NCBI GenBank assembly: GCA_965200785.1
Contig: CBDAVA010000003.1
Location: forward strand, 2,470,205 to 2,534,204
DNA from: Alphaproteobacteria bacterium
GTDB taxonomy: Bacteria > Pseudomonadota > Alphaproteobacteria > Bin95
DNA: 64,000 nucleotides
Direction: 5' to 3'
The first letter of the stretch is position 1. The number at the start of each line of letters is the position of its first letter. This document shows, one piece after another, positions 1 to 64,000 of the stretch. The position numbers were made by a program, and so were the translations under genes. The notes below the pieces were generated by a model. It was given only the letters and a program-made list of their open reading frames with translations, did no database searches and was not told the DNA's origin.

Positions 1-144
1 ATCCGAAAAGCACGCCGCAAACCGGTCCACCAGACCGATCGCCCGGTCCGTCGCCCCCAGCAGCAACGCGCCGGTGTTCGACGTCAGCACACCACCGCCA
101 AAATCAGCTACAACCTCGCGCCCTTTAAGGCGTGCAAAACGCAT
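1..144 (-). mobile_element. IS1380/IS4-like DDE transposase gene, 5' end only (continues beyond window start)
   Basis: Reverse complement of 1-144 begins ATG (142-144) and reads MRFARLKGREVVADFGGGVLTSNTGALLLGATDRAIGLVDRFAACF, a typical IS1380-type transposase N-terminus. The lower-GC stretch at 180-265 is probably the IS terminus. Confidence 0.5.
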
Positions 145-1370
145 CGCTCCCAGACTACACTCTGCCGGCATCGGGGAACCCCTCTGCATATGATCAAGCC
201 TTTGTCGCAAAAGAACTTTCTCATACGCAGAACCCCGATGCACTCAACATTGTGAGAAATCCGGGCTAGGGGGATATCCAGCCGCAGCCCGGCGCCGTAA
301 TCGGCATTGCCGAGATCGCGCACCGCCCCGCCCGGGGTGTCGTCGGCGCCAGAGAAGGTCGCCGACAGCGACAGCGACAGGTCCCACCGGCGGCCGTCCT
401 CCGCCTCCAGCACCCGGATCTTCGCATTCTCGATGGCCAGCAGGGCCCTGCGGTAGTCCGGCCTGTTGGCAAGCGCCGTCTCCACCGCGCTCTCCTCATC
501 GGTCTCTCTCGGCTCGACCTCCAGCCTGTCCGCAAGCCGAAAGCGGGTCCGGCTGTCCACATCCAGAATATCGGCGAGTTTCAGCCGGGCGGCATCCAGC
601 CGGTTCTCCGCGGCAATCAGGTCCAGCTCCCTGCTGGCGATGTCGGCCTCGGTCTGGACAATATCCTGTTGCGCCATGCGGCCGGTGCTGACCAGCGTCT
701 CGTTCACGGCCAGTTGTTCGCGGGCGCGCTCCAGGGACTTCGCGCGGATGTCCACCCGGCGCTCGGCCTGCATGTAATCGCGGTAGCTGCGAATGACCAG
801 GGAGACAATATCCGCGGTCGCCTGTCTGAGGGCGAGGACATTGGTGTCTTCCGTCAGCCGGGCGGTCCGGAGAGCGGCCGTGTCCACGCGGGCGCCCGCT
901 CCGCGCAGGAGCGGCTGCCTGAAGGTGAACCCCAGTTCATTGAAATAACGTTTCCCGGAGAGCGTCTTGCGATTTTCCCCGCCGCTGCGCCAGTCAACAG
1001 CGAATTCGCCGCCCGTGGGGACGCGCAGCGTCACCTTCGAGGAGACTCCCGCCCGGCCGCTCCAGCCGGACATTCGGTCCTCCGATCCGTCGATATAGGG
1101 GCCGACGGTGATATGCGGGCGATACCGGTTCTCCGCCAACCGGAGCGAGAACCGCTGGACTGCCCGGTTGAGCCTCTCATTGAGCAGTCTGCGGTTGCTG
1201 TCGAGCGCCAGAAACACCGCGTCCTTCAGCATAAGGTCGATGGTGGGCGGCGCGCCCCTTCCATTTTCGCCGGCGGGGACATGCGAGGGAGCGAACACTG
1301 CCAGGAGAACAGCCGCACAGACCGCCATCCTCCCGAAAAGCCGTCTCTCGCGCGTGTCGCCGCGGGCCAT
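108..1370 (-). CDS. TolC-like outer membrane efflux protein (outer membrane factor)
   Basis: ORF 108..1604 trimmed to MARGDTRERRLFGRMAVCAAVLLAVFA, which has a signal peptide. Contains tandem TolC-type coiled-coil repeats and the YGAGLRLDIPL C-terminal motif. The odd C-terminal tail (ECIGVLRMRKFFCDKG) suggests the 3' end is altered by the adjacent IS. Confidence 0.8.
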   Translation of the reverse strand: MARGDTRERRLFGRMAVCAAVLLAVFAPSHVPAGENGRGAPPTIDLMLKDAVFLALDSNRRLLNERLNRAVQRFSLRLAENRYRPHITVGPYIDGSEDRMSGWSGRAGVSSKVTLRVPTGGEFAVDWRSGGENRKTLSGKRYFNELGFTFRQPLLRGAGARVDTAALRTARLTEDTNVLALRQATADIVSLVIRSYRDYMQAERRVDIRAKSLERAREQLAVNETLVSTGRMAQQDIVQTEADIASRELDLIAAENRLDAARLKLADILDVDSRTRFRLADRLEVEPRETDEESAVETALANRPDYRRALLAIENAKIRVLEAEDGRRWDLSLSLSATFSGADDTPGGAVRDLGNADYGAGLRLDIPLARISHNVECIGVLRMRKFFCDKGLIICRGVPRCRQSVVWERCVLHALKGARL

Positions 1371-1697
1371 GTATCGTGCACTCCTCAGCCTCCTGTCTGC
1401 GCCCGCCAATGCGAGGCCGGCCGGCGCCGTCAGCCACAGGACAGAAACGGAAACGATACCGTCCTGTTCAATAGCATTATTCCGGACGCCCGGACAACTC
1501 TCCCTCCACAGGACTCCACCGGAGTAGTCCGGAGGGGCCTTTCCCCCCTCTCCCCGTCCTTCTCTCCAACAACGGGGCGGGGGTTCGCTTCCTCCGCCGG
1601 GCAAGGGCCGCGATACCGGGCCGCACGGGGGCGGCGCCCCGAAGCGCCGATTGCGCCCGCCATTGTTGAAAATCGCGACAAAACGCCGCCTTGGCGA

Positions 1698-2546
1698 TTG
1701 ACGCGCGGTCGGGCGCCGTCGCTGCGCTCATGGCCTTCGGCGCATCCGACCTTCGGGCAGACCGTAACAGACGAAGAGTGCGCGGAGGCCTGGGCGGAGA
1801 GCGAAGCGAGCGCCACCTGCACGGATACAATCGCCGAGGCGGACGTCGGAGACGAGTGGTCGATCGAAACCACCTGCACCAGCGATGGCATTACTACCAG
1901 CATGGAGGCGTCTCTGATTATGCGCCATGTGAATCTGCTTATTCAGTGTGACGGCGCACTGTTTGTGGATTACGGCCCTTGCACACCAGAGCCGGACACC
2001 GAGGAAGAATTGGCTGCAATGACCGAACAGTGCGAGGAAGAACTGGAAAGCACTCCGGCGGCGACTTCCTGCACTTCAATCCAAGTAACGGTTGAATGGC
2101 GCGACTCATGCCAGATTGAAGCAACTTGCACCGATGATGAAGGCGCGTCAGTGCCAGCCGCCAAGACAACCCCGCTGAATGAGATAGCAGACCTCAATGT
2201 CTGCAACGGTGTCATTCTACTGACGCCATGCGGCGATGTTGATGAGTTGGATATGGCTGGCAAGTGTATGCATCACTGGGAAAAGAGCAAGGCGAGCGAG
2301 ACCTGTGAATCCACCGGCTTCGAGACGACCGAGGAGTTGGATGACTTTTGCGCGTTCATGGGGCATTGCACAACCGATGACGGTCGCCACAACGATCAAT
2401 CCCACTACGGCATGACTACAGCAGAACTGGAGAGAGCTGTTAACTGCAACGGCCTGATGTCAATTTGCACCGGCGAATGCCCGAAGTTGTATTGGCCGTT
2501 CCCATATGACATCATCGAAGAAGATGAGGAAGAAACTGACAACTGA
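1698..2546 (+). CDS. hypothetical Cys-rich (18 Cys), highly acidic protein; low-GC (~50%) gene
   Basis: Frame of ORF 669..2546 downstream of the TolC antisense region. Recurrent TCT(D/S)D motifs lie on both sides of the first ATG (1902), suggesting a non-ATG start (TTG at 1698). No Sec signal visible. Ends with an EEDEEETDN acidic tail. Followed by a rho-independent terminator. Confidence 0.55.
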   Translation: MTRGRAPSLRSWPSAHPTFGQTVTDEECAEAWAESEASATCTDTIAEADVGDEWSIETTCTSDGITTSMEASLIMRHVNLLIQCDGALFVDYGPCTPEPDTEEELAAMTEQCEEELESTPAATSCTSIQVTVEWRDSCQIEATCTDDEGASVPAAKTTPLNEIADLNVCNGVILLTPCGDVDELDMAGKCMHHWEKSKASETCESTGFETTEELDDFCAFMGHCTTDDGRHNDQSHYGMTTAELERAVNCNGLMSICTGECPKLYWPFPYDIIEEDEEETDN

Positions 2547-2574
2547 TCTGTAAAGGATCAGGACGACTACACAA

Positions 2575-2606
2575 GGAGGGTGCGTTCGCACCCTCCTCTT
2601 TTTTAT
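2575..2606 (+). terminator. rho-independent terminator
   Basis: GGAGGGTG-cgttcg-CACCCTCC hairpin followed by TCTTTTTTAT, directly after the stop of the Cys-rich gene. Confidence 0.8.
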
Positions 2607-2644
2607 CCGAATATATATGGCAGGCGCCGGCCAGAAAAATGATG

Positions 2645-2995
2645 TGCCTCCAGAGGGGCTTCCACTCCCGAAGGGATTCCTCCGCGACTTTCTGCTCCCT
2701 CTCCCTGCAGGGGGAGGGCCGGGGTGAGGGGTCTTCCCCTCCACAAACACCGACCGCGCCAGACGAAACACCGGCCCCCTGACCCCGCCCTCTCCCCCAA
2801 TGGAGGCGAGGGTTTCTTCTGCTGCCGGAGGGGCTGAGGCAGGGCCGCTGCCTCCTCCCTCGCCCCGCAGAGGGAGGGCCGGGGTGAGGGGTCTGGCCCT
2901 CCACAAGCACCGTCCGTGGCAGCTGAAACGCCAGCCCCCTCACCCTGCCCTCTCCCCCAATGGGGGCGAGGGTTTTCCGCTGTCGAAGGGACCGG
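2645..2995. repeat. REP-like palindromic element, two tandem ~150-bp units
   Basis: Two successive units share ...CTCCCTGCAGGGGGAGGGCCGGGGTGAGGGGTC...CCCTCACCC..GCCCTCTCCCCCAATGG(A/G)GGCGAGGGTT. Internal inverted repeats. Translates in several frames as PLPLRGRG-type junk. Confidence 0.7.
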
Positions 2996-3330
2996 CATAT
3001 GTCATGGGCAGTGACGGCAAGATCGGCTTCAACTCATGTCCCACTTTGGCTAACTGAGCAGATGGGGCACAAGCATCGGGTGGGAATTTTCGCCCGGTTT
3101 TGTAAATGGCGGGAAGCATATCGGATATTGTTGTGCGCCTCTCGTCGAAGCCTTTTTATGCAATAAGGCGCCCCTTCAAGTTCCTCTTCGATTCCGCGCC
3201 GGTCTATGTTGAGTGCTGTGGTTTTATCCGTTTCGTGGTCAGGGCCTCGGAGGCGCGCGGCGTTGACCCCGGCGCGGCGGGCGTTCATGGTGGCCGCCAC
3301 GCTTTCATCACCCGGCAATGAGGCCGTTTC

Positions 3331-4146
3331 ATGCGCCTGCTTCTTTCTGTATTCGCGGCCGTTCTGGCGCCGGCGCTTGCCGCCGCCCAGACCGCTGACC
3401 CCGTGGTCGCCAGGGTCGGCGCCGCCGTCGTGCACAAGTCGGAGGTTGACCGGCAGTCCGCCGAGATCGCCGGGCACATGCAGGGCGCGCCGCCGTCGAT
3501 GGTCTTCCAGACCGCGCGCGACCGCGTCGTAGACAACTACCTGTTTTTCGGCGCCGCCGAGGCCCAGGGGTTCGACCAGAGGCCGGAATTCCAGCGGGAG
3601 CTCGACCGGCAGCGCCGCATGCTGCTGGCCCAGTATTACATGATCGACTACCTGCAAGACCGCATCGACGACGAGCGGCTGAAGGCGCTCTATGACGAGA
3701 CCTATCCCGACGGAAAGGGCCAGCTGGAGATCCGGGCCAGCCATATTCTGGTCGCGGACGAAGCGTCTGCGCGCACCATCATCGCCGAACTCGACAAGGG
3801 CGGGGATTTCGCCGCGCTCGCCGAGCAGCATTCCATCGGCCCCAGCAAGTCGCGCGGCGGCGACCTCGGCGCCTTCGGCAAGGGGGCCATGGTGCCGGCG
3901 TTCGAGAAGGCCCTGCTTGCGCTGGAAGCCGGCGCCTACACGGCCGAGCCGGTCGAGACCCGATTCGGCTGGCATGTCATTCTGCTGCACGGGACAGACC
4001 ATCCGCCGGCGCCCGATTTCGCTCAGATGCGCGCCTCGCTCGCGCGCAGTCTGAGCGAACGCCTCCTCCGCGAACATCTGGGCGCCCTGCGCGAAAACGT
4101 GGACATCGAACTCTTCAACGCCGACGGGACGCCTGCATCGCAATGA
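3331..4146 (+). CDS. parvulin-type peptidyl-prolyl cis-trans isomerase (PpiC/SurA-like), secreted
   Basis: Signal peptide MRLLLSVFAAVLAPALAAAQ. PpiC domain with the GWHVI motif. Confidence 0.85.
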   Translation: MRLLLSVFAAVLAPALAAAQTADPVVARVGAAVVHKSEVDRQSAEIAGHMQGAPPSMVFQTARDRVVDNYLFFGAAEAQGFDQRPEFQRELDRQRRMLLAQYYMIDYLQDRIDDERLKALYDETYPDGKGQLEIRASHILVADEASARTIIAELDKGGDFAALAEQHSIGPSKSRGGDLGAFGKGAMVPAFEKALLALEAGAYTAEPVETRFGWHVILLHGTDHPPAPDFAQMRASLARSLSERLLREHLGALRENVDIELFNADGTPASQ

Positions 4147-5366
4147 ACGCCATTTCTCCCCTCGCACCCGAGTGCTTTCCCGACCTGCCGGAAATCGGCG
4201 GAGTCCGCTTCGCCACGGTGGCGGCCGGCATCCGCTACAAGGGCCGCGACGACCTGCTGCTGGCCGAACTCGCGCCGGGGACGGCCGTCGCCGGCACGCT
4301 CACCCGGTCCCTGACAGCGTCGGCGCCCGTGGACTGGTGCCGGGAAGCGCTCAAGAACGGGCGCGCGCGGGCGATTGTGGTCAATTCCGGCAATGCCAAC
4401 GCCTTCACCGGCCGTCTCGGCAAGGCTGCCGTGGAGCACACCGTCCGGGCCGCAGCCGCGGCGCTCGGATGCGCCGAGCGCGAAGTCCTTGTTTCCTCCA
4501 CCGGCGTGATCGGCGAGCCCCTGCCGGCGGAGAGCACGATCGTCCAGAAGCTGCCGGGGCTCGTGCAGGCGCTTGCGCCGGGCGCATGGGATGCAGCCGC
4601 GCGCGCTATCATGACCACCGATACCTTCCCCAAGGGCGCCTCGGCGACCGCCGATATTGGCGGCAAGACGGTGCGGATCGCCGGAATCGCCAAGGGGTCG
4701 GGCATGATCGCGCCCGATATGGCGACCATGCTGGGCTATGTCTTCACCGATGCCGCAGTGCCGCCCGACCTGCTGCAGAAGCTGACCGACCAGGCGGTGG
4801 CGCGCAGCTTCAACGCCATCACTGTGGACGGCGACACCTCGACAAGCGATACGGTGCTGGTCGCCGCAACCGGCGCGGCCGGCAATCCTGCGCCCGATGC
4901 CGCCATGTTGCACGGCTTCGGCGAAGCGCTGGAGGCGGTCTGCCGCGAGCTGGCGCACCAGATCGTTCGCGACGGCGAGGGCGCGACGAAATTCGTCGAG
5001 ATCGCCGTTTCCGGCGCAGCGTCCGACCCGGCCGCGCGGCGCATCGGGCTTGCGGTCGCCAACTCGCCGCTGGTGAAGACAGCCATTGCCGGAGAGGACG
5101 CCAATTGGGGCCGCATCGTCATGGCGGTGGGCAAGGCCGGCGAGCAGGCGGACCGGGACGCGCTCCGCATATCCATCGGCGGCGTCGAGATCACCCGGGG
5201 CGGGCAGGTGGTGCCGGACTATGACGAAGCGCCGGTCGCCCGGCATATGCAGGGCCAGGAAATCAGGATTGCGCTCGATGTTGGCGTCGGCCGCGGCGAG
5301 GCGGTCGTCTGGACCTGCGACCTCACCCACGGCTATATCGACATCAACGGGTCCTACCGTTCTTGA
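4143..5366 (+). CDS. argJ: bifunctional glutamate N-acetyltransferase / amino-acid acetyltransferase ArgJ
   Basis: 407 aa with the ATMLGYVFTDA autoproteolytic site. Start overlaps the ppiC stop (ATGA). Confidence 0.9.
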   Translation: MNAISPLAPECFPDLPEIGGVRFATVAAGIRYKGRDDLLLAELAPGTAVAGTLTRSLTASAPVDWCREALKNGRARAIVVNSGNANAFTGRLGKAAVEHTVRAAAAALGCAEREVLVSSTGVIGEPLPAESTIVQKLPGLVQALAPGAWDAAARAIMTTDTFPKGASATADIGGKTVRIAGIAKGSGMIAPDMATMLGYVFTDAAVPPDLLQKLTDQAVARSFNAITVDGDTSTSDTVLVAATGAAGNPAPDAAMLHGFGEALEAVCRELAHQIVRDGEGATKFVEIAVSGAASDPAARRIGLAVANSPLVKTAIAGEDANWGRIVMAVGKAGEQADRDALRISIGGVEITRGGQVVPDYDEAPVARHMQGQEIRIALDVGVGRGEAVVWTCDLTHGYIDINGSYRS

Positions 5367-5764
5367 GCGGCCTGCTGCTGGTGGCGGCCGCCGCGCTGAC
5401 GGACCGCGACGGGCGTGTGCTGCTGACCGAGCGCCCCGAAGGCAAGACGATGGCCGGGCTGTGGGAGTTCCCCGGCGGCAAGCTCATGCCCGGCGAGACG
5501 CCCGAAGCGGCGCTGCTGCGCGAGCTCAAGGAAGAGCTCGACATCGACACCGAGGCGTCCTGTCTCGCGCCGCTCACATTCGCGAGCCACGCCTATACCG
5601 ACTTCCACCTGCTAATGCCGCTATATGTCTGCCGCGTCTGGCAGGGCGTTCCGCGGCCAAGAGAGGGGCAGCGACTCGCCTGGGTGCGGCCGAACGAAAT
5701 GCAGAGCTGGCCCATGCCGCCGGCGGACCGGCCGCTGATCGCTATGTTGCGGGACCTGCTCTGA
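5363..5764 (+). CDS. mutT: NUDIX hydrolase (8-oxo-dGTP diphosphatase MutT-like)
   Basis: Nudix box GX5EX7REUXEEXGU (GGKLMPGETPEAALLRELKEELDI). Conserved argJ-mutT synteny of alphaproteobacteria. Confidence 0.85.
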   Translation: MSGLLLVAAAALTDRDGRVLLTERPEGKTMAGLWEFPGGKLMPGETPEAALLRELKEELDIDTEASCLAPLTFASHAYTDFHLLMPLYVCRVWQGVPRPREGQRLAWVRPNEMQSWPMPPADRPLIAMLRDLL

Positions 5765-6710
5765 CGATTGCCGCGGAGCCGCCCGCAAGCAGCAGGCGGG
5801 CGGCATCGCAATCAGCGGCGATTTGCGCCTTCAGGGCGTCGAGACCGTCGAAACGGCGCTCCGGACGGATGAAGTCGCGCATTCTCACGCGGAGCGCCCG
5901 CCCGTAGATATCTTGCGAGAAATCGAAGATATGGACCTCGAAGACAAGCTGCGCGCCGTCCACTGTCGGCCGGACGCCGAGATTGGCGACGGCGTCGCGC
6001 CAGACCCAGCCGGACGCCTCTTCCAGGCCTGCGCTGACGGCATAGACGCCATGCGCGGGCACCAGCAGGTCGCCGAGGCCGAGATTGGCGGTCGGGAAAC
6101 CGATGGTGCGCCCGAGCCGCCGCCCGGTCTCGACCGACCCCACGATCTCCCAGGGATGGCCCAGCAGGTGCGCGGCTTCCACGGGGCGGCCGGCGGCCAG
6201 GTGCTCGCGCACCCGCGTCGAGGAGAAACCGATGCCGTCCGGCGCAATCACATCGGGCATCACGGTGACGGCGAAACCGTATTCGCCGCCGAACGCGGCC
6301 AGGTCCTCCGGGCGGCCCGCCCGGCCGCGGCCGAAACGGAAATCGTCGCCGACGACGGCATGAGACACGCCAAGCCCCTCCGCCAGCACCTCGCGGGCAA
6401 AGGCCTGCGGTGAGCGCGCCGCCATCGTCCGGTCGAAATCCAGCACATAGAGCAGATCGAGCCCGAGCGGCTCCAGCTGGTAGATCTTGCCTTGCAGCGA
6501 GGTCAACCGGAACGGCGGGTCGCCGGGGCGGAAATAGCTGCGCGGATGCGGCTCGAAGGTCAACGCCGCCAGCGGGGCGCCGCCGGCAAGCTGCCGGCAG
6601 GCGGCGAGCACCGCCCGGTGGCCGCCATGCACGCCGTCGAAATTGCCGAGCGCCGCCACAGCACCGCGGGCGTCACCGGGCAGTCCGGTGAAATCTCGAA
6701 AGACCCGCAT
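5742..6710 (-). CDS. ribF: bifunctional riboflavin kinase / FMN adenylyltransferase
   Basis: MRVFRDF...GNFDGVHGGHR nucleotidyltransferase motif. C-terminal riboflavin kinase domain (PTANL, GVY). Confidence 0.9.
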   Translation of the reverse strand: MRVFRDFTGLPGDARGAVAALGNFDGVHGGHRAVLAACRQLAGGAPLAALTFEPHPRSYFRPGDPPFRLTSLQGKIYQLEPLGLDLLYVLDFDRTMAARSPQAFAREVLAEGLGVSHAVVGDDFRFGRGRAGRPEDLAAFGGEYGFAVTVMPDVIAPDGIGFSSTRVREHLAAGRPVEAAHLLGHPWEIVGSVETGRRLGRTIGFPTANLGLGDLLVPAHGVYAVSAGLEEASGWVWRDAVANLGVRPTVDGAQLVFEVHIFDFSQDIYGRALRVRMRDFIRPERRFDGLDALKAQIAADCDAARLLLAGGSAAIVRAGPAT

Positions 6711-6887
6711 CCGGCCCCTACCAGCGAAGGAACCGGATACAGGACGCAAGTCCGGAGGGCATGGGCACAGAGCGACGGTAACGGAGGCCTCTTCTATAAC
6801 CGAGCGCCGGCGCGCGGGAAAGCCGGCCCTTCCGAAAAAGGGCCGGCGCAGACGCCCCGCTCCGGCGCCGCGCGTCCGATGGGCGGC

Positions 6888-7538
6888 TCAGCCCAGCTTG
6901 GCCAGCAATTCCGGCGGGATATGCGGAATCGGGTCCGACTTCTGCCAGCAGGGGAGCGCCTCGACCCACGCGATCCAGCCGCGGATATTGGGATAGTCGT
7001 CCAGCGGCAATTTCTGTGCGGCATGAAGGTGCATCGGCGCCGCCACCGCGATATCGGCAATCGTGGCCTGATCGGCGCACAGCCATTCGCGGCCGTCCAG
7101 CGCCGTCTCGAGAATGGAGGCCAGGCCGTGAAAGACCGGCGCGTGGCCGGCAAGCACGGCTTCATCCGGCTTGTCGTCAAGAATCGGCTTGACGACATTC
7201 TCGACCAGATAGACATAGCAGGCGCTGAACCACTTGCTCGCCTCCCAGAGCAGCCAGCGCGTCATATCGGCGCGAATCGCGGGGTCCGCCGGATAGGCGT
7301 CCCGGTTGCCCGTCTTCTCCGCGCCGTAAACCAAAATGGCGTTGGACTCCCACAGCACCAGGCCGCCATCGACGAGGGCCGGCAATTCAGCGTTCGGATT
7401 AATGGCCCGGAATGCGGGCTGCTTGTGGTCGCCGCCGAAATAGTTGAGCAGTTCGCTGTTGTAACCGGCACCGACAAGATCGAGGCCGGCGACCACTTTG
7501 CGGCAATTCACGGTTATCGGATCGTAATAGAGCTTCAT
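6888..7538 (-). CDS. glutathione S-transferase
   Basis: MKLYYDPITVNCRKV... GST N- and C-terminal domains (ESNAIL motif). Confidence 0.85.
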   Translation of the reverse strand: MKLYYDPITVNCRKVVAGLDLVGAGYNSELLNYFGGDHKQPAFRAINPNAELPALVDGGLVLWESNAILVYGAEKTGNRDAYPADPAIRADMTRWLLWEASKWFSACYVYLVENVVKPILDDKPDEAVLAGHAPVFHGLASILETALDGREWLCADQATIADIAVAAPMHLHAAQKLPLDDYPNIRGWIAWVEALPCWQKSDPIPHIPPELLAKLG

Positions 7539-7624
7539 TGCGGTTCCCTCCCGGCTGACATTGCGCGCAACCGTAGCCCCGACCGGACGGCTTGGGTAGG
7601 GCGGGCCGCCCTGGCCGCAGGAAT

Positions 7625-7845
7625 TTCGGGATTGTCCCGGTGTGCAACGAAGGCACGTGCTTCCGGGTTTTTCGGAACCCGCCACCCTGTTGCTCTCCCG
7701 CCGCCGCCCCTGCCGCCACCCCGGCCGGAGTGCAGCGGCGCGCCGGGGTCCATGCTCCGCCGTTTCGGCCCTGCGGAAAGGCCGCAGACAGGGCCTCTCA
7801 GGCCCCTGTCCGCGCTTGCCAGAGGAATGCGGACTTCAAACCGGG
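7625..7845. repeat. MITE-like mosaic repeat, degenerate copy A
   Basis: Shares the modules GTGCAACGAAGGCACGTGC..GGGTTTTTCGGAAC and CACCCCGGCCGGAG..GGGGTCCAT(C/G)CTCCGCCGTTTCGGCCCTGCGGAA with copies at 22.1, 32.0, 41.0, 53.6 and 62.5 kb. Confidence 0.7.
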
Positions 7846-7848
7846 GCG

Positions 7849-8856
7849 CTACAGGAATTTCGGCAAGACCTTTTCAGTAAAGCCGACGAAGGAGCTGTGG
7901 CTGAGCGGGGCGCACATCAGATAGCGCAGGTCGATCTCTTCCCTGAGGCGGGCGATCTGGTCTGCGACCCGGGCCGGCGAACCCCAGATGGCGACATCGT
8001 CCAGATACCGCTCGACCGGATCGACGGCCTTGATGCTGCCGTCGGCCCGGACCTGCTCGGTCGGGTTGGCGACGCCCTTGGACTCGTTCTTATAGGTCGC
8101 GACGATCCAGGCCGCGCCCCGGCGCACGATTTCGGCGGCTTCCGCATCGCTGTCGGCGACCGCAAGCAGCCTTGCGGTCGGAATGTCCTGGTCCGGGGCG
8201 GGATGCCCGGCGTGGTCGCGGGCCGCCCGCCAGGAGGTGCGCATACCGTTCAGGCCCTCGAATGTTGCATGAGGGCCGAGCAGCGGCGTCAGCCCCGCCT
8301 TGCCGGCCCAGAGCGCCGCCTCGGGCGAACCGCAGGCGACCCAGACCGGCGGATGCGGCTTCTGCGCCGGTTTCGGCAGCACCTCGACATTCTCGAACCG
8401 CCAATATGCGCCCTGCCAGTCGAGCCGCTCATTGCGCCAGGCGGCCAGCACAATCTCCACCGCCTCCTGGAAACGCGCCCGGCTCTCCGCGATCGGAATG
8501 CCGAAGGTGCGGAACTCGTCCGGATCGAAGCCCCTGCCGGCACCCCAATTGACGCGCCCATCCGAAAGCTGGTCCAGCAGCGCCACTTCCTCGGCAAGGC
8601 GCAGCGGATGGTAGAAGGGCGCCAGCGACACCGCCGTGCCGATGCGCAGCCTGCTGGTGCGCTCGGCCACCTGCACGCCGAGCATATGGACGGAAGGGCA
8701 GACGCTGTAGTCGGTGAAGTGGTGCTCCGCCAGCCAGACAGCATCATAGCCGGTCTCGTCCATGATGCGCATCCGGTCCATGGCCCGCCGGTACACCTCT
8801 TTCAGGGCGGCGCGGCGGCCGGGCCATGAGAAAAATTGCAACACACCGAATTTCAT
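7849..8856 (-). CDS. LLM-class (luciferase-like) flavin-dependent oxidoreductase
   Basis: MKFGVLQFF... with AEHHF and GTA..LA..YHPLRLAEE motifs of the bacterial luciferase family. Confidence 0.85.
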   Translation of the reverse strand: MKFGVLQFFSWPGRRAALKEVYRRAMDRMRIMDETGYDAVWLAEHHFTDYSVCPSVHMLGVQVAERTSRLRIGTAVSLAPFYHPLRLAEEVALLDQLSDGRVNWGAGRGFDPDEFRTFGIPIAESRARFQEAVEIVLAAWRNERLDWQGAYWRFENVEVLPKPAQKPHPPVWVACGSPEAALWAGKAGLTPLLGPHATFEGLNGMRTSWRAARDHAGHPAPDQDIPTARLLAVADSDAEAAEIVRRGAAWIVATYKNESKGVANPTEQVRADGSIKAVDPVERYLDDVAIWGSPARVADQIARLREEIDLRYLMCAPLSHSSFVGFTEKVLPKFL

Positions 8857-8966
8857 GGGGGCGGGTCCGATCCTTCTTTCGGGCAGGTTCATGCGGAGCG
8901 GTTAACCATGCGGAGGGCCCGGGGCAAGGCACTGCCCGTGCATGCCGCCGCCCGTCCCTTGCGCCT

Positions 8967-9779
8967 TCAGGCGGCCGCGCTTCGCTCCCAGGCCCGCGCG
9001 CCCGGAGGCGGCGGATCGTTCGGCGGGCCGGCGAAGCATTGCGCAATGGCCATCCAGGCCCGCGCAGGCTCGCCGGCAACCTTGAGATCGACGTCTTCGA
9101 TATTGCGGCCCTGGGTGACGACGCGGCAAAAGTCGAGCGCGCTGCCTTCGATGCGGTCCGTCCGGCTCTCCGCGCCCTGCTCCCAGAGCGCGCCGGAAGG
9201 CAGGGTCAGCCGCACATAGGGCATCGGTCCGGGCGGCTCCAGCCCGCGATTGCGGAAGGTCCAGCCGAATGTCCGGCATCCGAGAACGCAGATATTCGCA
9301 AGCCGGTCGAAATGCTCGCGCGGGCTGCGCTTGAGGTCGTAGATGTCCTGGCCGTGGGCCCAGGTCTCCATCTGGCGCGCCGTGGCAAAGGAGCGCACGC
9401 CCATATCGGGGCCGACCCAGGCGACCCGCCGGTCCGGATCGGCCGTCTCCAGCATGCCGCAGAGCCGGTCAAGGCGCTCCCGCCACCGCTCCAGCAGGGC
9501 CGGACCTTCGGGCATGTCCGGCATTTCGCCCTCAACACCGGTCGAGCCGTCGCCGCGCTCCCTCGCGGCCCGGCGCGCCGCAGCGATACGGGCGAAACGC
9601 TCCGGCTCCTCCAGCGAGACCGACGCCATCCAGTCGCCGAAATGCAGATGCTGGATGACGGCGTTGACTGTCCAATCCTTAAAGGGCGTCGGCCGCGCCC
9701 AGTCCCCGTCGTCCAGCGCCGCCAGAAAGGCGTGGAGCGCCGCGCCCTCCTCGCGCAAATCCACTGCCTGCTTCAACAT
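8967..9779 (-). CDS. DinB/maleylpyruvate-isomerase-N-terminal-domain family protein (TIGR03084-like)
   Basis: MLKQAVDLREEG... Fold-family match only. Function unknown. Confidence 0.5.
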   Translation of the reverse strand: MLKQAVDLREEGAALHAFLAALDDGDWARPTPFKDWTVNAVIQHLHFGDWMASVSLEEPERFARIAAARRAARERGDGSTGVEGEMPDMPEGPALLERWRERLDRLCGMLETADPDRRVAWVGPDMGVRSFATARQMETWAHGQDIYDLKRSPREHFDRLANICVLGCRTFGWTFRNRGLEPPGPMPYVRLTLPSGALWEQGAESRTDRIEGSALDFCRVVTQGRNIEDVDLKVAGEPARAWMAIAQCFAGPPNDPPPPGARAWERSAAA

Positions 9780-9894
9780 TGCCGCATTCCCTCCCGAACC
9801 GACTATCGCACGGTTCGCGCATCTGGAGCGAGGCATAGGCCGGCGGGCGACTTGCGGCTAAGGTGCGGCATCGGCAGAGCGGGAGAGCGCGGCC

Positions 9895-11061
9895 TTGTTG
9901 CGACAGGAATTCGAAACGCTTGAGCAGAACGGGATCACGCAGGTGGCGCTGCCCCGGATCGGCGATCCCGATGTCATCCCGTTGTGGTTCGGAGAGGGAG
10001 ACCTCGTCACGCCGGCCTTCATCCGCGATGCGGCCAAGAAGGCGATCGATGACGGCCTCACCTTCTACAACCATCCGAGCGGGCGCGCGGACCTGCTTGC
10101 AGTACTCAAGGCGTATCTCGACCGCATCTACGATATCGACCTCGACCCCGACCGCGTGGTCGTGCCCGGCTCGACCATGCTCGGCATTTTCCTGGCGGCC
10201 CGGATGGCCGCCGGCGCCGGCGACCATGCGCTGATCGTCAGCCCCAACTGGCCGAATATCGACCGCGCGTTCCAGATGACGGGCGCGGAGTCCAGTTTCG
10301 TGCGCCAGCGGCTCGGCCCCGACGGCTGGGCGCTGCATCTTGAGGACGTGTTCGCGGCGGCCCGCCCGAACACCCGCGCCCTGTTCATCAACACGCCGTG
10401 CAACCCCACCGGATGGGTGATGCCGGCGACGGAGCAACGCCGCCTGCTGGACTTCTGCCGCGAGCGAAACATCGCGATTCTCGCCGACGAGGTGTATCAC
10501 CGCAATGTATTCGAGGGCGAGGCGGCGCCGTCATTCCTGCAGATTGCGAGGCCGGACGACCCTCTCATTGTCCTCAATGGCTTTTCCAAGGCCTTTGCGA
10601 TGACAGGCTGGCGGCTCGGCTGGATGGTGGTGCCGTCCGGCTACCGGGAGCAGATGGCCGCCTATTCGGAATGCGCCAATACCGGCGCGCCGCCCATTGT
10701 GCAAAGCGCCGGCATTGCGGCCCTTGAGCAGGGCGAGCCGCTGGTGCGGGAGTTGCGCGAGCGCTATCGGGCGGGCCGCGAAGCGGTGATGAAGATTCTC
10801 GCTCCTCATCCCCGCATCGAGCTGCATATGCCGGAAGGCGCGTTCTACGCCTTTCCGCGCGTGCTGGGGCTGCGGTCGAGCATGGAATTCTCGCAGGGCC
10901 TGCTGGCGGAGGAAGATGTCGGCACGGCGCCCGGATTTACCTTCGGCCCCGGAAACGAGGACCATTTCCGCCTCTGCTTCGCGCGGTCCGGGGACCAGCT
11001 CGATACGGCGCTCCACCGCATTACCCGCTATCTGGACCGCCACCATAACGCGCTCGGCTGA
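9895..11061 (+). CDS. PLP-dependent aminotransferase (class I/II)
   Basis: NPxNPTG and SKAFAMTGWRLGW (PLP lysine) motifs. Confidence 0.9.
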   Translation: MLRQEFETLEQNGITQVALPRIGDPDVIPLWFGEGDLVTPAFIRDAAKKAIDDGLTFYNHPSGRADLLAVLKAYLDRIYDIDLDPDRVVVPGSTMLGIFLAARMAAGAGDHALIVSPNWPNIDRAFQMTGAESSFVRQRLGPDGWALHLEDVFAAARPNTRALFINTPCNPTGWVMPATEQRRLLDFCRERNIAILADEVYHRNVFEGEAAPSFLQIARPDDPLIVLNGFSKAFAMTGWRLGWMVVPSGYREQMAAYSECANTGAPPIVQSAGIAALEQGEPLVRELRERYRAGREAVMKILAPHPRIELHMPEGAFYAFPRVLGLRSSMEFSQGLLAEEDVGTAPGFTFGPGNEDHFRLCFARSGDQLDTALHRITRYLDRHHNALG

Positions 11062-11120
11062 CCCCGGCGAATGACGGCGGCCTGCGGGCTTCAGGACATG
11101 CAAAGGGATATCGAGGACCA

Positions 11121-12329
11121 ATGACTCATTCGGGCGCGCCGCCGCTTCAGGGCCTCAAGGTGGTGGATTTCTCGCGGATCATCGCGGGTCCGCTCTGCAC
11201 GCAGATCCTCTCCGACATGGGGGCCGAGGTCGTCAAGATCGAGAACCCCGCAACGGGCGACGATACCCGCCGCATGGCCCAGCCGGGCGCGGCGGGGGAG
11301 AGCCACTTCTTTCTCGCCTTCAACCGGAACAAGAAGAGCCTGGCTCTCGATGTGCGAACTCCGGAAGGCAAGGCGGTCGTCATGGACCTGCTGGCGGACG
11401 CCGATATTGTCGTCGAGAACTTCCGCGTCGGGGTGATGAAACGCTTTGGCCTGGACTATGCCGCCCTCGCCGAGCGCTTCCCGAGGCTGATCTACCTGTC
11501 CGTCTCCGCCTATGGCCAGGACGGGCCGATGGCGGACCGCCCCGGCTTCGACCCCGTGCTCCAGGCCGAATTCGGCATGATGTCGATGACAGGCGAACCG
11601 GACGGCCAGCCGATGCGCCACCCGCTGTCGCTCATCGACACCATGACCGCACTCTACGGCGTCGCTTCCATCAATGCGGCCCTGCTGGCGCGCCGCGATA
11701 CGGGCCGCGGCCAGTATATCGAACTGGCGCTCGCCGATGTCGCCGTCGCCGCGCTCGGCAATGCCGGCCTCTATTACCTGTGCAGCGGCGGGCCGCCGCC
11801 GCGCACCGGCAACAGCCATATCACCTCGACGCCGACCAACCTGTTTCACGCCGCCGACGGCCCGATCTACATGGCGCTCGGCACGGACAGGCTGTTCGGC
11901 CAGCTCTGCCGCGACGTGCTGAACCGGCCGGACCTGCCGGCGGATCCGCGGTTCGCCTCGCCGGCGGCCCGCCTGAAGCACCGGCCCGAACTGTTCGCCA
12001 TCCTGAACGATATTTTCGGCAGGCATTCTCGCGGCTACTGGCTTGCCAGGATGCGCCACCTGCCGGCCGGATCGGTGCGGACGGTGGCGGAGGCCCTCGA
12101 ATCGGAAGAGGTCGCCGAGCGCGGCATGGTTTGCACCATCGACCACCCGGCGGCCGGGCCGATCCGCATCCTGGGGTCCCCGATCCGGTTCAGCGACACG
12201 CCGGTGCGCGCCGACATCGCGCCGCCGCCGCTGCACGGCCGCGACACGGAGGCGGTGCTGCGCGGCCTCGGATATGACGACGCCCGGATCGCGGCCCTCC
12301 GGGCAGGCGGGGCGCTCGGCCGGCACTGA
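11121..12329 (+). CDS. CaiB/BaiF family (class III) CoA-transferase
   Basis: GxKVVDFSRIIAGP N-terminus and ENF motif. Confidence 0.9.
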   Translation: MTHSGAPPLQGLKVVDFSRIIAGPLCTQILSDMGAEVVKIENPATGDDTRRMAQPGAAGESHFFLAFNRNKKSLALDVRTPEGKAVVMDLLADADIVVENFRVGVMKRFGLDYAALAERFPRLIYLSVSAYGQDGPMADRPGFDPVLQAEFGMMSMTGEPDGQPMRHPLSLIDTMTALYGVASINAALLARRDTGRGQYIELALADVAVAALGNAGLYYLCSGGPPPRTGNSHITSTPTNLFHAADGPIYMALGTDRLFGQLCRDVLNRPDLPADPRFASPAARLKHRPELFAILNDIFGRHSRGYWLARMRHLPAGSVRTVAEALESEEVAERGMVCTIDHPAAGPIRILGSPIRFSDTPVRADIAPPPLHGRDTEAVLRGLGYDDARIAALRAGGALGRH

Positions 12330-12353
12330 ACAGCAAGCAGCCCGCCGCTCATC

Positions 12354-13214
12354 TTGCCGCAACAACACAATCTCCGCGCCGTCGCCTGGATGATCGGCGC
12401 TGCGGCGGCGTTCAGCCTGCTCGTCGTCTGCGTGCGGGAGCTGTCCGCCACGCTGCCGACGCCGGAAATCCTGTTCTTCCGCTGCCTCTTCACCACGGCA
12501 TTGTTGCTGCCCTGGGCGGTGCGCGCTGGCTGGAGCGGGGCGGTCACGCGCCGCCCGGGGCTGAATCTGCTGCGCGCGGCCAGCACGTTCGCTGCGATGA
12601 TGATGTGGTTCCACGCGATCGGCATTGTGCCGCTGGCGGATGCGGTGGCGCTTCAGTCGGCCTATCCGCTGTTCACGATCCTGCTGGCCATGCTGCTCTT
12701 CGCCGAGCGCCCGGGCATCCGGCGCGGGCTGGCGACCCTGGCCGGTTTCGCCGGGGTGCTGGTCATCGTCCGGCCGGGATTCGCTGTTGTCGGCCTGCCG
12801 ACGGTCATGCTGCTCGGCGCCGCCTGGTTCTATGCGGTCAGCAATATCTGCGTGAAGGGCATGGCCGACACCGAGCCTGCGAATCGCATGGTCTTCACGC
12901 TCAACTTCCTGCTTCTGGTCTTCTCCGCAATCCCGACGGCTTTTGTCTGGACAACGCCGGACCTTGCGGCAGCCCCCTGGATCGGGCTGCTTGCGGTTTC
13001 GGGCTTCGCGGCGCATATGTGCCTGACGCGCGCACTCGCAACCGGCGAGGCCGCCGCCGTCATGCCGTTCGATTTCCTTCGCCTGCCCTTCGCGGCGCTG
13101 AACGGCTTTCTGCTGTATGGAGAGGCGCCCGATCTCTGGACCGTGCTGGGCGGCGCGGCGGTCTTCGCCAGCGCCAGCTATATCGCCGTTCGGGAAGCGC
13201 GGCTGAAACGCTGA
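12354..13214 (+). CDS. DMT-superfamily (EamA) transporter
   Basis: 10 predicted TM helices, duplicated EamA domains. Confidence 0.8.
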   Translation: MPQQHNLRAVAWMIGAAAAFSLLVVCVRELSATLPTPEILFFRCLFTTALLLPWAVRAGWSGAVTRRPGLNLLRAASTFAAMMMWFHAIGIVPLADAVALQSAYPLFTILLAMLLFAERPGIRRGLATLAGFAGVLVIVRPGFAVVGLPTVMLLGAAWFYAVSNICVKGMADTEPANRMVFTLNFLLLVFSAIPTAFVWTTPDLAAAPWIGLLAVSGFAAHMCLTRALATGEAAAVMPFDFLRLPFAALNGFLLYGEAPDLWTVLGGAAVFASASYIAVREARLKR

Positions 13215-13233
13215 GCGCCAAGGCCGCACGGGC

Positions 13234-14097
13234 TCAGGCGGCCTCGACGCGCTCCCGACCGGCGATGGTCGTGCGGTGCATGATGCGCCGTTTCGCGGGA
13301 TCATAGGGCGTGACGCGGTGGACGGTGCAGCGGTTGTCCCACAGCAGCACGTCATGGGAACGCCAGCGATGGCGGTAGATGAAGCGTTCGTCGTCGATGA
13401 ACGCCTCGAGCATGTCGATCAGCTCCGCAGCGCGGTCGGCCGCCATGCCCTCCACAGCGTCATTGTAGATCGGGCTGATATAAAGCGAGGCTTCCCCTGT
13501 CTCCGGATGGCGGCGCACCATGGGCTGCCAGACAGGCGGCATATTTGCCCGCTCCTCGTCGGTCAACGGCTTTAGCGGCTTCAACCGATGGAGATTCTCG
13601 AAGTCATGGCGCGCCCGGCGGCCCTCGACCTGCCGGCGCACATCGTCCGGCAGCGCACGCAGCACGGCGGCCATGTTCGCGAACATGGTCACGCCGCCCT
13701 CGGCTGTCACCTCGACGCCGTGCAGCAGCGAGCCGACGGACGGCCGTTCGCGGTAGCTGCTGTCGGTATGCCAGCGGCGGGCGAGAGATATCTGGTGCTG
13801 CACGGGATCGTCCGGCGCCATCAGGCGGCCGTCCTCATCCACGTTGGAGACCCGGAAGATCTCCGGCAAATGTTTCGAGCGGATGATGTTCTGGTGGAAC
13901 ACCTCGAGCTCCCCGAAGCGGCGCCCGAATGCGAGCAGCGCCTTGTCCTCGACAGGCTGGTCGGGGAACACGAGCACCTTGTGGCGCAGCCAGGCCGCGT
14001 GGATCTGCTCGAACAGGCCGGCCGGCAGCGGTTCACGCATGTCGAAACCGCGAATTTCCGCCCCGATCTCCGGGGCCAGCGGGCGGATTTCAAGCAT
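13234..14097 (-). CDS. TauD/TfdA-family Fe(II)/2-oxoglutarate-dependent dioxygenase
   Basis: MLEIRPLAPEIGAEIRGFD..., HTDSSY and WDNRCTVH motifs. Confidence 0.85.
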   Translation of the reverse strand: MLEIRPLAPEIGAEIRGFDMREPLPAGLFEQIHAAWLRHKVLVFPDQPVEDKALLAFGRRFGELEVFHQNIIRSKHLPEIFRVSNVDEDGRLMAPDDPVQHQISLARRWHTDSSYRERPSVGSLLHGVEVTAEGGVTMFANMAAVLRALPDDVRRQVEGRRARHDFENLHRLKPLKPLTDEERANMPPVWQPMVRRHPETGEASLYISPIYNDAVEGMAADRAAELIDMLEAFIDDERFIYRHRWRSHDVLLWDNRCTVHRVTPYDPAKRRIMHRTTIAGRERVEAA

Positions 14098-15034
14098 CGG
14101 TGAACTCGAAGCCCATGGCGCGGGCATGATAGAAGATGCCGCCGTCCTGCACGATCAGGAACATGGCGCGTTCCGGCCCCTGATTGTGATGCGAATGCGA
14201 CGACACGGGCGGCGTGATCGTGGTCGCCCAGGGCGCCCAGTCCTTGCGCCGCCCGTCCACCCGCGAATAGCAGCCCTCGCCCTGCACAATAAGGCTGACA
14301 GCCACCGAGTTATGCCGGTGCGGACGCTGGCTCTGGCCGGGTTCCAGGGCGTTCATGGCGCAGGTCAATGTCGGCAGCGCGTTGCGCGTCGCCTCCTGCC
14401 GCTCGGCGGAAAAGATCAGCGCGGACCCTGCAATTGCCTCGGTCCGCCCGGTGCGCATCAGCAGTTCGACCTGTTCCGCGATTTCGGAGGCCGGGTAATG
14501 GACCGGATCGGTCGGCGCCATGCCCGGAGCCGGCGCGCGGAGGCAATCATGGGCCAATTGCGGCTCATTGGTCACCAGCCACAACACGGCGTCCTCGTCC
14601 GCCGCCGCCCAGTCATGCGACTCGCCTCCGGGCAGCAGCAGCAGGTCGCCCGGCTTCCAGTGCAGCACCTCTCCCGTGCTTGCCACGCTGCCCCGGCCCT
14701 GGATGACATAGGCAATCACGCCGTTCGCATTGAAGTCTGCAGTCAGTACCTCGCCGGCGCGGATGCGGGCATAGCGGGCAAGCACGAGCGGCGTCGTGGC
14801 CGGAAACGCGCAGGCAAGAGCCGCCGAGATGTCGCAGGCGATGAAGCCGGTCGGCGAGGACGGGTCGAGCGCGCGGGCGGGCTCCTCGGCAAATACCGCA
14901 TCCGGCACCGGCGGCAACTTCATGTCGAACGCATTGGCGGTGTTGAAATACCGGGCGCGGGCTTCCGCCGGGCTCGCCGGCGCCGCCGGCAGACGGCGGC
15001 CAAGCTCGGCGATGGAACGCGCGCTGTCGGGCAT
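14090..15034 (-). CDS. bicupin protein (gentisate 1,2-dioxygenase-like fold)
   Basis: Trimmed to MPDSARS with GGAGG RBS. Two cupin modules. The ORF N-terminus upstream of this has atypical composition. Confidence 0.6.
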   Translation of the reverse strand: MPDSARSIAELGRRLPAAPASPAEARARYFNTANAFDMKLPPVPDAVFAEEPARALDPSSPTGFIACDISAALACAFPATTPLVLARYARIRAGEVLTADFNANGVIAYVIQGRGSVASTGEVLHWKPGDLLLLPGGESHDWAAADEDAVLWLVTNEPQLAHDCLRAPAPGMAPTDPVHYPASEIAEQVELLMRTGRTEAIAGSALIFSAERQEATRNALPTLTCAMNALEPGQSQRPHRHNSVAVSLIVQGEGCYSRVDGRRKDWAPWATTITPPVSSHSHHNQGPERAMFLIVQDGGIFYHARAMGFEFTDA

Positions 15035-15047
15035 TTGCGGGGCCTCC

Positions 15048-16214
15048 TTAGCCGTGTGCGCGCAGCATCCGGCGCGCAATGACCATGCGGTGGACTTCGC
15101 TCGGGCCTTCATATACCCGCATCAACCGCACTTTCTGGGCCATCAACTGGAGCGGCAGCTCCCGGGTGACGCCCATCGCGCCGAACGCCTGCTGGGCGCG
15201 GTCCACAATCTCGGCCGCCATTTCGGTGGCATATACCTTGATCATGGACGCCTCGGTGCGGACATCCTCGCCGCGGTCCTGCTTTACGGCTGCGTCCATG
15301 ACCATCAGCGAGCAGGCATGGACCTTGGTGGCGCCGTCGGCGATCCACCACTGGATCGCCTGCCTGTCGGCCAGCCGCTCGCCGAAGGTCACACGCTGGC
15401 TTGCATGTTCGCAGAGCATCTTGAGCGCGCGCCGCGCCATGCCCACGCACCATGCGCCGATCTGCAGCCGGCGCACGGTCAGCCGTAACTGCATCGGGCC
15501 GAAACCGTCGCCGACCCGGCCCAGAATCTGGCGCTCATGCACGCGGCAATTGTCGAACACGACCTCATAGGTGCGCGCGCCGCCCAGCATCGGGATTTCG
15601 CGTTCGATGATGAAGCCCGGCGTGTCCTTCTCGATGATGAAGGCCGTGATGCCGCCGCGGGCGCGCTTCTCCGGGTCGGTCAGCGCCATGACGATGGTGA
15701 AATCGGCATGGGGCACCCGGCTAATCCAGATCTTGCGCCCGTCGATAACCCAATGCTCGCCGTCCCTGACGGCGCGGGTGGTCATGCCGGCCGGGTCGCC
15801 GCCCGCGCCGGGCTCGGATATCGCAATGGCGGAATGCGCCTCGCCGCTGGCGTAAGGCTCCATATAAAGGCGCTTCTGGCGGTCGTCGGCGACCGCGAGC
15901 AGCATATGCAGATTGGGCGAATCGGGCGGGAACACGAAGGGCGTAATCGTGCGCCCGAGCTCCTCATTGACACCGACCAGCGCCACAGCCGGCAGGTTCA
16001 TGCCGCCGACCTCCTCCGGCGCGTCGAGCGCCCAAAGTCCGAGCTCCCTGCACTTGGCCAGCAGCGGCGCGAGCTCGTCTTCGGTCAGGCGGATCTCTCC
16101 GCCTGCCGCCTCGCGCGCCATGACGCCCTTCTCCAGCGGCATCAGCTCGTTGTCCACGAACTTCGCCACCAGGTCGCGCAGCATTGCATGTTCTTCGATC
16201 AGATCGAACGGCAT
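15048..16214 (-). CDS. acyl-CoA dehydrogenase family protein
   Basis: MPFDLIEEH..., ACAD N/M/C domains, catalytic region YEGxSE(V/I). Confidence 0.9.
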   Translation of the reverse strand: MPFDLIEEHAMLRDLVAKFVDNELMPLEKGVMAREAAGGEIRLTEDELAPLLAKCRELGLWALDAPEEVGGMNLPAVALVGVNEELGRTITPFVFPPDSPNLHMLLAVADDRQKRLYMEPYASGEAHSAIAISEPGAGGDPAGMTTRAVRDGEHWVIDGRKIWISRVPHADFTIVMALTDPEKRARGGITAFIIEKDTPGFIIEREIPMLGGARTYEVVFDNCRVHERQILGRVGDGFGPMQLRLTVRRLQIGAWCVGMARRALKMLCEHASQRVTFGERLADRQAIQWWIADGATKVHACSLMVMDAAVKQDRGEDVRTEASMIKVYATEMAAEIVDRAQQAFGAMGVTRELPLQLMAQKVRLMRVYEGPSEVHRMVIARRMLRAHG

Positions 16215-16400
16215 CGCCCCAGCCTCCCCGCTGCCCCGCAGCCTAGCGGCTTCCGACCGGGCCGCAAACCGGGAGACAGCCCAGGACGCCGGCGGCGCGT
16301 CTGCGGACGCATCTCCTGTCGCCGACCGCCCGATTTGCGTATGGTCCGCATAGTCGGAGCCGTCACGCTCCGTCCGCGTTCGCAAAGGTTCGCCCGGCCG

Positions 16401-17432
16401 ATGTCAAGCAGAGCGGTTGGACCGGCAAGCAATCCCCGCCTGGGGATCGCGTTTATCTGCCTCGGCATGTTTGTCATCACGATCAACGACACGATCGTGA
16501 AGCACTATTCGGACCGCTACCCCCTGCATGAGATCGTCTTCCTGCGTGCGACCGTCGCCATGTTTTTCAGCCTTGTCATGCTGCAATTCGAGGGCGGGTT
16601 CCGCGCCTTGCACACCCGGCGCCTCGGGGCGCAACTGGCGCGCGGGCTGTGCATGGTGATCGCGAATATGGCGTTTTTCGGGGCGCTGGCGGCGCTTCCG
16701 CTTGCCGACGTGACGGCGATATTCTTCGTGGCGCCGCTGTTCATCACCCTGCTGTCGATTCCCTTTCTGGGCGAAAAGGTGGGCGTGCGCCGGTTCTCCG
16801 CCGTTATCGTCGGGTTCATCGGCGTGCTGATCATGCTGCGGCCGGGGACGGAGGAGATGGAGGACGCCCCCGACCGGATGGCCCTGCTGCTCCCGATCCT
16901 GGCGGCATTCGCCTATGCATGCATGCAGATCCTGACACGGCGGCTGAGGGCCAGCGCGCCGGCCTCGGCCATGGCGGTCTATATCCAGGGTGTGTTCATC
17001 ATCGTCAGCCTGGGCTTCTTCATCGTCGCCGGCGATGGCCGCTATGCGGCGGACGCCGAGAGCAAGACGATGCTTTTCTTGCTGCGCGCATGGACATGGC
17101 CTGCGCCGGAGGACTGGCTGCCGCTTGTGCTTCTGGGCGGCCTGTCGGCGGTCATCGCCTATTCACTGACGCAGGCCTACCGGCTGAGCGACGCCGCCAC
17201 GATTGCGCCGTTTGAATATATCGCGCTGCCGATGGCGATCGCGCTTGGATGGCTGGTCTTCGACCATCTGCCCGATATCTGGGTGCTGCTCGGCTGCGCA
17301 CTCATCGCCGGCTCCGGCATCTATGTGTTCCGGCGCGAAAAGCGGCTGGCGGAGGCGGGCGCCCGACCCGCCGGACCAGGCGCTACGGCAGCGTCACCAG
17401 CCCGCCGGAAGTCACGCAGGTCTGGCCGGTGA
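16401..17432 (+). CDS. DMT-superfamily (EamA) transporter
   Basis: Only the C-terminal 343 codons of ORF 15537..17432 have membrane-protein composition. The upstream part is antisense to the ACAD gene. Confidence 0.75.
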   Translation: MSSRAVGPASNPRLGIAFICLGMFVITINDTIVKHYSDRYPLHEIVFLRATVAMFFSLVMLQFEGGFRALHTRRLGAQLARGLCMVIANMAFFGALAALPLADVTAIFFVAPLFITLLSIPFLGEKVGVRRFSAVIVGFIGVLIMLRPGTEEMEDAPDRMALLLPILAAFAYACMQILTRRLRASAPASAMAVYIQGVFIIVSLGFFIVAGDGRYAADAESKTMLFLLRAWTWPAPEDWLPLVLLGGLSAVIAYSLTQAYRLSDAATIAPFEYIALPMAIALGWLVFDHLPDIWVLLGCALIAGSGIYVFRREKRLAEAGARPAGPGATAASPARRKSRRSGR

Positions 17433-18150
17433 TGAAGCTTGCGGCGTCGCTGAGAAGAAAGCAGGTCAGCTCGGCGACATCTTCCGGCGTTCCGGTGCGC
17501 CCGGCAGGCGTTTCGCCAACGATGCGCGCGCGCATCTCGGCGCTCATGTCTTTCGTCATGTCGGTGTCGATCAGCCCCGGCGCCACGCAGTTCACCCGAA
17601 TATCCGGCCCGAAGGCGGTGGCGCAATTCCGCACGAAACCGATCACCGCCGCCTTCGACGTGCCATAGGCGATCAGCCGGTCGCGCCGTATGCGGCTCGG
17701 CGCAATGCCGTTGACCGAGGAGATGCAGACGATGCGCCCGTCCTTGCGCGCCCGCATGGCGTCTCGGGCGCGCCAGACGCAATGGAAGGTGCCGTCGAGA
17801 TTGACCGACAGGATCCGCCGCCACAAATCCAGCGGCATGTCCCGGTCGTCCTGGAACGATGCGGCGCCGGCATTCGTCACCAGCAGGCTCACCGGGCCGC
17901 GCTCGGCCTCCACGGCGTCGAACATGGCCGAGACCGCGTCCCAGGATGCGACATCGGCCTGGAAGACGCCGCCGGCGCCGCCCTCGGCTTCCACCAAAGC
18001 GAGCGTTTCGGCCGCCGCCGCTGCGCTGTCGGCGTAATTGATCGCGACCCAGGCGCCGGCGCGCGCGAGTTGCACGCAGATCGCCCGGCCTATGCCGCGC
18101 GACCCGCCGGTCACCAGCGCCGTCCGCCCGGCGAACTCCTTGCTGTTCAT
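17383..18150 (-). CDS. SDR-family oxidoreductase
   Basis: TGGSRGIG cofactor motif and YGTSK catalytic motif. Confidence 0.9.
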   Translation of the reverse strand: MNSKEFAGRTALVTGGSRGIGRAICVQLARAGAWVAINYADSAAAAAETLALVEAEGGAGGVFQADVASWDAVSAMFDAVEAERGPVSLLVTNAGAASFQDDRDMPLDLWRRILSVNLDGTFHCVWRARDAMRARKDGRIVCISSVNGIAPSRIRRDRLIAYGTSKAAVIGFVRNCATAFGPDIRVNCVAPGLIDTDMTKDMSAEMRARIVGETPAGRTGTPEDVAELTCFLLSDAASFITGQTCVTSGGLVTLP

Positions 18151-18165
18151 CGGCTCTGCCTCCCT

Positions 18166-19119
18166 CTATCGGGCGCCGCCGCGCCGGGCTTCGAGCGCGG
18201 CGGTCAGCAGGCACAGCATCTCGAACAGGATATTGGCCGCAGCCAGCGCCGTGAGGCCGTTCGCATCGAATGGCGGCGCGACCTCCACCAGGTCGCCGGC
18301 GACGAAATCGATTCCGACCAGCCCGCGCAGCAGCACAATCGCCTCGGCGGTGCTGAAGCCGCCGATCTCCGGCGTGCCGGTGCCGGGCGCAAAGGCCGGA
18401 TCGAGGCTGTCGATATCGAACGAAAGATAGGCCGGACCGCCGCCCGCGACCTCATGCGCGATCTGCGCCGCAGCCTTCGGGCCGATCTCATAGACCTCTT
18501 CCATCGCCACGACGCGCATCCCCGTGTCGTAGCTGAACTTCCACATGTCGGGTTCGAAGAGCGTGCCCCGAATACCGATCTGCACCACGCGCTTCGGGTC
18601 CAGCAGCCCTTCTTCCACGGCGCGGCGGAAGGGCGCGCCGTGATGGAAGCGCGACCCCATATAGTCGTCGCCAGTGTCGCAATGGGCGTCGATATGAACC
18701 ATGCCGACCGGCGGCCCGCCGGAAAACAGGGCGCGCAGAATGGGCAGGCTGATTGAATGGTCGCCGCCCACGCTCAGCGGCACGACATTCAGCGGACGCA
18801 ATGCCGCGAAGCCGCGCTCGATCTCGGCATGGGCGTCCTCCAGCCGATAGGGGCGCTCCGCCCAGATATCGCCGCCGTCCACGACGCGGGCGGTCTCGAA
18901 GGGCGCTGCTCCGGTGGCCTGGTTCACCTTGCGGATCATGCTCGACATGTCCCGAACCGCGCGGGGGCCGTGGCGCGCGCCCGGGCGGTTGGTCACGCCG
19001 CCGTCATAGGGCACGCCGAGCAGCGCAATGTCCGCCCCGCTGCAATCCTCTGCATAGGGCAGGCGCATGAACGTCGGCAGGCCGACATAGCGCGGCCGCG
19101 TCTGGGGATCTCTGGACAA
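18166..19119 (-). CDS. agmatinase/arginase (ureohydrolase) family hydrolase
   Basis: GGDHSIS, DAHxDT and SFDIDxLDP Mn-binding motifs. No in-frame ATG upstream of FMRLPY, so start assigned to in-frame TTG at 19117-19119. Confidence 0.75.
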   Translation of the reverse strand: MSRDPQTRPRYVGLPTFMRLPYAEDCSGADIALLGVPYDGGVTNRPGARHGPRAVRDMSSMIRKVNQATGAAPFETARVVDGGDIWAERPYRLEDAHAEIERGFAALRPLNVVPLSVGGDHSISLPILRALFSGGPPVGMVHIDAHCDTGDDYMGSRFHHGAPFRRAVEEGLLDPKRVVQIGIRGTLFEPDMWKFSYDTGMRVVAMEEVYEIGPKAAAQIAHEVAGGGPAYLSFDIDSLDPAFAPGTGTPEIGGFSTAEAIVLLRGLVGIDFVAGDLVEVAPPFDANGLTALAAANILFEMLCLLTAALEARRGGAR

Positions 19120-19191
19120 GGGCCAAATCTCCGTTATCGGGGCGGAAGCGGATATATGTAGCGGATTCGGGGAAGAAGAGGAGCAGACAGC

Positions 19192-20451
19192 ATGACCGGA
19201 GCGGAGAACGCCGCAGCGCAAACCGGAAGCAGGGCGGCCAGGCGGCCGCTCGAAGGCATCCGGGTCATCGACTTTACCCAGGTGCTCGCCGGCCCGTATT
19301 GCACGCAGCAATTGGCGCTGCTCGGCGCGAATGTGGTCAAGGTAGAGAACCGCGCCGGCGGCGATCAGGGGCGCGGCCTCGGGACCGCGAAGGACCAGCG
19401 CCTTATCGACCACGACATGTCCACGCTGTTTCTCTCCGTCAACACCGGAAAGCAGTCCCTCACGCTGGACCTCAAGCATCCCCGTGCAGGCGGCGTCGTG
19501 CGCCGGCTTGCGGCGTCGGCGGATGTCGTCATCCAGAATTTCAAGGCGGGAACGATGGACCGCATGGGCTTCGGCTACGAGGCGCTGAAGCAGGTCAATC
19601 CGCGCCTCATCTATTGCTCGATTTCGGGATACGGCCAGTCCGGGCCGCGTGCGCCCGCCGCCGCCTATGACCCCGCGATCCAGGCGTCGTCCGGCATGAT
19701 GGCGGTTACCGGCCTGCCGGAGACCGGCCCCCTCAAGACCGGCTACTGGCTGACCGACATGGCGACCGCCATTCAGGCGTGTTTCGCCATTTCATCGGCG
19801 CTATACCACCGCGAGCGCACCGGGGAAGGCGACCATCTCGACCTCTCCATGCTCGACACGGCGGTCGGCATCATGGCGCCGACGCTTGCCTTCTGGCAGG
19901 TGAATGGAGAGGATCCGGCGCCGACCGGCAACAAGTCGCAGACCGGCAACCCGACCTCCGACGCCTTCCCCACCGCCGACGGTTTCCTGATGGTAGCCGC
20001 GCCGACCCAGGGCCAGTTCGTCGCACTGGCGAAGGTGCTCGGTCGGGCCGAGCTCTGCGACGACCCGCGCTTCGCCACCCTCCCGGACCGGATCGCACAT
20101 GCGGGCGCGCTGCGCGGGGAGATCGTCAAGGCGCTGGCCGCAGCCGATGCCGGCGCCTGGGAGGCGCGCCTCGCCGCGGCCGGTGTGCCGGCGTCGCGGG
20201 TTTCGACCGTGCCGCAGGTCTGTGCGGACGACCAGCTCGCCCATCGCGAGGCCTTCCGGCCGATCGCGCGGCAACACGAGATCGGCGGCGGCGAAGGCGT
20301 TTATGTGGACCTGCCGTTCCACGGTGCGAACACCGCGCGCGGCACGGACCGCCCGCCGCCGCTGCTCGGCGAGCATACCGACCCGGTGCTGGCCGACCTC
20401 GGTTTCTCGCCCGGGGAAATCGCCGAGTTGCGCCGCGAGGGCGCCATATAG
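19192..20451 (+). CDS. CaiB/BaiF family (class III) CoA-transferase (second copy)
   Basis: GIRVIDFTQVLAGPYCTQ N-terminus. Divergent from the agmatinase-family gene. Confidence 0.9.
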   Translation: MTGAENAAAQTGSRAARRPLEGIRVIDFTQVLAGPYCTQQLALLGANVVKVENRAGGDQGRGLGTAKDQRLIDHDMSTLFLSVNTGKQSLTLDLKHPRAGGVVRRLAASADVVIQNFKAGTMDRMGFGYEALKQVNPRLIYCSISGYGQSGPRAPAAAYDPAIQASSGMMAVTGLPETGPLKTGYWLTDMATAIQACFAISSALYHRERTGEGDHLDLSMLDTAVGIMAPTLAFWQVNGEDPAPTGNKSQTGNPTSDAFPTADGFLMVAAPTQGQFVALAKVLGRAELCDDPRFATLPDRIAHAGALRGEIVKALAAADAGAWEARLAAAGVPASRVSTVPQVCADDQLAHREAFRPIARQHEIGGGEGVYVDLPFHGANTARGTDRPPPLLGEHTDPVLADLGFSPGEIAELRREGAI

Positions 20452-20458
20452 GCGCGCC

Positions 20459-20983
20459 CTACCCCTCCCGAAGCAAGAGCAGTTCGGCGCAATCGACAGC
20501 GGCGCGCTCGGCGCGGGCGGCCAAAGCCGCCTGGCCGGCGCTGCTGATCGGGTGCTCGATGACTGCGAAGGGATAGCCTTCCGCACCCAGAACCCGGGCC
20601 ATCAGCTCCGCTGCGCTGACGAAGGTCTCCGTCATGATGCCGGCGGAAGGAACGCCGATGCGCTCTCCGGCAACCGCGTCATGCAAACTGCACGACGAGC
20701 AGCTGCCTCAATCGCCAATGCCGGCGACAAGCGCATCCCAGTTTCTGGCCTCTTCCAGCAAACCCGCATCTGCCGGCGCGCTGTAGTTCGACTTGGTGCG
20801 CAATATGACCTCGCCGACGCCGTAGCGTTCCTTCAGCGTCTGCTCGAAAGCCGAGAAGAAGCCCTTGGTGCCTTCCTTGCCGTTCGAGATCACCCCGATG
20901 GTGGCGCCTTCCAGCGCCGCCAGGCGGGCAGCGGGCGCAAAGCCCGCAGCGCCTTCCTCATGCGACGGATCGAGTATTCGCAT
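20459..20983 (-). CDS. UGSC-family selenoprotein (in-frame TGA = Sec at 20708-20710)
   Basis: ORFs 20708..21214 and 20459..20686 are in the same frame. Reading through the TGA gives ...LVAGIGD-U-GSCSSCSLHDAVAGE... i.e. the D-U-G-S-C motif. Starts MRILDPSHEE with GAGGA RBS. A 6-bp-stem hairpin (AGCTGC-tcgtcgt-GCAGTT) lies 9-27 nt after the TGA as a candidate bacterial SECIS. Confidence 0.7.
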
Positions 20984-21009
20984 CCTGTCCTCGCTTCCTC
21001 GATGTCGGA

Positions 21010-22059
21010 CTATGGAATTTCGCAATCGACGCAGGCGCCGATCGCAACGGTCACGGCCCGGCTCTTGTGGCCGAGCCAAGGGGGGATGACCGCGCCGAAA
21101 CCGCCGGCCGGGCCGCCTGCGGCCACCACCAGCAGGTCTTCCGGAGCCGAGAGCGCCGCATATTCCCATTCGCCCCGGTCGCGCACCACCGCGCCCTTGC
21201 CGCACTCGGCCCATTCCGCGCGCCGGATGCGCGCCTTCTCAAAGATATAGGCGCGGATATCGGCCTTGGACCAGCCGGCGGCATTGAAGTGAGCGCGCAA
21301 TTGCGGGGGCACGATCATGGCGTAGTTGCCGGGCCAGATCGAGTAATGGCGCATATTGGCGCGTATTTCGGCCGCATAGGTATCCAGAATTTCTTCCGGA
21401 ACGGTGGTCCACTCGTTCATCAACTGGCGCGGCGCGCCCGCTGCCATGGCCGTCACGCTGGAAGCGCCGACAGGCATACCGCGCTCCTCGGCAAGCGGCA
21501 GCCATTCGGAGCCGGCCTCGTCCTCCGCCAGGCAATAGCTGATCTTGCCGGGATGACCGAGCACCGAGCGGTCGATGGCGCCGGGCCGGACATCCAGCAT
21601 GTTAATGAGACAGAGGCGAAGCGCGCGGCCCACCACCGTCGAGGCGCGGTCGCTGGATGCGAGCGCGTTGAATGTGGCGTCCATGCCGATTTCGGCCGCA
21701 ATCGGCCCGTTGACGACAACCAGCACGGCGCAGCCGCCCGTGCTTGCGGTGGCGCCGTGCAGCAGAAACGGCTCCTGCAGCATGGCGGTGAAGGCGGTGA
21801 CAACGACCGGGAAGTGCATCGGCAGGCACCCGGCCATGACGGCATTGACAGCCAGCTTCTCGGCAGTGACCGCGCGGGCGCGCACCGGCTCCACCCCGAC
21901 CAGATGGGCGGGCGGCAGCCCCGCCCAGTCGAGACACGCCTCGACAGCGTCGGCCGTCGGCGGCACCACGGGCAAACCGTCCGTCCAGCCCCGGCTGTGA
22001 TAGAACTCCTGTGCCGCCATCATGTCGGTCACATCGTAGCTTGTGGAAGCAAGCGCCAT
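21010..22059 (-). CDS. conserved hypothetical protein (349 aa), upstream partner of the UGSC selenoprotein gene
   Basis: Normal amino-acid composition versus the Arg/His-rich antisense ORF 21067..22065. Stop is 27 bp before the UGSC start. Confidence 0.6.
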   Translation of the reverse strand: MALASTSYDVTDMMAAQEFYHSRGWTDGLPVVPPTADAVEACLDWAGLPPAHLVGVEPVRARAVTAEKLAVNAVMAGCLPMHFPVVVTAFTAMLQEPFLLHGATASTGGCAVLVVVNGPIAAEIGMDATFNALASSDRASTVVGRALRLCLINMLDVRPGAIDRSVLGHPGKISYCLAEDEAGSEWLPLAEERGMPVGASSVTAMAAGAPRQLMNEWTTVPEEILDTYAAEIRANMRHYSIWPGNYAMIVPPQLRAHFNAAGWSKADIRAYIFEKARIRRAEWAECGKGAVVRDRGEWEYAALSAPEDLLVVAAGGPAGGFGAVIPPWLGHKSRAVTVAIGACVDCEIP

Positions 22060-22122
22060 GAGTAGCTGTCCCGATATCGCGCGCCCGGAGTTTTACTCGC
22101 CTGCAATCGCTGCGCAAGTATT

Positions 22123-22498
22123 GGCGGGCCGTGTCTCAGTTCGCAACGAAGGCCCGTGCTGGCGGGTTTTTCGGAACGCGCCTCCCTGCCGCGCCGCTTC
22201 TATCGCCTCCCTAGTCGTCACCCCAGCCGGGGAGCGCATGTCCTCTTGTCACCCCGGCCGGAGCGCAGCGGAGAGCCGGGGTCCATCCTCCGCCGTTTCG
22301 GCCCTGCGGAAGGATCGGAGGCTGGGCCCCGGCTCAAGGCCGGGGCGACAGCAAGGGGGCCGGGGCGACAGTAGAGGTGTCCGGGCGACAACAGGGGGTC
22401 CGGGGCGGCACCGGGGCGTTCGGGGCGGCGGGCCGGGCCTCTCGTGCCCCTGGCTCAATCTGCCAAAGGAACGCGAATGTCAAACGGAGACACGACCT
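22123..22498. repeat. MITE-like mosaic repeat, full copy B (~375 bp)
   Basis: Imperfect terminal inverted repeats CCGTGTCTCAGTTCGCAACG ... CAAACGGAGACACGAC. Modules A (GGCGGGTTTTTCGGAAC), B (GGGGTCCATCCTCCGCCGTTTCGGCCCTGCGGAAGGATCGGAGGCTGGGCCCCGG), C (GGGGCGACAG short tandems) and D. Confidence 0.8.
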
Positions 22499-22548
22499 TG
22501 GGGGGAGGCGCGTGGACGGGTTCCGGACGGCGGCGGGAAGCGGCGCCC

Positions 22549-24192
22549 CTATGCCACGCCGTCCAGCCGGTCGTCCTCGATTGCCGCATTCGAGCGGCGC
22601 GACGGCTCGCCCCAGCCGCCGCCGCCGCCGGACAGCACCTCGAACACATCGCCGGGCGCGACAGCGATGCCGACCTGCTTGCTGGGCAGCACGCGTCCGC
22701 CGCCGGAGCCGTGATGAATATAGCGGTGCGGCAGCCCGTCCTTGCCGCCGAGTATGCCGCGCGCCCCGTAGCGCACGCCGTCGCCTGCGGTATTGGCGAC
22801 AGCCGGCTCCTCGGTTTCGACGCGCAATTCCAGCTCCGCGCCGCAGCCGCCCCGGTATTCGCCAGCGCCCCCTGAACCCGGCCGGAACTCATGACGCGCG
22901 ATATGCAGCGGGAAGCGGACCTCCGCGACCTCGACGCTGCCGAATTTCAGCCCGCCGGCGGAATGCCATTCGCCGACCGAATGCCAGCCGTCGCCGCCGG
23001 GCGAGCCGCCGCCTCCCGGCCGGGCGTAGAACATGTGCCAGATGAAGCCGCGCCCGTTGCGGGGATCGCGCCCCTTGATCGCAATGCGCAGCCGCCGCCC
23101 CCAGCCGGCCATGACGCGCGCCGGGCAGGACTGCGCGAGCGCGGTAATGACGGCCTCGATGATCTCGTTGGAGCAATGCGAGGTGCACATGGTGACGGGG
23201 AGGCCGTCTTCGGCCCACACAATGGTTCCTTCCCTGGCAAGGACGGTCAGCGGGCGGAAGGCGCCGTCGTTTTTCGGAATTTCCGGGTCGATCAGATAGG
23301 CGAAGGACTGCGCGACCGCCGACATCATGTTGGCATGGCTGGAATTGACGAATGCGGTGCTCTGCGGGTCCGAGGCGCTCAGGTCCACCGTCACCTCACC
23401 GGCGCGGACCGTGGCCGTGGCCCGCACGGCGATATCGCGCCGCCCGTGGCCGTCATCGTCGAGAAACGCCTCGCCGTGGAAAACGCCGTCCTTCCATGTC
23501 TCGACTTCGCTTCGCGCACGGCGCTCGGCCCCGTCCAGAACCGCCTCGCAGGCGGCTGTCACCGTTCCGGCGTCGAAGGTATCGACCAGCGCCTGCAAGC
23601 GGGCCTCGCCGAGACGCACGGAGCCGATCTGCGCCGCCAGGTCGCCCTTGAAATCGCGCGGATGGCGGACATTCAGCGCCAGCATTTCCAGCAGGTCCTC
23701 GCGCGGCTTCCCGCGCTCCCAGAGGCGCAGCGGAGGGATGCGCAGGCCCTCATGGAAAATCTCCGTCGCGGACGGGTTGTAGGCGCCGTGCGTGGCGCCG
23801 CCGATATCGCTGTGGTGGGCGCGGTTGATGGTCCAGAAGGCCAGCCGCCCGTCGATGAACACAGGTGCGAACACGGTGACATCCGGCAGATGACTGCCCC
23901 CGCCGGCATAGGGATCGTTGACGACGAACAGATCGCCTTCATGCACATCGCCGCCAAAGCGGGCCGCCACGGCTTTCGCCGCCCAGGGCATGGCGCCCAC
24001 ATGGACCGGGATATGCTCGGCCTGGGCGACCAGACGGCAGCGGTCGTCGCATATGGCGGCGGAGAAATCGCGGGAGGAGTTCAGGATCTGGGAATAGGCT
24101 GTGCGCAGCATCGCCTCGCCCATTTCCTCGACAATGGCCGTCAGCCGATGGCTGACCACGGAGACGGTGATCGGGTCGATTGCATATGTCAT
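22549..24192 (-). CDS. hydantoinase B / 5-oxoprolinase family protein (HyuB-like), no HyuA partner in window
   Basis: MTYAIDPITVSVVSHRL... Typical HyuB N-terminus and full-length family match. Confidence 0.85.
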   Translation of the reverse strand: MTYAIDPITVSVVSHRLTAIVEEMGEAMLRTAYSQILNSSRDFSAAICDDRCRLVAQAEHIPVHVGAMPWAAKAVAARFGGDVHEGDLFVVNDPYAGGGSHLPDVTVFAPVFIDGRLAFWTINRAHHSDIGGATHGAYNPSATEIFHEGLRIPPLRLWERGKPREDLLEMLALNVRHPRDFKGDLAAQIGSVRLGEARLQALVDTFDAGTVTAACEAVLDGAERRARSEVETWKDGVFHGEAFLDDDGHGRRDIAVRATATVRAGEVTVDLSASDPQSTAFVNSSHANMMSAVAQSFAYLIDPEIPKNDGAFRPLTVLAREGTIVWAEDGLPVTMCTSHCSNEIIEAVITALAQSCPARVMAGWGRRLRIAIKGRDPRNGRGFIWHMFYARPGGGGSPGGDGWHSVGEWHSAGGLKFGSVEVAEVRFPLHIARHEFRPGSGGAGEYRGGCGAELELRVETEEPAVANTAGDGVRYGARGILGGKDGLPHRYIHHGSGGGRVLPSKQVGIAVAPGDVFEVLSGGGGGWGEPSRRSNAAIEDDRLDGVA

Positions 24193-24283
24193 CGTCGGCT
24201 TCCCCGGAGCGGTCGGGGCCACGGTATCACCGTTTCGACGCGAGATGGCTCTGCTTGTGACGGCCGGCGGGCGGCCGCCTGCA

Positions 24284-25102
24284 TCAATACCGGCCAGGGC
24301 CGCGCTCTTCCGGCCCCAGCAACAGCCGCAGCCCCCGCGCCGGCCCATGCGCATCCACCACGAGACGGGTGAGAGCCGCGCGTTTCGCCATGCCCTCCCG
24401 CAGCAGGAACCAGCGCCGCCGCAGCCGGAGCAGCGGTCCGGGCGGCGGCGCCGCAGGCATGGCGCCGATCATGCTGGCATTGCCGTCTTCGGCCTGCAGG
24501 TGGCGCACAACCGGCGGGCGCACGCAATAGGTCGCGACGCCGGTGCGCCAATAGGCAGCCAGCGCCCGGTCTATGCTGAGACGCACGCGGGGAAACACTT
24601 CCAGAAAACGCCGCGCGGCCGGGCGCGTAATCACATAGCCCTGAGTCCCGAAATGCGACCAGCGCAGCCAGCCCAGCCGATGGCCGGTTTCCAGGCGGCG
24701 ATGCGGAACGAAGCGCCTTGTCGCGCGGCCGCGATGCAGAAATATTACCCCCCTCCCCCCGGTGAACAGATCGGGCGCCCGTTCCAGCGCGTCAAGGACA
24801 GCCGGCAGTTCCGGCGCAAGGTCGATATCGTCCTCGAGAACAGCCATGACCTCCGGTCCGGCCCGGACCATCTCCTCCAGCAGGACGCGATGGCTCAACC
24901 AGCAACCCAGCGCCCCGGCCTTGACCGGCCAGCCGTCGCGGTCGAAAGCCGCGTAATCCACAAGCGCCTTCTGCTCGGGCGTCAGGCGGCGGCCGTCCAC
25001 TGCGCGGCACAACTCGAATGGCAGCGCCAGCGCTTCAAGCGCCGCGGACACTCTCCGGCGGCGTTCTACCGCGTCTTCCAGATTGACGACGGCGATCTTC
25101 AC
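24284..25102 (-). CDS. glycosyltransferase family 25 (LPS/LOS beta-glycosyltransferase-like)
   Basis: GTG start giving VKIAVVNLEDAVERRRR, a GT25 N-terminus. Contains GGGGGGAGGGGGG in the coding strand. Confidence 0.7.
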   Translation of the reverse strand: MKIAVVNLEDAVERRRRVSAALEALALPFELCRAVDGRRLTPEQKALVDYAAFDRDGWPVKAGALGCWLSHRVLLEEMVRAGPEVMAVLEDDIDLAPELPAVLDALERAPDLFTGGRGVIFLHRGRATRRFVPHRRLETGHRLGWLRWSHFGTQGYVITRPAARRFLEVFPRVRLSIDRALAAYWRTGVATYCVRPPVVRHLQAEDGNASMIGAMPAAPPPGPLLRLRRRWFLLREGMAKRAALTRLVVDAHGPARGLRLLLGPEERGPGRY

Positions 25103-25142
25103 GCTGCGTCCGTTCGGAAACGACCCATAGGGGCCGCGCCGC

Positions 25143-25793
25143 TTAGAAGACCGGGTGCGCAGCCATGGCAAGCGACGCCTGAATCTCCCAGATGGATTTG
25201 GCGACGGCCTGACCGATCAGGTCCAGTTTGCGCACCTGTTCGATTCGGCCGCGGGCGCGTTCCAGTTCGCGCGCCGACAACAATTCGCTGAAGATACCGC
25301 AGGCATCGACCAGGCCGATGATAACGATGTCGCGCGGGTCCGGAATTTCGTCGGACAGCAGAACCGACATGATCCGCAGCTTGACTTCCTTCTCCAGCTT
25401 GCCGTCGATGGTCGGGTATCGCCTTGAGCGGAAGACCCAAAGGAACCGGCCTTCCTCCCGGTTCAGAATGCCCGCCTCCACGAGGCGTGCAAGCGCCACC
25501 TCGCGGATGTCGCTGGCATAGGCGGCTGTATCCTCCACCCAGTAGCGCGCGCTGTGTGCTTCGCTGGACGCCGCGATGCGCTCGAGCGTCGGATCGAGCA
25601 GCGGGTCGCCCATAGGTGTGGAATCGACCAGAATGAGCGAATCGAGGTCCGTATCAAGCCGGTCCGCCAGCGCCAGGTCCATCAGAACCGAGCCGGCCAA
25701 CGCGCATTGCATGGACCATTCCGGAATGGGCATGAAGCTGCCGTCGCGGTCGTCGAGGACCAGCAGCATGATCTCTTCGGCGAAGCTCAACAT
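25143..25793 (-). CDS. GPP34/GOLPH3-family protein
   Basis: MLSFAEEIMLLVLDDRDGSF... Family-typical N-terminus. Length 216 aa. Confidence 0.7.
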   Translation of the reverse strand: MLSFAEEIMLLVLDDRDGSFMPIPEWSMQCALAGSVLMDLALADRLDTDLDSLILVDSTPMGDPLLDPTLERIAASSEAHSARYWVEDTAAYASDIREVALARLVEAGILNREEGRFLWVFRSRRYPTIDGKLEKEVKLRIMSVLLSDEIPDPRDIVIIGLVDACGIFSELLSARELERARGRIEQVRKLDLIGQAVAKSIWEIQASLAMAAHPVF

Positions 25794-25798
25794 CGTCT

Positions 25799-26134
25799 TC
25801 AGCCCATAACGGCCAAGGCTGCCGCCCGGTTCTCATGCACAGTGAAAATGGTCAGGAAACCGCTAATTTCAAACACTTCGCGAATGCTCGAGCTAAGAGA
25901 GCAGAGGGCAATCACGCCGCCGGTCTGCTGAAGCCGCTTCGCACCCATCAACAACACACGCAGGCCTGCCGAACTGATGTAGCTCAGATTGCCCATGTCG
26001 ATGAGCAAGGCGGCTTCGCCCTGCCCGACGGCCTCCATAACCCGCTCTTCAAAGCTTCGCGCGGTCGCGCTGTCGAGACGGCCCTTTGGCTCCAAGACAA
26101 AAACGGTACCGTCTTTGCTCTCTGCGATATCCAT
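25799..26134 (-). CDS. STAS-domain anti-sigma-factor antagonist (SpoIIAA-like)
   Basis: 111 aa. DMGNLSYISSAGLRVLL motif with the conserved phospho-Ser context. Confidence 0.85.
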   Translation of the reverse strand: MDIAESKDGTVFVLEPKGRLDSATARSFEERVMEAVGQGEAALLIDMGNLSYISSAGLRVLLMGAKRLQQTGGVIALCSLSSSIREVFEISGFLTIFTVHENRAAALAVMG

Positions 26135-26251
26135 GAGCTGCCTCCCTAGCTGTCGATCCAGAATCTCCCGTCGCAGCGGTTATAGCGAATTCCCGGGCAG
26201 GCCGCCATGCTTTCCTGCGACGTTCGGGGAGACCGGAAGGAGGATGCCGGC

Positions 26252-27037
26252 ATGGATTGGAAGACGATACGCCTGCAGGAAACCGCGCAAGGGGTTGTGA
26301 CGCTCACCTTCGCGCGGCCCGATCGGTTGAATGCCTTGACTGCCGAGACCATGCGGGAAGTGCATCTGGCGCTCGATGCGCTGCATGGGCGCAAGGATAT
26401 GCGCCTGCTGGTCTTGGCCGCCGAGGGCCGGCATTTCACCGTCGGCGGCGACATCGCCATGTTCCGCGATATGGGCGCGGCCCCCGCCGAAAAACGCCTG
26501 CAGGCGGCGCTGCGCGGCTCCATGCTCAGCCACCGCATCGCCAGCCTGCCCTGCCCGGTTATCGCGCGGGTGCAGGGCGGCGCTTTCGGCGGCGGTGTGA
26601 CGCTCATCGCAGCCAGCGACGTGGCGATAGCGGGGACCGCCGCGCGTTTCGCGTTCACGGAGTTGCGCCGGGGCGTGGCGCCGACCGGCGCTCTCAAGGC
26701 GCTGCTGGCCCGCATCGGTTCGGTCAACTACAAGCGCTATCTCTTTACCGGCGAAACCTTCGACGCAGCGGAGGCGCACCGCATCGGCCTGATCGACCGT
26801 GCGGTGCCGGACGAAGAGCTGGACGATGCGGTGCAAGCAGCCGTCACAGGCTGCCTCGGCGCGGCGCCGGGAGCGGCTGCGACCGTCAAGCGCGCGCTCG
26901 ACCTTTACGACCGCAACGGCCCGGACGCTCTGGGGATCGACGGCCTCTACGCCTTCGCGGAAAGTTGGGCCAGTGAGGAAGGCCGTGAAGGCGCCGCCTC
27001 GTTTCTGGAGAAGCGCCCGCCGCGCTGGGAGCCTTGA
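26252..27037 (+). CDS. enoyl-CoA hydratase/isomerase family protein
   Basis: Crotonase fold. ARVQGGAFGGG oxyanion-hole motif. Confidence 0.85.
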   Translation: MDWKTIRLQETAQGVVTLTFARPDRLNALTAETMREVHLALDALHGRKDMRLLVLAAEGRHFTVGGDIAMFRDMGAAPAEKRLQAALRGSMLSHRIASLPCPVIARVQGGAFGGGVTLIAASDVAIAGTAARFAFTELRRGVAPTGALKALLARIGSVNYKRYLFTGETFDAAEAHRIGLIDRAVPDEELDDAVQAAVTGCLGAAPGAAATVKRALDLYDRNGPDALGIDGLYAFAESWASEEGREGAASFLEKRPPRWEP

Positions 27038-27058
27038 CCGGCGAGCGGCGGCGCCCGC

Positions 27059-27541
27059 TTACCAAAGGCGGCGGGCGGCGTCCTCCAGCCGTTTCAGCTC
27101 GACGCAGCCCGCATTCAGGCCGAAAGCGGCGGCGAAGGGCGCAAGATCGGGGCGCCCGCCGCGCCCGCCGACTTCCGCCAGGATGCCCAATGCCACCCGC
27201 TCCGCCTCGAGTTCCAGGCGCTTGACCGCGTCGCGCCAGCCTTCCCGTGTTTCGTCGTCCAGCCCGGACACGGCTTCGCGAAGATGGCGCCGGAGGCCCC
27301 GCAGCGGACGAACGGCCCTTGTGCGCCAGGGGCCGACAGCGCGGTCGCCGGCCCGCAGCGTCGCCGCGTCTGCGCCGCCGCCGAGCCAGGCGGCCCAAAG
27401 CAGAAGCGGCACATCGACCCCGTCCCTGTCCTGGAGAACAAGACACGCCTCGGCAATGCCCGGTTCCGCATAGAGGCGGACAGCGAAGTCCCAGAGCGAG
27501 CCGGCCCGGTCGGCTTTCGCTTCAGGAGTGGTCCTGTCCAT
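27059..27541 (-). CDS. TIGR02444-family hypothetical protein
   Basis: Trimmed to MDRTTPEAK... (WDFAVRLYAEPG, LLLWAAWLG). Confidence 0.55.
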   Translation of the reverse strand: MDRTTPEAKADRAGSLWDFAVRLYAEPGIAEACLVLQDRDGVDVPLLLWAAWLGGGADAATLRAGDRAVGPWRTRAVRPLRGLRRHLREAVSGLDDETREGWRDAVKRLELEAERVALGILAEVGGRGGRPDLAPFAAAFGLNAGCVELKRLEDAARRLW

Positions 27542-27641
27542 CCGATCGCGCCCGGCTCGCCTTTCACCGCCCGATTGAAGCGGGGCCGCCTCGGGTTGAC
27601 AATGGCGCGGTCGCCGCCCGCCGGGAACAGGAAGCCGTTTC

Positions 27642-29513
27642 ATGTCCGATACACCAGCCGTCAAACCCTATGGCACCTGGGTCTCGCCGCTCTCGGCCCG
27701 GCGGATTGCGGAGGCGGGCGTCGGGATTTTCTTCGTCCGGGCCGACGGCGACAGCCTCTACTGGCTCGAGAGCCGGCCGCGGGAACGGGGCCGCAGCGTG
27801 CTGTTGCGTTACCGGAAAGGCGAGAGCAGCGAGGTGCTGCCGGCCCATTTTGATGTGCGCTCGCGCGTGCATGAATATGGCGGCGGCGCCTATGCGGCCG
27901 CCGGCGGGCGGATCGTCTTTTCCGACTTCCGGGACGGCCGCGTCTGGCTTGCAGACGAGAACGGGGACGTCCGCCCGATAACGCCCCGGGCAGCCCTGCG
28001 GTATGCGGACTTCGCCTTCGCCCCGGAAGGCATCTACGCCGTGCGCGAGGATCACCGCAAGCCGGGAGAGCCCGTCAACAGCGTGGTGCTGCTGGACCCC
28101 GACGGAACCGGCGAAGGCGCCGCCGTCGCCGCCGGCCGGGACTTCTATGCCGCGCCGAGGCCCGGCCCGGACGGACGCCTCGCCTGTATCGCCTGGAACC
28201 ACCCGGACATGCCCTGGGACGCGACCGAATTGCTGCTCGACGGCGAAGTTGTCGCCGGAGGACCGGGGGAATCAGTGCTGCAACCCGCCTGGGCGGCGGA
28301 TGGGCGGCTGCTTTACATTTCGGACCGGTCCGGCTGGTGGAACCTCTACGTCCACAACAGCGCCGGCGGCGCGCCGCTGAAACCCATGGCGGCCGAGTTC
28401 GCCGGGCCGCTCTGGAGTCTGGGCGCACAGAGTTACCGCTGCCTCTCCGACGGCGATGTAATTGCCCGATACGAGCGCAATGGCCGCGTCTTTGTCGAGC
28501 GGCTTTACGCCGGCCGGTTCGAGACAGGATTCTCTCGGCCTGCCTGTCCCGTGCCTTTTGACGGCGGCTGGGCAGTGCTCGGCGCCGATACCGACCGCCC
28601 CGCGCGGCTCGACCTGTTGCACCGGGACGGAAGGCGCGAAACGCTTGCCCGTTCCGCCCCGGACGACCTCAATGCGGCTTTCGTGTCGCGGGGAAAACCG
28701 ATCTCCTTTCCGACCAGCGGCGGACGCACTGCCCATGCGTGGTTCTACGCGCCGAAGAACCCGGATTTCACCGCTCCGGACGAGGAACGGCCGCCCTTGA
28801 TCGTGCGGTCCCACGGCGGGCCGACTGGCGCTTCGGACAACAGTTATTCGCCCGCCATTCAATACTGGACGACAAGGGGATTTGCCGTTGTGGATGTCAA
28901 TTACGGCGGCAGCAGCGGCTATGGGCGCGCATTTCGCGAGCAGTTGAACGGACAATGGGGCGTTGTCGATGTGGACGATTGCTGCGCAGCCGCGGCCTGG
29001 CTCGCAGACAGCGGACAGGTGGATGCCGGCAGGCTTGTCGTCCGCGGCGGCAGCGCCGGCGGATATACGACGCTCGCCGCGCTGGCATTCCGGGATGTTT
29101 TCAAGGCGGGCGCCAGCCTTTACGGGATCGGCGATCTCAAGGCTCTCGCCAAGGATACGCACAAATTCGAAAGCCGCTACCTTGATCGGTTGATCGGGCC
29201 ATTGCCGGAGGCGGAGGCCGTTTACGACGCGCGCTCGCCCCTGCTTCATGCAGACGGCATTTCCTGCCCGGTGATCTTCCTGCAGGGCAGCGAGGACAAG
29301 GTCGTGCCGCCGGATCAGACGGAGGCCATGGCGGCAGCGCTTCGGGCCAGGCAAATTCCCGTTGCTCTGTTACTCTTCGAAGGTGAAGGGCATGGCTTTC
29401 GGCAGGCGGAGAATATCGTTGCGGCCCTGGAAGCCGAACTCTCTTTCTTCGCGCGGATGCTCGGTTTTGAGGCGCCGGGCGTACCGGGAATCGTGCTTCT
29501 TGAAGACCGGTAG
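27642..29513 (+). CDS. S9-family serine peptidase (prolyl oligopeptidase / acylaminoacyl-peptidase-like)
   Basis: N-terminal beta-propeller. C-terminal alpha/beta hydrolase with GGSAGG nucleophile elbow, Asp and His (GEGHGF). Confidence 0.9.
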   Translation: MSDTPAVKPYGTWVSPLSARRIAEAGVGIFFVRADGDSLYWLESRPRERGRSVLLRYRKGESSEVLPAHFDVRSRVHEYGGGAYAAAGGRIVFSDFRDGRVWLADENGDVRPITPRAALRYADFAFAPEGIYAVREDHRKPGEPVNSVVLLDPDGTGEGAAVAAGRDFYAAPRPGPDGRLACIAWNHPDMPWDATELLLDGEVVAGGPGESVLQPAWAADGRLLYISDRSGWWNLYVHNSAGGAPLKPMAAEFAGPLWSLGAQSYRCLSDGDVIARYERNGRVFVERLYAGRFETGFSRPACPVPFDGGWAVLGADTDRPARLDLLHRDGRRETLARSAPDDLNAAFVSRGKPISFPTSGGRTAHAWFYAPKNPDFTAPDEERPPLIVRSHGGPTGASDNSYSPAIQYWTTRGFAVVDVNYGGSSGYGRAFREQLNGQWGVVDVDDCCAAAAWLADSGQVDAGRLVVRGGSAGGYTTLAALAFRDVFKAGASLYGIGDLKALAKDTHKFESRYLDRLIGPLPEAEAVYDARSPLLHADGISCPVIFLQGSEDKVVPPDQTEAMAAALRARQIPVALLLFEGEGHGFRQAENIVAALEAELSFFARMLGFEAPGVPGIVLLEDR

Positions 29514-29626
29514 GAGGGCGCGACAATTTATCCTGCGGCAGCGACAGCGCGGATACGCTCTTTTGTGCCTTTATCACTGTAATATATTGGCCGGTCAATA
29601 ACGAACTGACGAATGGAGCTCCCAAT

Positions 29627-29893
29627 ATGATTGACGAGAGCACCCTGACGAAGGGAGAGCAGCGCAAGCTCACTGCATTGCGCAAGTCTGTAGGGGAGGC
29701 TATCGGCGACGACGCCTTCTTGAAGTGGAAGAGCCAGACAATGGCGGACAAGCTGGAGGAGGATGGAGAGGCAGAGATTATCGCCAGTGCATTATGGCAG
29801 TTGGTTGAGGAAGGCAAGCTGAAGATCCGGCGCGGCGGTTATATCGTCCGGCGCGGGCGCAGACGTATCATTGTCGAAGCCCGGAACGAGTAG
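29627..29893 (+). CDS. hypothetical small protein (88 aa) in a lower-GC islet
   Basis: GGAG RBS 9 nt upstream. AT-rich putative promoter (TTATCACTGTAATATATTGG) upstream. Lys/Arg-rich C-terminus. Confidence 0.45.
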   Translation: MIDESTLTKGEQRKLTALRKSVGEAIGDDAFLKWKSQTMADKLEEDGEAEIIASALWQLVEEGKLKIRRGGYIVRRGRRRIIVEARNE

Positions 29894-30601
29894 CCGGGCA
29901 CCCGCTATTCCACCCGGCCCGGAGGCTTGGGCGTCGGCGCGTTTTCGACATTGGACAAGCAGGCGGCGCCCTTGTTCAGCGGTGCTTCGGGCTTCCGGGG
30001 AAATAGTGCCGGGCTTGGCGCAGTTCGGTTGACGGGGAAATCAATACCGCGCGCCGTTAGTATTCCATGATGCAGCCGGCGAAGGGCCCTGGTTTGCAGT
30101 TCGTACCACCCTTGCAGGCTTGACCTGTTGTTCCGGACTTGATCCGAGGCAGCGTCCTGCTCTTTTCGCAGGCCCGAGACGACAGGGGATGAATCCCGGG
30201 CGCTCCGCCGTCATCCACCCTGAAACGCGCGGGAGCCTCTTTTCTTCCTCTTCCTGCAAGGACAGGGCCGGAGCAAGAGGTCTGTCCCTCCATCTGCAAT
30301 ACCCGCGCCGGTTGCATCCCCGATTTGTTTGGCGGGGGTTTCGGGTTCTGCTGGCAGCCGGTTACCCCCACGGAGGCCATGACGGTTCCGGGTCAGGCAG
30401 AATCGGCATACAAGAGCCGCTTGGCAGGCATGGTGTGCTTCATGGTCTGCGACCGATTTTCGGTTGGAGGAGTGCGGTGGCGACGCGCCAGGAGTTGACA
30501 GGCGCGCAGCGGGTTCGCTTCGAACGTCTGCTTCCGGGCAAGCCGCGCGACTCGGGAACGGCGCGCCGGTCCGCCGTGCATCCGCCGCCGGCGTCCGAAC
30601 A

Positions 30602-31273
30602 GTGAAACCAGCCGCGCTTCATGTTGAAACGCACGCAACGGCCCGGTTTTCCGGCGCAGCGCTGACCTGCATTCGGGGCGGGCGCATGGTGTTCTCCGGC
30701 CTCGACTTCGCTGTCAATGCCGGTGAAGCGCTGGTGTTGACCGGCCCCAACGGCAGCGGCAAATCAAGCCTCCTGCGCATCATGGCCGGCCTGCTGGCGC
30801 CTGTGGAAGGCGCCGTCGAATGGCAGGGCGCCGACATATCGGCAGACCGCGAGGCTCATGCGGCGCGGCTCCAATATCTCGGTCATCTCGATGCGGTGAA
30901 GCTGGCGCTGACCGCCGCCGAGAATTTGCGTTTCTGGGCAGCCTTGGGCCCGGGTTCCGGCAGCATCGCCCCGGCGCTCGCGCTGTTCGGCATTGCGCCG
31001 CTCGCCGACCTTCCCGCCCGCTTCCTGTCTGCCGGCCAGCGCAGGCGGCTCGCGCTGGCGCGCATCGCGATGTCCGAGGCTCCGCTCTGGCTGCTCGACG
31101 AACCGACCCTGGCGCTCGACGCAGAGGGTGCCGCAGCCGTTCATGCGGCGATCCGGAAACACTGCCGCACCGGCGGGTCCTGCGTGGTCTCGACCAACAC
31201 CGCCCTCGATCTTCCGAATGCGAAGACCCTCGAGATCGACCTGTTCGGCGCCAGGCCGGCCGGCGGCGCATGA
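30602..31273 (+). CDS. ccmA: heme exporter ATP-binding protein CcmA
   Basis: CIRGGR, Walker A GPNGSGKS, ABC signature LSAGQRRR, Walker B LWLLDEP. Start uncertain (GTG 30602 chosen; no in-frame ATG before MVFSG). Confidence 0.8.
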   Translation: MKPAALHVETHATARFSGAALTCIRGGRMVFSGLDFAVNAGEALVLTGPNGSGKSSLLRIMAGLLAPVEGAVEWQGADISADREAHAARLQYLGHLDAVKLALTAAENLRFWAALGPGSGSIAPALALFGIAPLADLPARFLSAGQRRRLALARIAMSEAPLWLLDEPTLALDAEGAAAVHAAIRKHCRTGGSCVVSTNTALDLPNAKTLEIDLFGARPAGGA

Positions 31274-31935
31274 GAACGTTCGCCGCGGCCCTCGGACGCG
31301 AGATGCGGCTCGCAATCCGCGAGCCCGGAGAAGCCGCGGCCGCAGTGATCTTCTTCGTGCTGGCCACGAGCCTTTTCCCGCTCGGCGTCGGACCCGAGGC
31401 CAATCTGCTTGCCCGGATCGCCGCCGGCATCCTGTGGGTTGCGGCATTGCTCGCAGCGATGCTCTCGCTGGAGCGCCTGTTTCTCGGCGACCATGACGAC
31501 GGCAGCCTCGAAGTGCTGGCGCTCTCCCCTCTTCCGCTCGCATTCGTCGTCGGGGCCAAGATGCTGGCGCACTGGCTCACCACATGCGTGCCCCTGATCG
31601 CGGCAATACCCCTGATGGCGGTCCTCCTCGATCTCCGCCCCGGCGGCTATGCGGCCCTGCTTGCCGCCGCAGCGCTCGGCACACCGACTGTCAGCCTTGT
31701 CGGCGGCCTGGGCGCCGCCCTTACCCTGGGCGCGAGACGGGGCGGCATATTGCTTTCGATACTCGTTCTCCCGCTTCTCGTTCCGGTGCTGATATTCGGC
31801 GCCGGCGCGGTGGACGCCGCGATTGCCGGCTTCCCCGTGCGGCAGCAACTCATGGTGCTGGGCGCGTTGCTCCTCGCCGCCCTGGCGCTCTGTCCCTGGG
31901 CCGCGGCCATAGCCGTCCGGCAGGCGCTGGAGTAG
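31270..31935 (+). CDS. ccmB: heme exporter membrane protein CcmB
   Basis: MRTFAAALGREMRLAIREPGE... Six TM helices. ATGA overlap with ccmA. Confidence 0.85.
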   Translation: MRTFAAALGREMRLAIREPGEAAAAVIFFVLATSLFPLGVGPEANLLARIAAGILWVAALLAAMLSLERLFLGDHDDGSLEVLALSPLPLAFVVGAKMLAHWLTTCVPLIAAIPLMAVLLDLRPGGYAALLAAAALGTPTVSLVGGLGAALTLGARRGGILLSILVLPLLVPVLIFGAGAVDAAIAGFPVRQQLMVLGALLLAALALCPWAAAIAVRQALE

Positions 31936-31974
31936 CGCAAGCATCCGTTCGAGACCTGGACACAGCGCCGCCTC

Positions 31975-32262
31975 CGGGTCGTGTCTCAGTGTGACATTCG
32001 CGTTTCTCTGGCAGAGTCAGCCAGGGGCTTGAGAGGCCCGGCCCCCCGCTCCGAACGCCCCGGCGCCTCCCCGGACTCCCGGGCACCGCCTCGGACCCCC
32101 TGTTGTCGCCCCGGACCCCCTACTGTCGCCCCGGCGCTCCGCTCTGCTCCGGCCGGGGTGACGAAGGGGAGGCGATACAAGCGGCGCGGTTCGGAGGCGC
32201 GGTCCGAAAAACCCGCCAGCACGGGCCTTCGTTGCAAACTGAGACACGACCCTCTTCCGCCT
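31975..32262. repeat. MITE-like mosaic repeat, copy C (inverted relative to copy B)
   Basis: GTCGTGTCTCAGTGTGACATTCGCG ... GCCTTCGTTGCAAACTGAGACACGAC. Same modules as copy B in reverse orientation. Confidence 0.8.
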
Positions 32263-32301
32263 GCCGATGACGGCCTGTGCCGGGGGTGCTATGCTCAGCG
32301 C

Positions 32302-32604
32302 ATGGAAGAGCTTGCGGCAGCGCTGTCGCCTTGGGTTACACTGGCCATCGTCCTGGGAGTGTTCCTGTGGCTGCGGCAAGACATACGCGACATTCGACAG
32401 GACATGCGCGACCTCCGGGAAGACATGCGCGATATGCGGGAAGACATGCGCGACATGCGCAGCCGCATGGACCGGCTGGAAGCCGGCCTGGGGGAAGTGA
32501 AAGAAGGTTTGGCGGAAATGCGGGGCCAGCTCACGCTCATATGCGACTATATCCTGCGCCGTAACGCACCGCCGGAGACACAGACGGGAGCGCCGGCGGA
32601 GTAG
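32302..32604 (+). CDS. small N-terminal-TM coiled-coil protein, diverged paralog of the 42.3-43.6 kb tandem family
   Basis: MEELAAALSPWVTLAIVLGVFLW + (DMRx)n heptads encoded by repeats of GAAGACATGCGCGA(C/T)ATGCG(G/C). C-terminus ...ICDYILRRN..APAE matches EGYIVRRNEFGAPAE of the tandem copies. Confidence 0.6.
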   Translation: MEELAAALSPWVTLAIVLGVFLWLRQDIRDIRQDMRDLREDMRDMREDMRDMRSRMDRLEAGLGEVKEGLAEMRGQLTLICDYILRRNAPPETQTGAPAE

Positions 32605-32696
32605 CGCGGCCGGCTTGGCGGGCGCGCAGGGCGCGGCTAAGCTCGCGCCCGAACACCGGCCCGGCAGAGGCGCCGGATATCGAGAGGGAGGGCCTC

Positions 32697-33401
32697 ATGG
32701 CCAAGACGATCACCATCCAGGCGCAGGACGGCTCGGGAGAGTTCACCGCCTATTGCGCCATGCCGGCTTCGGGTTCCGGGCCGGGCGTTCTTTGCATCCA
32801 GGAGATTTTCGGCGTCAATCATGCCATGCGCGACATCGCCGACTACTGGGCGGGCGAAGGCTATATCGCCGTCGCGCCGGACCTGTTCTGGCGGCAGGAG
32901 CCGGGCGTCGATATCACCGACCAGACCGAGGCAGAATGGAAGAAGGCGTTTGAACTCTATCAGGGCTTCGATGCGGACAAGGGCATCGAGGACCTGAAAG
33001 CCGCCGCCGCACATCTGCGCGCCATGGAGGGATGCAACGGCAAGGTCGGCACGGTCGGCTTCTGCCTGGGCGGCAAGCTCGCCTATATGCTGGCCTGCCG
33101 GGCCGATATGGACGCCAATGTCGGCTATTACGGCGTCGGCATTGAGGAGATGCTGGACGAGGCGGAGAACATCTCGGCGCCGCTCATGCTGCATATCGCG
33201 GAGGAAGACGGCTTCGTGCCCAAGGAGGCGCAGGCCGCGGTCAAGGAAGGGCTCGCGGGCAACTCTCATGCGGAGGTGCACTCCTATCCCGGCATGGACC
33301 ATGCCTTTGCGCGAATCGGCGGCCAGCCCTATGACGAGGAGAACGCCGCGCTCGCCAACGGCCGCACGGCCGCCCTGTTCCGGAAAGCCTTGCAGGACTG
33401 A
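32697..33401 (+). CDS. dienelactone hydrolase family protein
   Basis: GFCLGG nucleophile motif. DLH fold. Confidence 0.85.
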   Translation: MAKTITIQAQDGSGEFTAYCAMPASGSGPGVLCIQEIFGVNHAMRDIADYWAGEGYIAVAPDLFWRQEPGVDITDQTEAEWKKAFELYQGFDADKGIEDLKAAAAHLRAMEGCNGKVGTVGFCLGGKLAYMLACRADMDANVGYYGVGIEEMLDEAENISAPLMLHIAEEDGFVPKEAQAAVKEGLAGNSHAEVHSYPGMDHAFARIGGQPYDEENAALANGRTAALFRKALQD

Positions 33402-33428
33402 CGCCGCCGCCAGCCCGGCCGCCTGAAC

Positions 33429-35255
33429 ATGCCGGACCCGCTGGAGGTCCTGCGGCGGGTCTTCGGCTTCGAGGCGTTCCGCGGCCATCAGCGGGCGGTG
33501 ATCGACGCTGTGACCGCCGGCGAGGACGCACTGGTGCTGATGCCTACCGGTGCGGGCAAATCGCTCTGCTACCAGGTCCCGGCCATCGTCCGGCCGGGGG
33601 TGGCCGTTGTGGTCTCGCCGCTGATCGCGCTGATGCAGGACCAGGTGGCGGCGCTCGCCCAGAACGGCATTCGGGCCGCGGCCCTGAACTCGACGCTGCA
33701 TGGCAGGGACCGGGCGGTGGTCGAGCGCGCGATGCGCGAAGGCCGGCTCGATCTCGTCTATGTCTCACCCGAGCGGTTCGCGGCACCCGGCTTCCTCGAG
33801 TTTCTGGAGCAGACGCCCCTGGCGCTGTTCGCCATAGACGAAGCCCATTGCGTGAGCCAATGGGGCCACGACTTCCGCCCGGACTACCGCCGGCTTGCCG
33901 TCCTGGCGGAGCGCTTCCCCGGCGTCCCGCGACTCGCGCTTACCGCCACTGCCGACGAAGCGACCCGCACTGATATTGCCCGCGAGCTCCGGCTGGAGAG
34001 GGCGCGGCGGTTCGTCTCCGGCTTCGACCGGCCCAATATCCGCTACAGCGTCAGGCTGCGCGGCCAGGGCAAGCGCCAGCTTCTCGATTTCGTCCGCGAC
34101 CGGCGCGGCCAGGCTGGCATTGTCTATTGCATGACCCGCGCCCGGGTCGAGAGCGTGGCCGCATCGCTGCACGAGGCCGGCATTCCGGCTCTTGCCTATC
34201 ACGCGGGCATGGAAGCGCCGGCCAGGGCCGCCGCCCAGGCCCGGTTCGTTGCCGCCGACGATGCGGTGATGGTGGCGACCATCGCTTTCGGCATGGGCAT
34301 TGACAAGCCGGATGTGCGCTTCGTCGCCCATTTTGACCTGCCGAAGAGCCTTGAAGCCTATTATCAGGAAACCGGCCGCGCCGGACGCGACGGCCTGCCG
34401 GCGGAAGCCTGGATGCTCTACAGCCTCGCGGACACGGCGCGGCTCCGGGGATTTATCGAGGAATCGCCGGCCCCGGACGAGCAGAAGCGCATCGAGCATA
34501 TGAAGCTCAATGCGCTGCTCGGCTATGCGGAGGCGGCGACTTGCCGGCGGCGCATCATGCTCGCCTATTTCGGCGATGACTGCGCGCCATGCGGCAATTG
34601 CGATGTCTGCCTGGAACCGCCCGAAGTGTTCGACGGCAGAGAGGCCGCGCAAATGGCGCTCTCGGCGGTTTACCGGACCGGCCAGCGTTTCGGCGCGGCG
34701 CATATCGTGGATGTGCTGCGGGGTCGGGACACAGAACGCATCCGGCGTTTCGGCCATGACCGGCTGCCGACCTTCGGCGTCGGCAGCGGGCGCAGCGCGC
34801 AGGCCTGGCGCGCGGTGCTGCGCCAGATGGCGGCGAACGGCCTGCTGGTTGTGGACGGCGCGAATTTCGGCGGGCTGCGCTTCGGGCCGGATGCGCGCGC
34901 GGTGCTGCGCGGCGAGCGCGAGGTGCGGTTCCGCCGGGAGCCAGAGCCCCGGCGCGCGAAGCCGCGCGGGGAGCGGGCCGTTGCGCCGGCGGACAGAGAA
35001 GGCTTCGAGGCGCTCCGCACGCTGCGCCGGACGCTCGCGCAGGAACAGGGCGTGCCGCCCTATGTGGTGTTCCACGACAGTGTGCTGGCCGCGATGCTGG
35101 AGCGCCGCCCAGCGAACCTCGAAGACCTGGCGGCCGTGCCCGGCGTCGGCGCAACCAAGCTTCGCCGCTATGGGGATGCGTTTCTGGCCGCGCTCAGGGA
35201 ACTGCCGCCCGCAGCATCGGAAGATGGGCGTTCCGCTGCGCTTCGGCCGAGGTGA
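33429..35255 (+). CDS. recQ: ATP-dependent DNA helicase RecQ
   Basis: DEAH helicase motifs (PTGAGKSLCYQ, DEAHCVSQWGHDFR). Zn-binding CxxC...CxxC. C-terminal HRDC. Confidence 0.95.
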   Translation: MPDPLEVLRRVFGFEAFRGHQRAVIDAVTAGEDALVLMPTGAGKSLCYQVPAIVRPGVAVVVSPLIALMQDQVAALAQNGIRAAALNSTLHGRDRAVVERAMREGRLDLVYVSPERFAAPGFLEFLEQTPLALFAIDEAHCVSQWGHDFRPDYRRLAVLAERFPGVPRLALTATADEATRTDIARELRLERARRFVSGFDRPNIRYSVRLRGQGKRQLLDFVRDRRGQAGIVYCMTRARVESVAASLHEAGIPALAYHAGMEAPARAAAQARFVAADDAVMVATIAFGMGIDKPDVRFVAHFDLPKSLEAYYQETGRAGRDGLPAEAWMLYSLADTARLRGFIEESPAPDEQKRIEHMKLNALLGYAEAATCRRRIMLAYFGDDCAPCGNCDVCLEPPEVFDGREAAQMALSAVYRTGQRFGAAHIVDVLRGRDTERIRRFGHDRLPTFGVGSGRSAQAWRAVLRQMAANGLLVVDGANFGGLRFGPDARAVLRGEREVRFRREPEPRRAKPRGERAVAPADREGFEALRTLRRTLAQEQGVPPYVVFHDSVLAAMLERRPANLEDLAAVPGVGATKLRRYGDAFLAALRELPPAASEDGRSAALRPR

Positions 35256-35315
35256 CAGAAGGGGGGCGCCGGGGCGCAGGAGTGAAGACGATTGCAGCCC
35301 GCGGCACGCCAGGAT

Positions 35316-35831
35316 TCAGCGCACCGGCCCGGCATCGACAAGGCGGCGGTCTTCCGGCTTCAGGAAGAATTCGACCAGGTTGTTCCCCGGGCCGCCCCGG
35401 TCCACGACGAGGAAATCGGTCTCGCGGTCGAGTGCGATAACGGGGTGGTGCCACACGCCCCTGGCGTAGCTCACCCCCTGCCGCCCGTTTGTGAGAAATA
35501 CGCGGAGGTCGTCCGGTGCGACCGCCTCTCCCGGCGGTGCGACAACAACCAGGAAGGGCTCAGCCCCGAGCGGCATGAAGGCCTGCGAGCCGAGCGGGTG
35601 CTTCTCCAGCATGGCGATTGTCAGCGGCATGGGCAGCGGTCGGGCGCGGAAGACATTGACCAGCGCATGGCCGCCTTTCGCGGCGACATCGACGCGGGCA
35701 AGGTCATGGAAACGGGTCGCTGCGCCGTTATTAATCTCGAACCGGGCCGCACCTTCGGTTTCGATCACATCGCCGAAAGGCTGAAAGGCCGCTCGGGTTA
35801 GGGGCTCGATCAGGAGGACGGTCCTTGCCAT
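35316..35831 (-). CDS. ureidoglycolate lyase (AllA-family)
   Basis: [24 protein letters not shown]... Cupin-type AllA. Confidence 0.7.
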
Positions 35832-35854
35832 GTGGAGAGATCGGCGCCCCTGCC

Positions 35855-36460
35855 TCAAAGCGCGATTGCGGCGTCGAACTCGCCGCCGGCGGCCTCCAGC
35901 CATTCCCAGAACGAGCGGGCATAGCTGCGCGGGATGTGAAGCTCGAAGGCGTCCGGCCCGCTGCGGTAGAGCAGCGCTTGCGCATTGCCGATGCGGGTGC
36001 GCACCGCCCGCCCCGGCGGAAATGCCTCTGCATCGAGGTCAATGCCGGTTCCTGTGGCCAGCAGGTCGGCGGCGTGGCCGCCCGTGACCGCGATAACCGT
36101 CGAGGCCGCGGACATGTCCACCAGCGCCGCCCCGCTCCCGGCCAGTCCTGCGCCAAGACGTTCCGCCAGCCGGGCGCCGGCGGCCGGCGGCGCGAGCAGG
36201 CGCCATTCGTCCGGGCCGAGGCGGAAGGCAAGCGCGCCGTCTTCGCCCTCGACGGCTGCGCCCGGCTCCCGCGGCAGTCCCGCGCCGAGCGCCGCCTCGA
36301 CACCTGCCGCGAATACCGCGTCGTCAGCCCGGCCGCGCAGGACCAGGCTCACGCGCGCCGGCGCCTCGCCCAGCAGCACGCCGCCGGCGCCGCCGGCGCG
36401 CGAGCCGAGATCCAGGCCCGCAAGCGCGCTGCGCTGCGCCTCTGCCGGATAGTCAACCAC
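35855..36460 (-). CDS. soxG: sarcosine oxidase subunit gamma
   Basis: Last gene of soxBDAG. GTG start 36458-36460 overlapping the soxA stop by 8 nt. SoxG family. Confidence 0.7.
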
Positions 36461-39401
36461 GAAGGCGTGTTCCTTCCGCGTCGTAGAATACCGGCGGCAC
36501 GACCTCCGCCGCCGTGGAAAAGTCGATGACCGGAGAGGCGATATGGACGGTCTGTCCGATACGCGCGCGCCCGTTCTCCACCAGCGCCAGAGCGATCGCG
36601 CGGCCGAGCGTCGGGCTGTAGCAGAAGGAGGTGACATGCCCGAGCGGCGGCGCCGGGCGCATTCCCTCGCTCTCCATCACCTGCCCGCCGGGTGAGATGC
36701 GGGCCTGCGTGTCGATGACCGACAGGCCGACCAATTGCTGCCGCCCGCTCCGGCAGAGCGCCGGAAGGTTGAGCGACCGCTTGCCGATACCCCGCTTGTC
36801 CGCCCCGACCATGCGCCCGAGGCCCAGATCGTCCGGCGTTGTGCGTCCGTCGGCCTCGGCGTGGGTGACATGCCCCTTCTCGATGCGCATGACGCCCATG
36901 GCCTCGGTGCCGTAGGGGACCAGGCCGTGGTCCCGGCCCGCCGTGAGCAACCGCGTCCAGAGCGCAAGCCCGACATCCGCAGGCACAGCGATCTCATAGG
37001 AAAGCTCGCCGGAAAAGCTCATTCGGAAAACGCGCGCCGGCAGACCGGCTACCAGCGCCCCGCGCACCGCCATCATCGGGAACGCGGCGTCCGACAAGTC
37101 CAGCTCCGGCGCAACCCCGGCAAGCAGCGCCCGCGAACCGGGGCCGGCCAGCGCCGCCGAGAACCAGTGCTCGGTAACATCGGTCGCATAGACCTGCAGC
37201 TCTGGCCAGACGGTCTGGAGCAGGTGGTCGATATGCTCCGCCACGGCGGTCTGATGCGCGGTTGTTGTCGTCAGATAAAAGTGGTTTTCGCCGAGGCGCA
37301 TGGCGACGCCGTCATCGAAGACGCGCCCGTCCTCGCGCAGCATCAGCCCGTAGCGTCCGCGCCCGGTCTTCAGGCTGGACATGCGGTTAGCGTAGATGAG
37401 TTCGAGGAACGCGGCGGCGTCCGGCCCCTGCAGGTCGATCTTGCCCAGAGTGCCGACATCCACAATGCCGACGCCGGCGCGGGTTTCGCTCACTTCCGCC
37501 GCGATAACATCGGCCTCTTCCATACCCTCGCGCGGATAATAGCGCGGCCGGCGCCAGAGGCCGGCGGCGGTAAAGTCGGCTCCAGCGGCTTCATGCCAGT
37601 CGTCGGCGGCGGTGCGGCGCAGCGCATCGCGCCCCTCGCCGATCAAGCCGGCGGCCATGGCGGCCATGGATACCGGGGTATAGGGCGGGCGGAACGTCGT
37701 CGTGCCGGTCTCGGCAACCGGGCGGTCCAGCGCCCCGGACAGCAGCACAAGCCCCGCCATGCCGGAGGTCTTGCCCTGGTCCGTGCCCATGCCGAGCGTC
37801 GTATAGCGCTTCACATGCTCGACGGATCTGTATCCCTCGCGCGCGGCGAGTTCCACATCGGCCGCCGTCACATCATATTGCAGATCGACAAACCGTTTGC
37901 CGGCGCCCGGTTGCCAGAAGAGCGGCGCCTCCCCGGCCTCCCGGTCGGGCGAGCGCGGCGGCGGTCCGGCGGCGCGCTCATATCCGGAGGCGGCGGCGGC
38001 CTCAATGCCTCCGGACCAGCCCTCCGCCAGACAGCCGTCCAGGTCGAAACGCCCGGCCGCCGCGCCAACACTGCGGTTCGCACCGCCGGCGCGGTCGGGC
38101 AGGACCAGGCCGCGCTCTTCGTCATAGCGCATACTGCCGCGCGCCTGGGCATGGAGATGGACAGCCGGACTCCAGCCTCCCGACACGGCGACGAGATCAC
38201 AGGAGATAGGCTCGCCGCCGTCTCCGGCCGCGCTGTCCGCCCGGCGCAGTCGGACGCCGCGCACCCGGCGTTGGCCGACGACCCGCTCGACAGTCTGACC
38301 CGCGCGGCAGGGCAGGTCCTGCGCTTCCCGGCCGGGGCGGGTGTCTGCAACACCGGCTATGGCGGCGCCGGCGCCCCGCAGCAGCCGCGCCACGGCATAG
38401 ATGCTGTCATTATTGCCGGCCACGACGGCGCGCCGCCCGGCGAGGACGCCATAGGCATGGGCATAGCCGCCCGCCGCCGAAGCAGACATGACTCCCGGCC
38501 GGTCGTTCCCGGCAAACAACAGCGGGCGCTCATGCGCGCCTGCGGCGATGACGACTTCCCGCGCCCGCACAAACCACAGCCGCGTCTCCGGCGCGCCGGG
38601 CCCGGCATCCTCGCCGGCCCGTTCCGCGACCAGAAGCAGGTTATGGTCGTAATAGCCGGTGACGGTGGCGCGCGGCAGCAGGCGGACGCGGGGCATCGCC
38701 TCCAGTTCGCCGATTGCGGCATCGATCCAGGCGAGTCCGCCGCCGTCGTCGATCTCGCCCGGCGCGCGCACCAGATTGCCGCCGAAGCGCATATTCTCAT
38801 CGGCAAGCACCACGCGGGCGCCGGCGCGCCCGGCCGCCAGCGCCGCCGCGACACCCGCCGGCCCGCCGCCGGCCACCAGCACATCCGCATGGATGCGCCG
38901 CTTGGCATACACGGCATCGTCGGGTGCGGCGGGCGCCGGCCCGAACCCCGCCATGCGGCGAAGCACCGGCTCGTAAAGCATATGCCACCAGCGCGCCGGC
39001 CACATGAAGGTCTTGTAGTAGAAGCCCGCCGGCAGGATGTCTCCGGCAAGCCCGGCAGCGGCGGCGATGTCCCAGGCGACCGAGGGCCAGGCATTCTGCC
39101 CGAACGCCCTGAGACCCTCGCTGAGCGGTATCTCGGTGGCTTTCAGGTTCGGGCGGGCTTCCTCCCGGACGCCTGTCGTCACCATCGCGTTGGGCTCTTC
39201 CGAGCCGAAGCCCCAAACGCCGCGCGGGCGGTGATATTTGAAACTCCGCGCGGTGATGCGAACGCCGGCCGCCAACAAGCCGGAAGCCAGGCTGTCGCCC
39301 CGGAACCCTTCATGGCGATGGCCGTCGAACTCGAAGCGCAGCGGCTGCGCGCGGTCAATCAAATGCCCGCCCTCAGCGGTGCGGAAGGGTTGGCGTTTCA
39401 T
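36453..39401 (-). CDS. soxA: sarcosine oxidase subunit alpha
   Basis: 982 aa. N-terminal FAD/NAD Rossmann region. C-terminal GcvT-like folate-binding domain. MKRQPFRTAEGGHLIDRAQPLRFEFDG. Confidence 0.95.
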   Translation of the reverse strand: MKRQPFRTAEGGHLIDRAQPLRFEFDGHRHEGFRGDSLASGLLAAGVRITARSFKYHRPRGVWGFGSEEPNAMVTTGVREEARPNLKATEIPLSEGLRAFGQNAWPSVAWDIAAAAGLAGDILPAGFYYKTFMWPARWWHMLYEPVLRRMAGFGPAPAAPDDAVYAKRRIHADVLVAGGGPAGVAAALAAGRAGARVVLADENMRFGGNLVRAPGEIDDGGGLAWIDAAIGELEAMPRVRLLPRATVTGYYDHNLLLVAERAGEDAGPGAPETRLWFVRAREVVIAAGAHERPLLFAGNDRPGVMSASAAGGYAHAYGVLAGRRAVVAGNNDSIYAVARLLRGAGAAIAGVADTRPGREAQDLPCRAGQTVERVVGQRRVRGVRLRRADSAAGDGGEPISCDLVAVSGGWSPAVHLHAQARGSMRYDEERGLVLPDRAGGANRSVGAAAGRFDLDGCLAEGWSGGIEAAAASGYERAAGPPPRSPDREAGEAPLFWQPGAGKRFVDLQYDVTAADVELAAREGYRSVEHVKRYTTLGMGTDQGKTSGMAGLVLLSGALDRPVAETGTTTFRPPYTPVSMAAMAAGLIGEGRDALRRTAADDWHEAAGADFTAAGLWRRPRYYPREGMEEADVIAAEVSETRAGVGIVDVGTLGKIDLQGPDAAAFLELIYANRMSSLKTGRGRYGLMLREDGRVFDDGVAMRLGENHFYLTTTTAHQTAVAEHIDHLLQTVWPELQVYATDVTEHWFSAALAGPGSRALLAGVAPELDLSDAAFPMMAVRGALVAGLPARVFRMSFSGELSYEIAVPADVGLALWTRLLTAGRDHGLVPYGTEAMGVMRIEKGHVTHAEADGRTTPDDLGLGRMVGADKRGIGKRSLNLPALCRSGRQQLVGLSVIDTQARISPGGQVMESEGMRPAPPLGHVTSFCYSPTLGRAIALALVENGRARIGQTVHIASPVIDFSTAAEVVPPVFYDAEGTRLRG

Positions 39402-39658
39402 GGCCGGCTCAGCCGCACATTGCGGATCTCATGGCTGCTGGTATCGCGCTCGACTGTCAGCCAGCGCCGGCAACCGTCGCGATGAAACCAGAGCTCACGA
39501 TGCGGCCCCTTCGGGTTGTCGCGGAAATACAGATAGTCGGTCCAGACGGCATCATCCGTGTCTGCAGGATCGGCCGGCCGCATGACTGCCGCATCGCCGC
39601 CGTAAACGAATTCGGTTTCGTCTCGAGAACCGCAGAACGGGCACGGGATCAGAAGCAT
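39398..39658 (-). CDS. soxD: sarcosine oxidase subunit delta
   Basis: MLLIPCPFCGSRDETEFVYGGDA... SoxD zinc-ribbon. GAGGGAGG RBS. Confidence 0.85.
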   Translation of the reverse strand: MLLIPCPFCGSRDETEFVYGGDAAVMRPADPADTDDAVWTDYLYFRDNPKGPHRELWFHRDGCRRWLTVERDTSSHEIRNVRLSRP

Positions 39659-39671
39659 GCGCCGGCCTCCC

Positions 39672-40928
39672 TCAATGCGCCGCCGGCACCGGCCCGGCGC
39701 CGCGCTCGTCGAGCATGGCCCCGGTGCGGAAGCGCTCGAGCGAGAACGGTGCGTTGAGCGAGTGGGGCGCATCATTGGCAAGCGTCCATGCAAGGCACCA
39801 GCCAGAGGCGGGGGTCGCCTTGAAGCCGCCGTAACACCATCCCCCCGTCATGGCGAGGCCCTCGACGGGCAGTCTGCCGATGATCGGGCTTCCGTCCATG
39901 CTCATATCCATCACGCCTGCCCAGTGGCGGAGCTGGCGCAGGCGCGAAATGCGGGGGAAATATTCGCAGGCCGCCGCCAGGATGTCCTCCAGACGCGCCG
40001 GGCTGCCGCGCTGCGACCAGGAGTTGTAGCCGTCCAGATCGCCGCCGATCAGCACTTCGCCCTTGTCCGTCTGGCTGACATAGACATGCGAGGCGGCGAC
40101 TGAGACGACCGTGTCGATAAAGGGTTTGACCGGCTCCGATACCGTCGCCGAGAGCAGATGCGTCTCGATAGGCAGGCGAATGCCGGCCATCTCCGCCAGG
40201 CGCGAGGAATGCCCGGCGACGGCAAGGCCGATCCGTCCGGCTCCGATGCGGCCCCGGCTGGTCTGCACTCCCGCAACCCTGCCGGCCCGGATGTCGATGC
40301 CGGTCACCTCGCAATCCTGGATGATATCGACGCCCAGCGCGTCGGCGGCGCGCGCATAGCCCCAGGCGACGGCATCGTGGCGAGCCACGCCGCCGCGCGG
40401 CTGAATGACGCCGCCCACGATGGGATGGCGGATTCCGGGCGACAGGTTGAGCGCCGGGACGATCCGGGCAAGGTCGGCCCGGCCCAGCAATTCGGCGTCG
40501 ATGCCGGCGAACCGCATCCCGTTATGCCGGCGGACCCAATAGTCGCGCTGGGCGTCGGTGTGAAAGACATTGATGACGCCGCGCGGGGAGAACATCACAT
40601 TGTAGTTCAGGTCGCCGCTGAGCCCTTCCCAGAGTTTCAGCGAGTGCTCGTAGAAGCGCTGGTTCTCCGGCAGCAGATAGTTTGACCGCACGATGGTGGT
40701 GTTGCGCCCGGTATTGCCGCCGCCGATCCAGCCGCGTTCCAGCACGGCGACATTCGAGACGCCGTGATTGCGGGCGAGGTAGTAGGCGGCGGCGAGGCCG
40801 TGGCCGCCGCCGCCGACGATGACGACATCGTAGGAGGATTTCGGCTCCGGCGCCCGCCAGGCCGGCTGCCAGTTCCGATGCCCGGCAAACGCGCCCCGCA
40901 CCAGCGAGAAGATCGAATAACGCTGCAT
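39672..40928 (-). CDS. soxB: sarcosine oxidase subunit beta
   Basis: YDVVIVGGGGHGLAAAY FAD motif. Covalent-flavin His context. 418 aa. Confidence 0.95.
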   Translation of the reverse strand: MQRYSIFSLVRGAFAGHRNWQPAWRAPEPKSSYDVVIVGGGGHGLAAAYYLARNHGVSNVAVLERGWIGGGNTGRNTTIVRSNYLLPENQRFYEHSLKLWEGLSGDLNYNVMFSPRGVINVFHTDAQRDYWVRRHNGMRFAGIDAELLGRADLARIVPALNLSPGIRHPIVGGVIQPRGGVARHDAVAWGYARAADALGVDIIQDCEVTGIDIRAGRVAGVQTSRGRIGAGRIGLAVAGHSSRLAEMAGIRLPIETHLLSATVSEPVKPFIDTVVSVAASHVYVSQTDKGEVLIGGDLDGYNSWSQRGSPARLEDILAAACEYFPRISRLRQLRHWAGVMDMSMDGSPIIGRLPVEGLAMTGGWCYGGFKATPASGWCLAWTLANDAPHSLNAPFSLERFRTGAMLDERGAGPVPAAH

Positions 40929-40977
40929 CCCGGCTATTCTAGGCGGTCGGCCGGGGCTTGCGAAGACACCGGCCCCA

Positions 40978-41303
40978 CGGGTCGCGCCTCAGTTTGACAT
41001 TCGCGTTTCTCTGGCAGGTTCGGCCAGGGGCTTGAGAGGCCCTGCCCGCCGCCCCGAACGCCCCGGCGGCGCCCCGAACCCCCACTTGTCGCGCCGGACG
41101 CCCCTACTGTCGCCCCGGCCCTGAGCCGGGGCCCAGCCTCCGATCCTTCCGCAGGGCCGAATCGGCGGAGGATGGACCCCGGCTCTCCGCTGCGCTCCGG
41201 CCGGGGTGACGACAAGGGAGGCGATAGAAGCGGCGCGGCACGGAGGCGCCTTCCGAAAAACCCGCCGGCACGGGCCTTCATTGCAAACTGAGACACGACC
41301 GCC
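40978..41303. repeat. MITE-like mosaic repeat, copy D (same orientation as copy C)
   Basis: GTCGCGCCTCAGTTTGACATTCGCG ... CCTTCATTGCAAACTGAGACACGAC. Confidence 0.8.
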
Positions 41304-41426
41304 CCACGCTGCCGGCAGGGTCTTCGGAACGGCGTTCCGCCCTGCCCTGCCGGTTGACCGCGCGGAACCGACCCGCCACATTCGCGCCTCCTGAACGGCC
41401 GCGGGAACGGAGGCTGAGACCGCCCG

Positions 41427-42203
41427 ATGATCTATGAACACATTCTTGTCGAGACCCGGGGGGCGGTGGGTGTCGTCACCCTGAACCGCCCGAAGGCGCT
41501 GAATGCGCTCTGCGCCAAGCTGATCTCGGAGCTTGCGGAGGCGCTCGACGCTTTCGAGGCTGACAACGCCGTCGGCTGCGTGGTGATAACCGGCTCCGAG
41601 AGGGCGTTCGCCGCCGGGGCGGACATCAAGGAGATGCAGCCCAAGACCTATATGGACGTCTATCTCGAAGACTTCATCACCGTCGGCTGGGAGCGGGTCA
41701 CAAGCTGCCGCAAGCCGGTCATCGCCGCGGTTGCCGGCTATGCGCTCGGCGGAGGCTGCGAGATGGCCATGATGTGCGACTTCATCATCGCCGCCGATAC
41801 GGCCCGGTTCGGCCAGCCCGAGATCAATCTCGGCGCCCTGCCCGGCGGCGGCGGCACGCAGCGCCTCGCGCGCTTCATCGGCAAGTCGAAGACCATGGAT
41901 ATGTGCCTCACCGGCCGGATGATGAACGCCGAAGAGGCCGAGCGGTCCGGTCTGGTAAGCCGGGTGGTGCCTGCCGACAAGCTGCTCGAGACGGCGGTGG
42001 AGGTCGCAGCCTCGATCGCGGCGAAGTCGCGCCCTGCGGTGATGATTACCAAGGAGTGCGTGAACCGCGCCTATGAAATGCCGCTGGCCGAGGGTGTGCG
42101 CTTTGAACGCCGCATGTTCCACTCAACCTTTGCGACGGAAGACCAGAAGGAAGGGATGGCCGCGTTCATCGAAAAGCGCGAACCCGCCTTCAAGGGGCGC
42201 TGA
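41427..42203 (+). CDS. enoyl-CoA hydratase (crotonase, short-chain type)
   Basis: 258 aa. [15 protein letters not shown] and the two catalytic Glu contexts. Confidence 0.9.
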
Positions 42204-42329
42204 ATATCAGCCGGAGCGGGCTCCGACTGCACCGCTGGAAGTCAGACCTGCCGGCAATGTTCTTGATTGCGGGCGGGGGCGCCGGCACTATGGCCGCTGG
42301 GTGGCCGGGTGCCGCCAGGGAGAGCCGGG

Positions 42330-42602
42330 ATGACCCCGGAGATGATCGCCATACTGGCCGTTGGCGTCGCGCTGGCCGGGCTCATCCTGCAAGGACAGCG
42401 CGGGCTTGGTGCCCGTATGGACCGGTTCGATGCCCGTATGGACCGGATGGACGCCCGTATGGATCGGTTGGAGGCCCGCATGGAGCGGTTCGAAGCGAAA
42501 TTGCGGGAAATCCGCGACCGTCTGAGCCGGCTTGAGGGCAAGATGGACTTCCTGGAAGGCTATATCGTCCGCCGCAACGAGTTCGGCGCGCCGGCTGAAT
42601 AG
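42330..42602 (+). CDS. small N-terminal-TM coiled-coil protein, copy 1 (90 aa; 4 ARMDRxx heptads)
   Basis: MTPEMIAILAVGVALAGLILQGQRGLG + ARMDRFD ARMDRMD ARMDRLE ARMERFE + AKLREIRDRLSRLEGKMDFLEGYIVRRNEFGAPAE. GGGAG RBS. Confidence 0.75.
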   Translation: MTPEMIAILAVGVALAGLILQGQRGLGARMDRFDARMDRMDARMDRLEARMERFEAKLREIRDRLSRLEGKMDFLEGYIVRRNEFGAPAE

Positions 42603-42707
42603 CAGACCCCGCCGGAAGCGCGGACCTGCCGGCGAGGCCCTTGATTGCAGGCGGAGGAGTCAGCACTATGGCCGCCAGGTGGCCGGATGCTGCCAGGGAG
42701 AGTCGTG

Positions 42708-42917
42708 ATGACCCCGGAGATGATCGCCATACTGGCCGTTGGCGTCGCGCTGGCCGGGCTCATCCTGCAAGGACAGCGCGGGCTTGGCGCCCGTATGGAG
42801 CGGTTCGAAATGGAATTGCGGGAAATCCGCGACCGTCTGAGCCGGCTTGAGGGCAAGATGGACTTCCTGGAAGGCTATATCGTCCGCCGCAACGAGTTCG
42901 GCGCGCCAGCCGAATAG
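42708..42917 (+). CDS. small N-terminal-TM coiled-coil protein, copy 2 (69 aa; 1 heptad)
   Basis: Identical N- and C-terminal portions. Only ARMERFE before the LREIR segment. Confidence 0.75.
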   Translation: MTPEMIAILAVGVALAGLILQGQRGLGARMERFEMELREIRDRLSRLEGKMDFLEGYIVRRNEFGAPAE

Positions 42918-43022
42918 CAGACCCCGCCGGGAGCGCGGACCTGCCGGCGAGGCGCTTGATTGCAGGCGGGGGAGCCAGCACTATGGCCGCTAGGTGGCCG
43001 GGTGCCGCCAGGGAGGGCCGGG

Positions 43023-43253
43023 ATGACCCCAGAGATGATCGCCATACTGGCCGTTGGCGTCACGCTGGCCGGGCTGATCCTGCAAGGACAGCGCGGGCTT
43101 GGAGCCCGTATCGACCGGCTGGAAGCCCGCATGGAGCGGTTCGAAGCGAAATTGCGGGAAATTCGCGACCGTCTGAGCCGGCTTGAGGGCAAGATGGACT
43201 TCCTGGAAGGCTATATCGTCCGCCGCAACGAGTTCGGCGCGCCGGCCGAATAG
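43023..43253 (+). CDS. small N-terminal-TM coiled-coil protein, copy 3 (76 aa; 2 heptads)
   Basis: ARIDRLE ARMERFE then the conserved tail. Confidence 0.75.
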   Translation: MTPEMIAILAVGVTLAGLILQGQRGLGARIDRLEARMERFEAKLREIRDRLSRLEGKMDFLEGYIVRRNEFGAPAE

Positions 43254-43358
43254 CAGACCCCGCCGGAAGCGCGGACCTGCCGGCGAGGCCCTTGATTGCG
43301 GGCGGGGGAGTCAGCACTATGACCGCCAGGCGGCCGGGTGCCGCCAGGGAGGGCCGTG

Positions 43359-43610
43359 ATGACCCCGGAGATGATCGCCATACTGGCCGTTGGCGTCGCG
43401 CTGGCCGGGCTCATCCTGCAAGGACAGCGCGGGCTTGGCGCCCGTATCGACCGGCTGGAGGCCCGTATGGACCGGCTGGACGCCCGCATGGACCGGTTCG
43501 AGGCGGAATTGCGGGAAATCCGCGACCGTCTGAGCCGGCTTGAGGGCAAGATGGACTTCCTGGAAGGTTATATCGTCCGCCGCAACGAGTTCGGCGCGCC
43601 GGCCGAATAG
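43359..43610 (+). CDS. small N-terminal-TM coiled-coil protein, copy 4 (83 aa; 3 heptads)
   Basis: ARIDRLE ARMDRLD ARMDRFE then the conserved tail. Confidence 0.75.
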   Translation: MTPEMIAILAVGVALAGLILQGQRGLGARIDRLEARMDRLDARMDRFEAELREIRDRLSRLEGKMDFLEGYIVRRNEFGAPAE

Positions 43611-43653
43611 CAGACCCCGCCGGGAGCGCGGACCGGCGGCGCCCCGGCGTCAG

Positions 43654-44463
43654 TCACATGAAGCGCTGCGCGGCATGGTCGAGGCGGAGAAATTCCGCCC
43701 CGAGGCGGCGCAGGCCCTGGACAAGCCGCTCCAGAAACAGCATCCGATGCCCCCGGCCGATGACCAGCGGATGGAAGGTGTAGGTCATCAGACCGCCCTC
43801 CTGCTGCTGCACCATGTAGCGGAAGTCGTCCAGCCAGTTCTCCAGCACGGCGCCCGTGCCGCGCAAACCGGGCAGCCCCGGCGGCATGTATTCGAAATGC
43901 GGCCAGTCGTCCGCACTCCACGAAACCGGCATTTCGAGCAGTTCGGTTTCTTCCCCGAAGGTCGCGGCCGCATCGGCGGGCATGATATCGCCCCGGCGCA
44001 CCCGGTAGGGCTGTGTGTCATGCCCCATCATGGAGCTGTCATAGACGAAGCCGCGCTCCAGCAAGAGGTCCACCGTATTCTCCGAGAGGTCCCAGGAAGG
44101 CGAGCGGTAGCCGCGCGGGCGCAGGCCGGTCAGGCTTTCAATGGCAGCGATGCCCCGGTCCAGCTCTTCCGCCTCCTCCTCCCGTGCGAGCCTGGCCGGC
44201 GGAATGTGGCGCCAGCCGTGATGGCCGATCTCATGGCCCGCTTCATGGATGCGCCGGCAATGATCCGGCCAGGTGCCGATAGTGATTCCCGGAATGTAGA
44301 AGGACGCGGGAATGCCGTAGCGCTCGAGCAGCCGAAGGATACGCTCCACCCCCACGGCCCCGAACTCGCCGCGCGACAGCATGGTGGGCGAGGTCTGGCC
44401 GCGTGCAATGAAGCCGGACATCCCGTCGAAATCGAAGGTCAAGGCTGCGAGATACGCCGTCAT
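43654..44463 (-). CDS. polysaccharide deacetylase family protein (NodB fold)
   Basis: MTAYLAALTFDFDG... His-His metal motif (HEIGHHGWRH). ATGA overlap with the upstream SDR gene. Confidence 0.85.
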   Translation of the reverse strand: MTAYLAALTFDFDGMSGFIARGQTSPTMLSRGEFGAVGVERILRLLERYGIPASFYIPGITIGTWPDHCRRIHEAGHEIGHHGWRHIPPARLAREEEAEELDRGIAAIESLTGLRPRGYRSPSWDLSENTVDLLLERGFVYDSSMMGHDTQPYRVRRGDIMPADAAATFGEETELLEMPVSWSADDWPHFEYMPPGLPGLRGTGAVLENWLDDFRYMVQQQEGGLMTYTFHPLVIGRGHRMLFLERLVQGLRRLGAEFLRLDHAAQRFM

Positions 44464-45284
44464 CCGCTCATCTCCCCGGACCACGGCCGGCCGCGCACCG
44501 ACGCGGCGAGCCCGCCGTCCACAACCAGTTCCGTCCCGGTAATGTAAGCCGCTTCGTCGGATGCAAGAAACAGCACGGCATAGGCGACATCCCATGCCGT
44601 GCCCGCCCGGCCCGCCGGCACGATACTTGCGCGTTCCTGCAGCACGCTCTCGAAGGCGTCGCCATGCACCTCCTTCAACCGCCTGGTTATGCGCGGCGTC
44701 GCCATCAACCCCGGCAGCACCGCATTGCACCGTATGCCCTTCGGCGCGTATTGGCCGGCAATGTTGCGGGTCAGTTCGTTGACTGCGTCCTTCGAGGCCG
44801 AATAGGCGACCGAGGGATAAGCGAAACGCAGGCTCGCCAGCGAGGAGTTGTTGACGATCGAACCGCGGCCCTGCGCCACCATGGCCGGCAGGACGTATTT
44901 GCAGGTGAGAAACATCGACTTGACATTGACCGTCATCAGCCGGTCCCACTCCGTCTCGTCGAGTTCCACCGGGCCGCCCAGCGCCTGGAGGCCGACATTG
45001 TTGAAGAGAATGTCGATCTGCCCCCAGGCATCAAGGCAGGCGGCCACCGCGGCCTCGACTTCCGCCGCCGCGGATATGTCGGCCTGCCAGGCCAGCGCCT
45101 CGCCGCCTTCGGCGTGAATCTCCGCCGCGGTTTCCTCGGCGGCGGCGGCATTGCGGTCCACGCAGAACACGCGCGCGCCCTCGCGCGCCATCAGCACCGC
45201 GCTTGCCTTGCCGTTCGACCAGCCCTCGGCTATCGACCCGGCGCCGGCGACCAGCGCCGCCTTGCCTGCAAGACGCCCGTCCAT
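44460..45284 (-). CDS. SDR-family oxidoreductase
   Basis: GAGSIAEG / NNVG / YSASK motifs. Confidence 0.85.
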   Translation of the reverse strand: MDGRLAGKAALVAGAGSIAEGWSNGKASAVLMAREGARVFCVDRNAAAAEETAAEIHAEGGEALAWQADISAAAEVEAAVAACLDAWGQIDILFNNVGLQALGGPVELDETEWDRLMTVNVKSMFLTCKYVLPAMVAQGRGSIVNNSSLASLRFAYPSVAYSASKDAVNELTRNIAGQYAPKGIRCNAVLPGLMATPRITRRLKEVHGDAFESVLQERASIVPAGRAGTAWDVAYAVLFLASDEAAYITGTELVVDGGLAASVRGRPWSGEMSG

Positions 45285-45345
45285 GTTTCGCCCTCCCGAA
45301 CCCGCGCCGCCAGTATGGCACGGGAGCCGCGGCCAGGCTCGGCGG

Positions 45346-45657
45346 TCAGCGCGAGTTTTCGGCCACCCGGGCCCGGCGGCGGCACAGCAGAAACAGCACC
45401 AGCGCCAGACTGCCGGGGACGACCCAGGCCGGCCAGAGCAACAGCCGCACGATCGCGGGGTCCCAGAGCCAGGGATGCAGGTAGCGCTGCACGACAGCCT
45501 GGACCAGATTGAGGCTTTCGCGGTCGAGCGCGAACCAGAGCTGCCCCAATGCCTGCGGCCGCCAGCCGCCCCCCGCCGCTGCGTCCCAAATGTCGCCGCC
45601 CAGCGCTATCATCGCGCCGCAGGCGAAAAACAGGGCTACGAGACGACAGACAAGCAA
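45346..45657 (-). CDS. hypothetical small Trp-rich membrane protein (103 aa)
   Basis: Two hydrophobic segments. Plausible composition. Upstream and opposite to pntAA. Confidence 0.4.
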   Translation of the reverse strand: MLVCRLVALFFACGAMIALGGDIWDAAAGGGWRPQALGQLWFALDRESLNLVQAVVQRYLHPWLWDPAIVRLLLWPAWVVPGSLALVLFLLCRRRARVAENSR

Positions 45658-45746
45658 GGCACCCCTCCTCTCCGGAGTCTAGCGGCAACCGGGCCGCTTG
45701 CCAAATCCGTTGTGCAATGCAACAACCCCGCGTTCGGAGAGAGACC

Positions 45747-46844
45747 ATGCTTGCTGGGATACCGAAGGAAAACGCGCCGCGCGAGCGCCGCGTCGCCGCG
45801 ACGCCGGACAGCGTGAAGCGGCTTCTCGGACTGGGCTTCGAGGTCCGCATCGAGCCGGGCGCCGGAATAGCCGCCGGTTATACCGACGCTGCCTATATCG
45901 AGGCTGGCGCGCAGGTGGATCCGGGGGCGCTGGACGCCGCCAATCTGGTGCTCGCAGTGCAGATGCCGGCAATCGACCGGATACGGCGCGGCGCGCTGCT
46001 GGCCGGCCTGCTGGCCCCCTCCGGCGAGGACGGCCGCTCCGCCGCGCTCGCCGCCGCCGGCGTCGAGGCGTTTGCGATGGAGCGGATGCCGCGCATCACC
46101 CGCGCACAAACGATGGACGCGCTCTCCAGCCAGTCCAACTTGGCCGGATATGCGGCGGTTATCCGTGCTGCGGACCTATTCGGCCGCGCCTTCCCGATGA
46201 TGGTGACCGCCGCAGGCACGATCGCGCCCGCCAGGGTGCTGGTGCTGGGCGCCGGCGTGGCCGGCCTGCAGGCGATTGCCACGGCCAGACGGCTGGGCGC
46301 CGTCGTCTCGGCAATGGATGTGCGCCCGGCGGCGCGCGAGCAGGTGGAAAGCCTCGGCGCCTCCTTCATCGAAATCGACCACAAGCAACCGAGCCTGGCC
46401 GAGGATGAAGGCGGCTACGCCCGGGAGATGGGCGAGGACTACAAGCGCGAGCAGGCCAACAAGCTGGCCGAGACGCTGGCGCGGACCAATATCGTGGTGA
46501 CGACCGCGCAAATTCCGGGCCGGCCCGCGCCGCGCCTGCTGTCGGCCGACATGGTGCGCGTCATGCAGCCCGGTTCGGTCATCATCGACATTGCGGTCGC
46601 CCAGGGCGGCAATTGCGAACTCAGCCGGCCGGACCGGATCGTGGAGGAGAAGGGCGTGCTCGTTGTCGGCGACAGCGACCTGCCGTCCAGCGTGGCCCAG
46701 GATGCAAGCGCCCTCTATGCGCGCAATCTCGTCAATTTCACCGAAGTGCTGGTGGACAAGGAGCGGGGGATGCTCGCCCCCGATTACGAAGACCCGATCG
46801 TCTCGGCGACGGCGCTCACCCCGAAGGACGCCTCTGATGGCTGA
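45747..46844 (+). CDS. pntAA: NAD(P) transhydrogenase subunit alpha part 1
   Basis: [17 protein letters not shown]... Alanine-dehydrogenase/PNT N- and NAD-binding domains ([13 protein letters not shown]). Confidence 0.95.
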
Positions 46845-47253
46845 ACCCCTGAACCAGGACGCAGCGGCGCTGGCGGAACGCGCCGGCCAGCTTGCCGGCG
46901 AAGCGCAAAAGCTGGCGGCCGAAGCCGCCGACCTTGCCAACCGCGCGGCCCAGACCGACGGGCCTGCAACCGACCCGGTGCTGTTCGGCCTTACCGTGTT
47001 CGCGCTTGCCTGTTTCGTCGGATATTATGTTGTCTGGAAGGTCACGCCCGCGCTGCACGCGCCCCTGATGTCGGTGGCCAACGCCATTTCCGGCGTGGTC
47101 GTGCTGGGCGCGATGATCGCCGCCGGTCCGGCTATTTTCGGCATTTCCAAGGTCCTGGGTTTCGCCGCCGTGATATTGGCGTCGGTCAACATCTTCGGGG
47201 GGTTCATCGTGACCCAGAGGATGCTGCAAATGTTCCGCAAGAAGGGCGGTTGA
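46837..47253 (+). CDS. pntAB: NAD(P) transhydrogenase subunit alpha part 2 (membrane)
   Basis: MAEPLNQD... Coiled region plus 3-4 TM helices. Overlaps pntAA stop by 8 nt. Confidence 0.85.
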
Positions 47254-47257
47254 GGCG

Positions 47258-48649
47258 ATGGAAGCCTCGATCGCCTCATTCGCCTATCTGGTTGCGGCAA
47301 TCTGCTTCATCCTCGGCATTCGCGGCCTGGCCTCGCCGGAAACGGCGCGCCGGGGCAACTGGATCGCCATCGCCGGCATGGTCATCGCCATCGGCGCCAC
47401 CCTGCTGCGCCCGCAAATCGCGACCTTCGAGCTTGTGTTGGGCGGCATTGTCATCGGCGGCGCCGTGGGCACGGTCATCGCGCTCAAGGTCAAGATCACC
47501 AACCTGCCGCAGCTTGTGGCGATCTTCAACAGCCTGGTCGGCCTTGCTGCGGTGCTGATCGCGGCCGCCGCCCTGGAGAGCCCCAGCCTCTACGGCATTC
47601 CGCTCACAGACGGGCTGGCCACCAGCAGCCTGGTCGAGATCATGGCCTCGACCGCCATCGGCGCCGTCACCTTCACCGGGTCGGTGGTCGCCTATGCCAA
47701 ACTGCAAGGGCTGATGCCCAGCGCGCCGATCATGTTCACCGGCCAGCGGGCGGTCAATGCGTTTGTCGGGTTGATCGTCATCATGCTGGCGCTCGCATTT
47801 TCCGGCTGGGGCACGGACGGGCTGTTCTGGGCGCTGGCGCTCGCGGCGCTGATCTGGGGCGCGCTGGTGGTCCTCCCGATCGGGGGGGCGGACATGCCGG
47901 TCGTCATCTCGGTGCTCAACTCGGCGTCCGGCTGGGCCTCCTGCGGCATCGGCTTCACGCTCGACAACCCGTTGATGATCATTACCGGGGCGCTGGTCGG
48001 CGCTTCCGGCGCCATCCTTTCCTACATCATGTGCAAGGGCATGAACCGGTCTCTCGCGCATGTGCTGCTGGGCGGCTTCGGCGGCGAGACGGAGGGGCCG
48101 TCCGGAGAGGCCGCAGACCGCGGACCGGTCAAGGCCGGCAATGCCGACGACGCGGCCTTCATGCTGCGCAATGCCGGCTCGGTGGTCATCGTGCCCGGAT
48201 ACGGCATGGCTGTGGCCCAGGCCCAGCACGCGCTGCGCGAGATGGTCGATCTCCTGGAGGCCGAAGGCGTGCGGGTGCGCTTCGCCATCCATCCGGTCGC
48301 CGGGCGGATGCCGGGGCATATGAATGTGCTGCTGGCGGAAGCCAATGTCCCCTATGACAAGGTCGTCGAGATGGAGACCGTCAACCGGGACTTCCCCTCG
48401 ACCGATATCGCCTTCGTCATCGGCGCCAACGACATCACCAACCCTTCGGCGCGCACCGATGCGTCCAGCCCGATCTACGGTATGCCCGTGCTGGAAGTGG
48501 ACCGGGCGAGGATGGTCATGTTCGTCAAGAGGTCGATGGCGAGCGGCTATGCCGGCGTCGATAATCCGCTGTTCTTCAACGAAAACACGATGATGCTGTT
48601 CGGCGATGCCAAGGCAATGTGCGAAGGCGTCATCAAATCCCTGGAATAG
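47258..48649 (+). CDS. pntB: NAD(P) transhydrogenase subunit beta
   Basis: 463 aa. N-terminal TM domain. C-terminal NADP(H)-binding dIII (VPGYGMAVAQAQH). Confidence 0.95.
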   Translation: MEASIASFAYLVAAICFILGIRGLASPETARRGNWIAIAGMVIAIGATLLRPQIATFELVLGGIVIGGAVGTVIALKVKITNLPQLVAIFNSLVGLAAVLIAAAALESPSLYGIPLTDGLATSSLVEIMASTAIGAVTFTGSVVAYAKLQGLMPSAPIMFTGQRAVNAFVGLIVIMLALAFSGWGTDGLFWALALAALIWGALVVLPIGGADMPVVISVLNSASGWASCGIGFTLDNPLMIITGALVGASGAILSYIMCKGMNRSLAHVLLGGFGGETEGPSGEAADRGPVKAGNADDAAFMLRNAGSVVIVPGYGMAVAQAQHALREMVDLLEAEGVRVRFAIHPVAGRMPGHMNVLLAEANVPYDKVVEMETVNRDFPSTDIAFVIGANDITNPSARTDASSPIYGMPVLEVDRARMVMFVKRSMASGYAGVDNPLFFNENTMMLFGDAKAMCEGVIKSLE

Positions 48650-48663
48650 AGAGCCCAGACTCC

Positions 48664-49689
48664 ATGACACGCATCGTCAAGATCGCCCAGTGGCCCGAAT
48701 CGGTCGAGGTGGACGACGACCAGACGCTTCTCGAGGCCGCGCTGGAGCAGGGCGTGCCCTATCCGCATGGCTGCCGGTCAGGCAATTGCGGCGCGTGCAA
48801 GAGCCGGCTCTATGCCGGCCGGGTGGAGATGGAGCCTTATTCCGACTTCGCGCTGACGGAGGAGGAAAAGGAAAGCGGCTTCGTGCTCGCCTGCCGGTCG
48901 CATCCGCAGGAAAATCTCGACATTGCCTGGCTGCATGACGACGAGGAAATGGTCGCCCATCCGCTGCGCCGGTTCGAGGCGCCGGTCGTGGAGCGGACAC
49001 GGATGACGCATGACATCGTGCGGCTGCGGCTCGCGGTGCCGGAGGGCGTCGATTTCGCCTATACGGCCGGCCAGTATGCGTCGCTTCGGTTTGCGGGCCT
49101 GCCTGCGCGCGACTACTCGATGGCGTCCGGCCCGGGCGGCGGCGCGCTTGAGTTCCATATCCGGGCGATGGATGAGGGCGAGGTTTCGAACTTCGTCCGC
49201 GACGAGGTGCAGGAGGGGGATACGGTCGCCGTCGAAGGGCCTTACGGCGCCGCCTATCTGCGCGAGGCGCATCGCGGGCCGATTGTGGCCATAGCGGGCG
49301 GCTCCGGGCTTGCGCCCGTCAAGGCGATTGTGGAGACGGCGCTCGCCAGGGACATGCCGCAGCCGATCTATTTCTATTTCGGGGTGCGCGGCGAACGCGA
49401 TGTGTATCTGGAGGAAGCGCTCGCGGGGCTGGCCTCGAAACATGAGCGCCTTCACGTCCAGATCGTGCTGTCGGAACCGGAGGGCGCGACGGCGCGGCGC
49501 ACCGGCTTTGTGCATGACGCGGTTGCGGCCGATTTCGACGATCTGGACGGCTGCAAGGCCTATCTCGCCGGCCCGCCGGTGATGGTCGAGGCGGCGACGG
49601 AAATGCTCGGAATCCGCGACATGCGCCCGGAGGACATTCACGCCGACGCCTTCTATACCGAGGCGGAGAAGGCGGCGCTCAATGGCTGA
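48664..49689 (+). CDS. 2Fe-2S ferredoxin-fused FNR-family oxidoreductase (oxygenase reductase component-like)
   Basis: CRSGNCGACK plant-type ferredoxin. FAD-binding (YS) and NAD-binding GGSGLAP. Confidence 0.85.
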   Translation: MTRIVKIAQWPESVEVDDDQTLLEAALEQGVPYPHGCRSGNCGACKSRLYAGRVEMEPYSDFALTEEEKESGFVLACRSHPQENLDIAWLHDDEEMVAHPLRRFEAPVVERTRMTHDIVRLRLAVPEGVDFAYTAGQYASLRFAGLPARDYSMASGPGGGALEFHIRAMDEGEVSNFVRDEVQEGDTVAVEGPYGAAYLREAHRGPIVAIAGGSGLAPVKAIVETALARDMPQPIYFYFGVRGERDVYLEEALAGLASKHERLHVQIVLSEPEGATARRTGFVHDAVAADFDDLDGCKAYLAGPPVMVEAATEMLGIRDMRPEDIHADAFYTEAEKAALNG

Positions 49690-50524
49690 CCGTCTGCGGA
49701 TCGCAAGCTGGAATGTGAACTCGGTCCGGCTGCGTATTGCAGGCGTCGAACGGCTCGCGGCAGAGCGCGCGCCCGATGTGCTGTGCCTCCAGGAGGTCAA
49801 GGTCGAGAGCAGCCGTTTCCCGGTGGAGCCGTTCCATGCGCTCGGCTACCGGCATTCGGTGCTTTACGGCATCAAGGGCTATCACGGCGTGGCGATTTTC
49901 TCGCGCCTGCCCATCGAGGACGGCGGCACGAAAGACTGGTGCGGGCGTTCGGACGGCCGCCATGCGTTCGCGACCGTGGCGGGCGTTGAAATTCACAACT
50001 TCTATGTCCCGGCCGGCGGCGACCTGCCGGACCCGGAGCTCAATGACAAATTCGCCCACAAGCTGGATTTCCTGCGCTCGATGACGGCCTGGTGGCAGGA
50101 ACGGCCGGACAAGGGCGCGCGCCGGGTGATGGTCGGAGACCTGAATATCGCGCCGCTGGAAACCGATGTCTGGTCGCATCGCCAGCTTCTCAAGGTGGTG
50201 AGCCATACGCCCGTGGAGGTGGAGCATCTTGCGGCGGCGCAGGCCTCCCTCGGCTGGATCGACGCGGTGCGCCGTTTCATTCCGCCGGAACAGAAGCTCT
50301 ATAGCTGGTGGAGTTACCGCGCGCGCGACTGGTCCGCCTCCGACCGCGGCCGGCGGCTGGACCATATCTGGGCTTCGCCGGCGCTGTCCGGGTCGCTCGC
50401 CGGGGCAGAGGTGCTGCGCAGCGCGCGCGGCTGGGAACGCCCCTCGGACCACGCCCCGGTCATCGCCGACTTCGACCTTTCAGGAATGCAGGAAACACCG
50501 GCGGCTCTGACGAAAGCCATTTAA
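49682..50524 (+). CDS. xthA: exodeoxyribonuclease III
   Basis: MADRLRIASWNVNSVRLR... LCLQE and DLNIAP catalytic motifs. Confidence 0.95.
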   Translation: MADRLRIASWNVNSVRLRIAGVERLAAERAPDVLCLQEVKVESSRFPVEPFHALGYRHSVLYGIKGYHGVAIFSRLPIEDGGTKDWCGRSDGRHAFATVAGVEIHNFYVPAGGDLPDPELNDKFAHKLDFLRSMTAWWQERPDKGARRVMVGDLNIAPLETDVWSHRQLLKVVSHTPVEVEHLAAAQASLGWIDAVRRFIPPEQKLYSWWSYRARDWSASDRGRRLDHIWASPALSGSLAGAEVLRSARGWERPSDHAPVIADFDLSGMQETPAALTKAI

Positions 50525-50738
50525 ACGCCGCAAACAACCGCCCCGGCAGCGGCCCGGACGGGCGCACGCCCCGCGCATAAACGGCGGGGCGGAGCCGGCG
50601 CCCGGCTGCCCTTCAACCGACATAGCGCCAAGCCCCGCCCCGAAACGGCGCCAGGGGGACTGGAGCCGTGACTTCCGGCCAGGCCGGAAGAGAGGCGCGG
50701 ACCGCCCGGAGGCGGCCCGCAGGCAGTATGATAACCGA

Positions 50739-52184
50739 TCAGAAGTTGATCTTGATGCCGGTCACGAAGCCAGTGCCGTCGGCACCCGTGGAGTCATCCT
50801 CGGCCTGGAAGATCGAGGTTCTCGACGCGACGCCCGGCGCCAGCGTGTAGCGGAATGACGCCATCACCGCTTCGGCGTTCATACCACTCGCGCGATCCCT
50901 GACGATGTAACTGAGGCTGGCGTCCATCGGACCGTTCGAATACATCGCGCCTACGTTCACAACATCGGAGTCGGCTGAAGGCTCTTCCACAATCCTTGAC
51001 CACAGAATATCGTTGCTCGGGTCGTTATTGTCCCTCGATTCCCTTATCTCGTCACTCGTAGAATCATCGTCATGGTCCCACATATGAGGCATTCCATCCC
51101 CATCGGAGTCGTAAGTGTCTCCATCATCAATCCTTATCCGGCGGAGGAAGTCGACGTCATAGCTTCTGGGTTGGTCATACATCGCGTAGGCTACATTGAA
51201 GCTGAACGCTCCGAAACCAACCGTGAGGCCCGCATTGGTGACGGTTTCATCATCCGTCGCCGTCATGACGGTCTCTCGGGCTGCCATCAACGCATCCTGG
51301 GCCCTGCGTGCATGCACCCGAAGCAGATCAAGGTTATTGATCTCGCCTCCTATGACTTCTCCCAGCGTGCCCAGCTGGTGTGAAACTCTCCTGAGTTGTG
51401 CAAGCTCTCCCTGCTTCCGGGGCATCTCTGCCATGTTCTCCCAAGCATCCCAGTTGCCTGTATGCGCCAGATACTGTGCAACGGTAAGCCCCCCATCACT
51501 CAGCTCCATGAAGGGCATGATGGTGTGTTCCGTCATCTCGCTGCTGCTTTTGACATAGTGGCCGACGGAGAAGCTGACGCTGGCGTCGCCGACTGCCTGC
51601 TCGACATTCAGGGCGACAGACCAGGCGTTATCGTCATTATCCATCGGTGCGCTGGTGCTCGCTTCGGTTCCCGTTTCCGGGGTATAGGTCACACCGAATT
51701 GCACGCCGGAAATGCGCGGCGAGTAGTAGGAAATCTTCCTGTCGTCAGAGGGCCAGCCGGCGGTTCCGCCAACGTCGATATCGCTGATCCAGTTTCCGAC
51801 ATCTCCGTGGTTCAGCCCGATGCCGACATCCATGCCGCCAACATGCATCGTCGCAAGCACATCATTATCGGCGCCGAGCTGAATCCGGCCGAAGGAGCCA
51901 CCGATTGTCATTCGCGACTCGTCGATATTGCCGTCGCCATTGCCCTCAACCTGGATCGTGACGCCGAATGTGAGGCCATTATCGGCTTCAAGCGAGCCGT
52001 TGACGTAGAACTCGCTGTCCGACTGCTGGGAGAACCCGCTGCCGTCCATCGAGTTGGCCATGCCGACCCACTGTTCCATGTATCCGCTAAGGCTGGCGCT
52101 CAGCTGTTCTTGGGCGCTGGCGGCGCCGGCGGCCATGGCGCCCGCGAAGGCAAGGGCGGTTGTTGCGAGGAGGGTTTTCTTCAT
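50739..52184 (-). CDS. outer-membrane porin (Gram-negative porin family) with large internal low-GC insertion
   Basis: Signal peptide MKKTLLATTALAFAGAMAAGAASAQ. Alternating amphipathic beta-strands. C-terminal ...GFVTGIKINF. GC ~58% with a ~52% central segment. Confidence 0.8.
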   Translation of the reverse strand: MKKTLLATTALAFAGAMAAGAASAQEQLSASLSGYMEQWVGMANSMDGSGFSQQSDSEFYVNGSLEADNGLTFGVTIQVEGNGDGNIDESRMTIGGSFGRIQLGADNDVLATMHVGGMDVGIGLNHGDVGNWISDIDVGGTAGWPSDDRKISYYSPRISGVQFGVTYTPETGTEASTSAPMDNDDNAWSVALNVEQAVGDASVSFSVGHYVKSSSEMTEHTIMPFMELSDGGLTVAQYLAHTGNWDAWENMAEMPRKQGELAQLRRVSHQLGTLGEVIGGEINNLDLLRVHARRAQDALMAARETVMTATDDETVTNAGLTVGFGAFSFNVAYAMYDQPRSYDVDFLRRIRIDDGDTYDSDGDGMPHMWDHDDDSTSDEIRESRDNNDPSNDILWSRIVEEPSADSDVVNVGAMYSNGPMDASLSYIVRDRASGMNAEAVMASFRYTLAPGVASRTSIFQAEDDSTGADGTGFVTGIKINF

Positions 52185-52251
52185 TGTTCCCTGTCATCCC
52201 GTTGTTGGTTTTGCGCGCTGGTGCGGCGGATCCACTTCAGCGCGTGACGGA

Positions 52252-52278
52252 ACCATAGACGGGGGGGGGGGGGGTCAA
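52252..52278 (-). promoter_or_regulatory. sigma70-like promoter of the porin gene with homopolymeric spacer
   Basis: On the minus strand: TTGACC (-35) followed by 12 more C of a C14 run plus GTC = 15-nt spacer, then TATGGT (-10), ~70 nt upstream of the ATG (RBS AGGGAA). Confidence 0.55.
52261..52274. repeat. G14/C14 homopolymeric tract
   Basis: 14 consecutive G on the plus strand, overlapping the -35 and forming the spacer of the porin promoter. Confidence 0.95.
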
Positions 52279-52364
52279 TGAAAAACAGGACTTTGAGTGT
52301 AGAAAACCAGCGCCTGTTGCATCCATGCAACAGATACGGCGCGTGACAGGGCCGGCGGTTCGGC

Positions 52365-52415
52365 TGGCGCAGGCGGGGCCGGTGGAGAGAAAGACCCCTC
52401 TCCCCGGCCCTCCCC
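52365..52415. repeat. REP-like element (family 2), left copy flanking the IS5 element
   Basis: CTGGCGCAGGCGGGGCCGGTGGAGAGAAAGACCCCTCTCCCCGGCCCTCCCC. Identical ~50 bp recurs at 53811-53866. Confidence 0.8.
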
Positions 52416-53618
52416 CTTCAGGATTCTTCTGCGAAAGGGATGTTTTTGGGTTATGGCGGTGTATTGGGGGGGCTTTTGGGGGTTGGGCGGGGGCGATTGA
52501 GGGGCGCGCGCCGGTGTTGTTGGGCGATGGCGTGTCGGCGTCGACCGTTTGGCAGCGGGATAGGGGTGTCAGGCGCCCGCAATCAGGCAGGCCCGGCGCA
52601 GATTGTAGGCGGCGACGGTGACATAGAGGCGGGCGGTGTTGCGCTCCAGAGACCGGCTCTTGGCCCGCCTCAGACCGTAGAGACGCTTCAAGGCCGAGAA
52701 GACGGCTTCCACCGGCGCCCGGCGTCTGGCAATCAGATCGTTGCGGCGCTTCCGCCAGGCCGGCAGCGCCTCTATGTGCTTGTGCCGCCGGTGCATGATG
52801 CGGTCCTTGATGCCGGCGGCCTTGAACCTGGCCCGTCTGGCCTTGTGCTCATACGCACGGTCGCCATAGACCGCCGCCTCGTCGCCGCAGATCAACTGCT
52901 CCGCGACCGTGCTCTCCCAGATCTTGGCTGACGTCAGCACCACACGCCGGATCAGACCCGAACCCGCATCCACACCGATATGCACCTTGTAACCGAAGAA
53001 CGCCTTGCCCTTCTTCTTCGTCCAGTCCGCACCCGGCTCGCGCGCGCTCCTGGTCCCTGCTCCCGCCTTGTAAGACGGCGCCCGGGAAGCCGCAGATACC
53101 AGCGTGGCGTCCATTAGCGTGCCCTTGCGCAGGATCAGACCGGCAGCATCAAGCTGGCGGGTGATCTCCTCAAACGCCGCCTTCAACACAGGCCCCGCAT
53201 CCGACCGAAACCGGCACAACGTCGTCTCGTCCGGCGTGCCCCCGTCCAGCGCAAAACCGCAAAAACGCCGGAACGAAAGGCGGTCAAGAAGCGCCTCCTC
53301 AAGGCCAGGGTCAGAAAGATCATAAAGCGCCTGAAGATACAGCGCCTTCAGCATCGACAGCGGCGCATAGGGAGGACGACCCCGACGACCCTCGCGCACA
53401 CCACACACAAGGCGCTCCAGAGGCACCCAGTCAATCAATGCCTCCAGACGTTCCAGCTTCCGGTTCGAACCAAGACCCGAAGACACAAAGGCGTCCGTAA
53501 ACCCCAACTGACCCGGCGCGCGCATCGACACAACCTCCCCTGCCTCACCGCAATGAATCACAGATAACCAAATCCGCAAACCAACATTTCGCAGAGGAAT
53601 CCTGCAGGGAGAGGGAGG
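52414..53618 (-). mobile_element. IS5-family insertion sequence (~1.2 kb)
   Basis: Terminal inverted repeats CAGGATTCTTCTGCGAAA (52416-) and the reverse complement CAGGATTCCTCTGCGAAATG (ending 53618). Single transposase ORF. Confidence 0.8.
52569..53525 (-). CDS. IS5-family DDE transposase
   Basis: MRAPGQLGFTDAFV... Typical IS5 N-terminus. DDE region (YGDRAY, E...LK.L). Confidence 0.85.
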   Translation of the reverse strand: MRAPGQLGFTDAFVSSGLGSNRKLERLEALIDWVPLERLVCGVREGRRGRPPYAPLSMLKALYLQALYDLSDPGLEEALLDRLSFRRFCGFALDGGTPDETTLCRFRSDAGPVLKAAFEEITRQLDAAGLILRKGTLMDATLVSAASRAPSYKAGAGTRSAREPGADWTKKKGKAFFGYKVHIGVDAGSGLIRRVVLTSAKIWESTVAEQLICGDEAAVYGDRAYEHKARRARFKAAGIKDRIMHRRHKHIEALPAWRKRRNDLIARRRAPVEAVFSALKRLYGLRRAKSRSLERNTARLYVTVAAYNLRRACLIAGA

Positions 53619-53639
53619 ATATCGCGGCCCTTCCCGTCA

Positions 53640-53800
53640 CCCCCGACCGGCGCGCCCCCTCCTGCCACCCCGGATGGAGCGAAGCGGAAATCCGGGGTCC
53701 ATCCTCCGCCCTTTCGGCCCCGCGGAAAGATCGGAGGCTGGGTCCCGGATCAAGGCCGGGGCGACAGTAAGGGGGGCCGGGGCGACAGTAGGGGAGGCTG
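53640..53800. repeat. MITE-like mosaic repeat, truncated copy E (modules B+C)
   Basis: CACCCCGGATGGAGCGAAGCGGAAATCCGGGGTCCATCCTCCGCCCTTTCGGCCCCGCGGAAAGATCGGAGGCTGGGTCCCGG...GGGGCGACAGTA... Confidence 0.75.
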
Positions 53801-53810
53801 GGACGGCGGG

Positions 53811-53890
53811 GCAGCTGGCGCAGGCGGGGCCGGTGGAGAGAAAGACCCCTCTCCCCGGCCCTCCCCCTGCGGGGGAGGGAGGAGGAAGCG
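53811..53890. repeat. REP-like element (family 2), right copy (complete palindrome)
   Basis: ...CCCCTCTCCCCGGCCCTCCCCCTGCGGGGGAGGGAGG. Contains the CCCTCCCCC/GGGGGAGGG inverted repeat. Confidence 0.8.
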
Positions 53891-53965
53891 GCCATGCCCT
53901 GCCCTCCCGGCAAGGGTGAGGGGGCGGGTTCGTTGCTTCGGGCTTTGCGTGGTAGAGTTTCGTGT

Positions 53966-54670
53966 ATGGATTTTGCAAACAGGGCAATTATCGTCACCGG
54001 AGGGGCTTCCGGCATCGGGGCGGAGACGGCGCGTTTGTTGCGCGCCGCCGGCGCGGCAGTGCTGACCGTGGACAAGGCTTCATCCGCCGACCTGAGAGGC
54101 GATGTGACCGACCCCGCCTTGGTCGCCGCGGCCATGGAACGGCATCCCCGCCTCGACGGCCTGGTGACGGCGGCGGGAATCTCGGAAAACGGCGTTGCCA
54201 TCGAGAACATTCGCCCCGAGGACTGGGACCGTGTGTTCGCCGTCAATGTCAAGGCGACCTGGATGTGGCTGGCCGCGGCCGCCCGCCCGATGCGCGCTGC
54301 GGGCGGCGGCTCCATCGTTACCATCGCCTCGCAACTCGCCTTCGCCGGCGGCTCGCTGAACGCGGCCTATATCGCGTCGAAAGGCGCGGTCGTGTCGCTG
54401 GCGCGCACCGCAGCGGTCGAACTCGCCGGCGACGGAATCCGGGTCAATGCCGTTGCGCCGGGAGCCACGGAAACGCCGATGCTCCGGCGCAGCTTCTCGC
54501 GCCGGGACGACCCGGATACGGCGCGCGAACACTCCCGCACCCGCCATGCCATGGCCCGCTTCGGCCGCCCGGAGGAAATCGCCGAGGCGATCTGCTTCCT
54601 GCTCTCCGACCGCGCCAGCTTCATCACCGGCGCGGCGCTCCCGGTCGATGGCGGCTGGCTGGCCGCCTGA
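53966..54670 (+). CDS. SDR-family oxidoreductase
   Basis: VTGGASGIG and YIASK motifs. Confidence 0.85.
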   Translation: MDFANRAIIVTGGASGIGAETARLLRAAGAAVLTVDKASSADLRGDVTDPALVAAAMERHPRLDGLVTAAGISENGVAIENIRPEDWDRVFAVNVKATWMWLAAAARPMRAAGGGSIVTIASQLAFAGGSLNAAYIASKGAVVSLARTAAVELAGDGIRVNAVAPGATETPMLRRSFSRRDDPDTAREHSRTRHAMARFGRPEEIAEAICFLLSDRASFITGAALPVDGGWLAA

Positions 54671-54702
54671 ACGGCAGCCGCGGCCGAACCGGCGACAACA
54701 CC

Positions 54703-55803
54703 CTACCCCGCCCCTTCCGCAAGGCCGGCATGGATGTCCAGCGTCTTAAGGCCCGTGCCGGTCAACACCAGCACAAGGTCGTCGCCGGGGATTTGCGGCA
54801 GGGCGGCGGCGACCACCGCCGAGGTTGGCTCGACGAACCAGCCGGACCGCGCCAGCCGGGCCGCCGCGGCAAGGATCGCGTCTTCGGTGACGACCGGAAC
54901 GCCGCCCCCGGCCGCCCGAACGGCGTTTGCGACCGCCTGCCCCCGGATCGGCGAGGCTGACGCGATGCCGTCTGCGACGGTCGGCCCGCGCGGCGAGCAG
55001 CGCCCGTCAAATAGCGTCCGAATCGGCGCATTGGCGGCCGCCTGAACGGCATAAAGGCGCGGCATGGCGGCGATTTCGCCGGCTTCCTGCAGCTCCCGGA
55101 AACCCAGATAAAGGCCGAGGATATTGGCGCCGTTGCCGCAGGGCGCGGCCACCGCCGCCGGCGCGCGGAACCCCAATTGCTCCCAGAGCTCGAAGGCCAG
55201 CGTCTTGGTGCCCTCTAGAAAGAAGGGCTGCCGGTTGTGGCTGGCGTAAAACAGCACATCCGCCGCCGCGAGCGCCGCGCGCCCAACGGCGTCGCGGTCT
55301 CCCGCCACCGGCTGCACCTCCGCCCCCGCCGCGGCGATCTGCACCCGTTTCGCCGCAGGCGCATGCTCCGGCACCAGAATGCGGGCGCGAATACCGGCCG
55401 CGGCGGCGTAGGCGGCGATAGACGCGCCGGCATTGCCCGAACTGTCCTCCAGCAGCGCTTCTACCCCGGCCTGTTTCAGGTGAGACACCATGACAGCCGC
55501 GCCGCGGTCCTTGAACGACCCGGTCGGCATCAGATGTTCGCATTTGAACAGCACCCGGCGGCCGGCCCATTCCGTCTCCACCAGCGGGGTCAACCCCTCG
55601 CCAAGGCTCACCCGGCGCGCCGAGTCCACGCGGATTGCGGCGCGATAGCGCCAGAGCGAGGTCTCCGAGCGTTCGATGTCGTCCCGCGCCAGCCCGCGGC
55701 CGGGAACGAGCTCCAGCAGGCCGCCATCATCCGGCGCGCGCCACAGCGCCCGATCCGCAGGCCAATTCGCGCCGCTGCGCGGATTGATGTAGGAAACGCC
55801 CAC
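54703..55803 (-). CDS. threonine synthase-like PLP-dependent enzyme (fold-type II)
   Basis: PTGSFKDRG PLP-lysine motif. Start uncertain: ORF extends to 55869, which would abut typA, so GTG at 55801-55803 (VGVSYINP...) is proposed. Confidence 0.7.
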   Translation of the reverse strand: MGVSYINPRSGANWPADRALWRAPDDGGLLELVPGRGLARDDIERSETSLWRYRAAIRVDSARRVSLGEGLTPLVETEWAGRRVLFKCEHLMPTGSFKDRGAAVMVSHLKQAGVEALLEDSSGNAGASIAAYAAAAGIRARILVPEHAPAAKRVQIAAAGAEVQPVAGDRDAVGRAALAAADVLFYASHNRQPFFLEGTKTLAFELWEQLGFRAPAAVAAPCGNGANILGLYLGFRELQEAGEIAAMPRLYAVQAAANAPIRTLFDGRCSPRGPTVADGIASASPIRGQAVANAVRAAGGGVPVVTEDAILAAAARLARSGWFVEPTSAVVAAALPQIPGDDLVLVLTGTGLKTLDIHAGLAEGAG

Positions 55804-55871
55804 CGCCAAGCCTTCCGCTCCGTTTCTCAATGCCGGCCGCGCCTGCGGCGCGCATCCGGACAGACGCAATC

Positions 55872-57698
55872 ATGCCCGATCTTCGCAATATCGCCATCAT
55901 CGCCCATGTCGATCACGGCAAGACCACGCTCGTTGACGGCCTGCTGCGCCAGAGCGGCGCCTTTCGCCGCAATCAGCGCGTCGCGGAGCGGGCGCTCGAC
56001 TCCAATACGCTGGAGCGCGAACGCGGCATCACCATCCTCGCCAAATGCACATCGGTCGAATGGCGCGGCGTGCGCATCAACATCGTGGACACGCCCGGCC
56101 ATGCCGATTTCGGCGGCGAGGTGGAGCGGGTGCTCGGCATGGTCGATGGCTGCCTGCTGCTCGTGGACGCCTCCGAGGGGCCGATGCCGCAGACGAAATT
56201 CGTGCTCGCCAAGGCGCTTGCCGCAGGGCTCGCGCCGATTGTCGTCGTCAACAAGGTGGACAAGGCGGAAGCGCGGCCCTTCGAGGTCCAGGACGAGACC
56301 TTCGACCTGTTCGCCGCCCTCGACGCCGACGAGCGCCAGCTCGACTTCCCGACCCTGTTCGCCTCCGCCAAGGAAGGCTGGGCCGCTGCGGCTCCGGACG
56401 GACCGCGCGACGGCCTGGCGCCCCTGTTCGACACCATAGTGGAGCGGACGCCGCCCCCGCGCGCCGCCCCGGACGAGGCGTTCGCCATGTCGGCCGCCAT
56501 ACTGGAGTCGGACCCGTTTCTGGGCCGCGTGCTCACCGGACGCATCGAGAGCGGCGAAATCGGCGCCAACCGGACGGTTCACGCGCTCAGACCCGGCGAA
56601 GGCATTGTCGAGCGCGCGCGCACGACCCGTCTGCTGGCCTTCAGGGGGCTTGGGCGCGTGCCCGTGGAGCGCGCGGCCGCGGGCGACATCGTGGCGGTTG
56701 CAGGCCTTCAGACCGCAACGGTCGCCGACACGCTGGCCGCGCCGGAAGTCCTGTGCCCGCTGCCCGCCCGCCCCGTCGATCCGCCGACGCTGGCGCTCAC
56801 GCTTTCCGTCAATGATTCGCCGCTCGCCGGGCAGGACGGCGACAAGCTCACCTCGCGCGAGCTCCGCGCCCGCCTGCTGCGGGAGGCCGAGGGCAATGTG
56901 GCGATCCGCGTGACCGAGAGCGCGGAGAAGGACGCCTGCGAGGTGGCGGGGCGCGGCGAGCTGCAAATGGCGGTGCTGATCGAGACCATGCGCCGCGAAG
57001 GCTTCGAGCTTTCCGTCTCCCGGCCGCGCGTGCTGTTCAAAGCCGACCCCGGGACCGGCCGGCGCCTCGAACCGATCGAGGAGGTGACGGTCGATGTGGA
57101 TGCCGGCCATGCCGGCGCCGTGGTCGAGAAGATGGGCGTGCGCAAGGCGGAGATGACCGATATGCGCCCCACCGGCGCAGGGCGCCAGCGCCTGGTCTTC
57201 CTTGCGCCGTCGCGGGGCCTCATCGGCTATCACGGCGAGTTCCTGACCGACACGCGCGGCACCGGCGTGCTGCATCGGCTGTTTCACGGCTATGCCCCGC
57301 ACAAGGGGCGGCTGGCGGACCGGCGGCGCGGCGTCATGGTCTCGCGGGAGCAGGGCAAGGCAGCGGCCTATGCGCTCTGGAATCTGGAGGAGCGCGGGCG
57401 GTTATTCGTCGCGCCGGGCGATGCCGTCTATGGCGGCATGGTGATCGGCGAATGCGCGCGCGGGCAGGATATCGACGTCAACCCGCTCAAGGCGAAGCAA
57501 CTGACCAATTTCCGCGCCGCCGGCAAGGATGACGCCATATTGCTGACGCCGCCGCAGCAAATGCCGCTGGAGCGCGCCATGGCCTGGATCGCCGACGACG
57601 AACTGGTCGAGGTGACGCCGAAGGCCGTCCGGCTTCGCAAGCGCCATCTCGACATTCACGAACGCAAGAGGCAAGCTCGGCGCATGGCGGCTGAATAG
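55872..57698 (+). CDS. typA: translational GTPase TypA/BipA
   Basis: [25 protein letters not shown] and NKVD GTPase motifs. 608 aa. Confidence 0.95.
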
Positions 57699-57706
57699 CG
57701 GCAGGA

Positions 57707-58213
57707 GTGGCGGCAATGGCGCTCGAATGGTCCCATATGGTGCTCTATGTCGAGGATGTGGAGCGGATGCTGGCCTTCTACACCGATGTGCTCGGCTTCG
57801 AGGTGACAGACCGCGGGCCGCTCGGCCGGGACGACAGGGAAATCATCTTCCTGAGCCAAAGTCCGCGGGAGCACCACCAGGTCGCCTTCATCGACGGCAG
57901 AAGCGCGGCCGGCCCCTCCAACAGCGTCAATCATGCCGCGTTCCGCATTGACGACCTGACAGCGCTTCGCCGCCTAGCGGCGGCGCTCGACGCCGAAGGC
58001 GCCGCCTACAATCCGCGCACGCATGGCAACACCTGGTCCATCTATTTCCAGGACCCGGAGCAGAACGGTATCGAGATCTTCTGCGACACGCCCTGGAAAG
58101 TCGCGCAGCCGCAGGCGGTGACCTGGGATCCGGCGCTCAGCGACGCCGAGCTCGCGCGCTGGACGGAAGAGCGCTTCCGGCACGAACCGGGCTTCGAGCC
58201 CGCAGACGCATAG
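57707..58213 (+). CDS. VOC-family (glyoxalase/bleomycin-resistance/dioxygenase) protein
   Basis: HMVLYVEDVERMLAFYTDVLGFEV. Paired beta-alpha-beta-beta-beta modules. Confidence 0.8.
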   Translation: MAAMALEWSHMVLYVEDVERMLAFYTDVLGFEVTDRGPLGRDDREIIFLSQSPREHHQVAFIDGRSAAGPSNSVNHAAFRIDDLTALRRLAAALDAEGAAYNPRTHGNTWSIYFQDPEQNGIEIFCDTPWKVAQPQAVTWDPALSDAELARWTEERFRHEPGFEPADA

Positions 58214-58225
58214 GGGCGCCCCGCC

Positions 58226-59893
58226 ATGCCGGAAGTCACCGTCGCCGAAGCCTGGCTGGCGCTGTTGAAGGCGCGCGGCGTGGATGTGCTGCTCGCCAAT
58301 CCGGGCACCGATTTTGCGCCGATCGTCGAGGCCTATGCGCGCGCCGGGGAGAGCGGGCTCGACTTTCCGAAGCCTCTCACCGTGGTGCATGAGACGGTGG
58401 CGATCGGCATGGCGGACGGCTACTGGCGCGCTTCGGGCCGGATGGCGGCGGTGATGGCGCATGTGAATGTCGGCACCGCCAACGCCTTGATGGGCCTTAT
58501 CAACACCCGGCGCGAGAATGTGCCGGTGCTCATGGCTGCCGGGCGCACGCCAGTGACCGAGAAAGGCCGCAAGGGCGCGCGCGACCGCGGCATCCATTGG
58601 GGCCAGGAGATGTTCGACCAAGCCGGGATGCTGCGCGAGACGGTCAAGTGGGACTATGAGCTGCGCCTCGCTGACCAGTTGGAGACCGTGGTGGAGCGCG
58701 CGCTCGCCATAGCCGCGACGCCGCCGATGGGGCCGGTCTATTTCACCATGCCGCGGGAGATCATGGCGGAGCCGCTGCCGGACTTCGCACTTTCGCCGGA
58801 GCCGCGGCTCAGGCCGGTGCCCGCCGGTGCGCCGGACCCCGCCGGCATTGCCGCCGCCGCGTCCGTTCTGGCCGCAGCGAAGCGCCCGCTGATCGTCGCC
58901 TCCCGGGGCGCGGGCTGGCACAGCCTGCCGGATTTCGCGGAGCGTTTCGCAATGCCGGTGGTCGAGTTCTGGGCGAGCCGCGCCTCGCTGCCGGGCGACC
59001 ACCCGATGCATGGCGGGTTCGACACCGGCCCCTGGCTGGCGGATGCGGACGCCGTGCTGGTGCTGGACGCGATGGTGCCCTGGATGCCGGCGGAGCAGGA
59101 TATCCAGCCGGGCTGCAAGGTGGTGCAGGTTGGCCCGGACCCGCTGTTCTCCGATCTGCCGATGCGCGGCTTCCCGGCCGATGTCGCCGTCGCCGGGGAG
59201 ACGGCGGCCGTGCTGGAGGCATTGGCCGCAGCCATGCCGCCGCCGCCTGAGGGGCGCGGGCGGGATGTCGCCCGGCGGTGCAGGGAGGCGCGCGAAGCCC
59301 GCCTGGCCGCCGCCGATTCCGGCCAAGCCCGGCCGATGTCCGCCGGGCGGGTCGGGCGCTGCCTCGACCGGGCGTTGCCGGAAGGCGCGATGATCTTCAA
59401 CGAGCTGGGCGTGCCGATGGCGTCGCTCACGGTGCGCGACCCGCTCGGTTATTTCAGCACCTCGCTGGCGGGCGGTCTCGGCTGGGGCGTGCCGGCGGCG
59501 CTCGGGGCGAAGCTCGCTCGGCCGGACCGGCTGGCGGTCGCCTGCGTGGGCGACGGCTCCTACATGTTCGCCAATCCGGTCGCCTGCCACCAGGCAAGCG
59601 CCGCGCTCGGCCTGCCGGTGCTGACGCTGGTATTCAACAACGGCATCTACAATGCCGTCCGGCGGGCGGCGCTGTCGGTCTATCCGGACGGCCATGCCAG
59701 CCGCGCCAATGTCCTGCCGCTGACCTCGCTCGACCCCGCGCCGCGCTACGACCTTGTCGTGCAGGCGAGCGGCGGGCACGGGGAGCGCGTGGAGGACGCA
59801 GACGCACTGCCCGATGCGCTCGCCCGCGCCATCGAAGTCGTGACCGTAGAGGGCCGGCAGGCGCTTCTGGACATCGCCGTCGGCGTGGCCTGA
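58226..59893 (+). CDS. thiamine-pyrophosphate-dependent enzyme (acetolactate synthase-like family)
   Basis: N-terminal Pyr domain. Central domain. C-terminal PP domain with GDGS...NN TPP motif. Confidence 0.85.
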   Translation: MPEVTVAEAWLALLKARGVDVLLANPGTDFAPIVEAYARAGESGLDFPKPLTVVHETVAIGMADGYWRASGRMAAVMAHVNVGTANALMGLINTRRENVPVLMAAGRTPVTEKGRKGARDRGIHWGQEMFDQAGMLRETVKWDYELRLADQLETVVERALAIAATPPMGPVYFTMPREIMAEPLPDFALSPEPRLRPVPAGAPDPAGIAAAASVLAAAKRPLIVASRGAGWHSLPDFAERFAMPVVEFWASRASLPGDHPMHGGFDTGPWLADADAVLVLDAMVPWMPAEQDIQPGCKVVQVGPDPLFSDLPMRGFPADVAVAGETAAVLEALAAAMPPPPEGRGRDVARRCREAREARLAAADSGQARPMSAGRVGRCLDRALPEGAMIFNELGVPMASLTVRDPLGYFSTSLAGGLGWGVPAALGAKLARPDRLAVACVGDGSYMFANPVACHQASAALGLPVLTLVFNNGIYNAVRRAALSVYPDGHASRANVLPLTSLDPAPRYDLVVQASGGHGERVEDADALPDALARAIEVVTVEGRQALLDIAVGVA

Positions 59894-59938
59894 AGGGCGG
59901 CAGGGCGCCGCTCCGGACGATCCAACAGAGGCCCGGCG

Positions 59939-60976
59939 GTGCGTTTTTCCCTGTTCGCGCATATGGAGCGGCTGACGCCGGACCAGAGCCATGCGGCCAT
60001 GCACCGCGAGTTCCTGCACCTCTGCGAACTGGCGGACGAGGGCGGGTTCGAGACGATCTGGACCGGCGAGCACCATGCGATGGACTTCACGATCGCGCCG
60101 AACCCGCTGATCGTGCTGGCCGATCTGGCGCACAGGACCCGGCATGTCCGCCTCGGCACGGGCGCGGTCGTGGCGCCGTTCTGGCATCCGGTCAAACTGG
60201 CGGGCGAGGCGGCGCTTGCCGATGTCGTCACCGGCGGGCGTCTGGAGCTCGGGCTTGCCCGCGGCGCTTACAGCTTTGAGTATGAGCGGCTGTCGCCCGG
60301 TCTGGATGCTGCCTCTGCCGGCGCCGCCCTGCGCGAGATGCTGCCGGCTGTGAAGGCGCTCTGGAAGGGCGACTACGCGCATGACGGCGAACGCTGGCGG
60401 TTTCCAGACACCACTTCCTCCCCGAAACCGCTCCAGCGCCCGCACCCGCCGATCTGGATCGCCGCCCGCGATGCCGGCAGCCATGATTTCGCGGTGGCCC
60501 AGGGCTGCAATGTCCAGGTGACGCCGCTCTGGCAGGGTGACGACGAGGTCGAACGCCTGATGCAACGGTTCGACGACGCCTGCGCCGCGCATCCGGAGGT
60601 TCCGCGCCCGAAGATCATGCTGCTCCGCCACACTCATGTGGGCGCAGACGAAGCGGCGGCAGCCGAGGGCGCGCGGGCGGTCAGCCGGTTTTACTGTCAT
60701 TTCAGCGCCTGGTTCCGCAATGAGCGGCCGGTCAGCCAGGGCATGATCCAGCCGCTGACAGACGCCGAGATGGCGAAGCTCGACATGTTCGCGCCGGACA
60801 TCATGCGCGCCAGCAATGTCATCGGCACACCGGGCGAGGTCGTCCGGCGCCTCAAGACCTATGAGGCGATGGGCTTCGACCAATACAGCTTCTGGATCGA
60901 CAACGGTATGCCGTTCCGCGAAAAGCGGAAATCGCTTCGCCTGTTCATTGACGAAGTCATGCCCGCCTTCACATGA
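59939..60976 (+). CDS. LLM-class flavin-dependent oxidoreductase
   Basis: MRFSLFAHM... GEHH and LGLARGAY motifs. Confidence 0.85.
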   Translation: MRFSLFAHMERLTPDQSHAAMHREFLHLCELADEGGFETIWTGEHHAMDFTIAPNPLIVLADLAHRTRHVRLGTGAVVAPFWHPVKLAGEAALADVVTGGRLELGLARGAYSFEYERLSPGLDAASAGAALREMLPAVKALWKGDYAHDGERWRFPDTTSSPKPLQRPHPPIWIAARDAGSHDFAVAQGCNVQVTPLWQGDDEVERLMQRFDDACAAHPEVPRPKIMLLRHTHVGADEAAAAEGARAVSRFYCHFSAWFRNERPVSQGMIQPLTDAEMAKLDMFAPDIMRASNVIGTPGEVVRRLKTYEAMGFDQYSFWIDNGMPFREKRKSLRLFIDEVMPAFT

Positions 60977-61767
60977 GTGCGCCCATGCCCGACAACGCCC
61001 CGCCAGCAGTCCTGATCCACGGTGTCGGCCTCGACCGAACGATGTGGGACGGAGTCGCCGGCTATCTCTCCGGCGTGTTCCACTGCGTCGCCTTCGACAT
61101 GCCGTGCCACGGCGGCGCCGGAATGCCGGAGGGCAGGATTACGCTCGAGACCTTTTCGGAGGCGCTGGCGGACGTCGTGGACGGCCTCGCCTCCCCGCCG
61201 GTCGTGGTCGGTTTCTCCATGGGCGCGATGGTGGCGCAGCGCTTTACGCTCGACCGGCCGGACGCCGTGCGGGCGCTGGTGCTGATGAACGCCGTGTTCG
61301 ACCGGGATGACAGCCAGCGCGCCGCCATTCAGCAGCGGCTTGCCCTCGTGGAGCGCACCGGCCCCGCCGGCATGGCCGAGAATGCGCTCGCGCGCTGGTT
61401 CACGGCGGACTTCACGAAACGCCGCCCGGAGGTTGTCGATGCGGTGCGCCAACGCCTGCTGGCGAACGACCCGGCGGCCTATCTGGCCGCCTACCGGGTG
61501 TTCGCAACAGCAGATGGCGCGCTGGCCCGCGAGGCCGGGCGCATCGCCTGCCCTACCCTGGCCATGACGGCGGAGCATGACGCCAATTCCACGCCCGCCA
61601 TGAGCCGCGCCCTCGCGCGCGTCCTGCCGAATGCAACGGCCCTGGTGCTGGACGGCCTCGCCCATGGAGCGCCCATCGAAGCGCCGGAGCGGGTCGCGGG
61701 CGCGATCCTGGAATTCGCCGCCGGGCTGCAACAACAGCCGGCCAACCCTCCGGCAGGGGAGCATTGA
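60973..61767 (+). CDS. alpha/beta-fold hydrolase
   Basis: HGVGLD oxyanion region, GFSMGA nucleophile elbow. ATGA overlap with the upstream gene. Confidence 0.85.
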   Translation: MSAPMPDNAPPAVLIHGVGLDRTMWDGVAGYLSGVFHCVAFDMPCHGGAGMPEGRITLETFSEALADVVDGLASPPVVVGFSMGAMVAQRFTLDRPDAVRALVLMNAVFDRDDSQRAAIQQRLALVERTGPAGMAENALARWFTADFTKRRPEVVDAVRQRLLANDPAAYLAAYRVFATADGALAREAGRIACPTLAMTAEHDANSTPAMSRALARVLPNATALVLDGLAHGAPIEAPERVAGAILEFAAGLQQQPANPPAGEH

Positions 61768-62369
61768 TTATGGAAGTGATCCTGTATGGCACGGGCTTCA
61801 ACCGTTCCGCCCGTTGCCAATGGACCCTGGAGGAGGCAGGCATTGCCTATACGGCGGTCGGACGGCGCGAACTGGCCCGCGGAGACGATCTGCGCCGGTA
61901 TCATCCGCTGGGCAAGATACCGGCGGCGGTTGTTGACGGCCGGCCGCTTTTCGAGTCCGCAGCCATTTGCACCTATATCGCCGACCGCGCCCCGGCAGTG
62001 AATCTGGTCGCCCGGCCCGGAACATTTGCACGCGCCGAGCACGACCAGTGGGTCGCGTTCTGCCTGAGCGAGATGGAGTCCTGGCTCTGGAACTCTGCAG
62101 TCAACCTGTTCGTGCTGCCCGAGGAGGAGCGCGTGAGCGCCGGGCTGGAGCAGAATGTGACCATGTTCAAGCGCAGCGCAGCGGTTCTGGAAGCCCATCT
62201 GGGCCGGAACGACTATCTCGTCGAAAACCGGTTCACCGTGGCCGACATCATCGTGGGCTGGTGCATCAACTGGGCGCGGCGTCTGGGATATCTGGGTGAG
62301 TGTCCGGCGCTGGGCCGATATCTGGAGCGCCTCCTGGCGCGCCCGCTATGCGCCCTGGCCCGCGATTAG
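61764..62369 (+). CDS. glutathione S-transferase
   Basis: GST N-terminal thioredoxin-like and C-terminal helical domains (ESAAICTYIAD). Confidence 0.85.
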   Translation: MIMEVILYGTGFNRSARCQWTLEEAGIAYTAVGRRELARGDDLRRYHPLGKIPAAVVDGRPLFESAAICTYIADRAPAVNLVARPGTFARAEHDQWVAFCLSEMESWLWNSAVNLFVLPEEERVSAGLEQNVTMFKRSAAVLEAHLGRNDYLVENRFTVADIIVGWCINWARRLGYLGECPALGRYLERLLARPLCALARD

Positions 62370-62504
62370 CGGTCTGCCGTCGGTCGATGCAACCGCGCCG
62401 CCGCCGTCGAGCAAGGACATCGCCTGCTCGGGCCCCCCGCTCCCCTGTCATCCCTGCTTTACCTGTCACCCCCGGAGGCGGGGGTGACAGATGAACGCCG
62501 CAAC

Positions 62505-62925
62505 GAGTCCAAATGTTAAACTGAGACATTACCAAGTGCTGGCGGGTTTTTCGGAACACGCCTCCGTGCCGCAGCGCTTGGATCGCCTCCCTTGTCGTCA
62601 CCCCGGCCGGAGCAGAGCGCAGAGCCGGGGTCCATCCTCCGCCGCTTCGGCCTTGCGGAAGAATCGGAGGCTGGGCCCCGGCTCAGGGGCGGGGCGACAG
62701 TAGGGGGCCGGCGCGGCAGTAGGAGGTCCGCGGCGGCAACAGGGGGTCCGGGGCGGCGCCCGGGGGATCCGGGGCGGCGCCGGGGCGTTCGGAACGCGCC
62801 TCCGTGCCGCGCCGCTTACACCGCCTCCCTTTTGTCACCCCGGCCGGAGCGCAGCGCAGAGCCGGGGTCCATCCTCCGCCGTTTCGGCCCTGCGGAAGGA
62901 TCGGAGGCTGGGCCCCGATGGTGTG
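62505..62925. repeat. MITE-like mosaic repeat, copy F with internal duplication of modules A-B, interrupted at its right side by an IS110-family element
   Basis: GTTAAACTGAGACATTACCAAGTGCTGGCGGGTTTTTCGGAAC..., module B twice, ending ...GGAGGCTGGGCCCCG|ATGGTGTGG where similarity to other copies stops. Confidence 0.75.
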
Positions 62926-63003
62926 GACGCCTCCTTCCACCGGCATCGCATTGTGCCAAGGTAGCGGTGTCGAACAACAACCCTACGGGAAGGAGACATC
63001 CAC

Positions 63004-64000
63004 ATGAGTGAAGTGAGCATGATCGGGATCGATCTGGCGAAGAACAGTTTTCACCTGCACGGGGCGGGTTCGGACGGTTCGGTGGTCTTCCGGCGCAAGC
63101 TGTCGCGGGGTCAGGTTTTGAAGGTTCTGGCCTCCCGTCCCCGCTGCACGGTGGCGATGGAGGCGTGCGGGAGCGCCCATCACTGGGGCCGTGAGATTGG
63201 CAAGCTGGGTCATGTGGTGAAGCTGATCCCGCCGGTCTATGTGAAGCCCTTTGTGAAGCGCCAGAAGAACGATGCGGCGGATGCGGAGGCGATCTGCGAG
63301 GCGGCGCAGCGTCCGACCATGCGTTTTGTTGCGGTGAAGAGCGCGGAGCAGCAGGTGGGGATGATGCAGTTCGGGGTTCGCGATCTTCTTGTGCGCCAAC
63401 GCACGCAGACGATCAACGCGCTGCGGGGCCATCTGGCGGAGTTTGGTGTGATTGCGCCGAAGGGCCCGGTTCATGTTCGCCGTCTTGCGGGGGCGGTTTC
63501 GGACCCCGAGACGGAGCTTCCGTTGCGGGCGCGCGAGTTGGGTGGTGTGCTCCTGGAGCAGATTGCCGAGTTGGACCGGAAGATCGCGGAGCAGGAGAAG
63601 GCGTTGCGCGCGGCCGCGCGGGAGGATGAGGAGGCGCGGCGGTTGATGAGTGTGCCGGGTGTGGGTCCGGTGACGGCGCTGGCGCTGCAGGCTCTGGCGC
63701 CGCCGCCTGCGAGCTTCCGCCGGGGCCGGGATTTCTCGGCCTGGCTGGGCCTTGTGCCGCGCCAGCACACGAGCGGGGGCAAGCCTCGGCTTGGCAAGAT
63801 ATCGAAGATGGGCCATCGGGAGCTGAGGCGTCTTCTGGTGGTCGGGGCGATGTCGGTGATCCGGAACACGGTGTGCTCCGGCCGGGCGCCCGAGCCATGG
63901 CTTGCGCGGTTGCTTGCGCGCAAGCCGAGGAAGCTGGCCGCGGTGGCGCTTGCCAATCGCATGGCGCGCATTCTGTGGGCGCTGGCGGTGAAGAAGGACA
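63004..64000 (+). mobile_element. IS110-family transposase gene (runs off window end; absent from ORF track because no stop is reached)
   Basis: MSEVSMIGIDLAKNSFHLHGAG... with DEDD N-terminal domain and C-terminal VPGVGPVTALAL...GLVPRQHTSGGK motif. RBS GGAAGGAG. Confidence 0.85.

Follow-up and report, generated by a model that had tools for sequence, protein, structure and literature searches.

Does the TGA that separates two minus-strand open reading frames (ORFs) in this alphaproteobacterial sequence terminate a gene, or does it specify selenocysteine (Sec), and what might the product do together with its conserved neighbour? The window, that is the whole stretch of DNA analysed, measures 64,000 nucleotides (64 kb). 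The ORF 20708..21214 terminates at TGA 20710..20708; beyond the triplet the frame is open for 7 codons up to the start chosen by the ORF finder at 20686, and then on to a TAG stop. Read through, the peptide around the TGA is ...GIGD-U-GSCSSCSLHD.... The gene starts with MRILDPSHEE at ATG 20983..20981 and encodes 174 residues (175 codons including the stop); the boundaries, as the ribosome-binding site, agree with those given in the initial annotation of this DNA. A second GAGGAA is found near the start, at 21000..20995. Features of the locus are listed in Table 1.

Table 1. Position and supporting evidence of the features of the UGSC locus (coordinates of the window).
Feature	Position	Strand	Evidence
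UGSC-family gene, putative selenoprotein; proposed Sec at codon 92, stop TAG 20461..20459	20459..20983	-	Translation; Pfam PF24696; 80/80 orthologous loci
In-frame UGA, proposed Sec codon, motif GD-U-GSC	20708..20710	-	Orthologue, metagenome and codon comparison
Ribosome-binding site GAGGA, 4 nt ahead of the UGSC ATG	20988..20992	-	Read directly from the sequence
Putative SECIS core hairpin GUCGUGCA-GUU-UGCAUGAC	20678..20696	-	MFE fold; frozen synonymous sites; Sec/Cys contrast; compensatory changes; fdhF register
Extended lower stem GGCAGCUGC / GCGGUUGCC flanking the SECIS core, lineage-specific	20669..20707	-	MFE fold in the window and closest relatives
Partner gene, 349 aa	21010..22059	-	26-nt gap, same strand; adjacency; fusions
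Partner C-terminal tail Cys343-x-Asp-Cys346, candidate redox shuttle	21022..21033	-	Invariant in alignment A2

The read-through protein matches the Pfam UGSC model (PF24696) with 157 bits (cut-off 25), residues 3-169 being aligned to profile positions 2-170 of 172. Since the match spans the TGA, both ORF halves make one domain, and the read-through frame is not a chance product; the initial proposal that an in-frame UGA joins the two ORFs stands on this single domain and on the continuity of the frame. The [U/C]-G-S-C motif following G-D is present as GIGD-U-GSC, with G90, D91, G93, S94 and C95 invariant, and together with the full-length match confirms the assignment to the UGSC family made at first sight. 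With C standing in for U, the protein reaches 113.4 bits against the NCBIfam equivalog NF041046, for which the curated threshold is 125 bits. It belongs to the family, yet stays below the score at which NCBI applies the name; homologues carry the NCBI name 'UGSC family (seleno)protein'. UGSC is a major selenoprotein family of ocean metagenomes, exemplified by Hyphomonas neptunium ABI76733.1 (PMC2398784, PMC1976440). Known members and the window protein have in common the full-length Pfam match, the GD-U-GSC motif, Sec/Cys alternation, a length of ~175 aa and occurrence in aquatic Alphaproteobacteria. The function of UGSC proteins, reported as unknown in the initial annotation, is still given as such in the literature (PMC1976440, PMC13188914). 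They rank among the most abundant selenoproteins of aquatic metagenomes, and comparative work offers a route to their function. The locus is a new member of an already known family, and its main interest lies in the partner gene.

TGA occupies codon 92 of the UGSC gene in 80/80 orthologous loci of other species, as in 6 paralogues. The orthologues span Alpha-, Beta- and Gammaproteobacteria and Acidimicrobiales MAGs, and the gene is not otherwise disrupted in any of them. Among metagenome relatives, TGC or TGT is found at the Sec position in 54/80; two stray metagenomic variants (one CGA, one TGT) retain the hairpin described below. Homologues with neither Cys nor Sec, which the initial annotation had indicated as a point to check, were looked for, and Cys or UGA was found at the position. 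Gene callers divide the gene at the UGA in every public assembly seen, which is a routine annotation error, and an invariant ATG (Met117) is located downstream. Both observations would suit a true stop, leaving either a pseudogene or two small genes with a 91-aa N-terminal and a 58-75-aa C-terminal product. This reading is highly improbable, as TGA is kept in all 80 species free of further lesions, the Pfam domain crosses it, and full-length Cys forms of UGSC exist. Moreover, the 24 codons from TGA to Met117 retain their residues while varying synonymously, the same being true of codons 103-116, located ahead of the next start that could be used after the UGA. On the 3' side of the hairpin, differences per codon position amount to 0.26, 0.25 and 0.55, a pattern matching that found upstream. 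The GU-loop hairpin that tracks the UGA, and the linkage of sel genes in two genomes, also speak against a stop.

A spacer of 11 nt separates the hairpin from the UGA; in columns numbered from the U of this triplet, the hairpin covers positions 15-33. The loop (columns 23-25) is GUU, at 20688..20686, and includes G23 and U24. The z-score of the MFE fold is -3.8. Synonymous sites are frozen within the element (TGC, AGT and YTG, each in 80/80). All six core pairs are formed in 110/111 UGA forms versus 9/59 Cys forms, and the GU loop is found in 111/111 and 1/59, respectively. Pairs 19-29 and 20-28 have undergone compensatory changes, which distinguish two Sec subfamilies. Overall, 98.1% of cells are paired, a value attained by 0/500 shuffles; as the hairpin is nearly invariant in the subfamily of the window, this covariation comes from a single contrast, that of two subfamilies, and hence reflects few evolutionary events. 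Within the subfamily of the window covariation is not significant, because the core hairpin is invariant there. No Rfam family matched the whole window at the gathering threshold, or the interval 20400..21100 at E <= 10. The extended lower stem that belongs to the MFE fold was rejected as a conserved part of the SECIS, since many cells are unpaired among orthologues.

The hairpin originally singled out, AGCUGC/GCAGUU, does exist, and its strands (columns 7-12 and 20-25) are paired in 96.7% of the cells in the subfamily of the window. Its start lies 3 nt, not 9 nt, downstream of the UGA. This is a different element from the conserved one: it is broken in the second Sec subfamily, its loop is too near the UGA, and it overlaps and excludes the stronger hairpin 20696..20678. 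In alignment A8, made with the fetched sequence of E. coli fdhF, the UGSC element shares with the fdhF SECIS the 11-nt spacer, the UGCA/UGCA closing of the stem, and the distance of G23 and U24 from the UGA. In contrast to fdhF, the UGSC SECIS has no bulged U17, column 17 being an invariant C paired with G31; the loop measures 3 nt (GUY) rather than being GGUC, and the upper stem is made of 8 bp, whereas that of fdhF is interrupted.

UGA codon 92 would be decoded as Sec via the standard bacterial SelB route, the hairpin within the coding sequence bringing SelB, loaded with Sec-tRNA(Sec), to the ribosome that has paused at the UGA. Neither sel genes nor a tRNA-Sec were found in the 64-kb window, and ARAGORN detected no tRNA in it. 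In two betaproteobacterial genomes (L061, L063), selA, selB and tRNA-Sec reside within 1-3 kb of the orthologous operon. Translation of the UGA as another amino acid, by an alternative code (Trp or Gly) or by near-cognate read-through, is suggested by the database entries P0003 and P0004, in which W or G stands at the Sec position; these residues are probably the product of pipelines applying code 4 or code 25. About half of the genes in the window end in TGA as an ordinary stop and, among homologues with codons examined, the position alternates with Cys only. As the SECIS is conserved and selA, selB and tRNA-Sec are linked in two genomes, non-Sec decoding is likewise highly improbable. A scan of the 64-kb window for other genes with in-frame TGA returned only neighbouring genes sharing a frame. 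On comparative sequence grounds, the UGSC gene thus very probably encodes Sec at the UGA, with a SECIS element. The initial interpretation of the UGA as Sec is upheld by the TGA of the orthologues, Cys in distant homologues and the coding conservation after the UGA. The explanation as a whole, weighted towards family identity and recoding, is given a probability of roughly 0.8.

The UGSC selenoprotein is essentially always accompanied by an extremely conserved, enzyme-like 349-aa protein lacking a domain-database entry. In the window the gene for this partner ends 26 nt ahead of the UGSC ATG, no terminator-like site was found between the two, and the two minus-strand genes are probably co-transcribed as one operon. 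The partner adjoins UGSC in 80/80 genome loci and 69/80 metagenome loci, in both gene orders. Homologues sharing 74-94% identity number more than 7,778; clustering at the 50% level gives at least 4,629 clusters, and the system would extend to at least 596 species genomes. The nearest complete MAG chromosome, OZ253490.1, encodes a partner with 91% identity. Natural fusions join the partner to UGSC, to a Redoxin/AhpC-TSA domain (CPTC), or to a small ACxxC protein; P0201 is a natural fusion of the Sec type. The gap, the adjacency in all genome loci and the fusions bear out the linkage to an upstream gene noted at the outset, and the partner is an obligate companion of UGSC. The 2008 GOS paper describes UGSC fused to a conserved domain called 'Unknown_1'; this may be the same protein.

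No Pfam or NCBIfam model matched the partner, and profile searches of PDB sequences returned nothing for either protein. The structure model of the partner has a pLDDT of 93.7. Foldseek searches against the PDB gave only matches with TM <= 0.29 (class I fumarate hydratase, Toblerone-fold cyclic amide hydrolases), neither of which is taken to be a homologue. Cys78 and Cys176 are near-universal. The C-terminal tail, in which pLDDT is low, features Cx[DE]C in 74/78 partners of the subfamily of the window and is missing where a separate ACxxC protein of 78-91 aa is encoded, the two having a complementary distribution. The AF2 model of the UGSC homologue P0001 (56% identity to the window protein; pLDDT 91.6) shows a flavodoxin/Rossmann-like, five-fold beta-alpha domain; the PDB entries matching it best are lumazine synthase, TIR, HFCD and PurE (TM 0.40-0.49). 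A flavodoxin-like alpha/beta fold is accordingly predicted for UGSC, with the U-G-S-C motif placed by the model where helix 3 begins. Helix N-termini are the usual site of a redox-active selenol/thiol pair. The thioredoxin-like fold earlier suggested for UGSC (PMC2398784) does not agree with the flavodoxin-like model of P0001.

That the partner is found fused to a peroxiredoxin-like domain, or else to the small protein with CxxC, points to thiol/selenol redox chemistry. Partner, UGSC and either the CxxC tail or the ~80-aa ACxxC protein could make up a previously undescribed, very widespread selenol/thiol-dependent enzyme system, with the Sec/Cys of UGSC engaged directly in catalysis or turnover; the odds for this are somewhat short of even. 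A relay mechanism, making UGSC and partner one thiol/selenol-dependent oxidoreductase, is proposed tentatively. The partner would hold the substrate site, with Cys78 and Cys176; U92-x-x-C95 of UGSC would alternate between selenol/thiol and selenenylsulfide, reducing the partner; the flexible Cys343-x-D-Cys346 tail may shuttle between the two, a role that the separate ACxxC protein would take in other subfamilies. The redox module beside the partner is exchangeable (UGSC, Redoxin domain, or small ACxxC protein), and can be likened to thioredoxin-type relays. Class Ia ribonucleotide reductase R1 is served by a relay of this type, with a mobile C-terminal CxxC tail. The flexible C-terminal Cys pair of the partner and the small dedicated redox protein resemble it by analogy alone, no homology being implied.

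UGSC may instead be a catalytic subunit, in analogy to selenoprotein B: Sec92 would attack the substrate at a site composed with the partner, and C95 (and C98) would resolve the selenium adduct. The strict 1:1 adjacency and the fusions of UGSC and partner are consistent with this. So is the extremely high sequence identity of the partner between classes, 74-94%, which suits a tight complex. Members of the subfamily of the window feature U-x-x-C-x-x-C, which we take to be a GrdB-type motif. In three full-length UGSC-partner fusions (P0246, P0248, P0284) the UGSC motif has neither Cys nor Sec, which excludes redox carriage by the domain in these proteins; the survival of such domains is expected of a structural subunit, and speaks for a structural role or that of a catalytic subunit rather than for a pure electron donor. 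On the other hand, the Redoxin/AhpC-TSA domain can replace UGSC at the N-terminus of the partner, which is easier to reconcile with an interchangeable reductant than with a catalytic subunit made to measure. The selenoproteins B of glycine and D-proline reductases (GrdB, PrdB) contain a UxxC motif with Sec (PMC2398784, Table 2). They depend for their activity on a dedicated partner subunit whose gene adjoins their own, an arrangement comparable to that of UGSC. In contrast, no sequence relationship to UGSC is detectable: neither the GrdB/PrdB family PF07355 nor any other GRDB or Gly_reductase similarity was found in Pfam at E <= 1. The UGSC partner is by Pfam not a proprotein of the GrdE/PrdA type, and UGSC genomes are those of aerobic heterotrophs. 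A catalytic subunit is on balance unlikely, and the redox relay, itself less likely than not, is the main reading.

Cys versions of the cassette reside in culturable Advenella (A. kashmirensis), Paraburkholderia (P. sediminicola) and Amycolatopsis, making the function accessible to genetics. Genes for acyl-CoA dehydrogenase, CoA ligase/transferase or Zn-ADH are found as neighbours. HyuB was rejected as a member of the system, since it is found upstream of the operon in just 7/80 loci. Other linked genes are subfamily-specific: the thioredoxin reductase (TrxB) gene, which adjoins the operon in no more than two Burkholderiales genomes and 2/80 metagenome loci, a rarity that weighs against the relay; CoA-transferase III in 29/80 genome loci; and Zn-ADH in 25/80 soil metagenome loci.

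The frame of the UGSC gene is open from its ATG through an in-frame TGA at codon 92 to the TAG stop, as noticed in the initial annotation; the ORF finder splits it into two same-frame ORFs, 7 codons separating the TGA from the next possible start. The read-through product (...ALVAGIGD-U-GSCSSCSLHDAVAGERIGVPSAGIMTETF...) measures 174 residues and, with U changed to C, matches the Pfam model PF24696 (UGSC) with 157 bits over profile positions 2–170 of 172, a nearly full-profile match that upholds the earlier family assignment. Because the match spans the read-through protein, the TGA lies mid-way in one single domain. Against the NCBIfam model NF041046 ('UGSC family (seleno)protein') the protein scores 113.4 bits, slightly below the equivalog cut-off of 125. 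The gene is a further member of an already known family, for which Pfam and NCBIfam each have models. 'UGSC-containing protein' has been a listed selenoprotein family of unknown function since 2007-2008; Hyphomonas neptunium is a noted carrier, the family is among the most abundant in GOS samples, and its fusion to an 'Unknown_1' domain has been reported (PMC1976440, PMC2398784, PMC9312934, PMC13188914).

Positions of the features described in the text
Feature	Sequence or loci	Position	Strand	Remark
Partner gene, 349 aa	window	22059..21010	minus	ends 26 nt before UGSC ATG
GAGGA	window	20992..20988	minus	directly 5' of UGSC ATG; sequence reading
UGSC start ATG (MRILDPSHEE)	window	20983	minus	sequence reading
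In-frame TGA of UGSC gene	window	20710..20708	minus	sequence reading
UGSC stop TAG	window	20461..20459	minus	frame uninterrupted from TGA onward
Repeat GGCCGGGGCGACA	window	22217-22422, 32104-32136, 41108-41120, 53754-53787, 57824-57836, 62687-62845		
Small ACxxC gene	L090; L173; L174; L175	6569-6826; 9568-9804; 8552-8827; 8531-8779		plus 23 metagenome loci
Hydrophobic ~85-aa ORF	L060, L074, L076, L078, L080, L082, L084, L092			

A scan of one genome per species, baited with the partner protein, gave matches in at least 596 species. The 80 best loci were retained, and their sources are MAGs (Alpha-, Beta- and Gammaproteobacteria, Acidimicrobiales); the closest relatives among the loci listed are uncultured Alphaproteobacteria and Rhodospirillaceae (91% identity of the partner). 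The UGSC gene follows the partner in 80/80 of these best loci, and the linked partner proposed in the initial annotation is thereby borne out. The codon at the motif is TGA in all 80, followed by GSCSSCSLHD, and is TGA also in six additional paralogous UGSC copies. Over the 24 codons from the UGA to the next Met, residues are kept in the orthologous loci and variation is synonymous (past the UGA, Gly106 is encoded by four codons, Arg108 by six, Pro112 by four). Differences from the window at the three codon positions are 0.26, 0.25 and 0.55 3' of the hairpin, and 0.28, 0.21 and 0.49 5' of the UGA; the values are similar on either side, and both halves are therefore under equal protein-level selection. 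An alternative genetic code is dismissed because TGA is the ordinary stop of about half of the window genes. Alignment of U with Cys, suggested earlier as a check, finds Cys in the UGA column of 54/80 metagenome loci, which are more distant relatives. Cys is found also in named 'UGSC family (seleno)proteins' of Paraburkholderia, Advenella, Amycolatopsis and Janthinobacterium.

The minimum-energy fold directly after the UGA, GGCAGCUGC-UC-GUCGUGCA-GUU-UGCAUGAC-GCGGUUGCC (63 nt), measures -33.8 kcal/mol (z = -3.8), and is equalled in 0/200 shuffles. Only the upper hairpin (columns 15–33 counted from the U of UGA, window 20696..20678) is retained across orthologues, the lower stem being lineage-specific. 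Synonymous sites are frozen in the upper hairpin (Cys98 TGC, Ser99 AGT and Leu100 YTG in 80/80 each, Ser97 TCG in 77/80); several codons are in use in Ser, Leu and Cys columns outside it. A second Sec subfamily, found in soil metagenomes and marked by the motif GD-U-GSCSAASLADG, features the hairpin CGCGGCCA-GUU-UGGCCGAY at an identical offset, with two-sided changes at pairs 19-29 (U-A to G-C) and 20-28 (G-C to C-G). When both subfamilies are aligned jointly, 98.1% of cells are paired vs 89.7% in shuffles (0/500 as high). Association of the hairpin and GU loop with UGA is almost perfect: all six core pairs are present in 110/111 UGA forms and 9/59 Cys forms, the G-U at columns 23-24 in 111/111 and 1/59, respectively. 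The one Cys form in which the GU loop occurs has TGT and still bears the hairpin.

The element resembles that of E. coli fdhF (UGA, 11 nt, GGUUGCA-GGUC-UGCACC), since G23 and U24 of fdhF align with its invariant G23/U24 and the UGCA/UGCA closing stem is shared, but the bulged U17 of fdhF is missing. The peptide CSLHD after UGSCSS is confined to Sec forms, G-x-V-L-D being found in Cys forms, and the RNA element therefore seems to dictate in part the protein sequence. TGA conservation in 80/80 orthologues, protein-level selection past the UGA and the UGA-linked hairpin all support the earlier reading of the UGA as Sec. As shown by comparative evidence, UGA92 is a predicted site of recoding to Sec via an fdhF-like SECIS, in a two-gene operon. 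The hairpin AGCUGC...GCAGUU first proposed as SECIS, placed 9 nt past the UGA, actually starts 3 nt past it; it overlaps the true element by GCAGU, breaks down in the second Sec subfamily, and was discarded.

A second UGSC paralogue (GLGD-U-GSCSTCSLHDGVSFEQL), with TGA and the same hairpin, sits ~2.6 kb downstream of the first pair in five loci (L032, L035, L036, L039, L052), and extra partner copies in the ORF clustering suggest that a second partner gene resides there also. In metagenomic Sec-subfamily variants at L091 5001-5525 and L092 187-711, TGA is replaced by CGA (Arg) or TGT (Cys) and the hairpin is retained; recent conversion, decay of the copies or sequencing error could account for them. 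Transposase genes flank L091.

No tRNA was found within the 64-kb window, and Pfam scans of ~50 window ORFs detected no SelA, SelB or SelD, the sole translational GTPase being BipA. Among all fetched loci, ARAGORN identified tRNA-Sec in a Burkholderiales MAG (L061) and a betaproteobacterial MAG (L063). The tRNA is flanked by SelA (534 and 507 bits, respectively) and SelB (GTP_EFTU and Beta-barrel_SelB in both, SelB-wing_3 in L061 only), and selA, selB and tRNA-Sec are separated from the partner-UGSC operon by 1-3 kb (L061 1551-4883, L063 1769-4685). At least some carriers of the exact orthologue thus keep the Sec machinery linked, which suggests that machinery and selenoprotein may travel together in these two betaproteobacterial MAGs.

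The 349-aa partner matches no Pfam or NCBIfam family and no PDB sequence profile. Its relatives are numerous (>7,778 at 74-94% identity), and the family comprises at least 4,629 clusters at 50% identity. The motifs WTDGLPVVPPT, NAVMAGC (Cys78), GRAxRL and SYC-x-AE-x-E (Cys176) are near-universal. The AF2 model is confident (pLDDT 93.7), and Foldseek against PDB gave TM of 0.29 at most. No terminator-like site is found in the 26-nt gap between the two genes. With UGSC as bait, the partner was found at 69/80 metagenome loci, mostly just downstream of UGSC, missing partners falling mostly on short contigs; cultured hosts of Cys forms have the two genes linked in either order. Linkage holds therefore from both baits. 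Natural fusions of a UGSC-like domain to the partner (P0246, P0248, P0284) have lost the Cys from the motif; in Sec-type fusions (P0201, P0206) the gene call begins past the UGA. Proteins of ~710-740 aa (P0159, P0164, P0171, P0182, P0193, P0203) contain the partner-family domain twice in tandem and lack a UGSC domain.

Cys forms and the soil Sec subfamily have a third cassette gene, which encodes a small protein (78-91 aa, motif AC[ET][DE]CL[VA]P) with no Pfam family; in P0169 this protein forms a fusion with the partner. The window subfamily lacks it, and there 74/78 partners end with Cx[DE]C; partners accompanied by the separate small protein have no such tail. Reyranella-type loci share a recurrent hydrophobic ORF of ~85 aa that is not related to the ACxxC protein; it lies directly 3' of UGSC in L092. 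In the literature searched there is no mention of the obligate partner and its lack of a family model, of the three-module architecture and non-thioredoxin UGSC fold, or of the exact UGSC SECIS and sel-operon linkage, all possibly known elsewhere. The UGSC gene itself is ordinary to specialist; interest remains in the uncharacterised partner system.

The UGSC fold was predicted from P0001, a Cys form of 174 aa that is 56% identical to the window protein (59 sequences, pLDDT 91.6). The model features five beta-alpha repeats in a flavodoxin/Rossmann-like three-layer domain, in which strand 3 leads straight to the U/C residue at the N-terminal end of helix 3. Top PDB matches are generic (lumazine synthase, TIR, FMN-dependent Cys decarboxylase, PurE; TM 0.40-0.49). 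The thioredoxin-like fold suggested previously (PMC2398784) finds no support in this predicted structure.

We infer that partner and UGSC make up one thiol/selenol-dependent oxidoreductase. A selenenylsulfide/selenol-thiol couple is classically found where U-x-x-C sits at the N-terminus of a helix. UGSC can be replaced on the partner by a CxxC Redoxin domain (Redoxin/AhpC-TSA fusions with CPTC, P0258 and P0209), and a second CxxC element is always there, as partner tail or as small ACxxC protein. Together these features suggest a relay, which would lead from UGSC to the CxxC shuttle (tail or small protein), and from this to Cys78 and Cys176 of the partner. According to the main rival explanation, a composite active site like that of GrdB/PrdB would use Sec itself as catalytic nucleophile. 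UGSC-like fusion domains devoid of Cys are more easily reconciled with this, or with a structural subunit, than with a pure carrier. The neighbouring genes differ between subfamilies: CoA-transferase III occurs in 29/80 marine-type loci, Zn-ADH in 25/80 soil loci, and some Burkholderiales have acyl-CoA dehydrogenase, CoA ligase and TrxB. These neighbours hint that organic acids or CoA esters are catabolised, with no substrate named.

A dispersed intergenic repeat, GGCCGGGGCGACA, marks the window (11 matches vs 0.71 expected). Immediately 5' of the partner gene, 20-nt tandem units of the repeat occur with inverted copies. The repeat resembles REP or MITE elements, and is probably the cause of the breaks that all Logan assemblies of the source organism show ~113 nt 5' of the partner. 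On the plus strand, 42267-43610 contains four small paralogous ORFs in tandem (90-111 aa); matches to the coiled-coil family DUF7310, all sub-threshold, were obtained for three of them, and none for the 42645-42917 ORF. An IS-type DDE transposase (DDE_Tnp_1 and DUF772; 52569-53579, minus strand) adjoins a porin gene, with GC lowered to 0.62-0.65. The 35286-40928 and 8-20 kb regions are rich in genes for catabolism of methylated amines and organic acids, and include sarcosine oxidase soxBDAG, ureidoglycolate lyase, a lone hydantoinase B, an arginase-family hydrolase, TauD, two CoA-transferase III, acyl-CoA dehydrogenase and enoyl-CoA hydratases.

Follow-up and report, generated by a model that had tools for sequence, protein, structure and literature searches.

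Repeat-driven promoter switches are textbook devices of a few host-adapted pathogens, Neisseria, Haemophilus, Bordetella and Mycoplasma among them, and to our knowledge repeat-based phase variation has hardly been described in non-pathogenic bacteria of high GC content. A pure G/C run of 14-15 is mutationally unstable in a bacterial genome, and such tracts when neutral should gain interruptions or shrink. In Bordetella the fim promoters are activator dependent and the C-stretch links the activator site to the −10 box. The porA promoter of Neisseria meningitidis carries a poly-G tract between its −35 and −10 elements, expression being high with 11 G's, 2-fold lower with 10 and 13-fold lower with 9 (PMC3639595), and the promoter of opc is described as containing a poly-cytidine stretch (Sarkari 1994, cited in PMC5084427). 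The C-stretch in the promoters of Bordetella fim2, fim3 and fimX counts 7-22 C's, differs among paralogs and species and sets the transcript level (PMC1891110). For Treponema pallidum, accounts of the tpr genes place poly-G tracts upstream of paralogous putative outer-membrane protein genes (PMC7864442, PMC3656149).

The promoter considered here belongs to an uncultured alphaproteobacterium and lies in a window of 64 kb (67.4% GC), by which is meant the whole stretch of DNA that was analysed. A run of fourteen G's on the plus strand (52261-52274), which is C14 in the sense of the porin gene, sits 77-90 nt 5′ of the porin ATG (52184) and within TTGACC-(C12 GTC)-TATGGT, the minus strand around it reading cat-TTGACC-CCCCCCCCCCCC-GTC-TATGGT-tcc. 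The first two C's of the run complete a −35-like hexamer TTGACC (52278-52273, minus strand), a 5/6 match to TTGACA, and the other twelve make up most of a 15-nt spacer (C12 + GTC, 52272-52258) that ends at a −10-like hexamer TATGGT (52257-52252) keeping the A at position 2 and the T at position 6. These coordinates agree with an earlier note on this DNA, which had described a 15-nt spacer and a C14 run overlapping the −35. Its statement that a run of 14 is far beyond chance also holds, as base composition would give about 0.01 runs of 14 or more G's in the 64 kb and the same number for C, and a census of all homopolymers found 14 to be the greatest length in the window and no other run above 7; the runners-up are two G7 runs (47882-47888 and 52466-52472), and not runs of 6 as had been said.

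Transcription would start at A52245, 7 nt past the −10 box, which gives a putative 5′ UTR of about 61 nt (52185-52245, minus strand) with a Shine-Dalgarno-like motif AGGGA at 52188-52192. No Rfam family was matched anywhere in the window, and so there is no known riboswitch or leader in the porin 5′ UTR. On its upstream side the −35 box is abutted by a T-rich stretch TTTTTCA (52279-52285, minus strand), which is possibly an UP-like element and which reads TTTTCAA and TTTTCGA at two related promoters, L005 and L017, described below.

In its general design the window promoter is like those of porA and opc in that a G/C homopolymer forms the −35/−10 spacer of a porin or outer-membrane protein promoter, with single-nucleotide steps in length that carry the spacing through its optimum and so grade expression in the Neisseria case. 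The tract here is longer than that of porA, at 14-15 as against 9-11 residues, and takes in part of the −35 hexamer. Where porA and opc belong to a betaproteobacterial human pathogen, this promoter is from an uncultured alphaproteobacterium of 67% GC, and the window porin has no close sequence relationship to PorA; the likeness is one of sequence layout. The fim promoters of Bordetella pertussis and Bordetella bronchiseptica share with this locus a poly-C tract of similar length in the promoters of paralogous surface-protein genes; here too the tract is found at several paralogs and a conserved motif lies upstream, but the −35 box here is near consensus, and the regulated genes are porins rather than fimbrial subunits. 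With the tpr genes of T. pallidum the shared feature is poly-G upstream of paralogous putative outer-membrane protein genes, whereas phylum and protein family differ. The design is one already known from porA/opc, and what is new is the uncultured 67% GC alphaproteobacterial host, a longer tract that overlaps the −35 and a porin family of many paralogs. The analogy to porA/opc, drawn in the earlier note for what it called a candidate control of transcription, is apt. The proposed architecture is strengthened by the poly-C spacer recurring in two porin promoters of another genome (OY730441.1).

The gene downstream (50739-52184, minus strand) encodes a porin of 481 amino acids with a match to Pfam Porin_4 (E=9e-33). 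Its AlphaFold model is of moderate confidence (pLDDT 66.8) and finds as fold matches the 16-stranded general porins, including Vibrio cholerae OmpT and OmpU, Neisseria PorB, Omp32 and the Rhodobacter porins; sequence identity to porins of solved structure was about 10-13% in this search. The window porin is a singleton in the protein collection, and at least seven paralogs at 46-51% identity are encoded on the same 3.43-Mb source contig, making a family of at least eight. Comparison of eight porins of the one genome (the window porin with P0002-P0005, P0007, P0008 and P0010) showed signal peptides that are 90% identical and barrel segments at 62-67%, while identity falls to 19% in an insert at aa 211-315 and to 16% in another at aa 341-395. 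In the model both inserts fall between strands, in segments that are partly helical and of low confidence. A partly helical fold is predicted for the first; the second is acidic and rich in D (DSDGDGMPHMWDHDDD). Hypervariable inserts set in a conserved barrel form a pattern typical of diversifying selection on exposed parts, and the Porin_4 match, the porin fold and the at least eight paralogs with such inserts together identify the gene behind the poly-C promoter as one for a surface protein. At one related locus (L015, about 2501-2545) there is an in-frame stop near the porin N-terminus (…GVGGYM*QWI), and this porin may be a pseudogene or reflect a sequencing error.

A profile of the porin family, applied to one genome per species, gave 67 porin loci, almost all of them in MAGs of uncultured alphaproteobacteria, and with five fetched later the comparison set came to 72 loci and 378 kb. 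Only four G/C runs of at least 10 are present in these 378 kb, and all four are of at least 12 and sit in porin-upstream intergenic DNA. From composition the whole set would be expected to contain 0.46 runs of 12 or more and 0.045 of 14 or more. At L005 the sequence is ATTGA-C15-GTCTATGGT and at L017 it is ATTGA-C14-GTCTATGGT, in each case 72 nt 5′ of a porin ATG. These two loci hold different porin paralogs of one alphaproteobacterial genome (OY730441.1, 4.59 Mb), of another species than that of the window. Tracts of C14, C15 and C14 at the window, L005 and L017 are all uninterrupted and longer than the about 8-9 G/C residues taken as the minimum for frequent slippage, and both the sequence and the homology place them between the two hexamers. 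The promoter core is identical to that of the window at 28/29 positions in L005 and 28/28 in L017. Elsewhere the loci have diverged: the stretch from an upstream palindrome to the core agrees at 19/35 (L005) and 18/35 (L017) positions, the 5′ UTR at 34/67 for window against L005/L017, the flanks overall at about 51-54%, and the porin proteins are 41-43% identical to the window porin. Nucleotide homology of the window with both loci starts exactly at the palindrome. Since the core tract is retained while the flanks have diverged to about 50%, a long uninterrupted tract has been kept, and three tracts that are pure and long across such flanks are not what would be expected of a neutral and mutationally unstable run.

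Six homologous porin promoters (L008, L009, L019, L020, L024 and L135) have no homopolymer, and their alignment with the window takes in the palindrome, the T-run and the 5′ UTR. At the position of the window hexamers each has a TTGTGC, TTGCGC or TTGTAT and, after a spacer of exactly 16 nt, a TATGCT, TATCGT or TATGGT, and this conservation of TTG...TAT boxes supports the assignment of TTGACC and TATGGT as −35 and −10, which the earlier note had made from the window. By this alignment 16 nt is the normal −35/−10 spacing of the porin promoter family. The six manage with ordinary spacers, and so the poly-C sequence is not needed for promoter function. With C15 the spacer at L005 is 16 nt, and with C14 those at L017 and the window are 15 nt. 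The sigma-70 promoter scanner used here requires a spacer of 16-18 nt; it calls a sigma-70-type promoter at L005 and none at L017 or at the window tract, where the hexamers score 9/12 with a 15-nt spacer. An ECF-sigma promoter of the form GGAAC...CGT(C/T) was considered and set aside, as GGAAC is missing from any suitable distance and what is conserved among the homologs is TTG and TAT..T. Overall the tract site is very probably a porin promoter with a poly-C spacer.

Wider searches gave little more. The more distant porin homolog loci L134-L138 carry no tract. A metagenome scan for TTGAC-C(>=7)...GTCTATG returned 66 matches, none with an adjoining porin by tblastn and all but one (L110) with runs of only 7-10 C's, and the 66 were judged to be chance matches rather than further switch promoters, being without a porin and short in their runs. 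A stricter pattern had 0 matches in viral contigs, and look-ups for independent assemblies of L005 and L017 gave only the same contig.

We think it rather probable that the porin promoter is a slippage-driven contingency switch of the porA/opc type. As proposed, the promoter would be of sigma-70 type with an uninterrupted poly-C tract as its −35/−10 spacer, and slipped-strand mispairing at replication would add or remove single C's, so that the spacing of the hexamers would shift in steps of 1 bp, from 15 nt with C14 to 16 nt with C15 and 17 nt with C16. Upstream elements would likewise come to lie farther from or nearer to the −10 box as C's are gained or lost. One porin paralog would in this way be expressed at a high or a low level or not at all, stochastically, heritably and reversibly, and the window allele as assembled, which at 15 nt lacks one C of the canonical spacing, is expected to be weak. 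Avoidance of phages that use the porin as receptor, host recognition, or both may be the selective agent. The tract lengths found, one consensus each across paralogs and species, straddle the canonical spacing as would a switch caught in different states, although a one-base error in a long-read consensus would look alike, and the difference of 14 versus 15 between paralogous loci of one long-read MAG could be such a homopolymer error. Near-equal lengths of 14, 14 and 15 across species also fit an element of fixed length.

The conserved porin cassette is bounded upstream by the palindrome TGTTGCATGGATGCAACA (52315-52332, minus strand), which lies inside a longer hairpin followed by a T-run (52303-52306), the whole spanning 52303-52334; a scanner lists hairpin and T-run as terminator-like, and the element could be a terminator-like insulator, an operator, or both. 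In the form TGTTGC-N6-GCAACA it occurs once in the 64-kb window and is invariant, but for a 6-nt centre that varies, in 21 of the 72 porin-related loci (L003, L005-L012, L014, L016, L017, L019, L020, L023, L024, L028, L037 and L134-L136), about 0.02 occurrences being expected by chance. Usually it lies 35-46 nt 5′ of the porin −35 box (36 nt in the window), and sometimes it sits downstream of a porin gene. Between it and the −10 box there are 57 nt at five loci (window, L005, L008, L020 and L135), 56 nt at L017, 60 nt at three others and, with 11 nt more than the commonest value, 68 nt at a further two. As the 57 nt are preserved in the window although its spacer is of 15 nt, an on or off state is not readable from the sequence. 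At L005 and L017 a 13-bp hairpin with a T-run after it is built around the palindrome and resembles a good intrinsic terminator.

That the tract is simply a fixed GC-rich spacer of a working or weak promoter, expanded once for example from a CCCC seed, with length changes that are rare or of no consequence and so with no adaptive switching, is a rather unlikely reading that the nearly equal lengths at three loci of two species nevertheless favour, as do the homologous spacers of L019, L024 and L135, which end in CCCCG(T/G) and so offer a seed for neutral expansion. The same three copies are pure at about 50% flank divergence, however, when runs of this kind are in general unstable, and a non-repetitive spacer suffices in the six homologs. 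A poly-G artefact or a collapsed region in sequencing or assembly is hardly credible as the source of the run. Homopolymers are the main class of long-read consensus error and the exact length may be off by one, but the tract is embedded in promoter sequence that is intact and alignable on both sides, and it stands at the same promoter position twice in OY730441.1, the genome of a different species that was assembled independently; this recurrence essentially excludes an artefact.

More mechanistic alternatives keep the tract as functional and change what its length does. With a switch of the Bordetella fim type, the C tract would act as an adjustable linker that sets distance and helical phase between the palindrome, as activator site, and the −10 box, and the precedent of the Bordetella C-stretch (PMC1891110) lends it some appeal. 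The palindrome core is invariant, its spacing to the −10 is 57 nt in five loci and one helical turn more in the two at 68 nt, and a divergent small HTH_1 gene found at many of the paralogs could supply the regulator. Distances of 60 nt occur too, however, the palindrome is also found downstream of porin genes and resembles an intrinsic terminator in L005 and L017, and the good −35 hexamer TTGACC is unlike what activator-dependent fim promoters have, which leaves a fim-type linker distinctly improbable. It is more doubtful still, and indeed highly improbable, that the run acts irrespective of its length through an unusual DNA structure (a G-quadruplex, an i-motif or rigid poly(dG).poly(dC)) that affects promoter opening: a template strand with 14-15 G's in a row might in principle fold into a G-quadruplex whose loops are of 1 nt, but the homologous promoters work with ordinary spacers, and the idea is in any case compatible with slippage.

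Poly-C tracts are also found at small genes near other porin paralogs in related genomes. L014 (genome OZ244041.1) has G28 at 1984-2011, which is C28 in the sense of a small gene and lies 17 nt 5′ of its ATG, and L034 has G12 at 2141-2152, or C12 in the same sense, 39 nt 5′ of the ATG. The positions are homologous in the two species, and the small gene, of about 130 aa and divergent from another porin paralog, shows a LysR-type N-terminal sequence only (judged by eye), as do the Pfam HTH_1 genes beside the porins of L134 and L138. The contrast of C28 with C12 attests directly to change in the length of poly-C tracts beside porins of this clade over evolutionary time, and the two tracts suggest a broader system of several loci. 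A multi-locus contingency system in an uncultured marine alphaproteobacterial clade, with porin paralogs individually switched by poly-C spacers and HTH_1 regulators preceded by poly-C too, is put forward tentatively, as a possibility on the doubtful side. Were it so, stochastic variation of surface or phage-receptor proteins would be operating in high-GC bacteria that are non-pathogenic and possibly host associated; the related MAGs are possibly sponge associated, to judge by their isolate labels, a literature search on habitat having returned nothing useful.

For the window promoter itself, a slippage-driven switch would extend the repeat-switch strategy to environmental or symbiotic bacteria, here an uncultured alphaproteobacterial lineage of 67% GC, and would flag porins as targets of strong fluctuating selection by phage or through host recognition. 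Tract-length heterogeneity would then be a directly testable marker in metagenomic reads, and the expression state of such genes would not be one that a consensus assembly allows to be read.

Upstream of the porin cassette, about 90 nt from the palindrome and outside the promoter, lies an IS5-family element (about 52421-53602, minus strand) with a transposase (NF033581, 52569-53579) and imperfect terminal inverted repeats. A hybrid promoter made by this IS5 element was considered and rejected, as the cassette is unbroken from palindrome to ATG and has homologs at loci that carry no IS. One end of the element is abutted by a 74-nt REP-like hairpin repeat (52349-52422), a second copy of which, 92% identical, is at 53800-53873, about 200 nt past the other IS end.

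A compact palindrome, G(T/C)GTTGCAAC(A/G)(C/A), stands in the 5′ UTR of porin paralogs that lack a poly-C promoter, some 25-40 nt ahead of the ATG, and was found at L008 376-387, L019 2470-2481, L020 1088-1099, L024 2143-2154, L009 2460-2471 and, in both L012 and L023, 2462-2473; it is not in any of the three poly-C promoters (window, L005 and L017). Dispersed through the window, at 22338-22429, 32087-32134, 53753-53802 and 62686-62787, is a family of short arrays in which a unit of 20-21 nt (GGCCGGGGCGACAGTAAGGG and variants) is repeated in tandem, and units of CTGTCGCCCCGG resembling them stand upstream of a porin in L028. A large tandem repeat at 42474-43641, with a period of 315-336 nt, about 3 copies at 88-90% identity and internal 21-nt repeats, is probably a repetitive coding region.
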